Source: Candidatus Deferrimicrobiaceae bacterium
Lineage (GTDB): Bacteria; Desulfobacterota; Deferrimicrobia; Deferrimicrobiales; Deferrimicrobiaceae
Direction: 5' to 3'
DNA length: 64,000 nt
NCBI GenBank assembly: GCA_963792415.1
Contig: CAWBVY010000004.1
Coordinates: 128,001-192,000, forward strand
Each line of letters opens with the position of its first letter. Within the stretch, counting starts at the first letter, position 1. A program made the translations under genes and the position numbers. Shown here piece by piece: positions 1 through 64,000 of the stretch. The notes beneath the pieces were generated by a model that was not told the origin of the DNA, ran no database searches, and saw nothing but the letters and a program-made list of their open reading frames with translations.

Positions 1-657
1 CCGCGACGTCCCCTGGGCCAGCAATCTCCCGTCGGAGATGTAGGCCAGTTTATGGCACCGCTCCGCTTCGTCCATGTAATGGGTGCTCACCAGCACGGAG
101 ATGCCGGCGGCGGAAAGCCGCTGCAGCTCTTCCCAGAAGTCCCGCCGCGCCCCCGGGTCGACCCCCGCCGTCGGCTCGTCCAGGAGCAGCAGTTCCGGAT
201 CGTGCAGGAGGCAGGCGGCCAGGGCCAGCCGCTGTTTCCAGCCGCCGGAAAGGGTCCCGGTCAGCTGGTTCGCCCTCTCCGTCAGGCCGAGCCCCGTAAG
301 GGTCCGGTCCACCGCCTCGCGACGGTCGGGCATGCCGTACATGCGCGCCACGAAATCCAGGTTCTCGCGGATGGTCAGATCGTCCCAGTAGGAGAACTTC
401 TGGGTCATGTAGCCGACACGTCGCTTGATCTGCGCGCTGTCGCTCCGGATGTCGTATCCCAGGCAGTTCCCGCTGCCGGAGTCGGGCCTGAGCAGGCCGC
501 ACATCATGCGGATGGTGGTCGTTTTCCCGCTGCCGTTCGGGCCGAGGAACCCGAGGATCTCCCCGCGCCGCACCTGCAGGGAAACATCCTTCACGACGTG
601 CTTGTCGCCGAAGCGCTTGTTCAGCCCACGGACGTCGATGGCGTATTCGTCGCTCAA
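1..657 (-). CDS. ABC transporter ATP-binding protein (3' end runs off the window)
   Basis: Manual translation from TTG at 657 (overlaps the HlyD stop): MSDEYAIDVRGLNKRFG...GPNGSGKTT (Walker A)...LSGGWKQR (signature)...LLLLDEPT (Walker B). Not in the ORF track because there is no stop in the window. Confidence 0.93.
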   Translation of the reverse strand, partial: MSDEYAIDVRGLNKRFGDKHVVKDVSLQVRRGEILGFLGPNGSGKTTTIRMMCGLLRPDSGSGNCLGYDIRSDSAQIKRRVGYMTQKFSYWDDLTIRENLDFVARMYGMPDRREAVDRTLTGLGLTERANQLTGTLSGGWKQRLALAACLLHDPELLLLDEPTAGVDPGARRDFWEELQRLSAAGISVLVSTHYMDEAERCHKLAYISDGRLLAQGTSR

Positions 658-1691
658 CGCATCCTTACCTCGACAGGCTGCCCGGGGTGGAGGTCGGGAG
701 CCTTGTCCGCGGAAGGACGGGCCTCGATCATGTACACCAGCTTGGACCGGGTCTCGTTGCTGTAGATGATCGGGGGGGTATATTCCGATACCGTCGAGAT
801 ATAGGTCACCTTCGCAGGAATCTCCGCCGGGCAGCCGTCGCAACGGAGGACGACGTCCTTCCCGACGGAGAGCGTGCCGACGACGGCTTCCGGCACGAAG
901 AAACGCACCTTGATGTTTTCCGGCGGCAGGAGGCGCACCACCGGACTTCCGGCCTGCACCCATTCGCCTTCCCGGTACAGGATGTCGAATACCAGCGCCG
1001 GACCCGGGGCGGAGACCGCCTTCTGATGCAGCATCCAATCCGCCTGTTCCAGGGCTGCGCGGGCCGCGGCCACGTTGGCGGCCTGGGCCTTGATCTGTTC
1101 GTGCCGGGCCGACAGCCCCGCGACGTCGAGCTGGCTCCTCAGCTCCCGGATCCGCGCCGCGTCCGATGCGGCCCGGGCGCGCGTCTCGTCCAGCCGGGCC
1201 CTGGGAATCACCTCCGCCTTGTACAGGGCTTCATCACGGACCAGATCGGCGGAGGATCTCTTCTCCTCGGCGACCGCCTGCGCAAGCTGCGCCCGGATCA
1301 CGTCAAGCTCCTGCGGACGTTTGCCCGTGCGAAGGTCCTCGAGCTGGGCTTCCGCGGCGGAAAGCTGTTGCCTTGCCTGGCGTCGAGCGGCGGCTTCGTT
1401 TTCCGATTCGAGGGCGAACAGCGGCGTCCCGGCAGGGACCCGCTGTCCCTCGGTCACCAGCAGACGGTCCAGACGTCCCCCCACGGAGGACGCAACGTGG
1501 ACGAACTCCCCCTCGACATATCCCTGATAGGCGGGGGGCTGTTTCCCTGAGCAGCCAGTCAACGTCACCAACGCCGCCAACAATGGCAGGCACCTGTTTC
1601 CGATCCGGGATCTGGGAGCGGGATGCGTCAAGGTCACCTCCGGAGCTGCCGGCCTCTTCGGATCGCGGGGCTTGAATCCGTAACGGATCAT
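654..1691 (-). CDS. HlyD-family periplasmic adaptor (probable lipoprotein); true start probably downstream of 1691
   Basis: LTGC lipobox, YQGYVEGEFVHVAS, coiled coil, EYTPPIIYS motif; coupled to the ABC ATPase. Confidence 0.9.
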   Translation of the reverse strand: MIRYGFKPRDPKRPAAPEVTLTHPAPRSRIGNRCLPLLAALVTLTGCSGKQPPAYQGYVEGEFVHVASSVGGRLDRLLVTEGQRVPAGTPLFALESENEAAARRQARQQLSAAEAQLEDLRTGKRPQELDVIRAQLAQAVAEEKRSSADLVRDEALYKAEVIPRARLDETRARAASDAARIRELRSQLDVAGLSARHEQIKAQAANVAAARAALEQADWMLHQKAVSAPGPALVFDILYREGEWVQAGSPVVRLLPPENIKVRFFVPEAVVGTLSVGKDVVLRCDGCPAEIPAKVTYISTVSEYTPPIIYSNETRSKLVYMIEARPSADKAPDLHPGQPVEVRMR

Positions 1692-1755
1692 CGCCGACGG
1701 ATGGAACCACCGCGGGCGGATGGCACCGAGCCCCCCGAGGCTCGGTTCTTACCTG

Positions 1756-2406
1756 TCAGGGAGCCACTTTTCTTTTCGTCATCTCGCTGACGTTGTCGAT
1801 GACCGCTCTCAAATCCAGGTTCTCTTTTTCCAGCGCCGATATCCTGCCCTGCAGTTCGTCGATCAGCGCCTTGAGTTTTTCCCCCTGCTGCGCTTCCTGC
1901 CGGGCCGCGGACAGCTCCGTCTGAAGCCGGTCCTGTGCGGCGACCTTTTCCGCGATCACCTGCTGCTTCTGCTTCAGCTGGTCTTTCAGGGTGCGGACCT
2001 GGTTATCCAGCCCGGCGATCCGCCCTTGCAAATCGGCATTTTCCGCCTTAAGCTGCTTTCGCTCGTCCGCCACTTTTTCCGCTTCCGAGATCCTCGCGTT
2101 CAATCCGCTCATGGAAACCGTCATCCGGCTCATTTCCTGCGCGGAGTTATCCAGCTGGCCCTTCAAGGCCTGGTTCTCCGCTTTCATCGCCTCGGCTTCC
2201 CGCGCGTTGCCCTTCAACGCTTCGACCTGCGATGCCAGATCCTGGTTCCTCTTTTCGATCCGTTCCGCCGCATCGCCCACTTTCGCCACCAGTTCCCGCA
2301 GATCCGCCTTTTGGTCGTCCTTCGGTTTCCAGATCGTATAGCCGCCGAAGAGTCCCGCGAGGAAACCGATCACGACGAGTCCGATGACGATCTTTGCCGT
2401 TTTCAT
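1756..2406 (-). CDS. N-terminally membrane-anchored long coiled-coil protein
   Basis: Hydrophobic N-terminus IVIGLVVIGFLAGLFGGY followed by about 180 aa of heptad-rich sequence; AGGAGG RBS. Confidence 0.8.
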   Translation of the reverse strand: MKTAKIVIGLVVIGFLAGLFGGYTIWKPKDDQKADLRELVAKVGDAAERIEKRNQDLASQVEALKGNAREAEAMKAENQALKGQLDNSAQEMSRMTVSMSGLNARISEAEKVADERKQLKAENADLQGRIAGLDNQVRTLKDQLKQKQQVIAEKVAAQDRLQTELSAARQEAQQGEKLKALIDELQGRISALEKENLDLRAVIDNVSEMTKRKVAP

Positions 2407-2469
2407 GCGAAACCCTCCTTGGCGTACTGCGTCATTCCTGCCGGTTGGCGCAACGCGAGACGATCCGGG

Positions 2470-3924
2470 TTATTTGGGCTGGGGAACGCTCCCCGTGTAG
2501 AACGTCTCGCACTTCGACGGCTCCAACAGCTTCGCGAGCTGCCGGGTCTGCTCGAAAAGCCCCAGGATCGGCGCCGCCACGGACTGCAGCGCGTTCACCC
2601 TGTCCACCTTGGGGTTCCGGAACGGGCCGCTGATCTTCTGCCGGAGCGTCGCGCACCCCTTCGCGTCCAGTACCGCCACCGTGACGTCCAGGAACCGGTC
2701 GTTCACGATATCCAGCTTCCCCTTGAGGGCGATCCGATTCTTCCGCGTCGCGAAGGCGACGTCCTTCGTCTCGGCGATGCCGTTGTGCACCGTCCAGTCG
2801 GAGACCAGTTTCGTCACCCTGGTCTCCCCCGTTTGGGCGGCAGCCCCGTAGACGCCCCCGAAGCTGTACCCTTTCGTGGCCGCGGATCCCAGCGGGCCGG
2901 CCAGCAGAAAGGCGCCCATGTCCGCCAGGTTCAACTGCTTCGCCTGCTCCGCCTTCGACAGCACGGCGTCGATATCGACGCCCTGGACGGTCAGGCCCTC
3001 CCCCCACAGGGACACCTGCCCGCTCGCCGTCCGCTTCATCTCCTCTTTCCCACTCCCCTGGAAGGAGAGGTTCTCGGACAGCGTCAAGGGGCCGCTCAGG
3101 TATTTTTTGGCGGATACGGCGGCGAGCGATTCCTCCGCGCGGAAATTCGACACCGTGTATTTTACTTTCAGGTCGGGTTTCGCCTTCGACAGGTCGGCGC
3201 GGATCTCCCCTTCTCCCTTCCCGCCGAAGAGCTTCATGGTAAACGGGCGGACATCGAAAACCCCGCTGGCGGCCGTGACGTTCGCCTCCACGTCCGAGAC
3301 GGCAAGGTCCCGGGCCGTAATCGCCTTCACGCCCAAGGTTCCCGAGAACCGGATCCCTTTGACCAGCGGCACGCCGGTATTTTCCGGAAGGGAAAGGTCC
3401 TTCACGGAGAGGTTGATTCCCGAAATCTCCGTCTTTGCGCCATCCTTCCGGTCCAGGTAGACGAGTCGGCCGTCCCTCACGACGGCGTTTGCCACCGAAA
3501 GGGGGATTCCCGGACCCGCGGATTCTTTCCCGGCGGATTCCTTCACGACGGGCGGAGTCCAGGTGTTGAGTCTTCCGGCAGCGCTTTTTTCAAGATGGAT
3601 CACCGGCTTTTCGAGAATCAGATCCGTGACCTCCACCCGGCGGCTGAGCAGGGGGAGCAGCTTCACCCCCACCCGGAAGGTTTCCGCCGACACCAGGTCC
3701 GATCCGTGGTTCCGCAGCCGGATGTCGGAGAAGGAGACGCCCGCCGGGGGAAGAAACCTGAGACCTGCCTTCCCCTGGATCCGGAACTCCATCCCCAACG
3801 CGTCGGACACCGCGCTCTCGATCCGGGGCTTGTACGCGTTCGGATCGACGAGGAAGATGACCGCGATCCCGGCAAGGACAAGAAGCCCCGCCAAGGCTGC
3901 GAGGACGACGAGCGCCTTCTTCAT
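2470..3924 (-). CDS. AsmA-family protein
   Basis: N-terminal TM followed by VDPNAYKPRIE; beta-rich body; AsmA-like C-terminus. Confidence 0.88.
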   Translation of the reverse strand: MKKALVVLAALAGLLVLAGIAVIFLVDPNAYKPRIESAVSDALGMEFRIQGKAGLRFLPPAGVSFSDIRLRNHGSDLVSAETFRVGVKLLPLLSRRVEVTDLILEKPVIHLEKSAAGRLNTWTPPVVKESAGKESAGPGIPLSVANAVVRDGRLVYLDRKDGAKTEISGINLSVKDLSLPENTGVPLVKGIRFSGTLGVKAITARDLAVSDVEANVTAASGVFDVRPFTMKLFGGKGEGEIRADLSKAKPDLKVKYTVSNFRAEESLAAVSAKKYLSGPLTLSENLSFQGSGKEEMKRTASGQVSLWGEGLTVQGVDIDAVLSKAEQAKQLNLADMGAFLLAGPLGSAATKGYSFGGVYGAAAQTGETRVTKLVSDWTVHNGIAETKDVAFATRKNRIALKGKLDIVNDRFLDVTVAVLDAKGCATLRQKISGPFRNPKVDRVNALQSVAAPILGLFEQTRQLAKLLEPSKCETFYTGSVPQPK

Positions 3925-3962
3925 GGGGGGTTCACCTCCAGGCTGGAATCACGGGTGCTGTA

Positions 3963-4382
3963 TTGATCATGCCCCGGCCGGACGATCCGGTCAAACGGCA
4001 GGACGTGTTTCGACGGGATCCGGTCGGGCGAAAGGGAAGCGGCGCCTGCGGGCATATTGAGCGAGTTCGAGGAGACGATGGCGAAGGGGACCAACCCGTA
4101 AAAAAAAAGCACCTTCTCCGCAAAGCCATCGAGTGGCAAGATCTCCTGGAATCCGGAAGGATTGCCAGCCAGGCCGATATTGCTCGTCAGGAGGGAATCA
4201 CCCGTGGTCGGGTCACCCAGATAATGGGCATGCTGCGGCTAGCACCGAAGATCCGGGAGGAAATCCTGTCGATGCCTGCCGTTGTTCGTCGCCCCCCCTT
4301 AACAGAACGAGCGCTCCGCCCGATCGCAACCATCAACGACTATCACGGTCAGAATCAGGAATTCCACAAGCTCTTGGGCTAA
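3963..4382 (+). mobile_element. Relic of an integrative-element protein (HTH region resembling the C-terminal/partner segment of large serine recombinases)
   Basis: RKAIEWQDLLESG..SQADIARQEGITRGRVTQIMGMLRLAP; no catalytic domain; next to a degenerate tRNA 3' half. Confidence 0.55.
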
Positions 4383-4400
4383 GCATACCGTCTTTCCGTA

Positions 4401-4450
4401 TGGCGCCTAAGGCGGGATTTGAACGCGAACGGGTTTCCCCACCACCTCCC
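4401..4450 (-). pseudogene. Degenerate 3' half of a tRNA-Leu-like gene (probable att-site relic)
   Basis: Minus strand GGGAGGTGGTGGGGAAACCCGTTCGCGTTCAAATCCCGCCTTAGGCGCCA: variable arm GGG-GAAA-CCC, T-loop GTTCAAATC, CCA end; no D-arm or 5' acceptor strand. Confidence 0.55.
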
Positions 4451-4575
4451 GGATTCGAGGCCCGCAGCTCCATGCGGGACCTCCCGCATCGTTGTGCGGC
4501 TTGAGGATCCCGTCCCCCTTTTTCATCAGAGGCGACCATGCCGTGCCGCCCAGTGAAAAATCCAGAAACAGGCGG

Positions 4576-5343
4576 TCAGCCTGCGGGCTCCTCCTCTTCG
4601 CTCAGCGGCTTGTGCAGCTTCACCGGCTCGGCGGGACGCCGTGCGTGCATCCGGATGTTGAGCATCTCCACCGCCACCGAGAAGGCCATGGCGAAGTAGA
4701 TGTACCCCTTCGGGATATGGAAATTCAGCCCCTCGGCGATCAGGGCGACGCCCACCATGATCAGGAAGCTCAGGGCCAGTATCTTGATGGTGGGGTGACG
4801 GTCGACGAAATCGCCGATGGGCCCGGCGGCCAACATCATGATGCCCACCGCGATTACGATAGCGATCACCATGACCGGCACGTGCTCCGCCATGCCCACA
4901 GCCGTGATGACGGAATCCAGCGAGAAGACGATGTCGAGAAGGGCGATCTGCGTCAGGACCGCGCCCAGGGTGTCGGCTGTCCCGCCCGCGTCCCCGTGTT
5001 CCGGTTCCGGCCCCTCGAGGCTCTTGTGGATTTCGTGGACACTCTTCCACAACAGGAAAAGGCCCCCGCCGACCAGGATCAGGTCCCGCCCGGAGATGTC
5101 CATCCCGGCGATCGCGAACAACGGTTCCACCAGTCCCATGATCCAGGCCAGCGAAAGCAGCAGCAGGATGCGCATCCCCATCGCGAGTACCAGTCCGACC
5201 CGGCGCGCGAAATTGCGCTTCTCCCGCGGCAGGCGGCCGACGAGGATCGAAATGAAGATGATGTTGTCAATGCCGAGGACGATTTCCAGCGCCGTCAGGG
5301 TCGCCAGGGCGATCCATGCCTGCGGATCCGTAATCCAATGCAT
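4576..5343 (-). CDS. TerC-family integral membrane protein
   Basis: LEIVLGIDNIIFI and DIVFSLDSVITAVG motifs; start MHWITDP. Confidence 0.93.
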   Translation of the reverse strand: MHWITDPQAWIALATLTALEIVLGIDNIIFISILVGRLPREKRNFARRVGLVLAMGMRILLLLSLAWIMGLVEPLFAIAGMDISGRDLILVGGGLFLLWKSVHEIHKSLEGPEPEHGDAGGTADTLGAVLTQIALLDIVFSLDSVITAVGMAEHVPVMVIAIVIAVGIMMLAAGPIGDFVDRHPTIKILALSFLIMVGVALIAEGLNFHIPKGYIYFAMAFSVAVEMLNIRMHARRPAEPVKLHKPLSEEEEPAG

Positions 5344-5515
5344 CGGGGGAACCCACCTTTTTGTTGTTTTGTTAGTACCGAAGCGGTTGTGCACATTCGA
5401 ACTGGTGGAAGGCGACAAGTCAGATCCTCATAAATCCCCGAACGGGAGATTTGAGGCCTTCCTTCCCTTGGTGCCGCCAAAGTGGTACACTTTGAGCGGG
5501 AAGGAGGGATCCCCG

Positions 5516-5743
5516 ATGCCTGCAAGGAATCCGAGAGTGAACGTGGTGCTGGAGAAACCGCTCTACGAAGCGGTCGATCACCTGGCGAAGGAAGAAGGCG
5601 TTTCCCTTTCGACGGCGGTGCGAGACCTCGTCAAAGAAGCGATCGAGATCCGGGAGGACATCGATCTTGTCCGGTTTGCCGAGACGCGGGAGAAAACCCT
5701 GAGGCGTTCCCGGGCGCTCTCGCACAAGGACGTCTGGGGATAA
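5516..5743 (+). CDS. Ribbon-helix-helix type II antitoxin
   Basis: MPARNPRVNVVLEKPLY..LSTAVRDLVKEAIE..LSHKDVWG; AGGAGG RBS; directly upstream of the toxin. Confidence 0.85.
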   Translation: MPARNPRVNVVLEKPLYEAVDHLAKEEGVSLSTAVRDLVKEAIEIREDIDLVRFAETREKTLRRSRALSHKDVWG

Positions 5744-5744
5744 C

Positions 5745-6107
5745 GTGGCGTATACGGTCAAGTATCACCCCGACGTCAAGAACATCGATCTCCCACGGAT
5801 CAACGTGAAAATGCGGGAGCGCATCCGGAGGGCGATCGAGTCCCGCCTGATGACGGCGCCCCAGGAGTACGGACTTCCCCTTAGGAAAAGCCTGAGGGGG
5901 TATTGGAAGCTTCGGGTGGGAGATTACCGCGTCGTTTTCAAAGTCGAAGGCGAGATGGTTTACGTCCTCGGCATACGCCACCGGAAGAGCGTTCATGAGG
6001 ATGTGACGGGACGGATCAAGATAAAAAAACGGAGAGCGCGATCGGCACGCTCTCCGGAACTTTGCTGGCTCCCTGGGCAGGACTCGAACCTGCAACCTAG
6101 TGGTTAA
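5745..6107 (+). CDS. RelE/ParE-family toxin; ORF extends antisense into tRNA-Asn
   Basis: YGLPLRKSLRGYWKLRVGDYRVVF..IRHRKSV. Confidence 0.88.
   Translation: MAYTVKYHPDVKNIDLPRINVKMRERIRRAIESRLMTAPQEYGLPLRKSLRGYWKLRVGDYRVVFKVEGEMVYVLGIRHRKSVHEDVTGRIKIKKRRARSARSPELCWLPGQDSNLQPSG
6023..6056 (-). terminator. Intrinsic terminator of tRNA-Asn
   Basis: Minus strand CGGAGAGCG-loop-CGCTCTCCG followed by T7, about 10 nt after the CCA. Confidence 0.8.
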
Positions 6108-6141
6108 CAGCCACCCGCTCTGCCGGTTGAGCTACCAGGGA
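6066..6141 (-). tRNA. tRNA-Asn (GTT)
   Basis: 76-nt cloverleaf TCCCTGG..GGTGG-CTGTTAA-CCACT..GCAGG-TTCGAGT-CCTGC-CCAGGGA-G-CCA. Confidence 0.98.
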
Positions 6142-6187
6142 ACGTGCTACGGCAGACCAGAAAATATAGTCCCGGCGGCGGGTTCCG

Positions 6188-7180
6188 TCAAGCGGAACTG
6201 TTCGGGGCAAGCGCACCCTCCGGAGAGACTCCATTCGCGATCAGGCGGACCTCCCCCGTCTTGGCCTGCGTGGGAAGGTTCCGCCGGACCCATTCGTCGA
6301 ACCCGCCGTGGAGCACTCCCACCCGGTCGTACCCCCGCTTGATGAGGATCCGCGCCAGACTGGCGCTGGTGGCCTCGCCCGGTCAGGTGCAGTAGAAGAC
6401 CAGGTCGCGGTCCCGCGGGAGGTGCATGGCGTGCCGGTGGAACGACGCGGGCCGCAACCGCGCCGCGCCGGCGATCATCCGATCCGCGGCGTCGAAATCG
6501 TCGTCGCGCCGCAGGTCGATGACGAGGAGATCCTCCCCTTCGCGCATCCGCCGGTGCACCTCGTCCGGGTCGAACCGCTTGCCGCCGTACTTCTTCACCA
6601 GCCAGAACCGATACCCGATCCGCCAGGCGATCGTGGCGGCGAGACCGGCCAGCAGGAGCCACCCCATCATCCCCTGAACGCCGCGCGCCGTCTCGGCGAT
6701 CCGCTCCCCGAAGGCGAACCCCAGGGCGACGGCCGCACCCGCCCACAGGAGTGCGCCGGCGAGGTCCAGCAGGAGAAAAACGGATATCGGCACCGCGGAG
6801 ACCCCGGCCAGCGGCGGCATGATCGTGTTCACGCCCGGGAGGAACTTCGCGAAGAGGATCGTCGCCGCCATCCTGCGATGGAACCCGTCGACGGCCCGCT
6901 CCAGGCAGGCGTCGGGGTTGAACGAAACCCGGCAGAGGTGCGTAAGCACCCCTTTCCCCTTCCATCGGCCGACAAGGTACCAGATCGTATCCGCAAGGAG
7001 CGCCCCCGCGGCCGCCGCGACGAGAACCATCAGGAGCGCGGCGTGCCGGGTGGAGGCGTACGCCCCGGCGAGCATCAGCACGGGGAACGCCGGAACGGGC
7101 AACCCCGTATTTTCGAGAAACGTGAACAGGAAGACCGCGGTCACCCCGTACCGGGCGACGAGGCCCGTGAAGTCATCCAT
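6188..7180 (-). CDS. DedA/VTT-rhodanese fusion selenoprotein (Sec266, TGA at 6383-6385)
   Basis: After YCT-TGA the frame continues PGEATSASLARILIKRGYDRVGVLHGGFDEW, completing the rhodanese domain; SECIS-like hairpin follows. Confidence 0.88.
6352..6366 (-). promoter_or_regulatory. Putative SECIS element
   Basis: GCGCCA-GTC-TGGCGC, 16 nt after the UGA. Confidence 0.7.
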
Positions 7181-7284
7181 CGATTACCTCCCCTCCGCCT
7201 TTTCCCCCCGGAGGACCGGGCAAGTGGAACCAAATCCCATCCCCGTCTTGGGATGCCGCCGCGACAGGGAAGGATACCGGACCA

Positions 7285-7596
7285 TCACCACCAGCGCCAC
7301 ATGGCGATGACCAGCAGCACGGCGAACACGAGGAAGAGGTTGAGGGAAGTCATGAAGTAGAACGCCTTCAGGTGCGGCGGCTTCCCCTCGGGCGTTCCTT
7401 TCCCCACGAGCTTTCCGACAACGGGGAGTTGCCGGACCGGGTCCTCGCCGTGAGGGGCAAGCTTGAGCATCCCGTGGGAGGCGGCGCACTCCTTCCCGGT
7501 CCGCCGCGCGAACTCTTCGGTGGCCAGGCCCCGGGCCGGGAACAGGAGCAACCCGAAGAGCAGGGCCGTCCCGGCGAAGATCGTAAGTCACCGCAA
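7285..7596 (-). pseudogene. Decayed gene, probably a cytochrome c-type membrane protein
   Basis: TGA in the signal-peptide region, EEFARRTGKECAASH (broken CxxCH), then almost immediately a C-terminal TM, implying an internal deletion. Confidence 0.5.
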
Positions 7597-7622
7597 TGGA
7601 CGGAAAGGAGCGGCCCCTCCGG

Positions 7623-8630
7623 TCATTTCTTCGCACGGTCCAGGAGGGAGAATCCGAAGAGGGCCCAGAAGTAGTCTCTCCTCGTTCCCGCCGAACCGCT
7701 TTTTCCCCCCGCCATGTTCTCGGCCGCCAGTTGCCCCTGCCGGATGGCGCTGCGCCATCCGAAGTTGATCCGGCTCGTTCCGCTGGCCTTGTCCGTGAAT
7801 TCCGCGCAGTCGCCCGCCGCGTATACGTCGGGGAGGCTCGTCCGCAGGAATTCGTCCACCACGATCCCGGTCCGCACCCCCACGCCGCTCCCCGCCAGAA
7901 AGCCGACGAAGGGAATACGCTCCGTGCGACAACGACCAGGGAACAGGGGATCTCTTCGCCGCTGCGCGTTGCGGACCAGCAGTGATGCGGCGCCCGTCTC
8001 CCGGACCTCGACGATATCGTCCCCGTCCTTGATCCGCGTCCCCCGGTTCCGCACGTCGTCCAGGATGCTCGCCTCGAGCTCGCCGGCGATCGGGTAGCCG
8101 TATCTCGGCGTGTCCGGCTTGATCCATACGACTTCCTTCTTCGCTTTCCGCAGCGCCCGGCACGCCTTCGATCGCCAGGTAACCAGGGCCGTACACCACC
8201 GCGGCGCCCGGTGCGGCCCGCCCGCTCCTTGATGGCGATGGCGTCTTTCCAGGAATCGAACGATCCGGATCATGGGGCTATCCATCTTCAACGCCGACGG
8301 CACCTCCGGCTTCCCTCCGGTGGCGACGAGAAGGACGTCGTACCTTCTCGCGTCGCCGTCCGAGAAGTCCACCATCTTGTCCTCCACGTCCAGCCGGACG
8401 GCCGACGCCCGTCAACCATCCGGACACTTTTTCCCGCCAGGTCCCGCCCTTGCGGATCGAGGATCGGCTCGCCGTGGCGTCCCCGAGGATCAGGTCCGGC
8501 AGGAGCGGTCGCAGGTACGGGGCCTCCGTCTCCTCGGTCACGATGATGATCTCTCGTCGGACCTCGCCTTCCTGATGGTTTTCGCCGCTGCGATCCCCGC
8601 GGGGCCGCCTCCCAGGATCAGATACCGCAT
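7623..8630 (-). pseudogene. Frameshifted NAD(P)/FAD-dependent oxidoreductase (NirB/rubredoxin-reductase-like)
   Basis: MRYLILGGGPAGIAAA start at 8630; YDVLLVATGG, GIVVDEFLRTS and VYAAGDCAE motifs lie in different frames. Confidence 0.8.
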
Positions 8631-8675
8631 CGCGCACCTCCGTGCCGCGCCAGGCATCCCCGGCGCATCCTTCGG

Positions 8676-9332
8676 TTAATGCCCGTGGGGCGCCACCGGC
8701 TCCGGGTGCGGGACGGCGTGGCCATCATGCCCCCCTCCCTCTCCCGTCCCGTGGGCGATCGGCGTTGTCGCGTCGGCGTAAAGCCGTTCGACGAAGTGCA
8801 GGTACGGGACGTACGCCGCAACGTATGCCCGCCCCGCCTCGACGCTCTCCCCTGCGTGGGCTTTCTTCTCCCTCGCCGCCACGAAGTACTTGTGGATCCC
8901 GTCGTGGACCTTCCCGTCGATGAGCTTCACCAGCTCTTGCGGGTTGCCCGTTTCCAGCGCCTTGTCGGCCGCGGGGATCGCGGGGCCCGGGTCGAGGCCC
9001 GCGGGCTTCAGCCCCGAGTACGGCGCCCCCTCCCCGGCCCGGTGGACCCGCACGAGCGTCTCGAAGAAGTACGTATCGGCCAGTTCCCTCTCCTTCTCCC
9101 CCTTGCTTCTCACGGCCACCGCGAGATCAAACGCCTTCCGGATCTCCGCCTCCTTGTCCGCCGCCACCCAGGGAAGGACGATCTTGACGTCCCCCTTGGC
9201 GAGCGCCTTCCGGGCAAGATTCACGACCGGGCCGTCCAGCGTGTCGCAGTGCGCCAGGGCGTTCCCCGCCGTCGCCAGCACCAGGAGGATGACCGCCGCC
9301 GTCATGCTGCCGAGGATTCTCCTGAGTTTCAT
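8676..9332 (-). CDS. Secreted DUF6448-like protein
   Basis: Signal peptide then HCDTLDGPVV; FFETLVRVHRAGEGAPY; His-rich tail. Confidence 0.85.
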   Translation of the reverse strand: MKLRRILGSMTAAVILLVLATAGNALAHCDTLDGPVVNLARKALAKGDVKIVLPWVAADKEAEIRKAFDLAVAVRSKGEKERELADTYFFETLVRVHRAGEGAPYSGLKPAGLDPGPAIPAADKALETGNPQELVKLIDGKVHDGIHKYFVAAREKKAHAGESVEAGRAYVAAYVPYLHFVERLYADATTPIAHGTGEGGGHDGHAVPHPEPVAPHGH

Positions 9333-9420
9333 CGTTCCCTCCACCCCCCTCCTGTCTTCGGTCGGTCCGTCCGTAGGGGGTTTTCTGGCTCCAGCATCCC
9401 CCACGTCCCCCCTCGCCGCC

Positions 9421-9434
9421 TTGATCTACATCAA
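9421..9434. promoter_or_regulatory. FNR/Crp-family binding site
   Basis: Perfect TTGAT-CTAC-ATCAA palindrome about 90 nt upstream of the DUF6448-like gene. Confidence 0.8.
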
Positions 9435-9498
9435 CGCGTATCAATTTGGAGGATCGGGGGGGCTCCCGCAAGCGTCGCGGCACGTTTCCGGGTCATAT

Positions 9499-10566
9499 TC
9501 AGATCCACCGCTTCCGCCGGAAGTAGTACAGCATCCCGCCCGCAACGGCCGCCATCAGGAGCAGCAGCGCGGGGTAGCCGTACGCCCAGCCCAGCTCCGG
9601 CATGTTGTACGGCGACGCGTTCCTGTCGAAATTCATCCCGTAGACCCCCGCGATGAAGGTCAGGGGGATGAAGATGGTCGCCATGACGGTGAGCACCTTC
9701 ATGATCTCGTTCATCCGGTTCGACACCGCCGACATGTATTCGTCCACCAGCCCGGACGCCATTTCCCGAAACGTCTCCACCATGTCCATCAACTGGATCG
9801 TGTGGTCGTAGCAGTCCCGGAAGAACACCTTGGTCCCGGGGCGGATCAGGGCGTGCTCCTCGATCAGCAGCAGGTTCAACGCGTCCCGGGCGGGCCAGAC
9901 GGCGTGGCGCACCGCCATCAACTCCCGCTTCAGGCGCCGGATGGCGAGGAACGTCTCCGGCACGGGGGAGACGAGCACCCGCTCCTCCATCTCCTCCACC
10001 TCGTCGCCCAGACGCTCCAGCGTCGGGAAGAAGGCGTCGAGCACCGAGTCGCATAGCGAGTACAGGAGGTAATCGGCCCCCTCCGAACGGATCCGGCCCT
10101 TCCCCTGCCGCAGGCGCTCCCGGATCGGTTCGAACGCGTCGCCCGGGCGCTCCTGGAAGGAGACGACCACCCGGTCCGCGAGTAAAAACGCCATCTGTTC
10201 GGGAAGTTCCGGGAACCGGATCTCGGACAGCACGACCAGGAGGTGGTCGCCGTACCACTCCACCTTGGGGCGCTGCGGGACGTTCAGCACGTCCTCGAGC
10301 GCCAGGGAGTGGATCCGGAAGCGGTCGCCGATCGCCTGGACCACGGAGGGATCCGACAGGCCGCAGACGTCGAGCCACAGCACCCCTCCCTCCGGCGGGG
10401 ACAGGGAGGAGACCTCGGAGGGGGAAATCGTCCGCTCCTCGTACCGGTTCGCGTCGTACAGGAACACCGTGATCCGGACCGGCGCGTCCCCCGCCTCGGC
10501 GTGCGCAGCGAGCGTCCCGGGCTGCGTTCCCGGCAGGTGGTACCGCTTCCTCCGCTTTCTCGCCAT
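9499..10566 (-). CDS. corA: Magnesium/cobalt transporter CorA
   Basis: YGMNF signature, MPEL motif, two C-terminal TMs, QRPKVE. Confidence 0.95.
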   Translation of the reverse strand: MARKRRKRYHLPGTQPGTLAAHAEAGDAPVRITVFLYDANRYEERTISPSEVSSLSPPEGGVLWLDVCGLSDPSVVQAIGDRFRIHSLALEDVLNVPQRPKVEWYGDHLLVVLSEIRFPELPEQMAFLLADRVVVSFQERPGDAFEPIRERLRQGKGRIRSEGADYLLYSLCDSVLDAFFPTLERLGDEVEEMEERVLVSPVPETFLAIRRLKRELMAVRHAVWPARDALNLLLIEEHALIRPGTKVFFRDCYDHTIQLMDMVETFREMASGLVDEYMSAVSNRMNEIMKVLTVMATIFIPLTFIAGVYGMNFDRNASPYNMPELGWAYGYPALLLLMAAVAGGMLYYFRRKRWI

Positions 10567-10730
10567 CGGTCGCCTCCCGGGGGCCGGCATGCGATCGGAT
10601 CCGGCCCCGCTCCCATTTATACCAGACCGCCACGGGAGCACCAAGGCACGGCACCTCCTTGTCGCCCCTCCCTTCGACGTGGAATAATGGTCCGACACGA
10701 CAGGAAAGCCGCCGGGCGGAGGGAACCCCC

Positions 10731-11978
10731 ATGAAACAGCGGAACCACGGAGCGCTCGCCGCCGCGCTCGTTCTGTTCTGCCTGCTCGCCGTCGCCGTCT
10801 ACAGCTGCGCCGTCAACCCGGTCACCGGACGGTCCGAGCTCGCCATCGTCTCTTTCTCGGAGGAGGAAGAGGCGGCGCTGGGCGCGAAGGCGTTCACTCC
10901 CGCCGTCCAGCAGCAGGGCGGATTCTTCCGGGACCGGGAGCTGGAGGAGTACGTGCAGGGCGTGGGGATGCGACTGGCCCGGGTCTCCCACCGCCCGAAC
11001 CTCAACTACCGGTACCGCGTGCTCAACTCCTCCGTTCCCAACGCCTTCGCCCTCCCCGGCGGCTACATCGTCATCAACCGGGGGCTCCTCGTGGGGCTGG
11101 AAAACGAGGCCGAGATGGCGGCGGTCCTGGGCCATGAGACGGCTCACGTAACGGCGAAGCATTCGCTGGCGGGCTACCAGCGGGCGATTGCGTCAAACGT
11201 GCTCGTCGCCGGCGTCGTCCTCGCCACGGGCGGGACCACGGGGGTTCAGGAGATCTCCGGGATCACCGCGTCCCTGATCGAAAACGGATTCTCCCGGGAC
11301 CAGGAGCGCGAGGCGGACTGGCTCGGAATCGACTACATGGTCAAGGCCGGGTACAGCCCGGAAGGGGCCGTACAGCTGCAGGAATACTTCTACCGGCAGC
11401 TGGAGGGAGGGAAGAATCCGATGTGGGCCGAGGGCCTCTTCCGGACCCACCCGTTCTCGAAGGAGCGGCTCGACAACGCCCGCGCGCGGATCGCGGAACG
11501 GTACCCCGACACCGTGAAGAACCCGAACTACACCCTCAACGGGACGGTCTTCCTCCAGAAGACGGCCCGCCTGCGGGAAGCGCAGAAGGCGTACGACGTC
11601 TCCGACCAGGGGGACAAGCTGCTCAAGGCGAAGCGGTACGACGAGGCGCTGGCGAAGTACCTGGAGGCGGCGCGGATGGAGCCGGGCCAGGCGCCGTTCC
11701 ACTCCTCGGCGGGGAGTGTCTACATGATCCGGAAGAACGACACCGCCGCGGAAGGGGAGCTGCGGAAGGCGATTGAACTCGACGGGGATCTTTTCGAGCC
11801 GCGCTACCTGATGGGAGCCCTGCGCTACGGAAAGCGGGAGTACCGGGCCGCGATCCCGGAACTCGAACGGAGCATGGAGCTGTACCCGACGAAGCAGGCG
11901 GCGGCGATGCTGTCGAAGTCGTACGGGGCCGTGGGAGACGCGGTCAACGAGAAAAAGTACGCCGACATGGCCCGGTAG
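10731..11978 (+). CDS. M48-family metalloprotease lipoprotein with TPR repeats
   Basis: YSC lipobox, NAFALPGG, HETAH, FSRDQEREAD, THP; TPR-like C-terminus. Confidence 0.92.
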   Translation: MKQRNHGALAAALVLFCLLAVAVYSCAVNPVTGRSELAIVSFSEEEEAALGAKAFTPAVQQQGGFFRDRELEEYVQGVGMRLARVSHRPNLNYRYRVLNSSVPNAFALPGGYIVINRGLLVGLENEAEMAAVLGHETAHVTAKHSLAGYQRAIASNVLVAGVVLATGGTTGVQEISGITASLIENGFSRDQEREADWLGIDYMVKAGYSPEGAVQLQEYFYRQLEGGKNPMWAEGLFRTHPFSKERLDNARARIAERYPDTVKNPNYTLNGTVFLQKTARLREAQKAYDVSDQGDKLLKAKRYDEALAKYLEAARMEPGQAPFHSSAGSVYMIRKNDTAAEGELRKAIELDGDLFEPRYLMGALRYGKREYRAAIPELERSMELYPTKQAAAMLSKSYGAVGDAVNEKKYADMAR

Positions 11979-12031
11979 GGGGACCCGGTCGGATATAATG
12001 ATCCGTTTACCCCCCGTCGAAAGGACATCCT

Positions 12032-13138
12032 TTGGCCAGGGAAGAGTTCCTCCCGAAGTGGATCGCATGGGAAGTGACCGGCCGGTGCAATCTGAACTGC
12101 ATCCATTGCCGCGCCTCTTCCTCGATGACGTCCCACGACTCGGATTTTTCGCTCGCAGAGGCGAAACAGTTGATCGACGACATCGCGGAGATCTCCAAGC
12201 CGGTCCTGGTTCTCTCCGGCGGGGAGCCGCTTCTGCGGAAGGACCTCTTCGAGATCGCGAAGTACGGGACGGAGAAGGGGTTCCGGATGTGCATCGCCAC
12301 GAACGGCGTGCTCGTCACGGACGAGGTCGTGGGAAGGATGAAGGCGTCGGGGATCCGGATCTGCTCCCTGTCGCTGGACGGCTCCACCGCGGCGGTCCAC
12401 GACGACTTCCGCAAGCAGCCGGGGGCGTTCGAGGCGACGCTGCGGGCGGCGGAGATCTTCAACCGGAACGGGATGCAGTTCATCGTCAACTCCTCCTTCA
12501 CCAAGAGGAACCAGAACGACATCGCGGCCACCTGCAAGCTGGCGAAGTCGATCGGCGCCCACGCGTGGTACATGTTCATGATCGTCCCCACGGGCCGGGG
12601 GGAGGCGATCATGAGCGAGCTGATCAGCAAGGAGGATTACGAGGAGATCCTGGAGTGGCACTACCAGATGGAGAAGCAGGAGACGGAGATGCTCGTGCGG
12701 CCCACCTGCGCGCCGCACTACTACCGTGTGCGTCTGCAGAAGATGAAGGAGGAAGGGGAGAAATTCCAGCCCCGGTCCCTCACGTTCTCCACCGGCGGCG
12801 GCAAGGGGTGCATCTGCGCACAGTCGATCTGCTTCATCGACTCGAAGGGGAACGTCCAGCCGTGCTCGTATTTCCCCGTGGTGGCCGGGAACGTGAAGCA
12901 GCGGAAGTTCGGGGAGATCTGGCACAAATCGGAGCTGTTCGAGTCGCTGCGCGCCTTCGAGAAGTACAAGGGGCGGTGCGGCGAGTGCGAATACATCAAC
13001 GTCTGCGGTGGCTGCCGGGCGCGGGCCGACGCGGTCCTCGAGGACTATCTCGAGGAGGAGCCGTTCTGCAACTACGTCCCGATCAAGACCCGCAAGCGCC
13101 TGGCCGAGGCGGTCCAGGCGGGAAAACCGACGAAATAA
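12032..13138 (+). CDS. ahbD: Radical SAM/SPASM heme biosynthesis protein, AhbD-like (heme b synthase)
   Basis: [36 protein letters not shown]; operonic with hemE/hemH/hemY. Confidence 0.8.
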
Positions 13139-13155
13139 CCGAATCCGAGGTCGAG

Positions 13156-14190
13156 ATGACGGAGTACCGATTCCTGAAGGCGTGCCGGCGCGAGCCGGTC
13201 GACGTCACCCCCGTGTGGATCATGCGGCAGGCGGGCCGCTACCTCCCCGAGTACCAGAAGATCCGCGGGAACAATTCCTTCCTGACGATGTGCAAGACCC
13301 CGGAGCTGGCCGCCCAGGTCACGCTCCAGCCGGTCGCGCGGCTGGGCGTCGACGCGGCGATCCTCTTCTCCGACATCCTCATCCCCGTCGAGGCGATGGG
13401 GGTGCCGCTCGAGTTCCACGACGGGAAGGGGCCACAGCTCGGAAAGGCGATCCGGGGACAGAAGGACGTGGATTCCCTCTCCGTGCCCGACCCCGCGGAG
13501 AAGGTTCCCTTCGTGATGGAGGCGATCCGCATCCTGCGAAAGGAGCTCGACGGGAAGGTGCCGCTGATCGGCTTCTCGGGCGCTCCGTTCACGCTCGCCT
13601 CCTATATCGTCGAGGGGGGGACCTCGAAGAACTTCATCCAGCTGAAGAAGCTGATGTACCAGGCGCCGGAGGTGTACCGGTCCCTCATGAGCAAGATCGC
13701 GAAGACGGTGATCCTGTACCTCAACGCCCAGATCGCCGCCGGCGCGCAGGCGGTTCAGATCTTCGACACGTGGGCGGGGGTGCTCACCCCGGGGGACTAC
13801 GAGGAGTACGCCCTCCCCTACACCCGCCAGGTCGTCGCCGGCTTGAACCGGAGGGGGGTCCCCGTGATCCACTTCGCGAACGACTGCGCCACGCTGCTCA
13901 CCGCCATCCGGACGCTCGCCGTGGACGTCGTGGCCGTGGACTGGCGGATCCCGCTCGACGTGGCGGCGATGGTCGTCGGTCCGGACAAGGCGCTGCAGGG
14001 GAACATGGACCCGACGATGCTCTTCCTCCCGCCGGAGAAGATCGACGATTGCGTGCGGGACATCCTGCGGCGCGGCGAGAAGGCGTCCTCCCACATCTTC
14101 AATCTCGGGCACGGGATCCTTCCTCCCACCAATCCGGAACACGCGGTCGCGATGGTGGAGGCGGTGCACCGCCTCGGAAGGAAGGTTTGA
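13156..14190 (+). CDS. hemE: Uroporphyrinogen decarboxylase
   Basis: PVWIMRQAGRYLPEY, AILFSDIL, HIFNLGHGI. Confidence 0.97.
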   Translation: MTEYRFLKACRREPVDVTPVWIMRQAGRYLPEYQKIRGNNSFLTMCKTPELAAQVTLQPVARLGVDAAILFSDILIPVEAMGVPLEFHDGKGPQLGKAIRGQKDVDSLSVPDPAEKVPFVMEAIRILRKELDGKVPLIGFSGAPFTLASYIVEGGTSKNFIQLKKLMYQAPEVYRSLMSKIAKTVILYLNAQIAAGAQAVQIFDTWAGVLTPGDYEEYALPYTRQVVAGLNRRGVPVIHFANDCATLLTAIRTLAVDVVAVDWRIPLDVAAMVVGPDKALQGNMDPTMLFLPPEKIDDCVRDILRRGEKASSHIFNLGHGILPPTNPEHAVAMVEAVHRLGRKV

Positions 14191-15185
14191 GCGGCGCGTC
14201 CGGGATAGACCCGCGTGTGTCCGCCGAGGGACCTCTCACAGGCGTCGTCCTGCTCAACATGGGAGGTCCCGACTCGCTGAACGCCGTCCGGCCCTTCCTC
14301 GCGCGGCTCTTCTCCGACAAGGAACTGATCCGGCTGCCAGCGGCGGCGATCACGCAGCCGCTCTTCGCCTGGATCGTGTCGGGTCTTCGTGCCCGGAAGG
14401 TACGCCGGTATTACGAGGAGATCGGCGGAGGGTCGCCCATCGCCACGATCACCGAACTCCAGCGGTTCGCCCTCGAGGGTGCGCTGCGCGCGACGGGGGG
14501 ACGCTTCAAGGTGTACACGGGGATGCGGTACTGGCACCCCCTCGCGAAGCACGCGGCCCTCGAAATGAAGGAGGACGCCGTCGCCCGGGCGATCGCCCTC
14601 CCCCTCTACCCGCACTTCTGCTCCGCCACCACGGGATCGAGTTTTTCCGACCTGCGCCGCTGGATGAAGTGGGCGGGGTGCTCCTGTCCGTTGACGGAGA
14701 TCCGCTCCTATCCGGATCACCCGAAGTACGTGGCCGCGCTCGCGGAGACGATTTCCGCCGTGATCCGGGGTGCCGACCGCGGCGGCATGTATCTTCTTTT
14801 CAGCGCCCACGGGGTTCCGCAGGCGCTGATCGACGGGGGGGATCCGTACCGGGAGGAGACGGCGCGCACCGTCGCGGCGGTGATGCGAGCCTTCCCCGGC
14901 CTGCCGCACGGAATCTCGTACCAGAGCAAGGTGGGTCCGACGGCGTGGCTCCCCCCCGACACGGTCGACGAGGTGACGCGACTCGCGCAGGAGGGGGTGA
15001 GGACGCTGGTCGTCGTCCCGGTGAGCTTCGTGTCGGAGCACATCGAAACGCTTCACGAGCTGGACGTGCGCCTGGCCGCCCACGCACGGCAATCCGGTAT
15101 ACAATCGTTCCTGCGGGCCCCCGCGCTGAACGACGCGCCGCTGTTCATCTCCGCGTTGAAAGACCTCGCACTGGGAGCAGTCTGA
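14187..15185 (+). CDS. hemH: Ferrochelatase
   Basis: VVLLNMGGP, LLFSAHGVP, SFVSEHIETLHELD; start uncertain (TTG overlapping the hemE stop). Confidence 0.95.
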   Translation: MSGASGIDPRVSAEGPLTGVVLLNMGGPDSLNAVRPFLARLFSDKELIRLPAAAITQPLFAWIVSGLRARKVRRYYEEIGGGSPIATITELQRFALEGALRATGGRFKVYTGMRYWHPLAKHAALEMKEDAVARAIALPLYPHFCSATTGSSFSDLRRWMKWAGCSCPLTEIRSYPDHPKYVAALAETISAVIRGADRGGMYLLFSAHGVPQALIDGGDPYREETARTVAAVMRAFPGLPHGISYQSKVGPTAWLPPDTVDEVTRLAQEGVRTLVVVPVSFVSEHIETLHELDVRLAAHARQSGIQSFLRAPALNDAPLFISALKDLALGAV

Positions 15186-16582
15186 TGCCTCGGATAGTGA
15201 TCATCGGAGCCGGCCTTTCCGGAATGGCAACGGCCCATTATCTCGTGAAGTCCCTTTCCGACGCGGGGAAGGAGGCCGAGATCCTTCTCCTGGAGGCCGA
15301 TTCGGTCCCGGGCGGGAAGATGCGCACGATCCGCCAGGACGGCTTCTCCATGGAGTGGGGGCCGAACGGCTTCCTCACGAACAAGCCGCACGGCATGGAG
15401 CTCGTGAAGGAACTCCGCATCGGAGGCCGCCTGGCCCGCTCCTCGGACCTCGCCCGCAAGCGGTTCATCCTCTCCGGCGGGAAGCTGCACCGCCTTCCCG
15501 AGACGCCGCCGGCGTTCTTCAAGTCGCGGCTGCTCTCCTTTCCCGGCCGTCTGCGGATCCTGTGGGAACCGTTCGCTTCGGGCCCGCCCACGGACGTCGA
15601 CGAGTCGCTCGGGGAGTTCGCGAGGCGGCGGCTCGGCCCCGAGGCCCTGGAGAAGCTGATCGACCCGATGGTCACCGGCATCTTCGCCGGCGACCCGGAC
15701 AAGATGTCGCTGCGCTCCTGCTTCCCCATGATTCACGACCTGGAGAGGAAGTACGGGGGGCTCGTGCGCGGGATGCTCGGCGTGCGGAAGGAGCGGGCAA
15801 AAGAGGGCGTGAAGGGAGAGATGTCCGCGGGCCCGGGCGGCGTGCTGATGTCGTTCGACCACGGGGTGCAGGCGCTGACCGACACCCTCGCCGGGGGGCT
15901 CTCGGAAGGGTTGCACCTGAACGTGGCCGTGGACCGGATCGAGCGGCGCGGAGAGGCGTACGTCCTTTCGATGTCCGCGGACGGGAGGCGGGAGGAGATG
16001 GCGGCGAACGTGGTGGTGATCGCCGCGCCGGCGTACGTGGCGGCCGGGATGGTCTCCCCGCTCGACGAGGGACTGTCGGAGCTCCTCGCCGGGATCCCCT
16101 ATTCGCCGATCACCGTGGCGGCGCTCGGATACCGGAAGGCCACGATGGGCAATCCCCTCGACGGGTTCGGCTTCCTCATCCCGCGGGGAGAGAAACGGAA
16201 GATCCTGGGAGCGCTGTGGGACTCGAGCGTCTTCCCGAACCGGGCGCCGGAGGGGAACGCGCTGCTGCGCGTGATGGTGGGGGGGGTGCGTGCGCCTGCG
16301 CTCGCGGCGCTGCCCGAGGCGGAACTGCTCGCAATCGCCCGGAAGGAGTTGCAGGAGATCCTGGGGATCTCCGCCGAGCCGGTCCTCGCAAAGACGTTCT
16401 TCCACGACCGGGGGATCCCGCAATATCTCGTCGGCCACGGGAAGCGGCTGGAGCTTCTCTTCGGGCGGCTGGCGGGACTTCCGGGCCTGCACCTCAACAG
16501 CAACGCGTACCGGGGAATCGCCCTCAACGACTGCGTCCGGGAGTCGCGCGCGACCGCCGAGCGGATCGCGAAGTCCCTATAG
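15185..16582 (+). CDS. hemY: HemY-type protoporphyrinogen/coproporphyrinogen oxidase
   Basis: IIGAGLSG FAD motif, EWGPNGF, GIPQYLVGH. Confidence 0.93.
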   Translation: MPRIVIIGAGLSGMATAHYLVKSLSDAGKEAEILLLEADSVPGGKMRTIRQDGFSMEWGPNGFLTNKPHGMELVKELRIGGRLARSSDLARKRFILSGGKLHRLPETPPAFFKSRLLSFPGRLRILWEPFASGPPTDVDESLGEFARRRLGPEALEKLIDPMVTGIFAGDPDKMSLRSCFPMIHDLERKYGGLVRGMLGVRKERAKEGVKGEMSAGPGGVLMSFDHGVQALTDTLAGGLSEGLHLNVAVDRIERRGEAYVLSMSADGRREEMAANVVVIAAPAYVAAGMVSPLDEGLSELLAGIPYSPITVAALGYRKATMGNPLDGFGFLIPRGEKRKILGALWDSSVFPNRAPEGNALLRVMVGGVRAPALAALPEAELLAIARKELQEILGISAEPVLAKTFFHDRGIPQYLVGHGKRLELLFGRLAGLPGLHLNSNAYRGIALNDCVRESRATAERIAKSL

Positions 16583-16656
16583 CCATCCTTCGCGCCTCGC
16601 GCTACGGAGGGCTCACGCCTTCCGCCGTATATTAAGTCCCATTTCGACCGGAGCCG

Positions 16657-17523
16657 TTACCTTTTCTGTGTGTCTCCCACCCCGATAAACGGCACGGCCC
16701 CGGCACCGGTAACCTGCGGGAGGATCCCGTTCCATTTCTCTATCGCCTTGAGATTGGCCTCAATCTTTCTAAGCTCAATAAGGTCCGATGAAATATTCGC
16801 TTTCTGCAGCCTCAAGGATTCAGCCTCTGCCCTGGCCGCGGTGATCGTCTGCTCCGCCTCTATCTTTATCCTGTCGAGGTCTCTCTTTGCCTTCAGTGCG
16901 AGCTGTTCCGCCGTCTGCTTCGACTCAATGGCTTCCATGAATATCTTTGAGAAGCTGAAACCCACGATGGAGAATGCATCAACGGCGATGTTGTGCTCCA
17001 ATAGCCTTTCAGTAAGAGCCAGTTTCATCGCATCGCTCACCGCCGGCCTTTTTGTAATAAGCTCTTCCGCCGTATACTTGGCGGTCACTGCCTTTACCAC
17101 CTCCTGCACCGCGGGGTCTATGATTCGCTCTTTAAATTGTATGCCGATGGACTGATAGACGATATTCGCCTTCTCCGGAATTATATGATAGTTGATCGCA
17201 ACCGTAGAGCTGACATCCTGAAGGTCGGACGAGGCGGCCGCAGCATCTACCTGTGCCTTCTGCACCTTGACGTCCACAGGGATAACTTTCTGCATTATCG
17301 GTATCCTGATATGCAACCCTTCATCGAGCACGTCCTTCTGGACAGCGCCAAAATTAAGGACGATCCCTCTCTCACCTGCCCCGATCTGAACCCAGGGATT
17401 CAATAATAGAAACGCTATTACGATTGCCACAATAACCAGCAGCGACCTCTTCGGGCCTCTCGTCATTGCAGCCTTCATCGCATCCCTGGCACTGCTGAGA
17501 TCTCTTGGGTCCATTATTTTCAC
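16657..17523 (-). CDS. Prohibitin/SPFH-domain protein
   Basis: N-terminal TM, SPFH domain, AIESKQTAEQ coiled coil, IEKWNGILP. Confidence 0.92.
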   Translation of the reverse strand: MKIMDPRDLSSARDAMKAAMTRGPKRSLLVIVAIVIAFLLLNPWVQIGAGERGIVLNFGAVQKDVLDEGLHIRIPIMQKVIPVDVKVQKAQVDAAAASSDLQDVSSTVAINYHIIPEKANIVYQSIGIQFKERIIDPAVQEVVKAVTAKYTAEELITKRPAVSDAMKLALTERLLEHNIAVDAFSIVGFSFSKIFMEAIESKQTAEQLALKAKRDLDRIKIEAEQTITAARAEAESLRLQKANISSDLIELRKIEANLKAIEKWNGILPQVTGAGAVPFIGVGDTQKR

Positions 17524-17796
17524 TCCCTTCTTGTCTTTTTTTCACTGCTCGGACAGGCATCACCGGCACAACGTGAATGATGGAGTGCATCCCCGCCAGC
17601 GCGGAAGGCTATAGAAAGAAAGTGGGTATTGGTGCTGAAGTCGGACGCGCCTTCGTTGTGCTGTGTGAACGGTGACCAACGAGGCGATGCTACCATAACC
17701 GGCCCGTGCTGTCCAACGGGTCCTCTGCTATCCTGTTGGGGCCGGAACGGCGCCGTCGCATTCCAGGGGCGCAACGGTTTCCGGCAGGGGGGTACC

Positions 17797-19053
17797 GTGG
17801 GGCACATCCGCAACGGGAACGGGGTGTACGTACGGCTGCAGAAGCGGCTGGACCGGTTCCCCATCGGCGCGCCGCCGGCCGCGGCGCTCTACGAGATCCT
17901 GAAACGCCTCTACACCGAGGAGGAGGCGGAGGTCGCCTCCCGGATGCCGATCCGGTTCACGGACCTGGCCGGCATCGCCCGGCGCACGGGGAAATCGCCT
18001 GAAGCCTTGCGCCCGATCCTCCACCGGATGGCGGACAAGGGGCTGGTGATGGACTTCGAGCACCGGGGGAAGTTCTCCTACATCCTCTCCCCCACCGTCA
18101 TCGGCTTCTTCGAGTTCGCCTTCATGCGGGTTCGAAGCGATTTGCCGCAGAAGGAGATCGCGGAGCACATGGTGAGGTACGCCCACGACGAGCCCGACTT
18201 CGCACGCGCCGTCTTCGCGGGAAAAACGCAGGTGGGGCGGACGCTCATCCACGAAGACGCGGTCGACCCGGCGGACCTGACGCAGATCCTCGACCACGAA
18301 CGGGCGACCCACATCGTGAGGGAGGCGAAAGCCTGGGCGGTATCCCTCTGCTACTGCCGCCACATCCAGGAGCACGAGGGGAAGGCGTGCGCGAAGCCGA
18401 TGGAGGTGTGCACCACGTTGAACTCCGCGGCGGACTACGTGGTCCGGCACGGGCTGGGGCGCAGGATATCGAAGGAGGAGGCGCTGGACGTCTTCGCCCG
18501 GACCCGGGCGGAGGGGCTCGTCCACATCGGGGACAACGTGAAGCGCCGTCCGGCGTACGTCTGCCACTGCTGCGGATGCTGCTGCGCCATGCTCTCCGCG
18601 ATCAACCGCTTCAAGATGTTCGACGCGGTCGTCACCTCGCCCTTCGAGGCGACGGTGGATCCGGAAAAATGCAACGGGTGCGGGCTGTGTGCGAAGAAGT
18701 GCCCCGTGTCGGCCATCCGGATCGAGGGAGAGGGAAAAGAGAAGAAGGCGGCCCTGTCCCCCGAGGTGTGCCTTGGCTGCGGGGTCTGCAAGCCGGCATG
18801 CGCGCGGGGTTCGCTCTCGATGGCGGCTCGGAAGGAACGGGTGATGGTACCGGAGACCGCCTGGCAGCGCGCGGTGGTGATGGCGATCGAGCGGGGGAAG
18901 TTCCAGAACCTCCTGTTCGACGACTTCGACCGGCTCGACCACGCCGCCCTGCGCGCGGTGACGCGGATCGTCGTCGGCCTCCCCCCGGTACAGAAAGCGC
19001 TGCTGTCGCAGCAGGTGCAGTCGCGCTTCTTCCGGGCGATCGCGGGGCGATGA
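17797..19053 (+). CDS. 4Fe-4S dicluster domain protein with N-terminal HTH-like region
   Basis: CYCRH, CHCCGCCC, CNGCGLCAKKCP, CLGCGVCKPAC; GTG start after GGGGGG. Confidence 0.88.
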   Translation: MGHIRNGNGVYVRLQKRLDRFPIGAPPAAALYEILKRLYTEEEAEVASRMPIRFTDLAGIARRTGKSPEALRPILHRMADKGLVMDFEHRGKFSYILSPTVIGFFEFAFMRVRSDLPQKEIAEHMVRYAHDEPDFARAVFAGKTQVGRTLIHEDAVDPADLTQILDHERATHIVREAKAWAVSLCYCRHIQEHEGKACAKPMEVCTTLNSAADYVVRHGLGRRISKEEALDVFARTRAEGLVHIGDNVKRRPAYVCHCCGCCCAMLSAINRFKMFDAVVTSPFEATVDPEKCNGCGLCAKKCPVSAIRIEGEGKEKKAALSPEVCLGCGVCKPACARGSLSMAARKERVMVPETAWQRAVVMAIERGKFQNLLFDDFDRLDHAALRAVTRIVVGLPPVQKALLSQQVQSRFFRAIAGR

Positions 19054-19102
19054 AGAGGCACCGCCGGAGGGCTCGATCTTTCAGGAAGAACCAGGAGGAA
19101 CG

Positions 19103-19807
19103 ATGAAGATGGACGAGTTCGGCGGCGGTGAAACGTGGCGCGTCTTCCGGATCATGAGCGAATTCGTGGACGGGTTCGAGACGCTCAAGGACCTGGGCCC
19201 GGCCGTCACGATCTTCGGCAGCGCCCGGACGAAGAGGGACGAAGGGTCGTACAAGACCACCGTCAAAGTCTCGGAAATGCTCGCGCGGCAAGGGTTCGCC
19301 GTCATCTCCGGGGGCGGCCCGGGAATCATGGAGGCGGCAAACCGGGGAGCGCGGATGGGGAAGGGCGTCTCCGTGGGACTCAACATCCAGCTCCCCGAGG
19401 AACAGAAACCGAACCGGTATCAGAACAAGTCGCTCACCTTCCGGCACTTTTTCGCCCGCAAGGTGATGTTCGTGAAATACGCATCCGGGTACATCATCAT
19501 GCCGGGGGGATTCGGGACGCTGGACGAGTTCTTCGAGTCGCTGACCCTCATCCAGACGGGAAAGATCCGGCGATTCCCCGTCGTGCTGATGGGGCGGAAA
19601 TATTGGGAGGGGCTGATCCGCTGGATGGAGCAGACGCTGATCGAAGAGGGGACGATCTCCCCGGGCGACATGAACCTGTTCTACCTGACGGATCGCCCGG
19701 AAGATGCGGTGGAGCACATCGTCAAGTTCCACCGTGATTCGATCCGGCCCGCCGGGGAGCGGAGGAAGCGGAGCCCGCTGCCGTTCCCGGCGTCGCAAAA
19801 CGAATAG
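19103..19807 (+). CDS. LOG-family Rossmann-fold protein (TIGR00730-like)
   Basis: TIFGSAR, SGGGPGIMEAAN, PGGFGTLDE. Confidence 0.93.
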   Translation: MKMDEFGGGETWRVFRIMSEFVDGFETLKDLGPAVTIFGSARTKRDEGSYKTTVKVSEMLARQGFAVISGGGPGIMEAANRGARMGKGVSVGLNIQLPEEQKPNRYQNKSLTFRHFFARKVMFVKYASGYIIMPGGFGTLDEFFESLTLIQTGKIRRFPVVLMGRKYWEGLIRWMEQTLIEEGTISPGDMNLFYLTDRPEDAVEHIVKFHRDSIRPAGERRKRSPLPFPASQNE

Positions 19808-19818
19808 CGGGGGGGGAA

Positions 19819-20001
19819 CGCGGGATCCCCTGCGAGGAGGGCGACATCGGGCAGCGGCCGGAGGCGGTCGAGATCGTGATGAAACACAACGACGGGATGC
19901 GGAAGGTCCCCAACCTCGACGTCGAGGGTACCATCGTCTCCGGGGACGGTTTCAACGCCGCCCGGTTCGAGAGGGACCTGCGGGCAGCCGTCGCCCTCTG
20001 A
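19819..20001 (+). pseudogene. 5'-truncated glutaredoxin/NrdH-like remnant
   Basis: RGIPCEEGDIGQRPEAVEIVMKHNDGMRKVPNLDVEG; no CxxC in frame upstream. Confidence 0.55.
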
Positions 20002-20003
20002 CC

Positions 20004-20794
20004 TCAGAGCAGGAACCGGAGGACTTCCCGGTTGAAGTCGGCGGCGGTCTCCGCGAAGAGGCGGTGGGGGGCGCCGGGCAGCACGACCAGTGTCGCTCCG
20101 GGGATCCTTCCCGCGAGCCGAAGGGAATTCTCCCAATTCACGAGGCGGTCCGCGTCCCCCGTGATGACGAGCGTCCTCGCCCGGATCTTCCCGAGCCGCG
20201 ACGACGCGTCGTGGGTCACCGCGGCGGCGAGTTGCGCCTGGTACCCCTCCGGCGGCGTCGGGTGTTCCAGGCGTCTCCGGACGAACCCCTCGATCTCTTC
20301 GGGCCGCTCGCGGATGCACACGTCGGAATAGAGGAACGGGAGCATCCCCCGCAACTCCGCTTCCGGGTCCTCCCCCTTCGAAAGGGCGAACGCCGCCATC
20401 GCCTCCGGGGACGGCCGGAGCGAGAGTTCCCCCCCGGCCCGGTGCACCCCAGCACCAAGCCGTCCACCCGGTCCGGATGCCGCAGTGAAACCTCCTGCGC
20501 GATCATCCCCCCCAGGGAAACACCGAGAACGTGGGCCCGCGGGATGCCGAGAGCCCCCAGCAGCGCCGCCGCGTCGTCCGCCATCTGCGCCGTCGTGTAC
20601 GGCCCGGGCGGCACGTCGGTCCTCCCGGTTCCCCGGTTGTCGAAGACGAGCATCCGGAAACGCGCTTCGAACGCGGGGATCTGGTGGAGCCACTCGAGGT
20701 GATCGCTCCCCAGCCCGTTGATCAGCAGCAGCGGGAATCCGTCTCCGTGCTCCTCGTAATACATCCGGAACCCGGGGGCGTCGGTGTACGGCAT
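20004..20794 (-). pseudogene. Alpha/beta hydrolase with one frameshift in a G7 run (20429-20435)
   Basis: FDNRGTGRT and GVSLGG in one frame; LVITGDAD and GAPH in the other; one extra G restores the frame. Confidence 0.8.
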
Positions 20795-20908
20795 CGCGTG
20801 TGTCCCTCCCCGCTCGCTATTATAGACCCGACGGGGACAGTGCCAGGGTGGGAACGGCATACGTGCGGACGACGGGGCGGTTTCCCATCTTTCGGAAAAC
20901 ACAAGGGA

Positions 20909-20945
20909 CCGAAGGCCCGCAGGGATGCACCTCGCGGGCCTTCGG
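20909..20945 (-). terminator. Hairpin downstream of the CMD gene
   Basis: CCGAAGGCCCGC/GCGGGCCTTCGG 12-bp stem; weak U tract. Confidence 0.5.
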
Positions 20946-20959
20946 CACGTCCGGCGGTA

Positions 20960-21355
20960 CTACGCGGCCTTGTTCATATTCTTGCGGACATGGTCACAGG
21001 CCGCAAGGACCTCCTTGTGGAACTTGTCGTAGTTGATCTGCATTCCGTTGATGTAGGTGCTCCACCCTGCCGTCGACTTCGCGTAGTGCACCGCATCCTC
21101 GATCTCCGCGTCGGTGGCCCCGTTCAGCTTCGCCAGTTCCGTGTGGTACACGGAGCAGTACCGGCACTTGGTGACCGCCGAGATGGCGACACCGATCAGC
21201 TCCCGGTATTTGTTCGGGATCGGCCCCTCCTCGATCTGCACCCGTTTGAACAGTTCCCATTCGAGACGGAGAGACGAATCCGGCACGAGTTTGAAGAAGC
21301 TGGGAACCAGGCCGAACATCCCCTCGATCTCCTTGTAAACCTCTTTCCGGCTCAT
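20960..21355 (-). CDS. Carboxymuconolactone decarboxylase/AhpD-family protein
   Basis: RELIGVAISAVTKCRYCSVYH; AAGGAGG RBS. Confidence 0.92.
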   Translation of the reverse strand: MSRKEVYKEIEGMFGLVPSFFKLVPDSSLRLEWELFKRVQIEEGPIPNKYRELIGVAISAVTKCRYCSVYHTELAKLNGATDAEIEDAVHYAKSTAGWSTYINGMQINYDKFHKEVLAACDHVRKNMNKAA

Positions 21356-21509
21356 ACCGCACCTCCTTGCGTATCCTGGGATTGCTTGGATGGTTGCCGT
21401 CCTTTATTGATAATATTGTCTCGCAATAGCCGCAGTTTTGAACCATCCCCTGGTGTTTTCCGCCGGCCCCGGGGCCAGTGGCAAGGGTGCGGGCCTATAA
21501 TGAAAGCCG

Positions 21510-23166
21510 ATGGACGCCTTTCTCCTCAAACAGGTGATCGCGGAGTTCTCGGCGGAGATTCCCGGAGCGCTGGTCTCGAAGGTCCACCAGCCGGGGGAGA
21601 AGGAGATCGTCCTCGAATTGTGGGGGCGGGGGGAGAAGCGGCTGCTCTTGTCCGCCGACCCGGAACTGTGCCGGATCCACCTCACGACGCGCAGGACACC
21701 GAACCCGCCGTCGCCGCCCCGCTTCTGCCAGTTCCTCAGGAAGCACCTGGAGGGGATGCGGATCGCGGGGTTTTCCGTCGGCCCGTTCGATCGTTCCGTG
21801 CGGATCGACTTCGTCTCCGGGCGCCCGGATGCGGAGCACGAGAAGACCTCCCTCCACGCCGAACTGTTCGGCCGCCACGCCAACCTGATCTACGTGGACG
21901 GCGACGGGACGATCCTCGAACCGCTGCGCACGGTGTCCGACGAGGAGAGCCGGGTCCGGGAGGTGGTCCCCGGGATCCCGTACCGCCCGTTGCCCAGGCC
22001 CGCGCGCGTCTTCCTGCCCGAGGTGACGCGGGACGATGCCGCCCGGATCTTTGGAGGCGGGTGGGCGGGGATCCCGAAAGCGCTGCAGGAAAACGTCGCC
22101 GGCCTTGGGCGGGAAGTCGCGCACGACGCTGCGACGCGGGGACAGGAAAGCCCCGATGCGCTGCACGAAGTCCTGCGCGACCTCGTCCGACGGTACGAGG
22201 AGAGCGACTTCTCCCCCGGGATCGGGACACTCGCCGGCGGGAAGCGGCGGATCCTTCCCTTTCCCTGCCCTGCAGCGGGTTTCGTCGAGTTTCTCCCCTT
22301 TCCCACCGCCAACGCGGCGGCGGACGCCTACTACGCGGAAATCGCGCAGGCGCGGGAAATCGCCATCCTCCGGCAGCAGGTCAAATCCCGGATCGCCGCG
22401 CTCCTGAAGAAGGAGCGCCACAAGCTGGAAAACGTGGGGGGGGACGAGGAACGGCTCGTCGAGGCGCTGCAGGGGACCATGCGCGGAGAGACGCTGAAGG
22501 AGAACCTCGGGGCACTGAAGAAGGGGATGGATTCCTTCCGGAACATCCCGCTCGATCCCGCGAAGACCCCCGTGGAGAACATGAACCGGTACTTCCGCCT
22601 CGCCCGGAAGGCGAAGGGAGCGACGGAGATTGTCCGGAAGCGAAAGCGCGAAGTCGCAGAATCCGTCTACTACCTCGAGTCGCTCGAGGACCAGCTCGAG
22701 GCCTCGCGGACGCGGGACGACGTGATCGGCGTGCGGCAGGAGCTCTCCTCCTCCTTCCCCTCGAGGGTGAGACCGGTCCGCAAAAATGAGAAGTGCGCGG
22801 AAGGACACTCCCCGGCCCGTCATCCCGCAGGTGGAGAAGCTTGAGTTTCGTGGCTACGCGATCCTGGTGGGGCGCAACAACGTCGGGAACGACAAGATCG
22901 TGAAGGAGCTCTCCGCCCCCGACGACCTGTGGCTGCACGCGCAGGGGATCCCGGGAAGCCATGTGCTGGTGAAGCGCCCCGCCGGAAAGGAGGTTCCCCG
23001 CGAAGTGATCGAGGAAGCGGCGCGATTGGCGGTTCTCCACAGCAAGGCGAAGGGGTCGCGCAACGTCCCGGTCTTCCTCGCGGAGGCCCGCCACGTCTCC
23101 AAGTTCAAGGGGGCCAAACCCGGACTGGTCCGGATCGCGAAACATACCACCGTCTCGGTGCGTTGA
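21510..23166 (+). CDS. NFACT/RqcH (FbpA-like) ribosome quality-control protein, split by an apparent frameshift near 22782-22786
   Basis: NFACT-N (FCQFLRKHL, ELFGRHAN) ORF to 22844; NFACT-R (GRNN..ND, WLHAQGIPGSHV) ORF 22786-23166. Confidence 0.85.
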
Positions 23167-23262
23167 GCATTTTCAAGCACCCGTTCCATTTCTTACGACC
23201 CAGGATCGAACCCGCGGGCGAATTTGCACCCTGTGGAAAACTTTGGGGAAGGACACCGTAAT

Positions 23263-23296
23263 AAAAAACCCCCGGCGGGATGCCCGCCGGGGGTTT
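23263..23296 (-). terminator. Intrinsic terminator (possibly bidirectional) of the cold-shock gene
   Basis: AAAAAACCCCCGGCGGG-ATG-CCCGCCGGGGGTTT. Confidence 0.85.
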
Positions 23297-23336
23297 GCTG
23301 ATTCCCGGGTTCTTCACCCGGGGTCGTCAGGCGTGA

Positions 23337-23540
23337 TCAGGCCTTGCTGACGTTCGACGCCTGAGGCCCCTTGGGACCCTGGGTGATCTCGAACTGGACC
23401 TTGTCGCCCTCCGCGAGGCTCTTGAAGCCCTCGGACTTGATGGCGCTGAAGTGAACGAACACATCCGGCCCACCGTTCTCTTGGCTGATGAATCCGAACC
23501 CCTTTGCGTCATTGAACCACTTCACTGTACCTGTTTCCAA
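23337..23540 (-). CDS. Cold-shock protein
   Basis: [24 protein letters not shown]. Confidence 0.97.
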
Positions 23541-23626
23541 AACAGTCCCCCAAAAAAATGTTCTTGCTCAACCCAGGCAACAAGGCCCAAATCGACCAGA
23601 ACCATTACACTACCACAATCCGTACG

Positions 23627-23655
23627 ACAATAGATACAACAATTATTTATGGCAA
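23627..23655 (-). promoter_or_regulatory. Sigma70-type promoter of the csp gene
   Basis: TTGCCA-N17-TATTGT in an AT-rich stretch. Confidence 0.6.
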
Positions 23656-23682
23656 CCTGAACCGCGCGACTCGAATTCCCCC

Positions 23683-25302
23683 CTATTCGTTCGATCGGTT
23701 CGTGATCGGCATCCGGCGATCCTTCCCCAGGGCGCGGGGGGTGATCTTGACGCCGGGCGGGGCCTGGCGGCGCTTGTACTCGCTCCGGTCCACCAGCGTC
23801 ACGACGCGCCGCACGACATCTTCCGGGTACCCCGCCGCCACCATCTCCGTCACGCCCTTGTCCCCCTCCACGTACATCTTCAGGATCGGATCGAGGAGAT
23901 CGTACTCGGGAAGGGAGTCGGAGTCCTTCTGGTCGGGCCGAAGCTCCGCCGAGGGGGGCTTGGTCAGAACCCGGGCCGGGATCACGTCCCGCCCGCGGCT
24001 TTCGTTATACCGGCGGGACACGCGGTACACCATCGTCTTGAAGACGTCCTTGATGACCGCGAAGCCGCCGGCCATGTCGCCGTAGAGCGTCGCGTACCCC
24101 ACGCTCATCTCGCTCTTGTTCCCGGTCGTCAGCACGATCTCCCCGAACTTGTTGGAGAGGGCCATCAGGATCGTCCCGCGGATGCGCGCCTGGAGATTTT
24201 CCTCCGTCGTATCCTCCGCCCGGCCCGCGAACGGCTCCGCCAGGGTCCGCCCGAACGCCTCGAACGCGTCGCCGATCGAGAGGTCGAGGCACCGGATGCC
24301 GAGATTCGACGCCAGCGCGTGCGCGTCCTCCACGCTTTCCGGCGAGGTGAAGGGGGACGACAGCGTCACTCCGAGCACCCGGGAGGGACCGAGCGCCTCG
24401 GCCGCCACCGCCGCCACCAGCGAGGAATCGATCCCCCCGGACAACCCGATGATCGCACCGGGGAACCGGTTCTTCTCCACGTAATCGCGGGTCCCCAGGA
24501 CGAGCGCCCGGAAGATCTCCTCCTCGATCGGCGGGATCGGCGCCACAGGCCCGCCCTCGGACGATCCCCCGATCTCGCACAGCAGCAGTTCCTCGGAAAA
24601 CATCGCCGCCCGCGCGATCACCCCGCCCCTCGCCGCGACCACCATGCTCCCGCCGTCGAAGACCAGCTCGTCCTGGCCCCCCACAAGGTTGCAGTACGCC
24701 ACGGGAAGGCCCGTCCGCCGCGCGTGCTCGGCCACGAGGTCCCGCCGCTCCTCCCACTTCCCCGCGTGGTACGGCGACGCCGAGATGTTGAGGATCAGGT
24801 CCGCCCCCTCCCTCGCCTCCCGACCCACCGGCCCCCGGCGCACCCAGATGTCCTCGCAGATCGTGATCCCTGCGCGGGCGTCGCCCACCGGAAAAATCAT
24901 CGGCTCCGTCCCCCGGCGGAAGTAGCGCATCTCGTCGAAGACGCCGTAGTTGGGAAGGTGCATCTTCCGGTAGACGCCCAGCGCGTGCCCGTCCGCCGCC
25001 ACGCCGGCGGCGTTGCACACCCGCCCCCTGCCGTCCCGATCGACGAATCCGGCCACGACCGTCACGCCGCGGGAACTTCCCGCCACCTCCCGCCACGCCG
25101 CGAGGTTTTCCTCCACGAAGGAAGCACGCAGCAGCAGATCCTCCGGCGGGTAGCCGGGGAGGACCATCTCGGGAAAGACGACCAGGTTCGCCCCCGCCTC
25201 CCGGGCGCGGCCGCAGGCGGAAAGGACCTTCCGGACGTTTCCCGCGATGTCCCCGACGGTGGCGTTGACCTGTGCGAGGGCGAGGCGCAGCGGCTTTCCC
25301 AT
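23683..25302 (-). CDS. nadE: Glutamine-dependent NAD+ synthetase
   Basis: Nitrilase domain (FPE, RKMHLPNYGVFDE, ICED) plus GLSGGIDS, TGNKSE, YATLYGD. Confidence 0.96.
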   Translation of the reverse strand: MGKPLRLALAQVNATVGDIAGNVRKVLSACGRAREAGANLVVFPEMVLPGYPPEDLLLRASFVEENLAAWREVAGSSRGVTVVAGFVDRDGRGRVCNAAGVAADGHALGVYRKMHLPNYGVFDEMRYFRRGTEPMIFPVGDARAGITICEDIWVRRGPVGREAREGADLILNISASPYHAGKWEERRDLVAEHARRTGLPVAYCNLVGGQDELVFDGGSMVVAARGGVIARAAMFSEELLLCEIGGSSEGGPVAPIPPIEEEIFRALVLGTRDYVEKNRFPGAIIGLSGGIDSSLVAAVAAEALGPSRVLGVTLSSPFTSPESVEDAHALASNLGIRCLDLSIGDAFEAFGRTLAEPFAGRAEDTTEENLQARIRGTILMALSNKFGEIVLTTGNKSEMSVGYATLYGDMAGGFAVIKDVFKTMVYRVSRRYNESRGRDVIPARVLTKPPSAELRPDQKDSDSLPEYDLLDPILKMYVEGDKGVTEMVAAGYPEDVVRRVVTLVDRSEYKRRQAPPGVKITPRALGKDRRMPITNRSNE

Positions 25303-25371
25303 ACCGCCATTCTCTTCGAAAGCGGCCCAAGGGGGAAGCCCCGGATCGCCTGTGGTAAAATTCCCTCTTCC

Positions 25372-26547
25372 ATGTCCTCTCCCTCCACCCGCCTCTACAG
25401 TCGCGACTACGTCCTGCTGAACGCGGTGAATTTCCTCTACTCCCTGTACTCCGTGATCTTCATCTTCCTCCCCGCGTACATGTACCGCCTTGGAATCCGC
25501 GAGGGGGCGATCGGCGTGCTGATGGCGACGGGGGCGCTCGTGTCGGTCGCCCTGAAGCCCGGGCTCGGGATGGTGGTAGGGCGTGGGGCACGGCGGACCT
25601 TCCTGTCGCTCGGAGCGTTCCTGGCCGCCGCGTCGACGGTGCCGTGGCTCTTCGTGACCGCTCCGGGGGCGCACCTGTTCCTCATCCGCGTGGCGCAGGG
25701 GGCGTCCTTCTCCATATTCACCGCCGCGTCGTACGCCTACATCGCCGCCTCCGCGCCGCCTGCGCGCCGCGCGGAGGCGCTGGGGATCTTCGGGCTCTCC
25801 TTCTTCCTCCCCGTGTCGGTGGGCGGGTGGATCGGGGAGTGGGTGATCGGCCGGGCCGGGTTCCCGGGCCTGTTCGCGGCGGGGATCGGGGTCGCCTTCC
25901 TGGCCGCCCTCTTCCCGCTCGGGATGCGCGAGCCGGCTGCGCGGGAACACCCGTCGATCGGCTCCCTGAAGGTCTTCCTCTCCCGGACCTTCCTCCTGCC
26001 CAACACGGCGGGGTACCTCTTCGGGGTGGCGTACGGGGTGATCTTCACCTTCCTCCCCGTCTACCTCGTCGTGCGGGGATCGGGGTCCATCGGGGCGTTC
26101 GTGTTCTTCTATGCCCTGGCGGTCATCGGGACGCGGACACTCGGGCGAAAAATGCTCGACCGGCTGCCGCGGGAGTGGGTCTCCCTGTGCGCCCTGCTCC
26201 TGATGGGCGCGGGGAATCTCCTGATTCCCGCGTTTCCCGGCAAGGTGGGGATCGTCCTGGTGGGCGCGGCGGCGGGGGCGGGACACGGTCTTCTCTTTCC
26301 CGCCCTGTCGGCCCTGGTGCTCGACCGGGTTGGGGGGGGCTCGATGGCAATGGCGATGGCGATGTTCACCGCCGCCTTCGACATGGGGCTCGTCACCGGC
26401 GCGGCCGCCTTCGGCTTCGTGGCCGAACGGTTCGGGTACGAAGCGATGTTCATCACGGCCGCCGCAGTGGTGGGCTCGGGAACCGCCGCCTTCTTCGTCC
26501 TGGACCCCGCGTTCAGGAGAGCAGCGCGTCCCGGACCCGCGCCATGA
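25372..26547 (+). CDS. MFS transporter
   Basis: About 12 hydrophobic segments, PPARRAEALG motif. Confidence 0.9.
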   Translation: MSSPSTRLYSRDYVLLNAVNFLYSLYSVIFIFLPAYMYRLGIREGAIGVLMATGALVSVALKPGLGMVVGRGARRTFLSLGAFLAAASTVPWLFVTAPGAHLFLIRVAQGASFSIFTAASYAYIAASAPPARRAEALGIFGLSFFLPVSVGGWIGEWVIGRAGFPGLFAAGIGVAFLAALFPLGMREPAAREHPSIGSLKVFLSRTFLLPNTAGYLFGVAYGVIFTFLPVYLVVRGSGSIGAFVFFYALAVIGTRTLGRKMLDRLPREWVSLCALLLMGAGNLLIPAFPGKVGIVLVGAAAGAGHGLLFPALSALVLDRVGGGSMAMAMAMFTAAFDMGLVTGAAAFGFVAERFGYEAMFITAAAVVGSGTAAFFVLDPAFRRAARPGPAP

Positions 26548-27226
26548 GCTCCGGGACGTCGCCCTCCGTCTTCCCCTCCGTCGGGATCGGGTCGAACAGC
26601 TCGACCACGACGTGTCCGGGGCGGACGCGCAGCGAGCCCGGGGGGACGATTTCGTGGCTCCCCGACACGCGGACCGGGACGATCGGAAGCCCCGACTGAA
26701 GCGCGATGTGGAAGCCGCCTTTCTTCAGCGGCTGCAGCTTCCCGTCTTTGCTGCGCGTCCCTTCGACGTAGATGAGGACGGAGTTGTTCCCCGCGAGCGC
26801 CCCCGCCGCGTTCGAAAGCGCGGTTCTCGACTGCATCGCGTTTCGCCGGTCCACCATGATCTGCCCCAGGGACAGGAGCACCCACCCGAAGACCGGGATC
26901 TTCGAGAGCTCCTTCTTGAAGACCCAGTGGAGCGGGTGCGGGATCGATACCGCCAGCGCGAGGGAGTCGACGTGGCTCGCGTGGTTCGACATGAAGACGT
27001 ACGGGGCGCTCCGGTCCACGCGGGAGACGCCGCGCGTCTCGACGGTGACGCCCAAGACCGGCAGGAGAATCCTTGAGTAGCTCTTCGTCACCCAGCGGAA
27101 AACCCTCCCCTTTCGGCTCTGGCCCGGGACGAGCAGGCCGACGACGATCGCCGGCAGCCCGACAACCAGGGTGGCCAGTCCGATGGCCACCATCTGGAAT
27201 ACCGTGCGAACCGTCACGCGACGCAC
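26513..27226 (-). CDS. 1-acyl-sn-glycerol-3-phosphate acyltransferase (PlsC family)
   Basis: NHASHVD, YVEGTRS, PIVPV. Confidence 0.92.
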   Translation of the reverse strand: MRRVTVRTVFQMVAIGLATLVVGLPAIVVGLLVPGQSRKGRVFRWVTKSYSRILLPVLGVTVETRGVSRVDRSAPYVFMSNHASHVDSLALAVSIPHPLHWVFKKELSKIPVFGWVLLSLGQIMVDRRNAMQSRTALSNAAGALAGNNSVLIYVEGTRSKDGKLQPLKKGGFHIALQSGLPIVPVRVSGSHEIVPPGSLRVRPGHVVVELFDPIPTEGKTEGDVPELMARVRDALLS

Positions 27227-27389
27227 CCTTTTCCCCTTCGGCGGAGCCGCCGCAGGAGGGGGGGCGCCCCACCACGAGCTTCGCGTCGGTGGGGTACCCC
27301 CACTGCAGGAAGAACGGGGGGCACAACCGAGGGGTGAGTCCCGGAGGCGCACCACCTTCCGGGATCGCTCTTTGGATTCGTTGCCATAT

Positions 27390-28088
27390 TTATGAGACGC
27401 GGCACTTCGTGTTCCGCGCGCCTTCCGGGCACACCGTCAGGAGCGGGCATTCCGCGCAGAGCGGGTTGCGGGGGCGGCAAACTTCCCGCCCGAGGCGGAT
27501 GAGGTTGAGGTGCAGCGGCCCATGGTCCCCGGATTCCACGTGCGGCTCGAGGGAGAGGGCGGCCTTCGCGAGGTCCGCCGCGCCTGGGACCAGCCCGAGA
27601 CGCTTCGTCACCCGCAGGACGTGGGTGTCCACGGGGAAGGCGGGCATGCCGAACGAGAACAGGAGCAGGATGTTCGCCGTCTTCACCCCCACCCCGGGGA
27701 AGGAGGTGAGGTACTCCCTCGCATCGGGAAGCGGCATCCCCCGAAGGAAGTCGAGGGAGTAGGCGCCCCGCTCTTCCCGGATCCGCGCCAGCGCGCCGAG
27801 GATCGCCTTCGCCTTCGCCTTTGCGAGCCCACCCACCCGGATCGCCTCCTCGAGCTCCGGTGCCGGCGCGTCCGCAAGCGCGGGGAGCGTGGGGAACCGT
27901 TCCACCAGGAGGTCGTAGGCGCGGTCGCGGTTGGCGTCGGTGGTGTTCTGCGAGAGGATCGTCAGGACGAGGTTGCGGACCGGCTCGGTCTCGTGGACGC
28001 AGATTTCCGGCCGGCCGAACCGGCCGGCGAGCATGCCGGAGACCTTCCGAAGACGCGCGGAAAGCCCGCGGACCGCCCCCGCCATCAT
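27390..28088 (-). CDS. Endonuclease III-family HhH-GPD glycosylase
   Basis: ILSQNTTD, FPGVGVKTA, VDTHV, CRPRNPLCAECPLLTVC. Confidence 0.92.
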   Translation of the reverse strand: MMAGAVRGLSARLRKVSGMLAGRFGRPEICVHETEPVRNLVLTILSQNTTDANRDRAYDLLVERFPTLPALADAPAPELEEAIRVGGLAKAKAKAILGALARIREERGAYSLDFLRGMPLPDAREYLTSFPGVGVKTANILLLFSFGMPAFPVDTHVLRVTKRLGLVPGAADLAKAALSLEPHVESGDHGPLHLNLIRLGREVCRPRNPLCAECPLLTVCPEGARNTKCRVS

Positions 28089-28348
28089 GCGCCCCCTTCT
28101 TCGGGAAGAGAACGGACGACCCGCAGCCCCTCGGGCGTCAGGCGCACCGCGGGCTGCAGCTCCCAATACTCGATCAATCCTTTCGCGCGCAGCGCGGCCA
28201 CCGCCTCGGAGATCTCCCACCGCTCCAGCCCCGCCTCCTCGTCCAGCCCTTTCACGGCCGGCGCGGCGCCGGGCCCGATCTCGCGATAGAACGCGAGCAG
28301 GCAAAGGAGGAGCTTCCGCTCGCCGTCGGACAGGTGCGCATCGCTCAC
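28085..28348 (-). CDS. Small hypothetical protein (winged-helix-like)
   Basis: Overlaps both neighbours by 4 nt; typical codon usage. Confidence 0.7.
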   Translation of the reverse strand: MSDAHLSDGERKLLLCLLAFYREIGPGAAPAVKGLDEEAGLERWEISEAVAALRAKGLIEYWELQPAVRLTPEGLRVVRSLPEEGGA

Positions 28349-28653
28349 TGCGCTTTTGCCGTGGGCGGAGGGGTCAATTTTTCGACGGTTTTCCTGAGAT
28401 CGCCGGCCTCGGCCTCGAGCTCCCGGATCCGCTTCGCCGCCGCCGAGGCTTCCGACCTGCGGCGGAAGGACCCGGGAAGCCCTGCGAGCCAGCCCCCCAG
28501 CACGCCGGCCCCGAAGCCGGCGACGATCAGTACCAGCAGCGAGGTGTCCCCGCGGAACTGCATGAACTTGACCGTGATGATGCCGGGGTTCTGCACGGCG
28601 AAGGCCGCCACGAGTGCGAGCAGTGCGATGAGCACGATCATGGAAAACTTCAT
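28345..28653 (-). CDS. LapA-family membrane protein
   Basis: FAVQN motif, two TMs, C-terminal coiled coil. Confidence 0.88.
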   Translation of the reverse strand: MKFSMIVLIALLALVAAFAVQNPGIITVKFMQFRGDTSLLVLIVAGFGAGVLGGWLAGLPGSFRRRSEASAAAKRIRELEAEAGDLRKTVEKLTPPPTAKAQ

Positions 28654-28680
28654 GGATTTCCCCCTTTCATCCTTGAGATT

Positions 28681-29682
28681 TCACCCCTTCCGCCCCGCTG
28701 TCGCATTTTTCCCGTCCCGTTCGGGGCTGTGAAGGTCGGCGATCATCCCCTTCACGCGGGCGCACGTGTCGGGACCCGGGCACTCGACCTCGCACGGGTC
28801 GATGTGGGTCACCACGTGGGCGTTCCCCAGGATCTCCCGGATCTCCATCTCGAGGTGGTCCGCCACCCGGTGGGCCTGCTCCAGCGAATGCTCGCGGCAC
28901 ACCACCACGTGGAAATCGACCTGCTTCTCGGACCCGGAGCGCCGCGTCCGCAGATCGTGCCAGTCCACCACCATCGGCCGGTGGGCCTCGATGATCGCCG
29001 TGACCCGCGCCACCGTCTCCGGGGGGAGCTGGTGGTCCATCAGGTCCTGCACCGCGCCTTTCAGCAGCGGCACGGCGGCGGAAACGATGTAGACGCCCAC
29101 CACCAGGGCGACCCCCGGGTCCAGCCACTTCCACCCCGTGAACCTGTACAGCACGAGGGAGAAGAGGATACCGCCCCCGGAGTAGACGTCCGTCCGGAAG
29201 TGGAGGGCGTCGGCGGCAAGGGCCGTGGATCCCGTGGTCTCTCCCCCCTTTCGGATCCGCTCGGAGATGAACCAGGAGGCGACCACGGAGAAGACCATGA
29301 CGAGGATCCCCACGTCGAGCCCGATCCCCTCGGGGGCTCTTCCCACGCGCAGGCGCCGGATCGCCTCCAAAACCACTCCCGCCCCGGTGAGAGCGATCAC
29401 CATCCCCTGGAAAAGGGTGGAAAGCGTCTCCACCTTTCCGTGGCCGTACGGGTGGCTCTCGTCGGCGGGATCCATCGCCTTCCGGATCGACAGGAGGTTG
29501 ACCGACGACATGAAGATGTCCGCCACGTTGTCGAGGGCCGACGCGAGGACGCCGAGTGAGCCGGAGACGATCCCCACGGCGAACTTGAGGAGGCAGAGGG
29601 TGACGGCGCTCCCGAGGGAGAAACGGGCCGTCCGCAGGCGGAGCCGGCGGTTCTCCGGGGTACCGGCCGTGGTTTCCGGCAA
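28681..29682 (-). CDS. Cation diffusion facilitator (FieF-like); start uncertain
   Basis: ADESHPYGHGKVE, ADALHFRTD, DLRTRRSG, THIDPC. Confidence 0.92.
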   Translation of the reverse strand: MPETTAGTPENRRLRLRTARFSLGSAVTLCLLKFAVGIVSGSLGVLASALDNVADIFMSSVNLLSIRKAMDPADESHPYGHGKVETLSTLFQGMVIALTGAGVVLEAIRRLRVGRAPEGIGLDVGILVMVFSVVASWFISERIRKGGETTGSTALAADALHFRTDVYSGGGILFSLVLYRFTGWKWLDPGVALVVGVYIVSAAVPLLKGAVQDLMDHQLPPETVARVTAIIEAHRPMVVDWHDLRTRRSGSEKQVDFHVVVCREHSLEQAHRVADHLEMEIREILGNAHVVTHIDPCEVECPGPDTCARVKGMIADLHSPERDGKNATAGRKG

Positions 29683-29837
29683 GAGGGCGTGCGTCCTTTC
29701 CCCGGACGCGGCAGCGCCCGGCGAGTGGATACAGGGAATGGGACCCCGTTTCATGTGGTTGAAAGGATAGCACATCACGCCGGGTCCCATGCGCCGCGCC
29801 GGCCGGGGCCTGCGCGGCCCCGTGGTACAATCAAAAA

Positions 29838-30476
29838 ATGCTGCAGGTCACGGAATTCTTCGCCAGCGTCCAGGGGGAGACCTCGTATTCGGGGTACCCG
29901 TTCGCCTTCGTGCGGCTCACCGGGTGCAACCTCCGGTGCAGGTACTGCGACACCACGTACGCCTACGACGGGGGGGAGGCGTTCCCGCTCGAAGAGGTCG
30001 TCTCCCGGGTCACCGCCTTCGGGCTGACCCGCGCGTGCGTCACCGGGGGGGAGCCGCTGCTCCAGGAGGAGGCGTCCACCCTGGTCGCCGCGCTGCTCGA
30101 CCGCGGGCAGGAGGTGCTCGTGGAAACGAACGGCACCCTCCCCCTTTCCGGGCTCGACCCCCGGGCGGTGAAGATCATGGACGTGAAGTGCCCTTCCTCC
30201 GGCGAGGACCGGAAGATGCTGTGGGAGAACTTCCTCCACCTGACGGAGCGGGACGAGGTGAAGTTCGTCATCGCCTCCGAGGAGGATTACCGGTACGCGA
30301 AGGAAGTGGCGGCGCGGTACCGCCGCGAAAGGAAATGGGGCGTCCTCCTTTCTCCCGCGTTCGGGGTCCTCGCGCCCGAGCGACTCGCCGGGTGGATGGT
30401 CGGGGACGCCCTCGACGCCCGGCTCCAGCTGCAGCTCCACAAAGTCGTCTGGGGACCGGACCGGAGAGGGGTTTGA
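29838..30476 (+). CDS. queE: 7-carboxy-7-deazaguanine synthase
   Basis: EFFASVQGE, GCNLRCRYCDT, QLHK; next to queC. Confidence 0.93.
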   Translation: MLQVTEFFASVQGETSYSGYPFAFVRLTGCNLRCRYCDTTYAYDGGEAFPLEEVVSRVTAFGLTRACVTGGEPLLQEEASTLVAALLDRGQEVLVETNGTLPLSGLDPRAVKIMDVKCPSSGEDRKMLWENFLHLTERDEVKFVIASEEDYRYAKEVAARYRRERKWGVLLSPAFGVLAPERLAGWMVGDALDARLQLQLHKVVWGPDRRGV

Positions 30477-30480
30477 GGAG

Positions 30481-31197
30481 ATGACGTCGGGCGGAAAACC
30501 GATCGGGATCGCGCTGGTCAGCGGCGGGATGGACAGTCTGGTGATGGCCGAGTTCTGCACGCGGGAGTCGGACCTCGCCCTGCTCCACGTCAACTACGGG
30601 CAGCGCACCGAGAGGAAGGAGCTCCTCTGCTTCCACGCCGTCGCGGAGCACCTGAAGGTCCCCGTCTCCCGGCGCCTCGTCGCGGACATCGGGTACCTGA
30701 AGCGGATCGGGGGGAGCGCCCTGACCGACGGCGGGATCGACGTACCCAGCGCGGACCTCGGGCGGGAGGGGGTCCCCGTCACGTACGTCCCGTTCCGGAA
30801 CGCGCACCTGGTCGCGATCGCGGTCTCTTGGGCCGAGGTGATCGGCGCGAAGAGCATCTACATCGGCGCCGTGGCCGCCGACTCCTCGGGCTACCCGGAC
30901 TGCCGCCCGGAATTCTACGAGGCGATGAACGAAACGATCCGGCGGGGGACGAAGGCCGGGAGCGGCATCGTCGTGAAGGCCCCCTTCGTCCACCTGTTGA
31001 AGAAGGACATCGTCCTGATGGGAAAATCGATGGGAGTACCCTTCGAGCAATCGTGGTCGTGCTACCGGGAGGGAGAGAAGGCGTGCGGGGTCTGCGATTC
31101 ATGCGCGCTCCGGCTGCGCGCCTTCGCCGAGGCCGGGGTCACCGACCCCCTTCCGTACGAAACCCGGCCCGACTACCGCCATGATTCCCCCGCGTAA
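30481..31197 (+). CDS. queC: 7-cyano-7-deazaguanine synthase
   Basis: SGGMDS, TYVPFRN, GYPDCRP, WSCY..CGVCDSC. Confidence 0.96.
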   Translation: MTSGGKPIGIALVSGGMDSLVMAEFCTRESDLALLHVNYGQRTERKELLCFHAVAEHLKVPVSRRLVADIGYLKRIGGSALTDGGIDVPSADLGREGVPVTYVPFRNAHLVAIAVSWAEVIGAKSIYIGAVAADSSGYPDCRPEFYEAMNETIRRGTKAGSGIVVKAPFVHLLKKDIVLMGKSMGVPFEQSWSCYREGEKACGVCDSCALRLRAFAEAGVTDPLPYETRPDYRHDSPA

Positions 31198-31236
31198 CCG
31201 CCAGGAACGAAATCGTACCGTGTGCCCCTTTCCCTG

Positions 31237-31265
31237 TTGACAGGAGGGGCGTACGCAACTACAGT
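31237..31265 (+). promoter_or_regulatory. Near-consensus sigma70 promoter
   Basis: TTGACA-N17-TACAGT. Confidence 0.75.
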
Positions 31266-31341
31266 CTTAGTCCCAAAACCCCCCGAACGGGACGGATGAA
31301 TCTTTTCCGGCGCCCGTCCGTCCTAGATAGCAGGAGAGAAG

Positions 31342-31548
31342 ATGGCGAATTTCTACGAAAACAACGGCGATCGCAACGTCCCCTGGGAAGACGCGGGGGG
31401 GTTCAACACCCATCTGCTGACCGAGTTGCGCAACGCGATGCTCTCCGTGGAAGACGGCGGGAAGCCGGCGGGTCCCGTGCAGGCCGTGGTGGCCGAATGG
31501 ATCAAGCGGCTGCCCGCCTTCGATTTCCCCGACGACGAAATCGGCTGA
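31342..31548 (+). CDS. Small acidic hypothetical protein (68 aa)
   Basis: AGGAGA RBS, own promoter, typical codon usage. Confidence 0.78.
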   Translation: MANFYENNGDRNVPWEDAGGFNTHLLTELRNAMLSVEDGGKPAGPVQAVVAEWIKRLPAFDFPDDEIG

Positions 31549-31551
31549 CGC

Positions 31552-34500
31552 CTAGGGCAGTCCCAGCAGCTCCAGGTACACCTTCCGGATCCTGTCCGTT
31601 TCCTTCCGGTACCTTTCCAGCCGTTCCGTCTCCAGCCACTGCGGGTCGAAGCTGTCGATCGAAGCGTCGTGCGCCAGCCGCAACCGGACGTCCAGGGACC
31701 GGAGGAAGCGATACCCTTCGTCCAGCACCCTGTACTGGTCGAGCGTGACGATCCCCGCGCGCTGCAGCTCGTAGAGCGCCTTCAGGGTTCCGCGCGCCCG
31801 CAACGCGGGGCGCGCCCCTCCATGGAGGAGCTGCAGGTACTGCGCCGCGAACTCCACGTCCACCACACCCCCCCGCCCCACCTTCAGGTTCAGGCGGTTC
31901 CCACGCTCCCGGCCCAGCTCCTGCTCCATCCGCATCCGCAGGCGGTGGATCTCCTCCGCCGCGTTCGGCGGCAGGCCCCGATCGTAGATGAATCCCCGGA
32001 TCTTCTCCTCCACCCGTTTCCCGAGGTTGCGGTCCCCCGCGACGCACCGGCACTTCAACAGCGCCTGCCGCTCCCACAGGTGCGCCGATTCCTCGTGGTA
32101 CCGCTCGAAGGCCTCCAGCGAGGAGACCAGCGGGCCCGCGTTCCCCGAGGGGCGCAGGCGGGTATCGAGTCGGTAGACGAGTCCCTCCCGCGTCGAGGTC
32201 GTGAGGATCGAGATCATCCGCTGCGCGACCTTGGCGAAATATTCGTGGTTGGAAATCTTCCGGAAGTCGCCGCCGCTTCGTCCGGGCTCCGGTGCGCTCT
32301 CCCCCGGCCCCGAGTAGAGGAAGATGATGTCGAGGTCGCTGTGATAGGACAACTCCTCCGACCCGAGCTTCCCCATCCCCAGGACGCAGAAGGACGCCTC
32401 CGCCCCCGTCGCGGTCTCCCTGGCGATGCCGAAGCGTCGGCGCACCTCGCGGATCGCGAGGTGCACCGCGTGGGAGAGAAGAACCTCCGCCAGCGCGGAA
32501 AGCTGGAACATCCCCTCCTCCAGCGACAGGCTCCCCGCCATGTCGTGAATGCCGATCCGCAGCGTTTCGAGGTTCTTGAAGCGCCTCAGTTCGTCCAGCT
32601 CCTGCTCGAAGTCGTCGCACCCCGTCAGCGCCTCCGCGAGACCGGTGCGCAGGTCCGACTTCGACTTGACCAGCGCGGAGAGATCGGTCCGCAGAAACGT
32701 GTCCAGGAGCTCCGGGTGGCGCAGCAGGAAGCCGGAGAGGAAGCGGCTGCTTCCGAACATGCGCACGAGCGCCTCGATGACCTTCGGCTTCTCGTACAGG
32801 AGGGCGTAGAACATCGTCCGCGCCCCGATGGCGGAGAGGAACCGCTCCACGTGGGCGAGCGCGAGGTCGGGGTCGGGGCTCTTCGCGACGCGGTGGAGAA
32901 TCTCGGGACCGATCTTGTCCAGGTAGTGCCGCGCGCGCTGGGGGATCCGGACGTGGGGGGGACCGTACCGAAGGACTTCCAGGTTCCTCTGCGCCGCCTC
33001 GATGTCCCGGAACCCCAACCGGGCAAGGAGCGAAGGGGTATCCTCCGCGCCCCGCCCATGCAGGAAGAGCGCCTGCACCTCCCCGGGGATCCCCGGGGAC
33101 TCCTCCTCCCGCGCGCCGCCGAAAAGGCGGGCGTAGATCCCGTGAACCGCCGCCGCGTGGCGGTCGAGCGCGGAGAGCAGCGTCGGTGCGTCCCCGAGAC
33201 CCATCGCCCGCGCCAGGCGCGAAAGGTCCTCCTCCCGCTGGGGCAGGACGTGGGTCTGCCGCTCCCGGTGCGCCTGGATGCGGTGCTCGAGACGGCGGAG
33301 GAAATCATACGCGGCCGCAAGCCGATCCCGCTCCTCTTCCGCCACGATCCCCATCCCCGACAAGGCGGAGATCGTCTCCACCGTGCCGCGCAGCCGGAGC
33401 TTCGGCTCCTTCCCGCCGTAGATCAGCTGGTGCGCCTGGGCGAAGAACTCGATCTCCCGGATCCCCCCGAGGCCCAGCTTCACGTCCCTGTCAGACCGAA
33501 GGGACCGCGCGGCCGCGAGGTTGATCCGGTCCTTCATCCCCTTGATCTCCTCGATCGCGGTGAAATCGAGGGATTTGCGGTAGACGAAAGGTACGACGGA
33601 CCGGAGAAACTCCTCCCCGAGGGAGAGGTCCCCCGCCACGGGCCACGCCTTGATGAGCGCCGCGCGTTCCCACGTCTGCCCCCACGACTCGTAGTAGATC
33701 TCGGCGGAGCGCAGCGAATTGGCGAGCTCCCCGCGCGTCCCCTCGGGACGCAGCCGCAGATCCACCCGGAACACGAACCCGTCCTCCGTCGCTTCCGAAA
33801 CGATCCGGGAGACCGCTTCTCCAAGCCGGACGAAATACTCGTGGAGCGAAACGGACCGCACGGCCCCCTCCGTTCCCCCCTGATCCGTCTCGTAGAGATA
33901 GAGGATGTCGATGTCGGAGCTGAAGTTCAGCTCGTGCGCCCCCAGTTTCCCCATCCCCATGACGACGAACCGCGGGGTTCGTCGCGTACCCTCGGGAAGG
34001 ATCGCGACCGGGGCGCCGAGGCGCGCATCGAGCGCCCGGCGGGAGAAGCGGACCGCCCCTTCGAGCGCCGCCGACGCCAGCCGGGAAAGGTCCTCGGTGA
34101 TCTCGGGAAGCGGGGCGCCGCCGGAGAGGTCGCGCGCCGCGATCCGGGCGACCTCCCGGTGCTTCATCCGGCGCAGGTCGCGTTTCAGCTCCTCCTCCGT
34201 CGTGCACCGGTCCGCCGCCGCAATGGCCTCCTGCCCCAGTGCCTCCGGGCCGGGGCGCCGAAGGACCCCATCCTCGAGGAAGAGAAACCGGAAGATCTCC
34301 GGGCGCCTGGCGATCTGCTCCGGGATGAACTCCGAGCCCCCAAGAAGCGCCCCGATCAGGGGAAGAAGGTCCTCGCGGGCGAACGCCCGCTGCAGGAAGT
34401 CGCCGGGAAGGGAATCGACCCACCGCGACAGGTTGAGAAAGAAAAGGTCCGGGTCGGGCGCGGGGGCGGCGGCGCGGCAGATGCGATCCCATCCGGAGTG

Positions 34501-34626
34501 CTCCCGCGGAAGGAGGTCCAGGAGATCGGAAAGCAGCGACAGGGCGCGGGACGTGTCCCTGACGCCGATCTCCCGGAGCCGATCGGAGGTGGGACCGTGT
34601 CTCCCGGCAGGGGGGATCGGGCTCAA
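31552..34626 (-). CDS. glnE: Bifunctional glutamine synthetase adenylyltransferase/adenylyl-removing enzyme
   Basis: Two NTase repeats GMGKLG..ELN/SYxSDxD, DLRLRP, DVKLGLGGIREIEF. Confidence 0.96.
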   Translation of the reverse strand: MSPIPPAGRHGPTSDRLREIGVRDTSRALSLLSDLLDLLPREHSGWDRICRAAAPAPDPDLFFLNLSRWVDSLPGDFLQRAFAREDLLPLIGALLGGSEFIPEQIARRPEIFRFLFLEDGVLRRPGPEALGQEAIAAADRCTTEEELKRDLRRMKHREVARIAARDLSGGAPLPEITEDLSRLASAALEGAVRFSRRALDARLGAPVAILPEGTRRTPRFVVMGMGKLGAHELNFSSDIDILYLYETDQGGTEGAVRSVSLHEYFVRLGEAVSRIVSEATEDGFVFRVDLRLRPEGTRGELANSLRSAEIYYESWGQTWERAALIKAWPVAGDLSLGEEFLRSVVPFVYRKSLDFTAIEEIKGMKDRINLAAARSLRSDRDVKLGLGGIREIEFFAQAHQLIYGGKEPKLRLRGTVETISALSGMGIVAEEERDRLAAAYDFLRRLEHRIQAHRERQTHVLPQREEDLSRLARAMGLGDAPTLLSALDRHAAAVHGIYARLFGGAREEESPGIPGEVQALFLHGRGAEDTPSLLARLGFRDIEAAQRNLEVLRYGPPHVRIPQRARHYLDKIGPEILHRVAKSPDPDLALAHVERFLSAIGARTMFYALLYEKPKVIEALVRMFGSSRFLSGFLLRHPELLDTFLRTDLSALVKSKSDLRTGLAEALTGCDDFEQELDELRRFKNLETLRIGIHDMAGSLSLEEGMFQLSALAEVLLSHAVHLAIREVRRRFGIARETATGAEASFCVLGMGKLGSEELSYHSDLDIIFLYSGPGESAPEPGRSGGDFRKISNHEYFAKVAQRMISILTTSTREGLVYRLDTRLRPSGNAGPLVSSLEAFERYHEESAHLWERQALLKCRCVAGDRNLGKRVEEKIRGFIYDRGLPPNAAEEIHRLRMRMEQELGRERGNRLNLKVGRGGVVDVEFAAQYLQLLHGGARPALRARGTLKALYELQRAGIVTLDQYRVLDEGYRFLRSLDVRLRLAHDASIDSFDPQWLETERLERYRKETDRIRKVYLELLGLP

Positions 34627-35660
34627 CGGAAAAGTTTCCGAAGGGCACGCGCCAGGGGCGGCTTGAGAACCCCTTTCTCGGTCACGATGGCGGAAACGAG
34701 GCGGGCCGGCGTCACGTCGAAGGCGGGGTTGTACACCTGGACACCTTCGGGCGCGAGCCGTCTCCCCATCAGGTGCGTCACCTCCGATGGATCGCGCTCC
34801 TCGATCGGAATCCGCTTCCCTGTCGGAATCTTCCGGTCGATCGTCGACACCGGGGCGGCCACGTAGAACGGGACCCTGTGCGCCTTGCACAGGACGGCGA
34901 CGCCGTACGTGCCGATTTTGTTCGCGACGTCCCCGTTCGCGGCGACCCGGTCCGCCCCGACCACGGCGGCGTCGATCCTTCCGGCGGCGAACAGGGAGGC
35001 GGCCATGTTGTCCGTGATCAGGGTGCACGGGATGCCGTCCTTCATCAGTTCCCACGCCGTCAGCCGGGCCCCCTGCAGGAACGGCCGCGTCTCGTCCACG
35101 TACACGTGGATCCGCTTCCCGGCCGCCACGGCGGAACGGATCACTCCCAGCGCCGTCCCGTACCCCGCGGTGGCAAGAGCGCCCGCGTTGCAGTGGGTCA
35201 GGACGCTCCCGAGCGCGGGAAGGAGCTTCGCCCCGTGCGCCCCCATCGCCCGGTTCGCCGCCACGTCCTCCTCGAACAGGGCGACCGCGAGTTTCTCGAG
35301 CCGGGAAAAGGCGGCGGCGGGATCGTCCGGCAGGGCCGCGGCCTCCCGGCGCATCCGGTCGATCGCCCAGAAGAGGTTGACCGCCGTCGGGCGGGTCCCC
35401 GCAAGCCCGGTCGCGGCCTCGTCGAACGCCCTCCGCCAGGGCCTCCCTTTCTTCCACGCCGCCCGGACGGCGAGGACCAGGCCGAACGCCGCGGACACGC
35501 CGATCGCCGGGGCGCCGCGCACCACCATCGTCCGGATCGCATCCGCCACGGAGGAGGAATCGGTGCACCGCCGCATCGACTCGACCATGGGGAGCACGCG
35601 CTGGTCCAGCAGCAGGAGGGCATCCCCCTCCCACGCCATCGTCCGGAACGTCCCGCTCAC
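34623..35660 (-). CDS. mtnA: S-methyl-5-thioribose-1-phosphate isomerase
   Basis: VRGAPAIG, RPTAVNL, LTHCNAGALAT, DETRP, ANKIGTY. Confidence 0.96.
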   Translation of the reverse strand: MSGTFRTMAWEGDALLLLDQRVLPMVESMRRCTDSSSVADAIRTMVVRGAPAIGVSAAFGLVLAVRAAWKKGRPWRRAFDEAATGLAGTRPTAVNLFWAIDRMRREAAALPDDPAAAFSRLEKLAVALFEEDVAANRAMGAHGAKLLPALGSVLTHCNAGALATAGYGTALGVIRSAVAAGKRIHVYVDETRPFLQGARLTAWELMKDGIPCTLITDNMAASLFAAGRIDAAVVGADRVAANGDVANKIGTYGVAVLCKAHRVPFYVAAPVSTIDRKIPTGKRIPIEERDPSEVTHLMGRRLAPEGVQVYNPAFDVTPARLVSAIVTEKGVLKPPLARALRKLFR

Positions 35661-36832
35661 GGGCGCGCCTCCCGCGCGTGGAACCGCTCCACCTGCCGGA
35701 GGACCCGGTCCCGGATCGCCCGGGGAGAAGAAGGAGTCTCCACCGGACGTCCGGCGCGCAGCGCAGGCCGCAACAGGGCCTCCCGGGCACCGCCGCAGGG
35801 GCAGCGCCCCGGCGGGTCCGCGGCGGGGCGGACCGTCCGGGCACCGCACGCCTCGCACGCGTGCACCTGCTTGCGGCCGGACCGCTTCCCCCGCTTCGCG
35901 AAAGGGACGCCCTCCACTTCCACGATGTCGAGCGCGTAGTCGATCGTGGGCGCGTTGCTCAGGGAGGTCCCGACGCCGAAGCCGTCCGCCGCGTCGCGAA
36001 GCGCCCGCACCTCCTCCTCTCCCAGCCCGCCGGAGGCGATCAGGCGCACGTGCCGGAAGCCGCGCAGATCCAGCTCCCACCGCACCTCCTGGAGGATCCG
36101 CCGGAAATCGCCCCGGCGCGACCCCGGCGTGTCGAGCCGGACGGCGGACAACCGTTCCCGCAGCGCCTCGGCCACCCGCACCGCCTCGAACTTCTCGTCC
36201 TGGAGCGTGTCGACGAGGCAGACCCGTGGAACCGCCGGGTCCACCGCCGCGTCGAAGGCCCGCATCGCCGTCACCGTGTCTCCGAGGACCAGGACGAGCG
36301 CGTGCGGCATCGTCCCCTGCGGCGTCTCGCCGAGGAACGCGGCGCTGCGGATCGCCGAGACCCCGTCCGCGCCGCCGATGAAGGCGTTCCGGTCGATCAT
36401 CGTGGAGAGGGCCGGGTGCATCCTGCGGGCCCCGAAGCTCAGGACCGGCTTCTCCCCGGCCGCGTGCTTGACCCGCGACGCCGCCGTGGCGATCCCGGAC
36501 GCCTGGCAGACCGTCCCCAGCATCGCCGTCTCCAGCTCGCAGAAGGCGCCGTACGGCCCCTCGATGGAGAGGACGGTCTCGAAGGGGAAAAAGAGGCTCC
36601 CTTCCCCCATCCCCTCGACGTCGACATCGGCCCCAGCGAGCAGCGACAGCATCTCGTCCATCCCGGAGAGGACGGCATACCCGTAGCCGGTCGGGAACTT
36701 CTTGACGATCGCCTCGGCGGTCACACGCACGCGGTCCTTCCCGGTCGCGCGCAGCACCTCCATCGTCCGGCGGAAGTAGACGTCGGTCGTTTCCCCGCGG
36801 AGGATCTCGTCGCGGGTCGGGATGAGATCCAT
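35657..36832 (-). CDS. pncB: Nicotinate phosphoribosyltransferase
   Basis: TDVYF, SFGARR, GTMPHA, VRLDT, FGVGT. Confidence 0.92.
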   Translation of the reverse strand: MDLIPTRDEILRGETTDVYFRRTMEVLRATGKDRVRVTAEAIVKKFPTGYGYAVLSGMDEMLSLLAGADVDVEGMGEGSLFFPFETVLSIEGPYGAFCELETAMLGTVCQASGIATAASRVKHAAGEKPVLSFGARRMHPALSTMIDRNAFIGGADGVSAIRSAAFLGETPQGTMPHALVLVLGDTVTAMRAFDAAVDPAVPRVCLVDTLQDEKFEAVRVAEALRERLSAVRLDTPGSRRGDFRRILQEVRWELDLRGFRHVRLIASGGLGEEEVRALRDAADGFGVGTSLSNAPTIDYALDIVEVEGVPFAKRGKRSGRKQVHACEACGARTVRPAADPPGRCPCGGAREALLRPALRAGRPVETPSSPRAIRDRVLRQVERFHAREARP

Positions 36833-36855
36833 CGGAGCCTCCTTGATGGGGGGGA

Positions 36856-37440
36856 TCAACGGCGGGGGGCGGACCGAACCGGGCGGCGGACCACCCGGAC
36901 TCCCAGCACGCGCTCCATCTGATCGAGGGCGAACGCGTGCGCGTCGGGCGCAAGCCCCGCCACGAACCGCTCATCCACCGTCGCGTCGTAGCCGCGCATC
37001 GCGGCGTCGGCCGCCGTGTAGAGGATGCAGATGTTGGTGACGCAGCCGGCGAGCGTGAGGCTCCGGATCCCGTTTCGCCGGAGAATGAAGTGAAGCGGCG
37101 TGGCGTGGAACCCGGAATAGGTGCGCTTCTCCACCACCACGTCCCCCGGCTCCGGGGCGAGGGAGGGGACGACCCCCGCGCCGGAAGTACCTTCCACGGC
37201 GTGGGGCGGCCACCCCATCCGCGCGAATTCGGGATCGTTCTTCCTGTGGGAATCGCAGACGTACACGACGAGTTCCCCTTCCCGCCGCGCCTTCGCGATC
37301 CGGCGGCGCAGCGCAGGGAGAATCGCCCGCGTCCCCGGCACCTCCAGGGGGGCCCCGGGACGGACAAAGTCGTTCAGCATGTCGACGACGATCAGCGCCT
37401 TCTTCCCAGACGCCCCGGCCTTCACCGCACCCTCCTCCAT
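36856..37440 (-). CDS. pncA: Isochorismatase-family cysteine hydrolase (nicotinamidase-like)
   Basis: VVDMLNDF, DSH, WPPHA, EKRTYSGF, TNIC; next to pncB. Confidence 0.8.
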   Translation of the reverse strand: MEEGAVKAGASGKKALIVVDMLNDFVRPGAPLEVPGTRAILPALRRRIAKARREGELVVYVCDSHRKNDPEFARMGWPPHAVEGTSGAGVVPSLAPEPGDVVVEKRTYSGFHATPLHFILRRNGIRSLTLAGCVTNICILYTAADAAMRGYDATVDERFVAGLAPDAHAFALDQMERVLGVRVVRRPVRSAPRR

Positions 37441-37474
37441 TCCCCCCCGTCGGCGAACGCGGACATTTTTCCCA

Positions 37475-38902
37475 TCATACCATCGGGGGGCCGAGCTTCT
37501 TCCTCAACGCCTCCTGGACCATCTTGGGATTGGCCTTCCCCCGGCTTTCCTTCATCACCTGCCCGACGAAGAAGGAGAGGAGCCCCGCCTTCCCGGCCCG
37601 GTAGCCCTCGACCTCCTTCGGGCTCGCCGCGAGGACCTTGTCCACGAGAAGATCCAGCGCGGAGGTGTCGGAGAGCTGGGTCAGCCCCTGCTCGTCCCGA
37701 AGCGTCCGGAACGGCTTCCCGGTCGACAGGACAAGCTCCACGAGCTTCTTGGAGGCGGTGGCGGAGATCATCCCCCGCTCCCGGTCCTCGACCGCCTGGG
37801 CGATCGTCTCCGGGGAGAGCGTCCCCGCGAGGACGGCGTCCTTCCAGTGGACGCACTCGTTCGCCGTCGTCTTCGGGTTCCCGCCGTAGATCGCCGCGGA
37901 CGCCTCGAAGAAATCCGCCAGCGCACGGGTCGAAGCGAGGATCCCCGCGTCGTAGCGTGGAATCCCGTACTGCGCCCCTAGCCGCGCGATCTTCTCGGCC
38001 GGCATCTCCGGGATCGTCGCGCGCAGCTCCTCGATCCATGGATCGTCCACGATCAGCGGGAGCAGGTCCGGGTCGGGAAAGTACCGGTAGTCGTGCGCCT
38101 CCTCCTTCCGGCGCATCGACACGGTGACGCCCGCGTTCGCGTCCCAGAGCCGCGTCTCCTGCACCACCTTCCCCCCGTCCTCGATCAGCTCCACCTGCCG
38201 CCGGATTTCATACTCGAGCGCCTTCTCGACGTTTCGGAAGGAGTTCATGTTCTTCAGCTCGGCCTTCGTGCCGAACGCCGCCTGACCGACCGGACGGACC
38301 GAGACGTTCGCGTCGCACCGGAACGACCCCTCCTCCATGTTCCCGTCGCACACCCCGAGGTAGACGAGGATGTCGTGCAGGCGCCGCAGGTACGCGCCGC
38401 CCTCCTCCGGCGTCCGCATGTCGGGCTCGGAGACGATCTCCATCAGGGGGACGGAGCACCGGTTGAGATCCGCGAGCGACGCCTGCGCTCCTGCGAACTC
38501 CCCTTCGTGGACGAGCTTCCCGGCATCCTCCTCCATGTGGATCCGCGTGATCCCGATCCGCTTCGTCCCGCCGTCGACCTCGATGTCGACGTGGCCGCCG
38601 AGGGCGATCGGCAGCTCGTACTGCGAGATCTGGTACGCCTTGGGGAGGTCCGGGTAGAAGTAGTTCTTGCGGGCGAAGACGCTCCTGCGCTGCACCGCGC
38701 AGGAGGTGGCGAGCGCCGTCCGGATCGCGCACTCCACCGCCTTGCGGTTGAGCACCGGGAGCACGCCCGGCATGCCGGTGCACACGGGGCAGGTGTTCGC
38801 GTTGGGGGCGGCGCCGAACGCCGTGGAGCAGGCGCAGAAGATCTTGCTCCGCGTGGAGAGCTGGGCGTGGACCTCCAGACCGATGACCGTCTCGAACGCC
38901 AT
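37475..38902 (-). CDS. gatB: Asp/Glu-tRNA amidotransferase subunit B
   Basis: GLEVHAQL, RKNYFYPDLPK, DYRYFPDPDL. Confidence 0.98.
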   Translation of the reverse strand: MAFETVIGLEVHAQLSTRSKIFCACSTAFGAAPNANTCPVCTGMPGVLPVLNRKAVECAIRTALATSCAVQRRSVFARKNYFYPDLPKAYQISQYELPIALGGHVDIEVDGGTKRIGITRIHMEEDAGKLVHEGEFAGAQASLADLNRCSVPLMEIVSEPDMRTPEEGGAYLRRLHDILVYLGVCDGNMEEGSFRCDANVSVRPVGQAAFGTKAELKNMNSFRNVEKALEYEIRRQVELIEDGGKVVQETRLWDANAGVTVSMRRKEEAHDYRYFPDPDLLPLIVDDPWIEELRATIPEMPAEKIARLGAQYGIPRYDAGILASTRALADFFEASAAIYGGNPKTTANECVHWKDAVLAGTLSPETIAQAVEDRERGMISATASKKLVELVLSTGKPFRTLRDEQGLTQLSDTSALDLLVDKVLAASPKEVEGYRAGKAGLLSFFVGQVMKESRGKANPKMVQEALRKKLGPPMV

Positions 38903-38908
38903 CGCTTC

Positions 38909-40384
38909 CTATCCGTCCAGCGGCGCCACGCGCCGCAACGGGAGGGCGCGCTCGATCGCACCGGCGGCGGTGAACATCGTCTCCTCCCGGAACGAATTCG
39001 AGAGAAGCTGCGCCCCGATGGGGAGTCCCTCCGCGGAAAAACCGCACGGCACGGAGATCCCCGGGATGCCGGCCAGGTTGCAAGGAATCGTGTAGATGTC
39101 GGACAGGTACATTGTGAGCGGATCGCCCGTCTTCTCCCCGAGCCGGAACGCCGGCGTCGGGGCGGTGGGAGTGAGGAGCACGTCCGCCGCCTCGAACGCC
39201 TTCGCGAAATCGTCCCGGATCAGGGTGCGGACCTTCTGCGCCTTTCCGTAAAAGGCGTCGTAGTAGCCGGCGGAGAGCGCATAGGTGCCGATCATGATGC
39301 GGCGCTTCACTTCGTCGCCGAACCCCTCCGCCCGCGTCCGGGACATCATCTCGATCAGGCCCGAGGCCCCCTCCGCCCTGTGGCCGTACCGGACGCCGTC
39401 GTACCGCGCGAGGTTGGACGACGCCTCCGCGGGGGCGATCAGATAGTACGTGGAGAGGGCGAACGAAGTGTGCGGCAGCGAGACCTCCACCACGACGGCG
39501 CCCTGATCGGTCAACGCCTTCAGCGCCTTTTCCACCGCCGCGCGGACCTCCGGGGAAAGCCCGTCTCCCCCGTAATATTCTTTCGGCAGGCCGACGCGGA
39601 GCCCCTTGACCGGGCGCTCCACCGCGGCGAGGTAGTCCGGCACGGGGGTGTCCACGCAGGTCGAGTCGCGCCGGTCGTACCCCGCGATCACGCCGAGCAG
39701 GGCCGCCGCGTCCGCCACGGTCCGCGCAATCGGGCCGCCCTGGTCGAGCGACGACGCGAAGGCGACCATCCCGTAGCGCGACACCCGGCCGTACGTCGGC
39801 TTGACCCCCACCACGCCGCAAAGGGAGGCCGGCTGGCGGATCGAGCCGCCGGTGTCGGTCCCGACCCCGGCGAAGCACATCGCGGCGGCCACCGCCGCCG
39901 CCGTCCCCCCCGAGGAGCCGCCCGGGATGCGGGAGAGGTCCCACGGATTGCGCGTGGCGCCGAAGAAGGAGGTCTCCGTCGAGGAGCCCATCGCGAATTC
40001 GTCCATGTTGTGCTTCCCCGGAACGACGGCGCCGGCGGCGAGGACCTTCTCCGTCACGCAGGCGTCGTAGGGAGGGAGGAAGTCCCGCAGGATCCGGCTC
40101 CCGCAGGTGGTGCGCACGCCGCGGGTGCAGAAGATGTCCTTGAGCCCGACGGGGACGCCGTGGAACGGCCCGCGAAGGGATCCCTTCGCCTGCTCCTCGT
40201 CGCACGCGGCGGCCTGGGCCGCCGCCGCTTCCGGAAGGACGGTGACGTACGCGTGGACCTTCGGATCGACCGCCTCGATCCGCGCGAGGATCGCCGCGGT
40301 CAGCTCGCGGGAGGAGATCTCCTTCTCCCGCACCCTGCGCGCCGCATCGAGGAGGGTCCACTCGTGGACCGGAACGTTCGTCAT
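38909..40384 (-). CDS. gatA: Asp/Glu-tRNA amidotransferase subunit A
   Basis: [33 protein letters not shown]. Confidence 0.98.
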
Positions 40385-40403
40385 GCGGTTCGCCGGGTCC
40401 TTT

Positions 40404-40694
40404 CTAATCTTCGATGATCCGCGGGACGCGGAAGCAGTCGTTCTGCCGGTCGGGGGCGTTCGCGAGGAGCGCTTCCCTGTCCCCGAACGGTTCCACCACG
40501 TCGTCGCGGAATGGGGTGCCCGTCTCGATGGCGTGGGACGTGGGGACCACGTCCCTGGTGTCGAGCCGGTCGAGCTGCTTCACGTAGTCGAGAATGGAGG
40601 AAAGCTCCCCTCGAAGGCGCTCGGCCTCGGCCTCGGGCAGCGCAAGGCGCGCCAGGCGGGCGACGTGCAGCACCTCATCCCGCGTGATCGCCAT
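40404..40694 (-). CDS. gatC: Asp/Glu-tRNA amidotransferase subunit C
   Basis: [24 protein letters not shown]. Confidence 0.96.
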
Positions 40695-40754
40695 CGGACC
40701 TCCCCCCGTGGAGTTAAAACGTAAATCTACCATACCGGCGGGTATGATGTACCC

Positions 40755-41885
40755 ATGACGACGCACCGGTTCTTCGCTACGACGTTCAAGGGGCTGGAAG
40801 ACGCACTGGCGGGGGAGATCGCGGCCCTCGGCGGGGAAGACGTGTCCACGGGCGCCGGATCCGTCGCCTTCTCCGGCGACATGGCGCTCTGCTACCGCGC
40901 CAACCTCTGGCTCCGGTCGGCCAACCGGGTCGTCCTGCTCCTGTCGGAGTTCCACGCGCCGACCCCCGCGGCCCTCTACGAAGGGGCGAGCGGGATCCCC
41001 TGGGCGGAGCTGTTCTCGCCGGACCGGACGATCGCGGTCGACGCCACGGTGCGCGACTCCGGCATCACCCACTCCCACTTCGCGGCGCAGAAGACGAAGG
41101 ACGCGATCGTCGACCGGTTCCGCGAGACGGTCGGGCGGCGGCCGGACGTGGATGCGAAGTCCCCGGAGGTGCGGATCGTCGTCCGGATCGTGCGCGACGC
41201 GTGCGCCGTCTCGCTCGACACCTCGGGCGAGAGCCTGAACCGGCGCGGCTACCGGGCGAGCCCGTCGGAGGCGTCGCTCAAGGAGACGCTGGCCGCGGGA
41301 CTTCTTCTGCTCGCCGGGTGGCAGGGGGACGAGCCGCTGATCGACCCGGCGTGCGGCGCCGGGACGATCCCGATCGAGGCGGCGCTGATCGCGGGGAACA
41401 TTGCGCCGGGGTCCCTCGGGCGCGACTTCGGGTTCCAGCGCCTCCACGGGTTCGACCGGAAGCGGTGGGAGGCGCTCCTGTCGGAGGCGAAGGAAGCGGC
41501 CCGTCACCCGGTACCGGTGCGGATCGAGGGAAGCGACATCGCCCCGGGGGTGGTGGCCGGTGCGATGAAGAACGCTGCATCCGCAAATGTCAATGAACGG
41601 GTGCTGTTTAATGCACGATCGGTCCGCAATTTCGACCCGGGGGAAGGGCCGGGGACGATCCTGTGCAACCCCCCGTACGGCGTCCGCCTCCCCGGCGGCG
41701 GGGAGGTCGAGGCGTTCTACCGGGAGATGGGAGAGGCGCTCAAAAAGCGGTGCCGGGGGTGGACGGCGTACCTGCTCTCCGGCAACTCCGCCGTCACCCG
41801 CTTCCTCGGCCTGAAGGCGTCGCGGAAGTTCCCCGTCATGAACGGCCCGATCGACTGCCGCCTGCTGAAGTACGAACTGTACTAG
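40755..41885 (+). CDS. THUMP-domain RNA methyltransferase (RlmL-like)
   Basis: SLDTSGESLNRRGYR, DPACGAGT, NPPYG. Confidence 0.93.
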   Translation: MTTHRFFATTFKGLEDALAGEIAALGGEDVSTGAGSVAFSGDMALCYRANLWLRSANRVVLLLSEFHAPTPAALYEGASGIPWAELFSPDRTIAVDATVRDSGITHSHFAAQKTKDAIVDRFRETVGRRPDVDAKSPEVRIVVRIVRDACAVSLDTSGESLNRRGYRASPSEASLKETLAAGLLLLAGWQGDEPLIDPACGAGTIPIEAALIAGNIAPGSLGRDFGFQRLHGFDRKRWEALLSEAKEAARHPVPVRIEGSDIAPGVVAGAMKNAASANVNERVLFNARSVRNFDPGEGPGTILCNPPYGVRLPGGGEVEAFYREMGEALKKRCRGWTAYLLSGNSAVTRFLGLKASRKFPVMNGPIDCRLLKYELY

Positions 41886-41954
41886 GCCGCTTCACTCCCT
41901 CATCGCACCAGGCAGAGGCGGTCGGGGGACGAGGATCCGACATCCCTTCGGGAT

Positions 41955-43304
41955 TCATTCCCCCCGCTGCGGGGGGATGCGCCTGTCCGGGTCCGCCTCG
42001 TCGAATTCGAGCCGCTCGAGCTTCCCCGCGACGAAGACAAAGCTCGATATCGCCAGGAGCGCCGTGACGGCGATGAAGATCAGGGCGCCGTCGTAGGAAC
42101 CGGTGCGCTGGACGATGTATCCGATCGCGATGGGCGTGACGATCCCCGACAGGTTGCTGAATGTATTGAACAGTCCGCCGCTGAGCCCGGCCGCTTCCCT
42201 CGGCGCGACGTCGGCGATCACGGTCCAGCCCATCGTCGCGAACCCCCTCCCGAAGACCGCGAGGGACATCAGCGCGATGACGGGCCAGACCCCGCGGACG
42301 TAGACGCAGCCGACGATGCTCGTCGAAAGAAGCATCCCGAGCACGATCGGCGTCTTCCGGGCCCGGCTCAACGAACACCCCCGCCGGAGAAGATGGTCCG
42401 AGAACGCTCCCCCGCCCATCGCCCCGAAGAAGCCGAAGACCGCAGGGACCGTCGCGACGACTCCCGCCTTGAGGACCGGCATCCCCCTGGCCTCGACCAG
42501 GTAGAGCGGAAACCACGTCAGGAAGAACCAGGTAACCGTGGTGAGGAACGCCTGTCCGACGTAGATCCCCACCATCATCCGGTTCCGGAGCAGTCTCGTC
42601 ACGTACCGCCATCTTGAAGGGGCGGCCGGCTGGTCCGACGCCCGGGGCTGGTCCATCCACACCAGCGCACCCCCGCGTTCGATCCGGTCCCGCTCCGCCG
42701 TCGTGATCCGGGGATGGTCCATCGGGCCGTAGATGATACGCGGCCAGGCAACCGCCAGGCCGATGCCGATGATCCCCGTCAGGAAGAAGACCCATCTCCA
42801 GCCGAAGGAGTGCGTCACCCAGCCGATCAGCGGGTAGAAGAGGACCAGCGAAAAGTATTGCGCCGACGCGAAGACGGCGGTAGCCACGCCGCGCTCCGCG
42901 TTCGGGAACCACGCCGACACGATGCGGGCGTTCCCCGGAAAGACCGGCGATGCCGCCAGTCCCAGCAGGAAGCGCAACGCGAACAGCGCGACCACGCCGA
43001 ATGCGGCCGGCACCGAACCGACGAACCCCTGCAGGAAACTCAAGACTCCCCAGGCGAGAAGCGCGAGTCCGTACACCTTTTTCGAGCCGAATCGATCCAG
43101 CAGGGCGCCGCTCGGGATCTGGGCGGCCACGTAGGCCCAGCCGAACGCCGAGAAGAGGTACCCCAGCATCACGGGGCTCAGGTGGAGGTCCGCCGAAACC
43201 GCCGCGCCGGTGATCGACAGGGAAGTGCGGTCCGCGAAGCTTGCGACGCTCACGGCGAAGAGCATGGCCAGCGTGAGGTAGCGGAGCGGCATCTTGGCCG
43301 CCAT
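41955..43304 (-). CDS. MFS transporter, anion:cation symporter (GudP/DgoT-like)
   Basis: DRFGSKK, WFPNAERG, SRARKTPIV. Confidence 0.92.
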   Translation of the reverse strand: MAAKMPLRYLTLAMLFAVSVASFADRTSLSITGAAVSADLHLSPVMLGYLFSAFGWAYVAAQIPSGALLDRFGSKKVYGLALLAWGVLSFLQGFVGSVPAAFGVVALFALRFLLGLAASPVFPGNARIVSAWFPNAERGVATAVFASAQYFSLVLFYPLIGWVTHSFGWRWVFFLTGIIGIGLAVAWPRIIYGPMDHPRITTAERDRIERGGALVWMDQPRASDQPAAPSRWRYVTRLLRNRMMVGIYVGQAFLTTVTWFFLTWFPLYLVEARGMPVLKAGVVATVPAVFGFFGAMGGGAFSDHLLRRGCSLSRARKTPIVLGMLLSTSIVGCVYVRGVWPVIALMSLAVFGRGFATMGWTVIADVAPREAAGLSGGLFNTFSNLSGIVTPIAIGYIVQRTGSYDGALIFIAVTALLAISSFVFVAGKLERLEFDEADPDRRIPPQRGE

Positions 43305-43406
43305 TTACGGGCCGCCCGTCGACGTTCCCTCGTTTCGCCGCGCAGCCTTGACCGTGACGTAGATCGGAAAGACCAGGGACAGGATGATCAATAACCACAA
43401 GAACAT
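43305..43406 (-). CDS. Putative small single-TM peptide (33 aa)
   Basis: MFLWLLIILSLVFPIYVTVKAARR; its TAA abuts the ATG of the MFS gene. Confidence 0.5.
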   Translation of the reverse strand: MFLWLLIILSLVFPIYVTVKAARRNEGTSTGGP

Positions 43407-43477
43407 CGCTTTGGGACTCTTTGTGAAAAAGTCGATCCATCCGCATGGGCCTTCCGATGAGGGAATCCCGGGGGAGG

Positions 43478-44500
43478 TCACGTACCGAACCGCGCCAGCA
43501 CCCCCTCCAGGCGCTTTCGCCCGGAGGCCGTCTCCTCGAACGGGTCCTCCTTCAACCGGTGCGGCAGCGCCAGCCGGAAGGCGTCGGAGAGGCACTCCTG
43601 GTCGGGCGAGGGGATCCCCTTGATCGCCGCCAGCGCCCTGGACGCCTTGAGCACCGTGATGTCCCCGCGATGCCCGGCCACGCCCAGCTCCGCGACCACG
43701 GCGACGATCGACTCGAGGATCTCCCCGGGAACCTCGACGCGGGGGAGGGTTGCCCGGGCCGCCACCAGCCGCGCCCGCAGCTCCTCGTCCTTTCGGTCCC
43801 ACTTCTCCTGGAACCCCGCGTCCTCCCCCTCGAACAGCAACACCCGCTCCACGATCGACCTCCGGAACCCGACGTCCCGCTCCCCGGAGATCTCGACGCA
43901 CAACCCGAAACGGTCCAGCAGCTGCGGCCGAAGCTCCCCCTCCTCCGGGTTCATCGTCCCCACCAGAAGGAAACGCGACGGGTGACGGTAGCTCACGCCC
44001 TCCCGCATCACCGCGTTCACACCCGACACCGCCACGTCCAGAAGGACGTCCACCACGTGGTCGTCCAGGAGGTTCACCTCGTCGATGTACAACACGTTCC
44101 CGTTCGCCTTCCCCAGCACACCCATCTCGAACTTCCGGCTCCCCTCCCGAAGCGCCGCCTCCAGGTCCAGGCTCCCCACCACCCGGTCCTCCGACGCGTT
44201 CAGCGCGAGGTCCACAACCTCCACGGGACGGGACGCGTACCGCAGAACCTCCCCCGACGCCTCCCGGGCACGGCACTCGTCGCACAACAGCGTCCCCCGG
44301 ACGCAGCAGAAACGGCAGTCCGACACCACCTCCTTCGGAGGAAGGACCGCCGCGAACGAGCGCACCGCCGTCGTCTTCCCCGTTCCCTTCTCCCCGCGCA
44401 GAAGCACGCCGCCGATCGACGGGTCCACCGCGTTCACCAGCAGGCCCTTCTTCAACAGCTCCTGGCCCACCAAGGCGCTGAAAGGAAAATGCCGCCTCAT
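43478..44500 (-). CDS. ChlI/BchI-like AAA+ ATPase
   Basis: FPFSALVGQ, GEKGTGKTT, YIDEVNLL, MNPEEGELRPQLLDRFG, LPHRL. Confidence 0.93.
   Translation of the reverse strand: MRRHFPFSALVGQELLKKGLLVNAVDPSIGGVLLRGEKGTGKTTAVRSFAAVLPPKEVVSDCRFCCVRGTLLCDECRAREASGEVLRYASRPVEVVDLALNASEDRVVGSLDLEAALREGSRKFEMGVLGKANGNVLYIDEVNLLDDHVVDVLLDVAVSGVNAVMREGVSYRHPSRFLLVGTMNPEEGELRPQLLDRFGLCVEISGERDVGFRRSIVERVLLFEGEDAGFQEKWDRKDEELRARLVAARATLPRVEVPGEILESIVAVVAELGVAGHRGDITVLKASRALAAIKGIPSPDQECLSDAFRLALPHRLKEDPFEETASGRKRLEGVLARFGT
43773..44488. repeat. 716-bp direct repeat, copy A (AAA+ core)
   Basis: Matches 46354-47069 with about 8 substitutions by eye and no indels. Confidence 0.95.
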
Positions 44501-44889
44501 TTTCCGCCCTTTCCCCGGCTCGCGTCGGCGCCCAGCCACTCCTCGCCGCCCGCCGGGCAGAAGGCGCGCCACCGGATGCGGAAGTAGTCGTCCCCGAGCC
44601 AGTCCATGATGTCCGCCCCGCGCTCCCCGGTGAACCCGAACGAACGGTCGAACTCGACCACCATCACCTTGCGCTGCTCGTTGTCGTAGATCCTGAGCCA
44701 GTAGGTCCCGTCCGCAAGCTCCCCCGCGTCGATGGGGACGAGGTCGGAGTATTGCAGCGCCAGCCGGCGCGACAGCGTCGCCAGTCCCATCGGCACGCCG
44801 TTGACGAAGAGGATCTTCTTCCCGTCCCCGACCTTTCCGTACCGGTCTTCGATCTCCCGCCGGGCGATCGTGACCTTCCGCTCCTCCAC
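44497..44889 (-). CDS. Hypothetical protein (130 aa) between the two ATPase genes
   Basis: GGAGG RBS + GTG; stop overlaps the chlI-like ATG; VEERKVTIARREIEDRYG..YWLRIYDNEQR. Confidence 0.8.
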   Translation of the reverse strand: MEERKVTIARREIEDRYGKVGDGKKILFVNGVPMGLATLSRRLALQYSDLVPIDAGELADGTYWLRIYDNEQRKVMVVEFDRSFGFTGERGADIMDWLGDDYFRIRWRAFCPAGGEEWLGADASRGKGGK

Positions 44890-44918
44890 GGCACCCACCT
44901 CCCCGCGCCCTTCCCCGG

Positions 44919-47078
44919 TCACAACGCCATCCGGCTGCGGATCGCCTTCAGGATTCCGGCGCGGCTCATCTCGGCCAGAGAGAAGTACTTCGCGCCCATC
45001 GCGTCGGCCACCGTCCGCGCCGGCCCGTCGGAGAAGATCCCGCGCGTCCTGACCGATTTCTGGGTCGCCTCCATGGCGGACCGCAGCGCCGCCGGCCCCG
45101 CCACCATCCGGTCCGCGTCGATCACGAGCGAGGTGACCCCCATCTTCCGGATCGTCCTCGCGATCTTCACCGCCTCCTCCAGCGGCTCGCCGCCGAAGTA
45201 CGCCACGTTCGCACGCCCGTCGGTGATCAGGGCGAGGATGGCTCTCCGGCCCGGTTCGCGCACCTGCTCCATCTCCAGCGTCTTCACCGCCGCGAACAAC
45301 CCGATGGAGAGCGGCGTGGTCCCCCCCGAGGCGAGCCAGGTGAGCTGCATCGCGGCCTGCGACGCGCTCCCGGTCGGCGGCACGACCACCTCCCCCACCG
45401 AGTCGCGGAAGGTGATCAGACCCACCCGGTCGCGCTTCACGTAACTGTCCCGGAGCAGGGAGAGGACCGCGCCCTTGGTCGCCACCATCCGCTGCTGCGT
45501 CTCCATCGAGCCGGAGGCGTCCATCACCACGAGGACGAGGTTCCCCACCTTCCGCTCCCGCTGCTTCCCCCGCAGGTCGGAGAGCCCGATCCGGACCCGA
45601 TGCGTCACCCGGTCCACGTGCCCCCCCGCGGCGGCGGCGAACAGCGTCGCGTCGATGGCGATGTCCCTTCCCTTCTCCCACGGGACGCTGCGGACGTACC
45701 GGCCGCGCGAACTTTTCGTGCGCGACGTGCTCCGCTTTCCGACCGCGTCGGAAAGCTTTCTCCCCTTCGGGGCGACGATTCTGCGCACCTCGTACGGGTC
45801 GGAAGGGGTGATGATGCTCTCCTCGACGTATCCCTGGCAGTAGTCGCATTCCGGATCGCCGCACGTCGGCGGCCCCGGGCGTCCCGAAGACGCCTCCGCC
45901 GCCTCGTACCGGTGGCGCTTCGCCCGCGCATGCTCGATCGCCTGGCGCTCCCGCTCCTGCGTCGTCTCCGCGGGAGCCCGGAAGATCACGCCGCCGCGCT
46001 TCATCCCGTGGGTCGTCCCGGGAAGGGGGACCACGGGCCCGCGATCCTCCTCGTCGGCAAGCTCCCCGGGGAAGGCCCACGACAGGAGACGTTCCACGTG
46101 GTACGCCCGCGCCGCGCTCACCCCCGCCCGGGGGACGCGGTGCGGGAGGGCCAGGCGGATCGCGTCGCGCATGTCGGCCGCCTCCAGCTCCTCGCCCCCG
46201 CGCAGGCACGCCAGCGCACGGGCGGTCTTGAGGATCGCCAGATCCCCCCGGTGCCCCGCGATCCCGAGGGTGTTGTTCACTTCCGCCACGGTGTTCACGA
46301 GATGCTCCCCGACGTACACCCGCCCGAGGCGGGCCCGCGCGTCGCGCACCACGGCCCGCAGCTCCTCGTCCTTTCGGTCCCACTTCTCCTGGAACCCGGC
46401 GTCCTCCCCCTCGAACAGCAACACCCGCTCCACGATCGACCTCCGGAACCCGACGTCCCGCTCCCCGGAGATCTCGACGCACAACCCGAAACGGTCCAGC
46501 AGCTGCGGCCGAAGCTCCCCCTCCTCCGGGTTCATCGTCCCCACCAGAAGGAAACGCGACGGGTGACGGTAGCTCACGCCCTCCCGCATCACCGCGTTCA
46601 CACCCGACACCGCCACGTCCAGAAGGACGTCCACCACGTGGTCGTCCAGGAGGTTCACCTCGTCGATGTACAACACGTTCCCGTTCGCCTTCCCCAGCAC
46701 ACCCATCTCGAACTTCCGGCTCCCCTCCCGAAGCGCCGCCTCCAGGTCCAGGCTCCCCACCACCCGGTCCTCCGACGCGTTCAGCGCGAGGTCCACAACC
46801 TCCACGGGACGGGACGCGTACCGAAGCGTCTCCCCCGACGCCTCCCGGGCACGGCACTCGTCGCACAACAGCGTCCCCCGGACGCAGCAGAAACGGCAGT
46901 CCGACACCACCTCCTTCGGAGGAAGGACCGCCGCGAACGAGCGCACCGCCGTCGTCTTCCCCGTTCCCTTCTCCCCGCGCAGAAGCACGCCGCCGATCGA
47001 CGGGTCCACCGCGTTCACAAGGAGGCCCTTCTTCAGCAGCTCCTGGCCCACCAAGGCGCTGAAAGGAAACGTATTCAT
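44919..47078 (-). CDS. ChlD/BchD-like AAA+ ATPase-vWA protein
   Basis: AAA+ core, linker with CGDPECDYC, MIDAS DASGS, GGTTPL, LITDGRANV. Confidence 0.93.
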   Translation of the reverse strand: MNTFPFSALVGQELLKKGLLVNAVDPSIGGVLLRGEKGTGKTTAVRSFAAVLPPKEVVSDCRFCCVRGTLLCDECRAREASGETLRYASRPVEVVDLALNASEDRVVGSLDLEAALREGSRKFEMGVLGKANGNVLYIDEVNLLDDHVVDVLLDVAVSGVNAVMREGVSYRHPSRFLLVGTMNPEEGELRPQLLDRFGLCVEISGERDVGFRRSIVERVLLFEGEDAGFQEKWDRKDEELRAVVRDARARLGRVYVGEHLVNTVAEVNNTLGIAGHRGDLAILKTARALACLRGGEELEAADMRDAIRLALPHRVPRAGVSAARAYHVERLLSWAFPGELADEEDRGPVVPLPGTTHGMKRGGVIFRAPAETTQERERQAIEHARAKRHRYEAAEASSGRPGPPTCGDPECDYCQGYVEESIITPSDPYEVRRIVAPKGRKLSDAVGKRSTSRTKSSRGRYVRSVPWEKGRDIAIDATLFAAAAGGHVDRVTHRVRIGLSDLRGKQRERKVGNLVLVVMDASGSMETQQRMVATKGAVLSLLRDSYVKRDRVGLITFRDSVGEVVVPPTGSASQAAMQLTWLASGGTTPLSIGLFAAVKTLEMEQVREPGRRAILALITDGRANVAYFGGEPLEEAVKIARTIRKMGVTSLVIDADRMVAGPAALRSAMEATQKSVRTRGIFSDGPARTVADAMGAKYFSLAEMSRAGILKAIRSRMAL
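46354..47069. repeat. 716-bp direct repeat, copy B
   Basis: Near-identical to 43773-44488. Confidence 0.95.
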
Positions 47079-47127
47079 CGGATGAGTATATCAGTGGAAA
47101 CGCATGCCACCGGAAAGCGCCCGCACG

Positions 47128-47643
47128 TTACGCCAGGAAGAACTCCTCGCCGGGGGGAAGCGCCTGCATCAGCGCGATCAGGTGGGACCGGATCCCCTCG
47201 GGGGGATCGCCGGCCCGGGGGGTGCCGGTTTTCCGCAACGCGTCGATATACCCGCGGCACTCCGGGCACGCGGCGCAGTGGCTCTCGACGAGGAGCGCCG
47301 TGGCCGAGGAGAGCTCCCCGGCGGCGGCCGCCCCGACGAGATCCGCGACCTTTTCCCGCCGGTCCCGCTCGATCTGATCCCGGTACTCGCGCATCTTTTC
47401 GGGATACTTCAGCGCCGAGGAGCGGACGAAGGCTTCCAGCCGTTCGCGGACCTCGACCGGGATCGCGTACTCGATCGTCTCCCGAAGCTTCCGGGTCCCT
47501 TCACAGGTTGCCCGGAACGTCTTCGTGAACGCCATGCACGGCTCGCACCGCGAGAGATGGCCATCGAGTTCCTCGCGCAGCCGGGGATCCATCGACCCGT
47601 TGCAGTAATCCGCGAGCATGTACGCCAGTTCCTTGCAATTCAC
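47128..47643 (-). CDS. Anti-sigma factor with two zf-HC2 (ZAS) motifs
   Basis: HLSRCEPC and HCAACPEC; directly downstream of the ECF sigma. Confidence 0.88.
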   Translation of the reverse strand: MNCKELAYMLADYCNGSMDPRLREELDGHLSRCEPCMAFTKTFRATCEGTRKLRETIEYAIPVEVRERLEAFVRSSALKYPEKMREYRDQIERDRREKVADLVGAAAAGELSSATALLVESHCAACPECRGYIDALRKTGTPRAGDPPEGIRSHLIALMQALPPGEEFFLA

Positions 47644-47647
47644 GGCG

Positions 47648-48253
47648 TCACTCCGCCCTCCCCTCCCGCAGGTAGCGGGAGAGCTGCTCGCGCAGGTAAA
47701 GACGGGCCCGGTGCAGGCGGGACTTGATCGCGGGAACGGTGAGACCGAGGACCTTGGCCGCCTCCTCGTTGGACAGCCCCTCCACGTCGCTCAGGACGAA
47801 GACGACACGGTACTTCTCGGAAAGCTCCTCGGTGAATTTGCGGATCATCCGGCCCAGTTCCTCGTTGAGCGCATCCCGCTCGACCTCCTTGCTCCAGTCG
47901 TCCATCGGAGAGGCGTGCATCCCTTCATCGGTGAACATGGGCATGAACTCCTCGATCGAAACGGTTTCGCTCCGCCTCTTCCCGCGGAGGCGCATGAGGC
48001 ACGTGTTCACGCAGATCCGGTATATCCACGAGTAGAAGGCGGAGTTTCCCTGGAACGTCCCCACCTTCCGGATCACGGTCATGAACACGTCCTGCGTCGC
48101 CTCCTCGGCGTCGCTCTCGTTCTTCAGGATCGACATCGCAAGGTTGAAGATCTTCCCCTGGTACAGCCGGAGCAATTCGACGACCGCGCCCGGGTCCCCC
48201 TTGCGAAGGCTCTCCAGAAGAACCTCGTCATCCTTCCACCGCTCGGCGGACAT
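47648..48253 (-). CDS. ECF sigma-70 factor
   Basis: DAEEATQDVF, FYSWIYRI, AIKSRLHRAR. Confidence 0.95.
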   Translation of the reverse strand: MSAERWKDDEVLLESLRKGDPGAVVELLRLYQGKIFNLAMSILKNESDAEEATQDVFMTVIRKVGTFQGNSAFYSWIYRICVNTCLMRLRGKRRSETVSIEEFMPMFTDEGMHASPMDDWSKEVERDALNEELGRMIRKFTEELSEKYRVVFVLSDVEGLSNEEAAKVLGLTVPAIKSRLHRARLYLREQLSRYLREGRAE

Positions 48254-48472
48254 GCACGACTCCTTATTTGATTCCGACACCCCGGGAGAGTTTCCGGCCT
48301 CTCCCCGAAAAAACAAGCAGTACCACGTTTCTTTCCGGGGGCGCAAGCCCGTCGCAGCCTCGCCCCGCCGCCAGGATAAAATAGCGCAATAAACTTTGCG
48401 GATCGGACCGGTTCGCTTAAAATGGGAAGGCATGGGATCCGGCGGAAGAAGGTTCCCGCGGAAAGAGACGAC

Positions 48473-48634
48473 GTGAAGAAACACCACTGGATGCTGATCG
48501 CCATGATGACGGCGGGGACGGCGACCTTTCTCCTGGCCTTCCTCCGTCGGCGGGACGCCGCTTTGGCCCCTCGCTACGACCGCCCCGCAGGGGGCGAGAG
48601 AGAGGGCGGGTTCGAGCTCTTCATCGGTTCCTGA
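48473..48634 (+). CDS. Small membrane-anchored hypothetical protein (53 aa)
   Basis: GTG start, hydrophobic WMLIAMMTAGTATFLLAFL; divergent from the ECF gene. Confidence 0.55.
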   Translation: MKKHHWMLIAMMTAGTATFLLAFLRRRDAALAPRYDRPAGGEREGGFELFIGS

Positions 48635-48637
48635 GAT

Positions 48638-50872
48638 TCAGTCGAGGAACTCCATCGCCACCGCGCGCACGAGGATCTTCTTCAGCCCGTAGACCGGGAA
48701 CCGCGCGATGATCTTCCGGTCCTCCCCTTCCCCCTGGACCGACTCGACCTTCCCCTCGCCGAAGACCGGATGCCGGACCTTGCGCGGACGCTCCGGCGCG
48801 GACTCCTCCTCGTACCGAGGCTCCCTGTGGACGGTCACGCGGTACCCCGAACCCGTTCCGCCGAAGGCGCCCCTTCCCGGTTGAGACGACTCCGGCAGCG
48901 CCCCGTCGGTCCGGCGGACGAGGGCCGCCGGAAGGTCGTAGAGGAAACGGGACGGCGCGGCGTCCCGGTACGAGCCGAACATGTTCCTCCGTCGGACGAG
49001 CGACAGGAAGACCCTCTCCCGGGCCCGGGTGATCCCCACGTAGAAGAGGCGCCGCTCCTCTTCGATTTCGTGCGGCGAATCGACCGACCGCGAGTGGGGC
49101 AGCAACCCGTCTTCCAGCCCGACGAGAAACACGACGTCGAACTCCAGCCCCTTGGCGTTGTGCAGCGTCATCAGGCGCACCGCTTCGGACTCTTCGCCGC
49201 CCGCTTCCTCGGCGGCCAGCGTCACCTTTTCGAGGAATTCCAGCACCCCTTCCTCGCCCGCCCCCGTAAACGCCTCCGCCAGCCGGAGCAGTTCGCGGAC
49301 GTGCTCCAGGTCCTCCTCTCTCCCGGCGCCTTCGCGCCCCTCCCCCGGTTCCCGCGCCGACGCCTCCAGGGCGTCGAGGTACCCCGCCCCCGAAAGCAGG
49401 GCGTGCAGCGCCTCCGCGGGGGACATCTGGGGAAGCTCCGCGAGCCACAGGGCGCGGAACGAGAAGAGGGGCGCCAGATTCGGGATCCGCGCGAGCGCGC
49501 CCGAAGGGGGGATTCCCTCGCGCCGCGCCGCGGCGCGCGCCTTTTCGAGCGTCACCTCCCCCACGCCGCGTCGGGGAAACTTGAGGAGACGCTTGAGCGA
49601 GACGGCGTCGTCGGGGTGGAGGAACCATTTCAGGTACGACACCGCGTCGCGCACCGCCGCCCGCTCGTAGAAGGAGAGCGCCCCCCGGAGGACGTACGGG
49701 ATCCGCAACATGCGCAGCGCGTCTTCGATCGCCCGCGACTGGGCGTTCACCCGGTAGAAGACGGCGATCTCCGTGGGAGCGATCCCGGAGCGGATCTCGC
49801 GCGCAACGGCGGCCGCGACCTCCTGCGCCTCGGCCTCCTGGTCGGCGTAGACCGACATCGCGGGCCGCTCCCCCCCTTCCCTCGCCGGGGTGATCTTCTT
49901 CTCCCGCCGGGAGCGGTTTTTCGCGATGAGGGCGCCCGCGACCGAGAGGATCGCGGCGCGGCTGCGGTAATTCGTCGACAGATGGATCACCTTCGCGCCC
50001 GGGTGTCTGCCCTCGAAGGAGAGCATCGGGGCCGCGGAGGCGCCGCGCCATCCGTAGATCGACTGGTCCTCGTCCCCCACGGCGCAGAACGAGTCGGCCC
50101 CCCGGGCGATGAGCTCCGTGAGCTCCGCCTGGGCGCCGTCGACGTCCTGGAACTCGTCGACGAGCAGATGACGAACTTCGGAACGGACCGCGGCGAGCAC
50201 GTCCGGCGCGCCTCGAAGCAGCGTCACGGGGAGCCGGATGAGGTCGGTGAAGTCGACCGCCCCCGCTTCCGCGAGGGCCTCGTCGTACGCCTTCCCCACC
50301 TGCCCGGCCGTCGTGATGACGCGCCAGCCCGCGGAAAGCGCCGCCTGCTCGACGGAGACCCCGTCCCGCTTCGCCCGCTCGATGAGCCACCCGAACTTCG
50401 CCGGGGGAAACTTCTTCTCGTCGACGTTCAGATCCTTCAGGATCCGCTTCAACGCGTCGTGCTGATCCCGGGTGTCGTAGATGACGAAGCGCGGGGAGAG
50501 GCCGATGCGATTTCCGTGGCGCCGCAGGAGGGTCGCGCCGAAGGCGTGGAAGGTTCCCAGCCAGGGGACGTCCGTCCTGCCCGAACCTCCGCGGAACGAC
50601 CGGGCCGCCACGTCCCCAGCGGACGGTCCCCCGCCGGGGGCGAGCGCCTTCGCCACCCGCTCCCGCATCTCCCCCGCCGCCCGGTTCGTGAAGGTGATCC
50701 CGAGGATGCTCCTCGCGGGCACGCCGTCGCGAAGCAGCCGGACGATGCGGGCCACGATCGCCCGCGTCTTGCCCGATCCGGCCCCCGCCACCAGGAGAAG
50801 CGGCCCCCCGTCGTGCAGGACCGCGCGACGCTGGTCGGGATCGAGCGTGGTGAAGATCGGGTCGGAAAGCAT
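48638..50872 (-). CDS. UvrD/PcrA SF1 DNA helicase
   Basis: AGAGSGKT, DEFQD, VGDEDQSIYGWRGA, TLHNAKGLEF, EERRLFYVGITRA, C-terminal HPVFGEG. Confidence 0.96.
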   Translation of the reverse strand: MLSDPIFTTLDPDQRRAVLHDGGPLLLVAGAGSGKTRAIVARIVRLLRDGVPARSILGITFTNRAAGEMRERVAKALAPGGGPSAGDVAARSFRGGSGRTDVPWLGTFHAFGATLLRRHGNRIGLSPRFVIYDTRDQHDALKRILKDLNVDEKKFPPAKFGWLIERAKRDGVSVEQAALSAGWRVITTAGQVGKAYDEALAEAGAVDFTDLIRLPVTLLRGAPDVLAAVRSEVRHLLVDEFQDVDGAQAELTELIARGADSFCAVGDEDQSIYGWRGASAAPMLSFEGRHPGAKVIHLSTNYRSRAAILSVAGALIAKNRSRREKKITPAREGGERPAMSVYADQEAEAQEVAAAVAREIRSGIAPTEIAVFYRVNAQSRAIEDALRMLRIPYVLRGALSFYERAAVRDAVSYLKWFLHPDDAVSLKRLLKFPRRGVGEVTLEKARAAARREGIPPSGALARIPNLAPLFSFRALWLAELPQMSPAEALHALLSGAGYLDALEASAREPGEGREGAGREEDLEHVRELLRLAEAFTGAGEEGVLEFLEKVTLAAEEAGGEESEAVRLMTLHNAKGLEFDVVFLVGLEDGLLPHSRSVDSPHEIEEERRLFYVGITRARERVFLSLVRRRNMFGSYRDAAPSRFLYDLPAALVRRTDGALPESSQPGRGAFGGTGSGYRVTVHREPRYEEESAPERPRKVRHPVFGEGKVESVQGEGEDRKIIARFPVYGLKKILVRAVAMEFLD

Positions 50873-51057
50873 CACGGGAACGGATCGTCTCCTTTTCTTA
50901 CGGAACGGTGCAGGGTACCGCATCGAGGGACGGCGTGGAAGGCCGGTTCCGATCGCCGCCGGAAGCGATGCCCCCTTCCTTGCGGAACGCGGCGACCTGC
51001 ATGACACTATTATAAGGTGTTTCGCACCCGGACGACGGACCGACAGGGAGGCGGAGG

Positions 51058-52473
51058 ATGGGCAATCGACACGCGGATGCGTTCGTCTTCTTCGGGGCGA
51101 CCGGAGACCTCGCGTATAAAAAGATCTTCCCGGCGCTCCACCGCCTGACCCGCGGGGGACAGCTCGACGTCCCGGTGATCGGCGTCGCGAGGGGCGGGTG
51201 GAATCTCGAGCGGCTCAGGGAGCACGCACGGGAGGGCGTGGAGCGCCACGGGAGCGTCGACCGCGACGCCTTCGAAAAATTATCCCGCCTCATCCGCTAC
51301 GTCGGCGGCGACTACGACGATCCGGCCACCTACGTGGCGCTCCGGAAAGAATTGGGCGATGCGAAGCGGCCGGTCTTCTATCTCGCGATCCCTCCCGCGC
51401 TCTTCGGCCCCGTCGTGACGCGGCTCCACGACGCCCACTGCGACAAGGGCGCCAGGGTCGTCGTCGAGAAACCGTTCGGACGCGACCTCGTCTCGGCCCG
51501 GGAGTTGAGCCGGATCCTCCACGGCTCCTTCGACGAAAAGCGGATCTTCCGGATCGACCATTACCTCGGCAAGAACGCCGTGCAGAACCTGGTCTACTTC
51601 CGTTTCGCGAACGCCTTCCTCGAGCCGATATGGAACCGGAACTACGTCCGGTCGGTCCAGATCACGATGGCCGAGCGGTTCGGCGTGGAGGGACGCGGGG
51701 CGTTCTACGAGCAGGCCGGGGCGATCCGCGACGTGGTCCAGAACCACATGCTTCAGGTGCTCGCGAACGTGGCGATGGAGCCGCCGTCGGGAACCGAGGA
51801 CGTGGAGGCCGTCCGGGACGAGAAGGTGAAGGTCCTGAAAGCGATCCCGCCGCTCGTTCCCTCGGATGTGATCCGGGGGCAGTTCCGGGGGTATCGCATG
51901 GAACCGGGGGTCTCCCCCACCTCGACCGTGGAGACCTACGCGGCGTTGCGACTCGAGATCCGCTCGTGGCGATGGCAAGGGGTGCCCTTCTTCATCCGCG
52001 CGGGAAAGCTTCTCCCGCTGAACCGGGTGGAGGTGGTCGTGACGCTGCACCGTCCGCCCCCGATCTTCTCCGGGCCCCTGCCCCCCACCGTGGCGGCGAT
52101 TCCCGGGGCGAACTACATCCGGTTCCGCCTCGGACCGGACCTGACGATCGCCCTCGGCGCGATGGTCAAGCACCCGGGGGAGGAGTTCGCCGGCGACCGG
52201 GTGGAACTGCTGGCGAGCCACCAGCCCGATGCCGATGAGCCGGACGCCTACGAGCAGCTCCTCGGGGACGCCCTGCGCGGCGAGACGTTCCGGTTCGCGA
52301 GGGAAGATTATGTCGAGGAGGCGTGGAGGATCGTCGACCCGGTCCTGAAGGCGGAAACCCCCCTGTTCCCTTACGAACCCGGGACCTGGGGACCGCGCGA
52401 AGCCGAAGCGCTGGTCGCTCCGGAACGGTGGCACGACCCGGCCCCGGCCGCCGGGCCGCCGGAAACCCCTTGA
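51058..52473 (+). CDS. zwf: Glucose-6-phosphate dehydrogenase
   Basis: [27 protein letters not shown]. Confidence 0.97.
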
Positions 52474-53159
52474 GAACCGAGATTCTTCCGGACCCCAAGG
52501 CCGTCGCCGCCCGGGCTGCGGAGCGGATCGCGCAGGTCGTGAGGGCAGCGGTGACGGAGCGGGGCCGGTGCGCGCTGGCGATCAGCGGCGGCACGACGCC
52601 GTGGCTTGCGTTCCGGGCTCTCGCCGGGGAAGACGTCCCCTGGGACCGCGTTCACCTGTTCCAGGTCGACGAACGGGTCGCATTATCCGGAGATCCGGAG
52701 CGCAACTACTTCCACCTGAAGGAAGCCCTGATCGATCGCATCCCCATCCCCGCCGCCAACGTCCATCCGATGCCGGTGGAAGAGGAGGATCTCGACGCGG
52801 GGGCGCGCCGCTACGAAGCGGATCTTCGCGGGATCGCGGGAACCCCGCCGGTTCTCGACCTCGTCCAGCTCGGGTTGGGGGAGGACGGCCACACGGCTTC
52901 CCTTTTCCCGGGAGATGCGGCGCTCCGGATCGTCGCCTCGGACGTAGGCGTCAGTGGATGGTACAAGGGGCGGAAGCGGATGACCCTCGCCTTTCCGGCG
53001 ATCGATCGGGCCCGGTGCATCCTGTGGCTGGTCACCGGCGCCGGGAAGACCGCGGCGCTCGCACGGCTGCTCGCCGGCGATCGATCGATCCCGGCGGGAC
53101 GCGTTCGAAGCGACCGCGCCGTCCTGCTCGCGGACACGGCAGCCGGGGGGGCCGGATGA
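52470..53159 (+). CDS. pgl: 6-phosphogluconolactonase
   Basis: [21 protein letters not shown]. Confidence 0.93.
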
Positions 53160-53182
53160 CCGGTACGGTGCCGCGCCTTCCT

Positions 53183-53201
53183 TCGGCCCCTACGGGGCCG
53201 A
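53183..53201 (-). promoter_or_regulatory. Putative SECIS element of arsS (spans the true TAG stop)
   Basis: TCGGCCCC-GTA-GGGGCCGA, 12 nt after the UGA. Confidence 0.75.
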
Positions 53202-54206
53202 TATCGCTCCGCCTCAAGTGAAGCCGGATCCCGCCGTGCAGGCGTAACAGTACTCCCCGATCGCGATCGCGGCGCCGGGCGGAGGAAGTTCGTGCACCTC
53301 CGAGACGTGGACCTTCCGGTCTCCGTGGGGCCGTCCGACGGCCAGGTTGAAATCGCAATCGTACAGGAACCCGTCCCAGGATACGGAGAGGAGCGTTCGG
53401 CACATGAGCCGTTCCACCGCGGAGGGGTTGAAGCCATCCGCGAGCGTTTTCAGATACCGTTCGTGATTTCCCGTCCGCTGCAGCCACGTCCGGAAACGCC
53501 CAAGCGGTACGTTCGCGAACGTGTACAGGCGGTTGAACGCGATCCCCCATTTCCGGAGGAGGTCGGCCCGGAATTTCCGCTCGGCGGTCTCCTGGGAAAC
53601 GGGAAGGAACGCCCCGACAGGGTTGGAGACGAGGTCCAGCTCCAGTCCGGTCCCCTCCATTCCATATCCCGCGGCGTTCAACCTCTTCAGCGCGGCGATC
53701 GCGGCTTCCGTCACCCCCGCGCCACGCTGGGCATCGCCTTGGGACGGATTCGTCGAGGGGAAGGAGGCGACCAGGACGACGCGGTGGGCGGCGCAGAGCG
53801 CGAGAAGAGACTCTCTCCCGGCGCCGTTCAATGCGGAAAGGTTCGTCCGAAGCATCAGGCGGGGCGCAAGCGGGGCGAGTCCTTCGACGAGAAAAGGAAG
53901 GTCGGGCACCAGTTCCGGCGCTCCGCCGGTGATATCGATCGCCTGGAACGGGAACCGCCGGGCGAACGAGACGACCGCCGCCATCGTCTCCCGGGACATG
54001 ACCTCTTCCCTGTCCGGACCGGCCTCGAGGTGGCAATGCCGGCACCGGAGATTGCACAGGTACCCCGTGCTCACCTGGAGGGTATGGACGCGGTCCCGCC
54101 CGAGGGAGACTCCATGACGCGCGAGGGCGTCGGCGAACGGCTCGACCTCGGACGCCTCCCGGACGCCGGTCCCGATCCCCGTCGACATTTCCCCGATCCT
54201 CGCCAC
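53190..54206 (-). CDS. arsS: ArsS-like radical SAM selenoprotein (Sec at TGA 53214-53216)
   Basis: CNLRCRHCH, DITGGAPEL, LMCRTLLSVSWDGFLYDCDFN, C-terminal CYACTAGSGFT-U-GGAISAP. Confidence 0.88.
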
Positions 54207-54238
54207 GATCCCTTCCTCCAATTCGATTCCTTCCCCGT

Positions 54239-54571
54239 CTACATGGAAAGCTTTTCGGCGATCTTCCGCATCTGCACCCCGTGCACGAGGGATGCGCCGC
54301 CGCGGATCGCCGCCGCCACGTGAACCGCCTCGGTCATCTCGGCCAGGTTCGACCCTTTCTCGAGAGACGCCCGGGTGTACGCGTCGATGCAGTAGGGACA
54401 CTGGACCGCGTGCGCCACCGCGAGGGCGATCAGCGCCTTCTCCCGCTCCGTGAGTTCCCCCTCCTTGAAGACTTCGTCGTAGTAGTCGAAGAACTTCTTC
54501 GCGAGTTCCGGAGCGTCCTTACCGATATCGCCGAACGCGGCGAGACCGGCGGGATCGTAATACGTCTCCAT
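54239..54571 (-). CDS. ArsS-associated peroxidase-like (AhpD/CMD) protein
   Basis: METYYDP, REKALIALAVAHAVQCPYCIDAY, IRGGASLVHGVQM. Confidence 0.92.
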   Translation of the reverse strand: METYYDPAGLAAFGDIGKDAPELAKKFFDYYDEVFKEGELTEREKALIALAVAHAVQCPYCIDAYTRASLEKGSNLAEMTEAVHVAAAIRGGASLVHGVQMRKIAEKLSM

Positions 54572-54647
54572 TCCAGACCTCCCGTTCCCCCAGGATGACC
54601 CAATTACGCCGCCGGGCCTCTGACATTATGCCATCCCCGCGGGGGGA

Positions 54648-55643
54648 TCAGCCCGCCGGACAGGCCGCCCCGATGCTTTCCCCTTTCTTTTCCCCGGCCG
54701 TGCACAGGATGTCCTCGAGGCGCTTCCTTCCGGCGGGAGACAACCCCAGTCCGTCGAGCTCCCGCCGAAGGGAGTCGCACGTCCCGTTTCCGGCAACGTA
54801 CCCATTGACGCGGGTGACGGCGGTGGAGGCGAGGAAATCGCGGAACGACGGGTACATCGCCTCGTACTCCTTCATCAGTTCCGACCGGCCCCGGAGCATA
54901 TACTTCTGGTGATACTCCTCGGCCAGGTAGAACCTGGTGGCCGGCCGGATCTCCGTGTAGATCCTTCCCTTCCTCCGGGAGGCCTCGCGGCTCCTGGTCT
55001 CGATCGCCACGGTTTTCTGTTCAACGCCATGGGTAAAGATCGCGGACATGTACTGCCGCCTCCACGGACGTTCCCGCGGGTCATGGCTTGCCCAGAAGAC
55101 GTCGAGCAATGTCCCGTAGGAGATCACGGACGGATCGAAGTCGACCTCGACCGTCTCGATATGGTCCCCGAGGTTCTGATACGTGGGGTTCTCCGTCGAC
55201 CCCCCCGTGTATCCGACGCGGGTGCGGAGAACGCCGGCGAGACTCCCGAACCGGGAGTCGGGACCCCAGAATCAGCCCAGGGCGAAGGTCGCCGTCTCCG
55301 TGACTTTGGGCGGGGATGCATCGATCGGCGGCGTTGCCGTCCCCCGATAGGTTCCCGCCCGTGTCAGCGCTTCCACCATCTTTGCCACCGTGATCTCCGC
55401 GGGGTAGAAGGTAACCGTGTTGATCTCCCTCGGGCCGCGGAAGCCTTTCTCGACTTTTTTCACGCCGTGCAGCCCCTCCAGGGCCGCTTTCCCCACGTCG
55501 TATCAGGCCACGTAGAACGTGACCGTGGAGGTTCCCTTCCCTTGGGATGGCGGGTCGTCGGCCCCCCATGATGCCGATAAGGAGAAAAGGACAAGGAGCA
55601 GGAAGAACGGCAGGATGCGTCGAAATTTCGCTGATGAATCCAT
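54648..55643 (-). CDS. msrA: Secreted two-Sec protein: mini-MsrA-like domain (Sec47) fused to Sec-MsrA (Sec124), 331 aa
   Basis: One continuous frame through TGA 55503-55505 and TGA 55272-55274; G-U-FWG, TRVGYTGG, FYLAEEYHQKY; signal peptide. Confidence 0.87.
55241..55259 (-). promoter_or_regulatory. Putative SECIS element (MsrA Sec)
   Basis: GACTCCCG-GTT-CGGGAGTC, 12 nt after the UGA. Confidence 0.8.
55469..55487 (-). promoter_or_regulatory. Putative SECIS element (N-terminal domain Sec)
   Basis: GCGGCCCT-GGA-GGGGCTGC (2 GU pairs), 15 nt after the UGA. Confidence 0.65.
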
Positions 55644-55687
55644 CGGCACTCCCTCCGCGGCACATGGCCGTTTTCTCATGCACATTT

Positions 55688-55713
55688 GTCGCGCCTCGGA
55701 CGGAATCCTTACA
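55688..55713 (-). promoter_or_regulatory. Putative ECF sigma promoter for the msrA-fusion operon
   Basis: TGTAAGG-N15-CGAC. Confidence 0.75.
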
Positions 55714-55743
55714 TTCCGTTCAAAGGGACCCGGACGCTTCCCG

Positions 55744-56394
55744 TCACCCGCCCGCGATTTTCCGGATCGCGGCCACGATCTCCGCCGGCTCCATGCGCAC
55801 GGTGTAGTCCGGGTCCGCCTCCCCCGCCCGGACGATGCCGTCCCTGTCCAGAACGTAGGTCGCCGGAACGGGAAGCTCCCACCGGCCCGCGCCGTTGTAC
55901 TTCTCAAGATTGACCCCGAACTTCTCCAGGTACAACGTCTTGACCTCCCCGGGCACGGCGTACCAGAGGCGATACTTCTTGAGCGTCTCGCTCGTCGCGT
56001 CGCTGAGGATGTCGATGGGGATCGCGTGCTTCTCCGCCATCGTCAGCGTGTTGTCGGGAAGTTCCGGGCTGATACCCACCAGGTCCGCGCCGAGCGACCG
56101 GATCGTCTGCAATTCCTTCGCCAGAGCTGCCAGCTCCAGGTTGCAGTACGGTCACCAGACCCCGCGGTAGAAGTTGAGTACCACCGGGCCCCGGGACAAC
56201 CGTTCCGAAAGCCTCACCGTCTCGCCCCGCTGGTTCGGCAGGGCGAAGTCCGGCGCGCGCTCCCCGATCCGCAGTCCGGCGGCTCCCGATTCCCTCGTGG
56301 AGTCGATCCCCCGGCGGAGGATCGCCACGACCTCCGGCGGCCGGTTCCGGGACGCGTCGAATTCCGCAAGCTCCTTCTTCAGCGACATCTCCAT
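55744..56394 (-). CDS. Peroxiredoxin-like (AhpC/TSA family) selenoprotein, UxxC (TGA 56152-56154)
   Basis: APDFALPN..FYRGVW-U-PYCNLEL..LPVPATYV..DYTVRMEP in one frame. Confidence 0.93.
56121..56139 (-). promoter_or_regulatory. Putative SECIS element (Prx-like)
   Basis: CTGGAGCT-GGC-AGCTCTGG, 12 nt after the UGA; possible lower stem CTGCAA/TTGCAG. Confidence 0.75.
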
Positions 56395-56408
56395 TTCCCC
56401 CTTCCGCT

Positions 56409-56858
56409 CTATTCCAGAGCCTTTCCGGACATGGCGTCGAGCGCCTTTTCCAGCGCCGCGATCGCGTCGTCCTTCCCCCGGATCCCGTGCCGCTCCTTGA
56501 GCCAGGCCGCGGAATTGTAGCTGAGCCAGACCTTGCCCCCTGCGTCCTCCCAGGCCAGCGCCTTGAGCGGCAGGTCGATGGCCACGGTGGGCGCGGCGAC
56601 CATCAGCGGCGTTCCCCCCTTCGGGTTCCCGAAGATCAGGAGCTGGCTCGGCCGCATCTTGAGCCCGACTTTCTCCGCTTCGGCCGCGTGGTCGATCCGG
56701 GCGAAAACGGTCATCCCCTTGGATTGGAGGACGGCGACCAGCCGATCCATCGTCTCGGGAGCGGAATATCGGGAGGACTTCGAGATCAACCCGTTTTCCC
56801 CCGCGAACGCATTGACGGCAACCATGGCCAGCAATACAGCGATCCATGCTTTTCTCAT
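56409..56858 (-). CDS. Secreted DUF302-domain protein
   Basis: FARIDHA, IFGNPKGGTPLM, IDLPLK. Confidence 0.93.
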   Translation of the reverse strand: MRKAWIAVLLAMVAVNAFAGENGLISKSSRYSAPETMDRLVAVLQSKGMTVFARIDHAAEAEKVGLKMRPSQLLIFGNPKGGTPLMVAAPTVAIDLPLKALAWEDAGGKVWLSYNSAAWLKERHGIRGKDDAIAALEKALDAMSGKALE

Positions 56859-56903
56859 CGTCCCCTCCTTGTCGTCGAATACCCAGGCTCCTCTATTCCC
56901 GTC

Positions 56904-57614
56904 TCATTCCAGACTCCCGTTGGAAGAGAGGGGTTTCACCTTCCGGCGGTTCTTCACGGCGTTGAGAATCGTGGGCAGGAGGGCGAACAGCCCCAGCAGG
57001 GCGAACGACCCCAGAACCCGCGGGCTTGCCACCTGGCGCACGGTTTCAATGGCCGCGAGGCTCGCCCCCGCGTTCACGAAGACCAGGCTCCCCGGCATGA
57101 TCCCGAACAGCGTCCCCAGGGCGTAGGTCCGAAGCGGCAATCCCGTGACACCGCACGCCAGGTTGACCAGGAAGAACGGGAACGCCGGGACCAGCCGCAG
57201 GAAGAGGAGGTAGGAGAGCCCGTTCTCCCGCAACCCCCGGTCGATCCCCTCCATCCGCCCGCCGAACTTCCTCACCACCCAGTCCCGCAGCAGCGTGCGG
57301 CTGACGAGGAAAGCGAGGATGGCCCCGACGGTGGCGCCCGACACCACGAACAGCGTCCCCTGGAGAACGCCGAAAATCGCTCCGGCGGCGAGAGACAGGA
57401 TGGCCGCCCCCGGGAGGGAGAACGCGGTCTGGACGATGTAGAGCAGAACGAAGACGGCGGCGAACAGAACGGCGTGCGCGGCGCGCAGATCCGAAAGGCG
57501 CGCCTTGTTCGCCTTCAGGCTTTCCAGCGTCAGGTACTTCCCAAGGTCGAGGAAGTAGAACGCGGCCACGACCCCCGCGAATACGAGGAGGATCAGGATC
57601 TTCCGGGTCTTCAT
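56904..57614 (-). CDS. TVP38/TMEM64 (DedA/VTT) membrane protein
   Basis: SLPGA, YLLFLRLVPAFPFFLVN, VFVNAG. Confidence 0.93.
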   Translation of the reverse strand: MKTRKILILLVFAGVVAAFYFLDLGKYLTLESLKANKARLSDLRAAHAVLFAAVFVLLYIVQTAFSLPGAAILSLAAGAIFGVLQGTLFVVSGATVGAILAFLVSRTLLRDWVVRKFGGRMEGIDRGLRENGLSYLLFLRLVPAFPFFLVNLACGVTGLPLRTYALGTLFGIMPGSLVFVNAGASLAAIETVRQVASPRVLGSFALLGLFALLPTILNAVKNRRKVKPLSSNGSLE

Positions 57615-59086
57615 CCGGACACCTCTTCCTCCGGCGTGCACGCCCTCCCCTTCAGGTCGAAGAGGAATCGCAGGATCTTCTTCGTCCGGTCGCCGAACAG
57701 CTTCTCGGAGTAGTACGACCCGGCGGCCTTCTTCGAGATCTCCGCGAGCGTCGGGTAGGCGTGGATCGCCCCGGCCATGGTGGAGAGCTTCACCCCGCCG
57801 TTGATCGCGGCGACCCATTCGTGGATCAGTTCGCCGGCATGGGGCCCGGCGATCTGGCAGCCAAGGAGCGCCCCGGACGGGCTGATCAGCACCTTGATCT
57901 TTCCTTCGGTCTCCCCTTCGGCGAGGGCGCGATCCACGTCGCGAAACGCCGCCTCGAGGATCCGGTATTCCACTCCCGCCGCCTTCGCCCGCTTCTCGTT
58001 CAGCCCCACGCTCGCCACCTCGGGATCGGTGTACGTGCACCACGGGACCTTCGCGTAGTCCGCTTTCCTCGGCAACCGGAGCACCGCGTTCGACAGGGCG
58101 ATCCCCGCCTCGTACCCCGCCACGTGGGTGAACGGGAAGACGCCGTTCACGTCGCCGCACGAATAGATGTGCGGAACGTTCGTCCGCATCCGCCGGTCGG
58201 CCGGAACCCCTCGCGGAGAGAACCCGACGCCCGCCGCGGACAACTCCAGCCCCTCGACGTTCGGTTTCCGTCCGGCCGCCACGAGAAGGACATCCCCTTC
58301 GACTGTCCACGCCTCCCCTTCTCCCTTCGCGGGCCCCACCCGCAGTTGCACCGACCCGTTCCCCATGGTCGCCTTGAGGGCTTTCGTGCCGGTGAGGACC
58401 TTCACCCCTTCCGCTTCGAGCCGGTTTCTCAGGATCAAGGCGATGTCCGGGTCCTCGGGACCCAGAACCTGGTCCCCGTATTCGATGAGGGTGACTCCCG
58501 ACCCGAGACGCCGGAACGCCTGCGCCATCTCCACACCGATCGGCCCGCCGCCGAGGATCAGCAGGTGTCCCGGCAGCTCCGTCTGGGAGAAGACCGTCTC
58601 GTTCGTCCAGTACGGGACGTCGGCGATCCCTTCCACGGGCGGCAGGGACGGGCTCGAGCCGGTGGCGATGATCCACGCCCTCGCAGTGAGGCGCGCCCCG
58701 TCGAGGTCGACCGTATGGTCGTCGACGAAGCGCGGGGATCCGAACCGGACTTCCGCGCCGAGCTTGCAGAACCGCTCCGGCGAGTCGTGCTCCTGGATCG
58801 TGTCGATCACCGAGCGGACCCGGCCCATGACGGCGGCGAGGGAGACCGGCGGGAGCGCCACCTCCGGAAGCCCGAACTCCTTCGCGCGGCGGGCGAGGGA
58901 CCAGACCCCGGCCGTCCGGATCAATGTCTTCGATGGGACGCACCCGAAGTGGAGGCAGTCTCCTCCGAGTTTTTTCGCCTTTTCGACGAGGATCGTCTTC
59001 GCGCCGAACTGGGCCGAACCTGCCGCCGCCGTCAACCCTGCCGCTCCCCCTCCAAGGATCCCAAGATCGTAATCAAACGCCGCCAT
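57611..59086 (-). CDS. Pyridine nucleotide-disulfide oxidoreductase (MerA/Lpd-like)
   Basis: GGGAAG, GGDCLHFGCVPSK, GGGPIGVE, HAYPT; no MerA C-terminal CC pair. Confidence 0.92.
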   Translation of the reverse strand: MAAFDYDLGILGGGAAGLTAAAGSAQFGAKTILVEKAKKLGGDCLHFGCVPSKTLIRTAGVWSLARRAKEFGLPEVALPPVSLAAVMGRVRSVIDTIQEHDSPERFCKLGAEVRFGSPRFVDDHTVDLDGARLTARAWIIATGSSPSLPPVEGIADVPYWTNETVFSQTELPGHLLILGGGPIGVEMAQAFRRLGSGVTLIEYGDQVLGPEDPDIALILRNRLEAEGVKVLTGTKALKATMGNGSVQLRVGPAKGEGEAWTVEGDVLLVAAGRKPNVEGLELSAAGVGFSPRGVPADRRMRTNVPHIYSCGDVNGVFPFTHVAGYEAGIALSNAVLRLPRKADYAKVPWCTYTDPEVASVGLNEKRAKAAGVEYRILEAAFRDVDRALAEGETEGKIKVLISPSGALLGCQIAGPHAGELIHEWVAAINGGVKLSTMAGAIHAYPTLAEISKKAAGSYYSEKLFGDRTKKILRFLFDLKGRACTPEEEVSG

Positions 59087-59119
59087 GAAGTCCCCCTTTC
59101 GCTTTCCGTGCTCCGATGA

Positions 59120-59145
59120 GTCGCTGCCGGGGCGAATCCCTTACA
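59120..59145 (-). promoter_or_regulatory. Putative ECF sigma promoter for the oxidoreductase-TVP38-DUF302-Prx operon
   Basis: TGTAAGG-N15-CGAC(TCATC). Confidence 0.75.
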
Positions 59146-59242
59146 ACCCTGCCGTTGAGATGACCGGTCGGAGCGAAACGTACCGGGTATAATGTCGGGC
59201 ACGTTACCATCTGGAGCCTCTGGGGACTCCGGAGGAACCGGG

Positions 59243-60130
59243 ATGCGCAAGGAGAGGGAGATGGAACGCGCGGTTCGGGACGAGATCGTTCGCTTCGTGC
59301 TTGAGAGACCGGAGAATCGGCACAGGGAGGGGGAGGGGCGCTATTTCGACGAACCGCTGGTCGGGTTTGCGTCCGCCGCGGACCCGCTCTTCACGGAGTA
59401 CAAGAGGATCATCGGCCCCTTCCACCGGACGCCCGCGCAGTGGATGGCGACGGAACCGGACGCGCAGGTTCTGCTCCAGGGAACGGTCATCTGCTGGATC
59501 CTCCCCGTCACCCGCGCCACGCGCGAGACCAACCGCAGGGAGCGGATGTGTCCTTCCCGGGAGTGGGCGCACACGCGGAATTACGGAGAGAACTTCAACG
59601 TTCTGCTGCGCCAGCACGTGGTCGCGTTTCTCCTCGGGCACGGCCATCGGGCGATCGCCCCGCAGCTTTCCCCGGACTGGAAGCGGGTCGACGGCACCCC
59701 CGCGGGGATCGCCTCCACCTGGTCGGAGCGTCACGCCGCCTATGCCGCCGGCCTGGGGACCTTCAGCCTCAACGACGGCCTGATCACCGAGCGGGGGATC
59801 GCGCACCGTTGCGGGAGCGTGATCACCGACCTGGTCCTCCCGCCCACCAGAAGGTCCGGCACCGACCATCGGAGGAATTGCCTGTACTTCCGGGAGGGGG
59901 GTTGCGGAGTCTGCATCGACCGGTGCCCGGCGGGAGCGCTCTCCCGGGAAGGGCACGACAAACCGAAGTGCCGTGAGTATTGCCACGTGGAGATTCCTCG
60001 CGCCGTGGGGGAGCGGTTCCAGGTGTCCGAACTCGGCTGCGGCCTCTGCCAGACGATGGTCCCCTGCGAGGGGTCGATCCCGCGCGGGAAGGGACGACCG
60101 GAACCCGGCGAGGAGGCGCGCAGGGATTGA
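59243..60130 (+). CDS. Epoxyqueuosine-reductase-like 4Fe-4S protein
   Basis: WSERHAAYAAGLGTF, CGVCIDRCP, CGLCQTMVPC. Confidence 0.85.
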   Translation: MRKEREMERAVRDEIVRFVLERPENRHREGEGRYFDEPLVGFASAADPLFTEYKRIIGPFHRTPAQWMATEPDAQVLLQGTVICWILPVTRATRETNRRERMCPSREWAHTRNYGENFNVLLRQHVVAFLLGHGHRAIAPQLSPDWKRVDGTPAGIASTWSERHAAYAAGLGTFSLNDGLITERGIAHRCGSVITDLVLPPTRRSGTDHRRNCLYFREGGCGVCIDRCPAGALSREGHDKPKCREYCHVEIPRAVGERFQVSELGCGLCQTMVPCEGSIPRGKGRPEPGEEARRD

Positions 60131-60134
60131 TGCA

Positions 60135-60815
60135 TCACCGCTCCGGCGGCAGGAACCGGATCGCGCCGTACCACGCGACCGCCTGCTCCCCCGTATTGTC
60201 GGTGTCCGTCATGATCGCAACCGCGCCGATCGCGGGAGGATCTTCCCCGAAGGCGCGGCGGTAATCCTCCACGAGATCGCGCTCCTCGTCGATCCACCTC
60301 CCCGCGTTCCCGTCGCCGCTCTCCACGGCCACCATGACGGCGTTTCCCGTGAAGGCGTTGGGAAGAAAGGCCCCGGGGGGCAGGCGGTTCGCCCAGATGT
60401 AGTTGACGGCCCGCGTCCTCCAGAAGAGGGCGGAGGGGAAGACGACGTACACCCGCGCCGCGTAATCGTCCCCCGCTTTCGTCCGCTCGTCCCCCTTGCC
60501 GATCGTGTGGACGATCTTCCAGGACCACGACAGCCGCGGGTGCGTCTTCGGATCGAGGGAGACCTTGTAGATCAGGGCCGATGCGGCCGCCCGGCTCTCC
60601 GCCTTCACCGCGGGCCGGCCCTCCTCGACGACCGGCCGGTAGGCCGTCTCCCCCTTGAAGACCTTCTTCTCCCACCCGGTGGAGATCCCCTTGGCGAAAT
60701 CGTCGATGAGCAGCGGGTCGGCCGCGATCCCCGCCGTCCCCGCCAGGATCATCGACAATACGAGCGCCGGGACAACCGCATGCCGGAAGATCCACCGGAA
60801 ACCGGGACATTTCAT
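60135..60815 (-). CDS. Secreted DUF3047-domain protein
   Basis: LSWSWK, GDDYAARVYVVF, INYIW-type motif VNYIW, AIMTDTDNTG. Confidence 0.92.
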   Translation of the reverse strand: MKCPGFRWIFRHAVVPALVLSMILAGTAGIAADPLLIDDFAKGISTGWEKKVFKGETAYRPVVEEGRPAVKAESRAAASALIYKVSLDPKTHPRLSWSWKIVHTIGKGDERTKAGDDYAARVYVVFPSALFWRTRAVNYIWANRLPPGAFLPNAFTGNAVMVAVESGDGNAGRWIDEERDLVEDYRRAFGEDPPAIGAVAIMTDTDNTGEQAVAWYGAIRFLPPER

Positions 60816-60955
60816 TCCTTGGCGACCTCCCTCTTCGTCCTCTCCTCCCGAACATTGTGGCCGAAGGGCGCCGCGCGGTCCATGCCCTGATTCACGCTCC
60901 CACCCGATCCGGAAGCGGGGATTGCCACGTTCGCGGGAAAATGAGATAAAAAAGC

Positions 60956-61540
60956 GTGGCGAAGCCCGCGAATACGGACCCGGCGGAGTGGGTCGACCGG
61001 TACGGGGACTACCTGTTCCGGTACGCGATGGTCCGGCTGCGGGACCGCCCTTCGGCAGAGGACCTGGTCCAGGAGACATTCCTCGCCGCGCTCAAGGACT
61101 ACGGCTCCTTTTCCGGAAAGTCTTCCGAGTCGACCTGGTTGGTCGGCATCCTGAAACACAAGATCCTCGACCACTTCCGGCGCCAGGCCCGGGAGGCTCC
61201 CGTCGCGGACAGCGATCTCCGGGAGCATCCCGATCCCTCCTCCTTCGACGGGTCGGGACATTGGGCGAAAGGACCGACCGACTGGGGCGGCAACCCGGCG
61301 GACCTCTACCGGGAGAAGAAATTCCTCGATCAGCTCACGAAATGCCTCTCCGGTCTTTCCCCGAACCATGCGAACGCCTTCACCCTCCGGGAGATCGAGG
61401 GGGCGGACACCGGCGAGATCTGTAAGGTTTTGAACGTCACCGAGACCAACCTCTGGGTGATTCTCCACCGCTCGCGGATGCTCCTGCGGCGGTGCCTGGA
61501 GGCCAACTGGTTCGAAAAGAGAGCGGAGAAGGGATCCTGA
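60956..61540 (+). CDS. ECF sigma-70 factor
   Basis: AEDLVQETF, TWLVGILKHKILD, NLWVILHRSR..CLEANWF. Confidence 0.95.
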   Translation: MAKPANTDPAEWVDRYGDYLFRYAMVRLRDRPSAEDLVQETFLAALKDYGSFSGKSSESTWLVGILKHKILDHFRRQAREAPVADSDLREHPDPSSFDGSGHWAKGPTDWGGNPADLYREKKFLDQLTKCLSGLSPNHANAFTLREIEGADTGEICKVLNVTETNLWVILHRSRMLLRRCLEANWFEKRAEKGS

Positions 61541-61782
61541 TGCTTTCCTGTAAGGATGTGACAAAGCTCCTCTCCGAGTCGATGGACACCTCTCTGCCCA
61601 TCGGCAAGCGGATCGGCGTGCGCTTCCATCTCCTCATCTGCAAGTTCTGCTTGAGGTACGAACGGCAGCTCCTCCTGATACGCGAAACCGTGCGACGCCT
61701 CGCGGCGACGGAAGGGATTCCAGGAGAAACCCTTTCGGCGGAGACGAGGGAGCGGATCCGGAAATCCCTCGCAACGCCGTAA
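61540..61782 (+). CDS. Soluble zinc-finger (zf-HC2) anti-sigma factor
   Basis: MLSCKDVTKLLSES..HLLICKFC; overlaps the sigma stop. Confidence 0.92.
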   Translation: MLSCKDVTKLLSESMDTSLPIGKRIGVRFHLLICKFCLRYERQLLLIRETVRRLAATEGIPGETLSAETRERIRKSLATP

Positions 61783-61882
61783 TCCCCTTCGAACGGGCCC
61801 TCTGCCCGGACCCCTCAACCGCCGTGCGACATTCGGAACCACGGGTGCGTGGCGGGGAAGCAACGCTCGGGATTCCGCACCG

Positions 61883-62614
61883 TTATGCCCCGCGCAGCAG
61901 GAAAAGGATCGGCACGGGAGCGATCGCCAGGCATACGGCGAACAGGTACTTCGGGTAGGGGAAGAGACGGCTCATCCCGGCGACGAGCCCGATCCCCCCG
62001 CCGCCTCCGATGAGGGCGTTGCCGGGAAGGTTGAACAGAACGGCGATGACGAGGTATCGGTGCCGGAGCAGGAAGGGGACGATCCGCGAAGGGACGCTCT
62101 GAAGAAGGAAACGGAGCCGCTCCTCCGGATCGAGGGGCACGAGAACCGCGACCAGGTCCCGGGCCCGGTCGAGGTGGAACCAGTCCAGGGCGCGCACGAG
62201 AATCCGGGGGGGGAGAAGCCGGCCGAGCAGGAAGCTCAGGGTAAGGGCCAGGACCGTCGCAAGATACACGAGGGCGATCCCCGGGCGACCGAACAGAACC
62301 ATGACCATGAGGCCGATTTCGACCCCCGGAAGGAACGGGATCGCAAGGAGAAGCACGTACGCGGCGACGGAGGCGGTCAGCACCGTGAGCGCCATGTTGA
62401 TGTGGCGAGGCCACAACTGAAACGCGATCTGTTTCGCGATCCACCCCATGCCGTAATTCAGGAAGACGAGGACGAGGAGGAAGAGCGCGACCTTGCCCGC
62501 AACCCGCACGCCCCCCCGAGCGCTCTTCCCGACGGATTCCCCCGCAACGCGCGCCTGCTCGCCGGAACGCGTCCCGACGTCGCAGGGGGGAATCCTATCC
62601 GTGCCGGAGGTCAT
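61883..62614 (-). CDS. Membrane protein (divergent VTT-like)
   Basis: Multiple TMs, LLAIPFLPGVEIG, NLPGNALIGGGGGI; coupled to the upstream gene. Confidence 0.8.
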   Translation of the reverse strand: MTSGTDRIPPCDVGTRSGEQARVAGESVGKSARGGVRVAGKVALFLLVLVFLNYGMGWIAKQIAFQLWPRHINMALTVLTASVAAYVLLLAIPFLPGVEIGLMVMVLFGRPGIALVYLATVLALTLSFLLGRLLPPRILVRALDWFHLDRARDLVAVLVPLDPEERLRFLLQSVPSRIVPFLLRHRYLVIAVLFNLPGNALIGGGGGIGLVAGMSRLFPYPKYLFAVCLAIAPVPILFLLRGA

Positions 62615-63414
62615 TCGGCCGGACCGCCCCGGTACCAGTAGTGCCGATCGACCTTCCAGTACCACCGATCGTGGACCCAATGGGCCGTGGCCTCCATGAC
62701 ATCCCCCCGCACGGTTCCCTCCCAATACATGGCGCCGTGCGTCGGGCTCGTCGTTTCCGCCCGGAAACGGATCCCGTTCCCTTCCACGGCAGCCGAATAG
62801 GACGATTTCCCGAAGTTCTGCTCCACACAACCGCTCGAGACGAACATCCCGTCCCGGAAGATCATGTAATCGTCGTGGTCGGCCGATTTCCCATTTTCCC
62901 CCGTCCGGACGAAGAACGTCCGCCCATCCAGTAGGGTCGAGGTCCCCGTGCCGCGTGCAGACGCACCGGCGGGATTCTTTACCTCCTCCCCCCTGGCCCA
63001 ATACTCCCGCTTCGGATGCGGATCGTACCACTTGGGGGCGTCCGCCCAGGTGTAGCCGACATCGATCTCCCCTCCCCGCACCGTGCCCTCCCAGTGGATC
63101 GTCCCCCGCGATCCGCTCTTCGTGTCGGCCACGAACATGATGCCGTCTTCGCTTTTCGTGGAGACGTAGCCCCCCTCGCGAAATCCGTCCCACTTGTCGC
63201 GGATGGTCGAGCGGAATGTCCCGTTCCGGAAGAGATACACGTCTCTACCGTCAGCCTTTTCTCCCTTCGACCCGTTTTCGACGAGGAATACCATCCCGTC
63301 CAGGGATCCCTGGCCGGCGGATACGTCCCGGGGGATAAAGAACAGGCCGACACACAGGACGATTGCCAGAACCAACCGGTTGCGATTGGCACCCGATAGA
63401 AGTTTCATTTCCAT
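62611..63414 (-). CDS. Secreted hypothetical protein with a tandem-duplicated beta-rich domain
   Basis: Signal peptide; two repeats LDG.xF.V..G..G..D...FR.G.F.S...GI.F.A.T.S...G...WEGTVRG. Confidence 0.82.
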   Translation of the reverse strand: MEMKLLSGANRNRLVLAIVLCVGLFFIPRDVSAGQGSLDGMVFLVENGSKGEKADGRDVYLFRNGTFRSTIRDKWDGFREGGYVSTKSEDGIMFVADTKSGSRGTIHWEGTVRGGEIDVGYTWADAPKWYDPHPKREYWARGEEVKNPAGASARGTGTSTLLDGRTFFVRTGENGKSADHDDYMIFRDGMFVSSGCVEQNFGKSSYSAAVEGNGIRFRAETTSPTHGAMYWEGTVRGDVMEATAHWVHDRWYWKVDRHYWYRGGPAE

Positions 63415-63708
63415 ATCGTTTCCCTCTCTGCAACTTCCAACGAAATCGCCGTTCCGGATTTACGGATGCCGCTGGTGCCACCCTGTGGTCACTTATAAAA
63501 CAGGACTTCCCGGAGCCTGATCGAAGTTTCCTGAAGGTAGGATGTCCCGTCAGCTCCTTCCGTTCTCCCCTTGGCGCACAAATCCGCCAAGAGATCGTTT
63601 CCGAGGGTAGCACCCGAAACGACAATGGTCCTGTTTGGTGTGCGACCCTCCAGGGCCGGGGGCGTTCCCCGCCGGAACACATTCCTCGTCGGGATTCCTA
63701 CGTCCCGG

Positions 63709-63734
63709 TGTAAGGATCCCGGGGGGCGATCGAC
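63709..63734 (+). promoter_or_regulatory. Putative ECF sigma promoter
   Basis: TGTAAGG-N15-CGAC(TCATC). Confidence 0.72.
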
Positions 63735-63781
63735 TCATCAACAGGCATCGGATGGTGCCAATCCGGTATTGGAGGTTCTAC

Positions 63782-63928
63782 ATGCAAGGGAAACATAAAA
63801 TTGTACGTTCGCTGTTGGTGGTCGTCATTTCCCTCGTTGCCGGACTCGCCTTGGCGGCAGGGGAACAGCAGGTCTCCCTGAAACCCGACACGGCGGGGGA
63901 AGGAGCATCGTCGCGATCCTCACGATGA
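63782..63928 (+). pseudogene. Signal-peptide-bearing stub (truncated secreted protein or small peptide)
   Basis: GGAGG RBS, MQGKHKIVRSLLVVVISLVAGLALAA then a stop after about 22 aa. Confidence 0.5.
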
Positions 63929-63940
63929 AATGTTTCCCCG

Positions 63941-63966
63941 TGTAAGGAATCTCCCCGGGTCACGAC
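63941..63966 (+). promoter_or_regulatory. Putative ECF sigma promoter for a gene beyond the window
   Basis: TGTAAGG-N15-CGAC(CAAC), followed by GAGGGG RBS-like sequence. Confidence 0.7.
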
Positions 63967-64000
63967 CAACCGGCATCGAGGGGGCAAACAATGCATCTAA

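What the first reader, a model, noticed from the sequence alone, without database searches (positions are those of the whole stretch)
54648..55643. Secreted double-selenocysteine protein: a degenerate mini-MsrA-like Sec domain fused to Sec-MsrA
Seen: three ORF-track fragments are one frame (331 aa) through two TGAs, each with its own SECIS-like hairpin. Domain 1 (TFYVA-U-YDVGKAALEGLHGVKKVEKGFRG..EINTVTFYPAEIT) aligns without gaps to domain 2 (TFALG-U-FWGPDSRFGSLAGVLRTRVGYTG..ETVEVDFDPSVIS): same TFxxxU, L.GV, G[FY].G and E...V.F.P..I spacing, but it lacks the Trp and the NPTY loop used for sulfoxide binding. A signal peptide precedes it. Established: MsrA uses GCFW/GUFW and needs resolving thiols. 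Inference: an undescribed roughly 60-aa Sec domain (MsrA/HMA-like ferredoxin fold) that recycles the catalytic Sec through a diselenide relay or binds metals/metalloids. Proteins with two Sec are rare in bacteria.
Basis: partly seen in the sequence, partly recalled or inferred. Interest (0 to 1): 0.92.

Follow-up and report, generated by a model that had tools for sequence, protein, structure and literature searches.

The report
Two-selenocysteine secreted methionine sulfoxide reductase fusion
This gene encodes one exported protein with two selenocysteines, in which a small, so far unnamed selenium-containing domain is fused to a protein-repair enzyme (methionine sulfoxide reductase A), and that small domain proves to be a widespread stand-alone protein encoded next to such repair enzymes in many anaerobic bacteria.

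Summary
Window 55643-54648 (minus strand) is a single 331-codon frame through two TGAs (Sec47, Sec124). The genome has tRNA-Sec and SelB. Residues 114-331 are a Clostridium-oremlandii-type Sec-MsrA, which is a known kind.

Residues 38-103 ("dom1", motif TFYVxUYDVGKAALEGL) are the new part. They match no Pfam or NCBIfam model above cut-off, and no such family is in the two selenoprotein inventories I read. AlphaFold gives a confident beta-alpha-beta-beta-alpha-beta fold, closest to MerP/HMA domains. Profile comparison matches the MsrA N-terminal half about as well as it matches HMA.

- **Sec is real:** 79 of 80 relatives in public genomes carry TGA at this site, and 47 representative proteins carry Cys.
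- **The hairpin tracks the TGA:** its pairs form in 89% of cells in 86 Sec genes, against 41% in 43 Cys genes.
- **Link to Msr:** dom1 is fused to MsrA or MsrB, or lies on the same strand within 1.5 kb of msrA/msrB, in 58 of 80 Sec loci and 32 of 49 Cys loci. Eight more Sec loci have a Tat-exported molybdenum oxidoreductase instead.

Best reading: a periplasmic single-selenol partner of methionine-sulfoxide repair, probably recycling 1-Cys-type Msr enzymes. That mechanism is inferred. Metal binding and an independent catalytic role remain open.

The parts
54648..55643 (-). Whole coding sequence: 331 codons plus a TGA stop, for a secreted dom1-MsrA protein with two Sec
   Evidence: Translation with TGA=U. 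The full-length frame with two TGAs is conserved at 81-85% identity in G011, G012 and G018 and in G055 (L038).
55652..55656 (-). GGAGG ribosome-binding site, 8 nt upstream of the ATG
   Evidence: Read directly from the sequence.
55563..55643 (-). Predicted Sec-type signal peptide, residues 1-27 (MDSSAKFRRILPFFLLLVLFSLSASWG)
   Evidence: By inspection only. Homologs keep a basic stretch followed by a hydrophobic N-terminus. In G005 and G014 the same leader joins MsrA directly.
55335..55532 (-). dom1, residues 38-103: a single-Sec domain with a beta-alpha-beta-beta-alpha-beta (MerP/HMA-like) fold, motif TFYVA-U-YDVGKAALEGL
   Evidence: AlphaFold2 pLDDT 96.6 and pTM 0.85. Foldseek top hits are MerP 1afi and 1osd. 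The alignments A2 and A3 have the Sec/Cys position invariant.
55503..55505 (-). TGA encoding Sec47
   Evidence: 79 of 80 genome contigs relatives have TGA at this position. Among representative proteins, 47 have Cys and 26 have W at the site.
55469..55487 (-). SECIS-like hairpin 1 (GCGGCCC-UGGAG-GGGCUGC), which starts 15 nt after UGA1 as counted here; RNAfold's 8-bp version starts 18 nt after UGA1
   Evidence: In 86 distinct Sec genes, 89.2% of cells pair, against 26-52% when the 3' partner is slid, and 0 of 500 shuffles reach the covariation score. In 43 Cys genes only 40.9% pair, and the synonymous sites are not fixed.
55305..55334 (-). Linker, residues 104-113 (TPPIDASPPK)
   Evidence: Conserved in the fused forms. 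It also follows the leader directly in the dom1-less forms of G005 and G014.
54888..55295 (-). MsrA catalytic domain, residues 117-252, with the GUFWG active site
   Evidence: Pfam PMSR E 3.5e-42. TIGR00401 scores 128.2 bits against a cut-off of 108.1.
55272..55274 (-). TGA encoding the catalytic Sec124
   Evidence: It aligns with the catalytic Cys of MsrA. GUFWG occurs in 14 distinct relatives.
55241..55259 (-). SECIS-like hairpin 2 (GACUCCCG-GUU-CGGGAGUC), 12 nt after UGA2
   Evidence: The CCCGGUUCGGG core is present in all 14 distinct Sec-MsrA sequences collected, including the distant L020.
54738..54887 (-). Helical domain of the C. oremlandii MsrA type, residues 253-302
   Evidence: phmmer against PDB: 4lwj E 3.5e-58, aligned through chain residue 194. 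Pfam PF20939 scores 21.4 bits, below its 23.7 cut-off.
54651..54737 (-). C-terminal tail, residues 303-331; it holds Cys317 (ILCTAG) and Cys328 (AACPAG), and Cys295 (GNGTCDSL) lies just upstream in the helical domain. CoMsrA has no Cys at the aligned Cys295 position
   Evidence: An ACP Cys near the C-terminus is kept in G010 (L019), where the other two are lost.

Best explanation
The locus encodes one exported 331-residue selenoprotein. It is read through two UGA codons, each with its own downstream hairpin in the coding sequence.

The C-terminal two thirds are a selenocysteine MsrA of the Clostridium oremlandii type: a catalytic domain plus a helical domain, with GUFWG at the active site.

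The N-terminal module (dom1, ~65 aa) belongs to a widespread and so far unnamed family of periplasmic proteins. They have a MerP/HMA-like fold and exactly one invariant Sec or Cys. By analogy with MerP, MsrA and the fold model (inferred; coordinates were not inspected), that residue sits just before helix 1, where HMA proteins have their first metal-binding Cys and MsrA has its catalytic Cys.

The family is a dedicated accessory of periplasmic methionine-sulfoxide repair systems (shown by fusion and gene neighbourhood).

The most likely mechanism is inferred, not shown. The dom1 selenolate attacks the oxidised catalytic residue of Msr enzymes that lack a resolving Cys. That residue is a selenenic acid on Sec124, or a sulfenic acid on 1-Cys MsrB. 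The attack forms an intermolecular Se-Se or Se-S bond, which a further reductant then resolves. This would be the role glutaredoxin plays for cytoplasmic C. oremlandii MsrA.

My odds:
- A real two-Sec protein: about 0.93.
- dom1 is an accessory of the Msr system: about 0.85.
- Direct selenol relay to the Msr active site: about 0.4-0.45.
For: **Read-through**
- The frame and both TGAs are conserved in five species of the genus.
- tRNA-Sec and SelB are present.
- The site is TGA in 79 of 80 genome relatives; the 80th is cut by a contig end.
- Of 148 aligned representative proteins, 77 cover the site: C 47, W 26, and S, V, G, R once each. The other 71 start after it.
- For the W forms, the codon in the nearest locus is TGA in 16 of 17 resolvable cases.
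- Hairpin 1 is paired in 89.2% of cells in 86 Sec genes, with G-C to U-A changes, against 40.9% in 43 Cys genes. Fourfold sites are fixed only in Sec genes: column 27 is G in 86/86 against 25/43, and column 33 is G in 81/86 against 7/43.

**Fold**
- pLDDT 96.6 with beta-alpha-beta-beta-alpha-beta topology.
- Top structural match MerP, TM 0.77.
- hhalign to MsrA gives 95.5% with Sec/Cys in register; hhalign to HMA gives 94.4%.

**Link to Msr**
- Seen in the same genus: dom1 fused to Sec-MsrA in 5 species. A separate dom1 gene about 125 nt upstream of Sec-MsrA in 2. A clean absence of dom1 in 2.
- Seen in other genera: a Tat-signal MsrB-dom1 fusion in 2 genomes. An msrB-msrA-dom1 operon in genus g16.
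- Across 80 genome loci: 4 fused or abutting MsrA (<=60 nt), 2 fused or abutting MsrB (<=60 nt), 52 on the same strand within 1.5 kb, 3 on the opposite strand, 19 with none.
- 8 of those 19 have a Tat-signal PF00174 molybdenum oxidoreductase next to dom1.
- Cys forms from metagenomes: 32 of 49 lie beside msrA/msrB, and 13 more are cut within 600 nt of a contig end.

**Fit with a relay**
- The MsrA part is closest to 4lwj (E 3.5e-58). I take 4lwj to be C. oremlandii MsrA from the sibling entry 4LWM, which PMC4479559 names as that enzyme.
- That enzyme has no resolving Cys. It is not reduced by thioredoxin but is by glutaredoxin, and it forms intermolecular bonds between catalytic residues (PMC4479559, passages read).
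- The MsrB genes beside dom1 have Thr (52/52) or Thr/Ser (16/16) at the G-x-GWPSF position. In other MsrBs that position holds the resolving Cys; this is recalled, not tested here.
Against: - No experiment and no docking result supports contact between Sec47 and Sec124.
- dom1 has only one redox residue, so a relay needs a second thiol or selenol that I could not identify.
- The Cys-type MsrA genes beside dom1 are GCFWC in 46 (Sec set) and 21 (Cys set) loci. They may therefore resolve internally (recalled from Bacillus-type MsrA) and need a disulfide reductase rather than a resolving residue.
- The window's MsrA has three C-terminal Cys that could act as resolving residues.
- The link to molybdenum oxidoreductases, which do not use thiol chemistry, and to YHS-domain proteins in 7 of 80 loci, fits a shared stress or metal role at least as well.
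- The closest solved fold is a mercury-binding protein.
- DsbD/CcdA shows no anticorrelation with dom1. It was found in 19 of 23 dom1 carriers of the class, though not in this genome, where 72 kb are withheld.
Confidence: 0.5

Rival explanations
1. dom1 is a MerP/CopZ-like periplasmic binder of a soft metal or metalloid, such as Cu(I), Hg(II), Ag(I) or Se/As species. It would be co-regulated with Msr enzymes under a CusS/HprS-like two-component system because metal stress and oxidant stress coincide. The single Sec would bind the ion as a dimer or together with a partner.
For: - The best structural and sequence matches among solved proteins are MerP (Foldseek E 2.8e-4, 32% identity; hmmsearch E 0.0012).
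- There are weak NCBIfam hits to the UxxU metal-binding selenoprotein model, MerP and CopZ.
- A histidine-kinase sensor lies beside dom1 in 43 of 80 Sec loci and 30 of 49 Cys loci. YHS-domain proteins lie beside it in 7 of 80, and a P-type ATPase in 1.
- In the window, arsenosugar and peroxidase-type selenoprotein genes are neighbours.
Against: - The defining CxxC (or UxxU) pair is absent. The motif is U-Y-D-V, and only one Sec/Cys is invariant in 60 sequences.
- No Pfam HMA hit reaches the cut-off.
- Apart from that one ATPase, no copper or mercury transporter family appears among the recurrent neighbours.
- Two independent covalent fusions to Msr enzymes are hard to explain by co-regulation alone.
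Confidence: 0.2
2. dom1 is itself catalytic or sacrificial. It could be a minimal Sec-based reductase, a scavenger of sulfoxides, HOCl, chloramines or peroxides, or an oxidant sensor. It would use the Sec plus the conserved Tyr/Asp/Glu around it, and work beside MsrA, MsrB or a molybdenum enzyme rather than recycling them.
For: - The profile alignment to the MsrA active-site half has Sec on the catalytic Cys (95.5%).
- D15, E39, F9, G17 and G26 are invariant or nearly so around the Sec.
- dom1 is associated with three unrelated classes of periplasmic oxidoreductase: MsrA, MsrB and PF00174 enzymes. What these share is a substrate or a stress, not a recycling chemistry.
Against: - dom1 lacks the Trp and the NPTY...GH loop that belong to the MsrA substrate pocket.
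- A single-residue catalyst still needs a reductant.
- No activity data exist.
Confidence: 0.2
3. This is a reading about origin and is not exclusive of the others. dom1 is a truncated paralogue of the MsrA N-terminal half, rather than an HMA-derived domain.
For: - hhalign to MsrA is slightly better than to HMA and covers the strand-Sec-helix region.
- NF041383, whose C-terminal half also rings in ordinary MsrA genes, is the best NCBIfam hit of all 10 Cys forms tested.
- Pfam PMSR is a sub-threshold hit in 4 of those 10 Cys forms.
- MAFFT placed the N-termini of Cys-type MsrA sequences on dom1.
Against: - Foldseek ranks MerP and about 25 other HMA chains above the first MsrA, which comes at rank 30.
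- Identity to MerP is 32%, against 19-22% to MsrA chains.
- Both families share the same topology, so convergence or a common ancestor cannot be told apart here.
Confidence: 0.35
4. The first TGA is a genuine stop, or an assembly error. The upstream ORF would be a short leader peptide, and MsrA would be made separately.
For: - Taken alone, neither hairpin beats shuffled sequence.
- Gene callers do split the frame.
Against: - The TGA and its flanks are conserved in 79 of 80 relatives across several phyla.
- Cys homologs exist.
- The hairpin tracks the TGA.
- There is no signal peptide or start context between dom1 and MsrA in the fused form.
Confidence: 0.04

Closest known systems
Selenoprotein MsrA of Clostridium (Alkaliphilus) oremlandii. 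I take PDB 4lwj/4lwm/4u66 to be this enzyme, because PMC4479559 names 4LWM as its substrate-bound form
   Same: Residues 115-302 align to 4lwj at E 3.5e-58 across both the catalytic and the helical domain. It has the GUFWG Sec active site and no resolving Cys in the catalytic domain.
   Different: The window's protein is exported. It carries the extra Sec domain in front and a Cys-containing tail behind. Its reductant cannot be cytoplasmic glutaredoxin.
MerP and other HMA (heavy-metal-associated) domains, Pfam PF00403
   Same: The same beta-alpha-beta-beta-alpha-beta fold (TM 0.77 to 1afi). It is periplasmic with a signal peptide, like MerP. The reactive residue probably sits at the start of helix 1 (inferred by analogy, coordinates not inspected).
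   Different: It has one Sec/Cys instead of the CxxC pair. No Pfam HMA hit reaches the cut-off. Its genomic partners are Msr enzymes, not mer or cop genes.
NF041115, UxxU metal-binding (seleno)protein
   Same: An HMA-like small selenoprotein; weak profile hit (32 bits, E 1e-7).
   Different: The cut-off of 95 bits is not reached, and dom1 has one Sec, not UxxU.
NF041383, VPGUxxT thioredoxin-like (seleno)protein type 2 (OS_HP5 of the Olavius symbiont study)
   Same: Its C-terminal half (profile positions ~138-207) is the best NCBIfam hit of dom1 and of its Cys forms, up to 45.6 bits. The same part also hits ordinary MsrA genes.
   Different: The cut-off of 275 bits is far from reached. dom1 has no thioredoxin-like half and no VPGU motif. 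I did not see a member sequence of this family.
Redox partners fused or paired with Msr: the PilB-type thioredoxin-MsrA-MsrB fusion (recalled), and the selenoprotein glutaredoxin that reduces C. oremlandii Sec-MsrA. For the latter I saw only the title 'Tandem use of selenocysteine' (Kim et al. 2011) in reference lists; the paper itself is not held
   Same: The same logic: a recycling module encoded with, or fused to, Msr. In the second case a Sec reductant serves a Sec enzyme.
   Different: dom1 is not a thioredoxin fold and has a single redox residue. Whether it recycles Msr at all is untested.

Membership tests
MsrA (Pfam PF01625 / TIGR00401) | Profile score above the curated cut-off | tested here: met
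   PMSR 144.7 bits (cut-off 23.7), residues 117-252. TIGR00401 128.2 bits (cut-off 108.1).
MsrA (Pfam PF01625 / TIGR00401) | G-C/U-F-W-G catalytic motif, with Sec or Cys at the start of helix 1 | tested here: met
   GUFWG at residues 123-127. G9, C10, F11 and W12 are invariant in 27 aligned MsrA sequences.
MsrA (Pfam PF01625 / TIGR00401) | MetSO reductase activity | not testable with these tools
   This needs an enzyme assay.
C. oremlandii-type Sec-MsrA with helical domain (PF20939) | Helical domain after the catalytic domain | tested here: inconclusive
   PF20939 scores 21.4 bits, below its 23.7 cut-off. However, phmmer aligns query residues 3-188 to 4lwj residues 9-194, including the helical part, at E 3.5e-58.
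HMA domain (PF00403) | Profile score above the cut-off | tested here: not met
   dom1 gets no Pfam hit at E <= 10. The best among 10 Cys forms is 13.6 bits against a cut-off of 24.8.
HMA domain (PF00403) | CxxC (GMxCxxC) metal-binding pair | tested here: not met
   The motif is A-U-Y-D-V. Only one Sec/Cys is invariant in 60 sequences. Compare the GMTCxxC motif in this genome's own HMA domains.
HMA domain (PF00403) | beta-alpha-beta-beta-alpha-beta ferredoxin-like fold | tested here: met
   AlphaFold2 pLDDT 96.6 with elements E-H-E-E-H-E. MerP TM 0.77, and many HMA chains at probability 1.00.
NF041115 UxxU metal-binding selenoprotein | Score >= 95 bits and a UxxU motif | tested here: not met
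   32 bits; a single Sec.
NF041383 VPGUxxT thioredoxin-like selenoprotein type 2 | Score >= 275 bits, a thioredoxin-like half, and VPGU | tested here: not met
   29.6 bits on dom1 alone, over profile positions 142-204 only.
Bacterial selenoprotein (usual computational criteria) | In-frame TGA conserved among homologs, with conserved flanks | tested here: met
   79 of 80 loci have TGA. The flanks are invariant.
Bacterial selenoprotein (usual computational criteria) | Homologs with Cys at the same site | tested here: met
   47 representative proteins have C. 43 distinct Cys genes came from 49 metagenome loci plus L066.
Bacterial selenoprotein (usual computational criteria) | Stem-loop shortly downstream of the UGA, supported by comparison | tested here: met
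   89.2% of cells pair, three pairs change on both sides, and 0 of 500 shuffles reach the score. Cys genes pair in 40.9%. No Rfam SECIS family matched at E <= 10.
Bacterial selenoprotein (usual computational criteria) | Sec machinery in the genome | tested here: met
   tRNA-Sec. SelB above its cut-off. SelA and SelD were not searched.
Bacterial selenoprotein (usual computational criteria) | Selenium in the protein | not testable with these tools
   This needs 75Se labelling or mass spectrometry.

The most novel reading that the evidence does not exclude
dom1 founds a new class of periplasmic redox carrier: a MerP-fold protein with a single selenol (or thiol) that regenerates methionine sulfoxide reductases through intermolecular Se-Se or Se-S bonds. 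This would give anaerobes a recycling route for extracytoplasmic protein repair that is independent of thioredoxin and glutaredoxin. The window's protein would be the covalent 'tandem selenocysteine' version, in which Sec47 resolves the selenenic acid on Sec124 within one polypeptide or across a dimer.
Probability: 0.4. Interest if true: 0.85.

Novelty: new variant of a known kind. Interest (0 to 1): 0.72.

Why it matters
- **Inventory.** If confirmed, this adds a widespread selenoprotein family. The profile search found 262 representative clusters at E <= 1e-3. Carriers are labelled Deferrimicrobiaceae, Desulfobacterales, Syntrophales, Nitrospirota, SAR324 and Myxococcota. The current inventory counts 119 families and lists MsrA with a single Sec.
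- **Annotation.** Gene callers truncate the family or read its TGA as Trp, so it is systematically mis-annotated.
- **Biochemistry.** How periplasmic Msr enzymes that lack a resolving cysteine are recycled is open wherever no thioredoxin-like partner is encoded nearby. A small, structurally simple candidate partner, with natural fusions to both MsrA and MsrB, makes that question directly testable with a few recombinant proteins.
- **Evolution.** The domain is about equally similar to metal-binding HMA domains and to the catalytic core of MsrA.

Tried and rejected
- **Rfam.** The 10-kb region around the gene matched no SECIS family at E <= 10, only two chance-level hits elsewhere.
- **Single-sequence folding.** The hairpins were no better than shuffles. 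I replaced this with comparative counts.
- **Paralogues.** A search with dom1 found only the locus itself in this genome.
- **TsoY (NF047643).** Its listed motif, UxxV, matches U-Y-D-V. But the model has 366 positions and has no match in this genome, so I rejected it.
- **DsbD/CcdA replacement.** I tested whether dom1 replaces the DsbD/CcdA route. No PF02683 match was found in this genome (72 kb are withheld). Yet 50 of 77 genomes of the class have one, including 19 of 23 dom1 carriers by my tally. There is no anticorrelation, so I dropped the idea.
- **Full-length alignment.** An alignment for a second structure job (A8) placed Cys-MsrA N-termini on dom1. I did not fold it, because the tool returns no inter-residue distances.
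- **ESM Atlas.** The nearest clusters are 'hypothetical protein' without a common Pfam family.
- **Literature.**
  - I ran five searches.
  - I read Table 1 of PMC9312934.
  - I read Table 1 of PMC13188914, section 7 parts 1-2.
  - I read section 12 and passages of PMC1976440.
  - I read passages of PMC12013277 and PMC4479559.
  - A term search in PMC13326102 found nothing.
  - None of these names an HMA-like single-Sec protein linked to Msr.
- **Not seen.**
  - Figures are not held, including the alignments of the Olavius families.
  - Supplements are closed, for example deep-Sep Table S2.
  - Haft & Tolstoy 2025 and Kim et al. 2009 and 2011 are not held.
  - The family could be shown in any of these under another name. 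The 2026 table does map the older names to Pfam or NCBIfam models, and dom1 does not reach any of them.
Full report
**1. What is in the sequence.**

The gene lies on the minus strand from 55643 to 54648. Read with TGA as Sec it gives 331 residues with no other stop: Sec47 (TGA 55505-55503), Sec124 (TGA 55274-55272) and a terminal TGA. A GGAGG sits 8 nt before the ATG.

The first 27 residues look like a signal peptide by inspection; no predictor was available. The extension beyond the terminal TGA is not conserved among relatives, so that TGA is a real stop.

The assembly (2.84 Mb, 11 contigs, 60-67% G+C) has a tRNA-Sec gene and SelB above its curated cut-off. Record titles of near relatives name the organism's kin as Candidatus Deferrimicrobium / Deferrimicrobiaceae.

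**2. The C-terminal two thirds are a known kind of enzyme.**

- Pfam PMSR covers residues 117-252 (E 3.5e-42), and TIGR00401 is above its cut-off.
- The closest solved chains are 4lwj, 4u66 and 4lwm (E 3.5e-58), aligned through the extra helical domain. The PLoS One paper on C. oremlandii MsrA names 4LWM as its substrate-bound structure.
- That paper describes the enzyme as natively Sec-containing and '1-Cys type'. It has a catalytic domain (1-144) plus a distinct helical domain (145-209).
- The same paper reports that it is not reduced by thioredoxin but is by glutaredoxin. It can form an intermolecular bond between catalytic residues (PMC4479559, passages).
- The hairpin after UGA2 has its CCCGGUUCGGG core in all 14 distinct Sec-MsrA sequences I collected.

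**3. The N-terminal domain (dom1, residues 38-103) is a real, conserved Sec module.**

*In the same genus.* The full two-TGA frame recurs in G011, G012, G018 and G055. Two species (G005, G014) join the same leader directly to the linker and MsrA, with dom1 cleanly absent. Two others (G020, G021) encode leader plus dom1 as a separate gene about 125 nt upstream of a Sec-MsrA that has its own hydrophobic N-terminus.

*In the class.* 24 of 77 genomes match a dom1 profile. Of 26 match rows, 22 contain a TGA. The other four are two partial matches that start after the site and two weak matches.

*In the phylum sample.* 23 of 401 genomes match. These include one Cys form (L066) and one Ser form (L067).

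*In one genome per species of GTDB.* A scan gave 147 relatives among 167 candidate stretches. In the best 80, the site is TGA in 79, and the 80th is cut by a contig end. Their titles name Deferrimicrobiaceae, Desulfobacterales, Desulfobacteraceae, Syntrophales, Syntrophobacterales, Nitrospirota/Thermodesulfovibrionales, Dissulfurispiraceae, SAR324, Myxococcota and the Olavius Delta 1 and Delta 3 symbionts.

*In the protein library.* A profile search of 1.84 billion representatives found 262 proteins at E <= 1e-3 and 110 at E <= 1e-10. Of the best 150, 148 aligned. 77 of these cover the site: C 47, W 26, and S, V, G, R once each. The other 71 begin after it, which is the usual fate of a selenoprotein gene in automatic calling.

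I read the W forms as TGA translated by a code-4-type caller. In the nearest locus the aligned codon is TGA in 16 and TGC in 1 of 17 resolvable cases; 24 of the 26 W proteins had a hit. This is an inference, because none of them was identical to a locus.

**4. The hairpin after UGA1 goes with the TGA.**

In 86 distinct Sec genes, the seven pairs of the stem GCGGCCC/GGGCUGC form in 89.2% of cells. When the 3' partner is slid by 1-3 columns, the figure is 26-52%. Three pairs change on both sides, with G-C to U-A in 13 sequences. No shuffle out of 500 reaches the covariation score.

Fourfold-degenerate sites inside the stem-loop are almost fixed:

| Site | Sec genes (86) | Cys genes (43) |
|---|---|---|
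| Ala GCC, column 24 | C in 84/86 | C in 33/43 |
| Leu CUG, column 27 | G in 86/86 | G in 25/43 |
| Gly GGG, column 33 | G in 81/86 | G in 7/43 |

Equivalent sites outside the stem vary. In the 43 distinct Cys genes, the same columns pair in only 40.9% of cells. This is the strongest evidence that UGA1 is decoded as Sec.

**5. Fold and family.**

- dom1 matches no Pfam family at E <= 10.
- Ten Cys forms give only sub-threshold Pfam hits to PMSR (E 0.024-0.13) and HMA (E 0.094).
- In NCBIfam the best hits are NF041383 (up to 45.6 bits, cut-off 275) and NF041115 (up to 32 bits, cut-off 95).
- AlphaFold2 on a 60-sequence alignment gives pLDDT 96.6 and pTM 0.85, with beta-alpha-beta-beta-alpha-beta topology. 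The Sec lies between strand 1 and helix 1.
- Foldseek against PDB ranks MerP first (1afi E 2.8e-4, TM 0.77, 32% identity; then 1osd), followed by many HMA domains. MsrA cores appear from rank 30, with TMq 0.63-0.74.
- hmmsearch of PDB sequences finds MerP at E 0.0012.
- Profile-profile comparison gives 95.5% (E 1.5e-8, 55 columns, Sec on catalytic Cys, a 17-column insertion in MsrA) against an MsrA alignment. It gives 94.4% (E 8.8e-8, 44 columns, body of the domain) against this genome's HMA domains.

So dom1 stands between the two families. It meets neither family's membership test, because it lacks the CxxC pair and does not reach either model's cut-off.

Only the Sec/Cys and two Gly are invariant in 60 sequences. 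F9, V11, D15, L21, G33, E39, V43, D46, L59 and T64 are nearly invariant.

**6. What it is encoded with.**

Architectures seen:
- Leader-dom1-Sec-MsrA.
- dom1 followed by a separate Sec-MsrA.
- msrB-msrA(Cys)-dom1 operons in genus g16.
- Tat-signal MsrB fused to dom1 at its C-terminus (G082, G059).
- MsrB followed by a separate dom1 (G053).

| Set | Fused/abutting MsrA (<=60 nt) | Fused/abutting MsrB (<=60 nt) | Same strand within 1.5 kb | Opposite strand | None |
|---|---|---|---|---|---|
| 80 genome loci (Sec) | 4 | 2 | 52 | 3 | 19 (2 near a contig end) |
| 49 metagenome loci (Cys) | 0 | 0 | 32 | 0 | 17 (13 within 600 nt of a contig end) |

The 49 Cys loci came from a pattern with Cys at the site.

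Eight of the 19 'none' Sec loci, and 11 of the 80 overall, carry a Tat-signal PF00174 molybdenum oxidoreductase next to dom1. In two Nitrospirota loci it comes with a cytochrome b561 and a YHS protein. Whether these enzymes are MsrP-like methionine sulfoxide reductases was not tested.

A HAMP-HisKA-HATPase sensor kinase is present in 43 of 80 Sec loci and 30 of 49 Cys loci. No thioredoxin-like or CcdA gene family appeared among the recurrent neighbours.

**7. Mechanism.**

Shown: dom1 is exported, carries one conserved Sec/Cys at the start of a helix, and travels with periplasmic Msr enzymes, twice by covalent fusion.

Inferred: it acts on those enzymes.

The recycling reading fits several facts:
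- The fused MsrA is of the type that needs an external nucleophile.
- The neighbouring MsrB genes never have Cys at the G-x-GWPSF position: Thr in 52 of 52, and Thr or Ser in 16 of 16. That this position holds the recycling Cys in other MsrBs is recalled.
- A Sec reductant for a Sec-MsrA has a precedent. I know it only from the title in reference lists.

Against the recycling reading:
- dom1 has a single redox residue, and its own reductant is unknown.
- The neighbouring Cys-MsrA genes are GCFWC and may resolve internally.
- The window's MsrA has three C-terminal Cys.
- The molybdenum-enzyme and YHS neighbourhoods, and the MerP-like fold, fit a metal or general stress role.
- DsbD/CcdA is not anticorrelated with dom1.

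I therefore give the relay about 0.4-0.45, metal or metalloid binding about 0.2, and an autonomous catalytic, scavenger or sensor role about 0.2.

**8. Novelty.**

The Sec-MsrA part is known. The dom1 family reaches no Pfam or NCBIfam model. Its nearest ESM Atlas clusters are unnamed.

It does not appear in the 87-row table of the 2022 review. It is also absent from the 119-family table of the 2026 review, which lists MsrA with one Sec.

The families of the Olavius symbiont study are mapped in that 2026 table to models that dom1 does not reach. Figures, supplements and three papers could not be seen, so I cannot exclude an earlier mention under another name.

I rate it a new variant of a known kind: a new selenoprotein and Cys-protein family on a known fold, with a new genomic partnership and a natural two-Sec fusion.

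**9. Verdict.**

- Interest 0.72. The finding is solid and widespread, and it makes the recycling of periplasmic Msr enzymes directly testable. The mechanism is still open.

Noticed in passing
window 53190-54188 (-), Sec TGA 53214-53216: Arsenosugar-biosynthesis radical SAM selenoprotein ArsS (TIGR04167, 363.5 bits against a cut-off of 300). It has a C-terminal ...CTAGSGFT-U-GGAISAP, which table 11 truncates at the TGA.
   Followed up: partly
window 54239-54571 (-): An AhpD-like CxxC protein of family TIGR04169, 'arsenosugar biosynthesis-associated peroxidase-like' (196.6 bits against a cut-off of 120). It lies between ArsS and the dom1-MsrA gene.
   Followed up: partly
window ~55744-56370 (-), Sec TGA 56152-56154: A peroxiredoxin-like selenoprotein with the motif FYRGVW-U-PYC (UxxC), directly upstream of dom1-MsrA. 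It gets only sub-threshold NCBIfam hits. Together with its neighbours, this makes four Sec codons in three adjacent genes.
   Followed up: partly
window 56904-57620 (-) and 57611-59086 (-): A TVP38/DedA-type membrane protein, and a pyridine nucleotide-disulfide oxidoreductase with a CLHFGC redox centre (family names assigned by eye, not by a profile search), lie in the same gene string. tblastn relatives of one or both lie in the dom1 locus in 9 of 80 genome loci (PNDR in 8, TVP38 in 8, both in 7), and the oxidoreductase lies directly upstream of dom1 in G020. This pair could be the source of reducing power, which I did not test.
   Followed up: partly
G000:C4:192266-193169 (+), just beyond the window's end: An msrB plus Cys-type msrA pair lies about 9 kb from the dom1-MsrA gene in the same genome.
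   Followed up: no
L051 (G082) and L052 (G059), locus positions ~1066-1710: MsrB with a twin-arginine leader (MRRADFLKLGLAAAG...) carries dom1 with its Sec fused at the C-terminus. In L052 a Sec-MsrA follows about 100 nt downstream.
   Followed up: partly
L099, L111, L129, L133, L143, L156 (directly upstream of dom1); L124 and L142 (~1.5 kb downstream); also L096, L125, L132: Small (216-357 aa) Tat-signal PF00174 molybdenum oxidoreductases lie next to dom1. In L124 and L142 they come with a cytochrome b561 (PF01292) and a YHS-domain protein. Whether they are MsrP-like is unknown.
   Followed up: partly
L076 (G232), upstream of an msrA-msrB fusion: A degenerate dom1-like ORF (…GA-U-YDPGKAALEGQ…) whose second half has diverged. 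It may be a decaying copy.
   Followed up: no
G000, whole genome: No DsbD_TM (PF02683) match was found in this genome, which is 100% complete by marker genes (72 kb are withheld). 50 of 77 genomes of the class have one.
   Followed up: partly
L091 (record title 'Candidatus Limnocylindria bacterium'): This msrB-msrA-dom1 locus is about 80% identical to the Deferrimicrobiaceae loci, yet it sits in a bin labelled Chloroflexota. That points to a binning error or a recent transfer.
   Followed up: no
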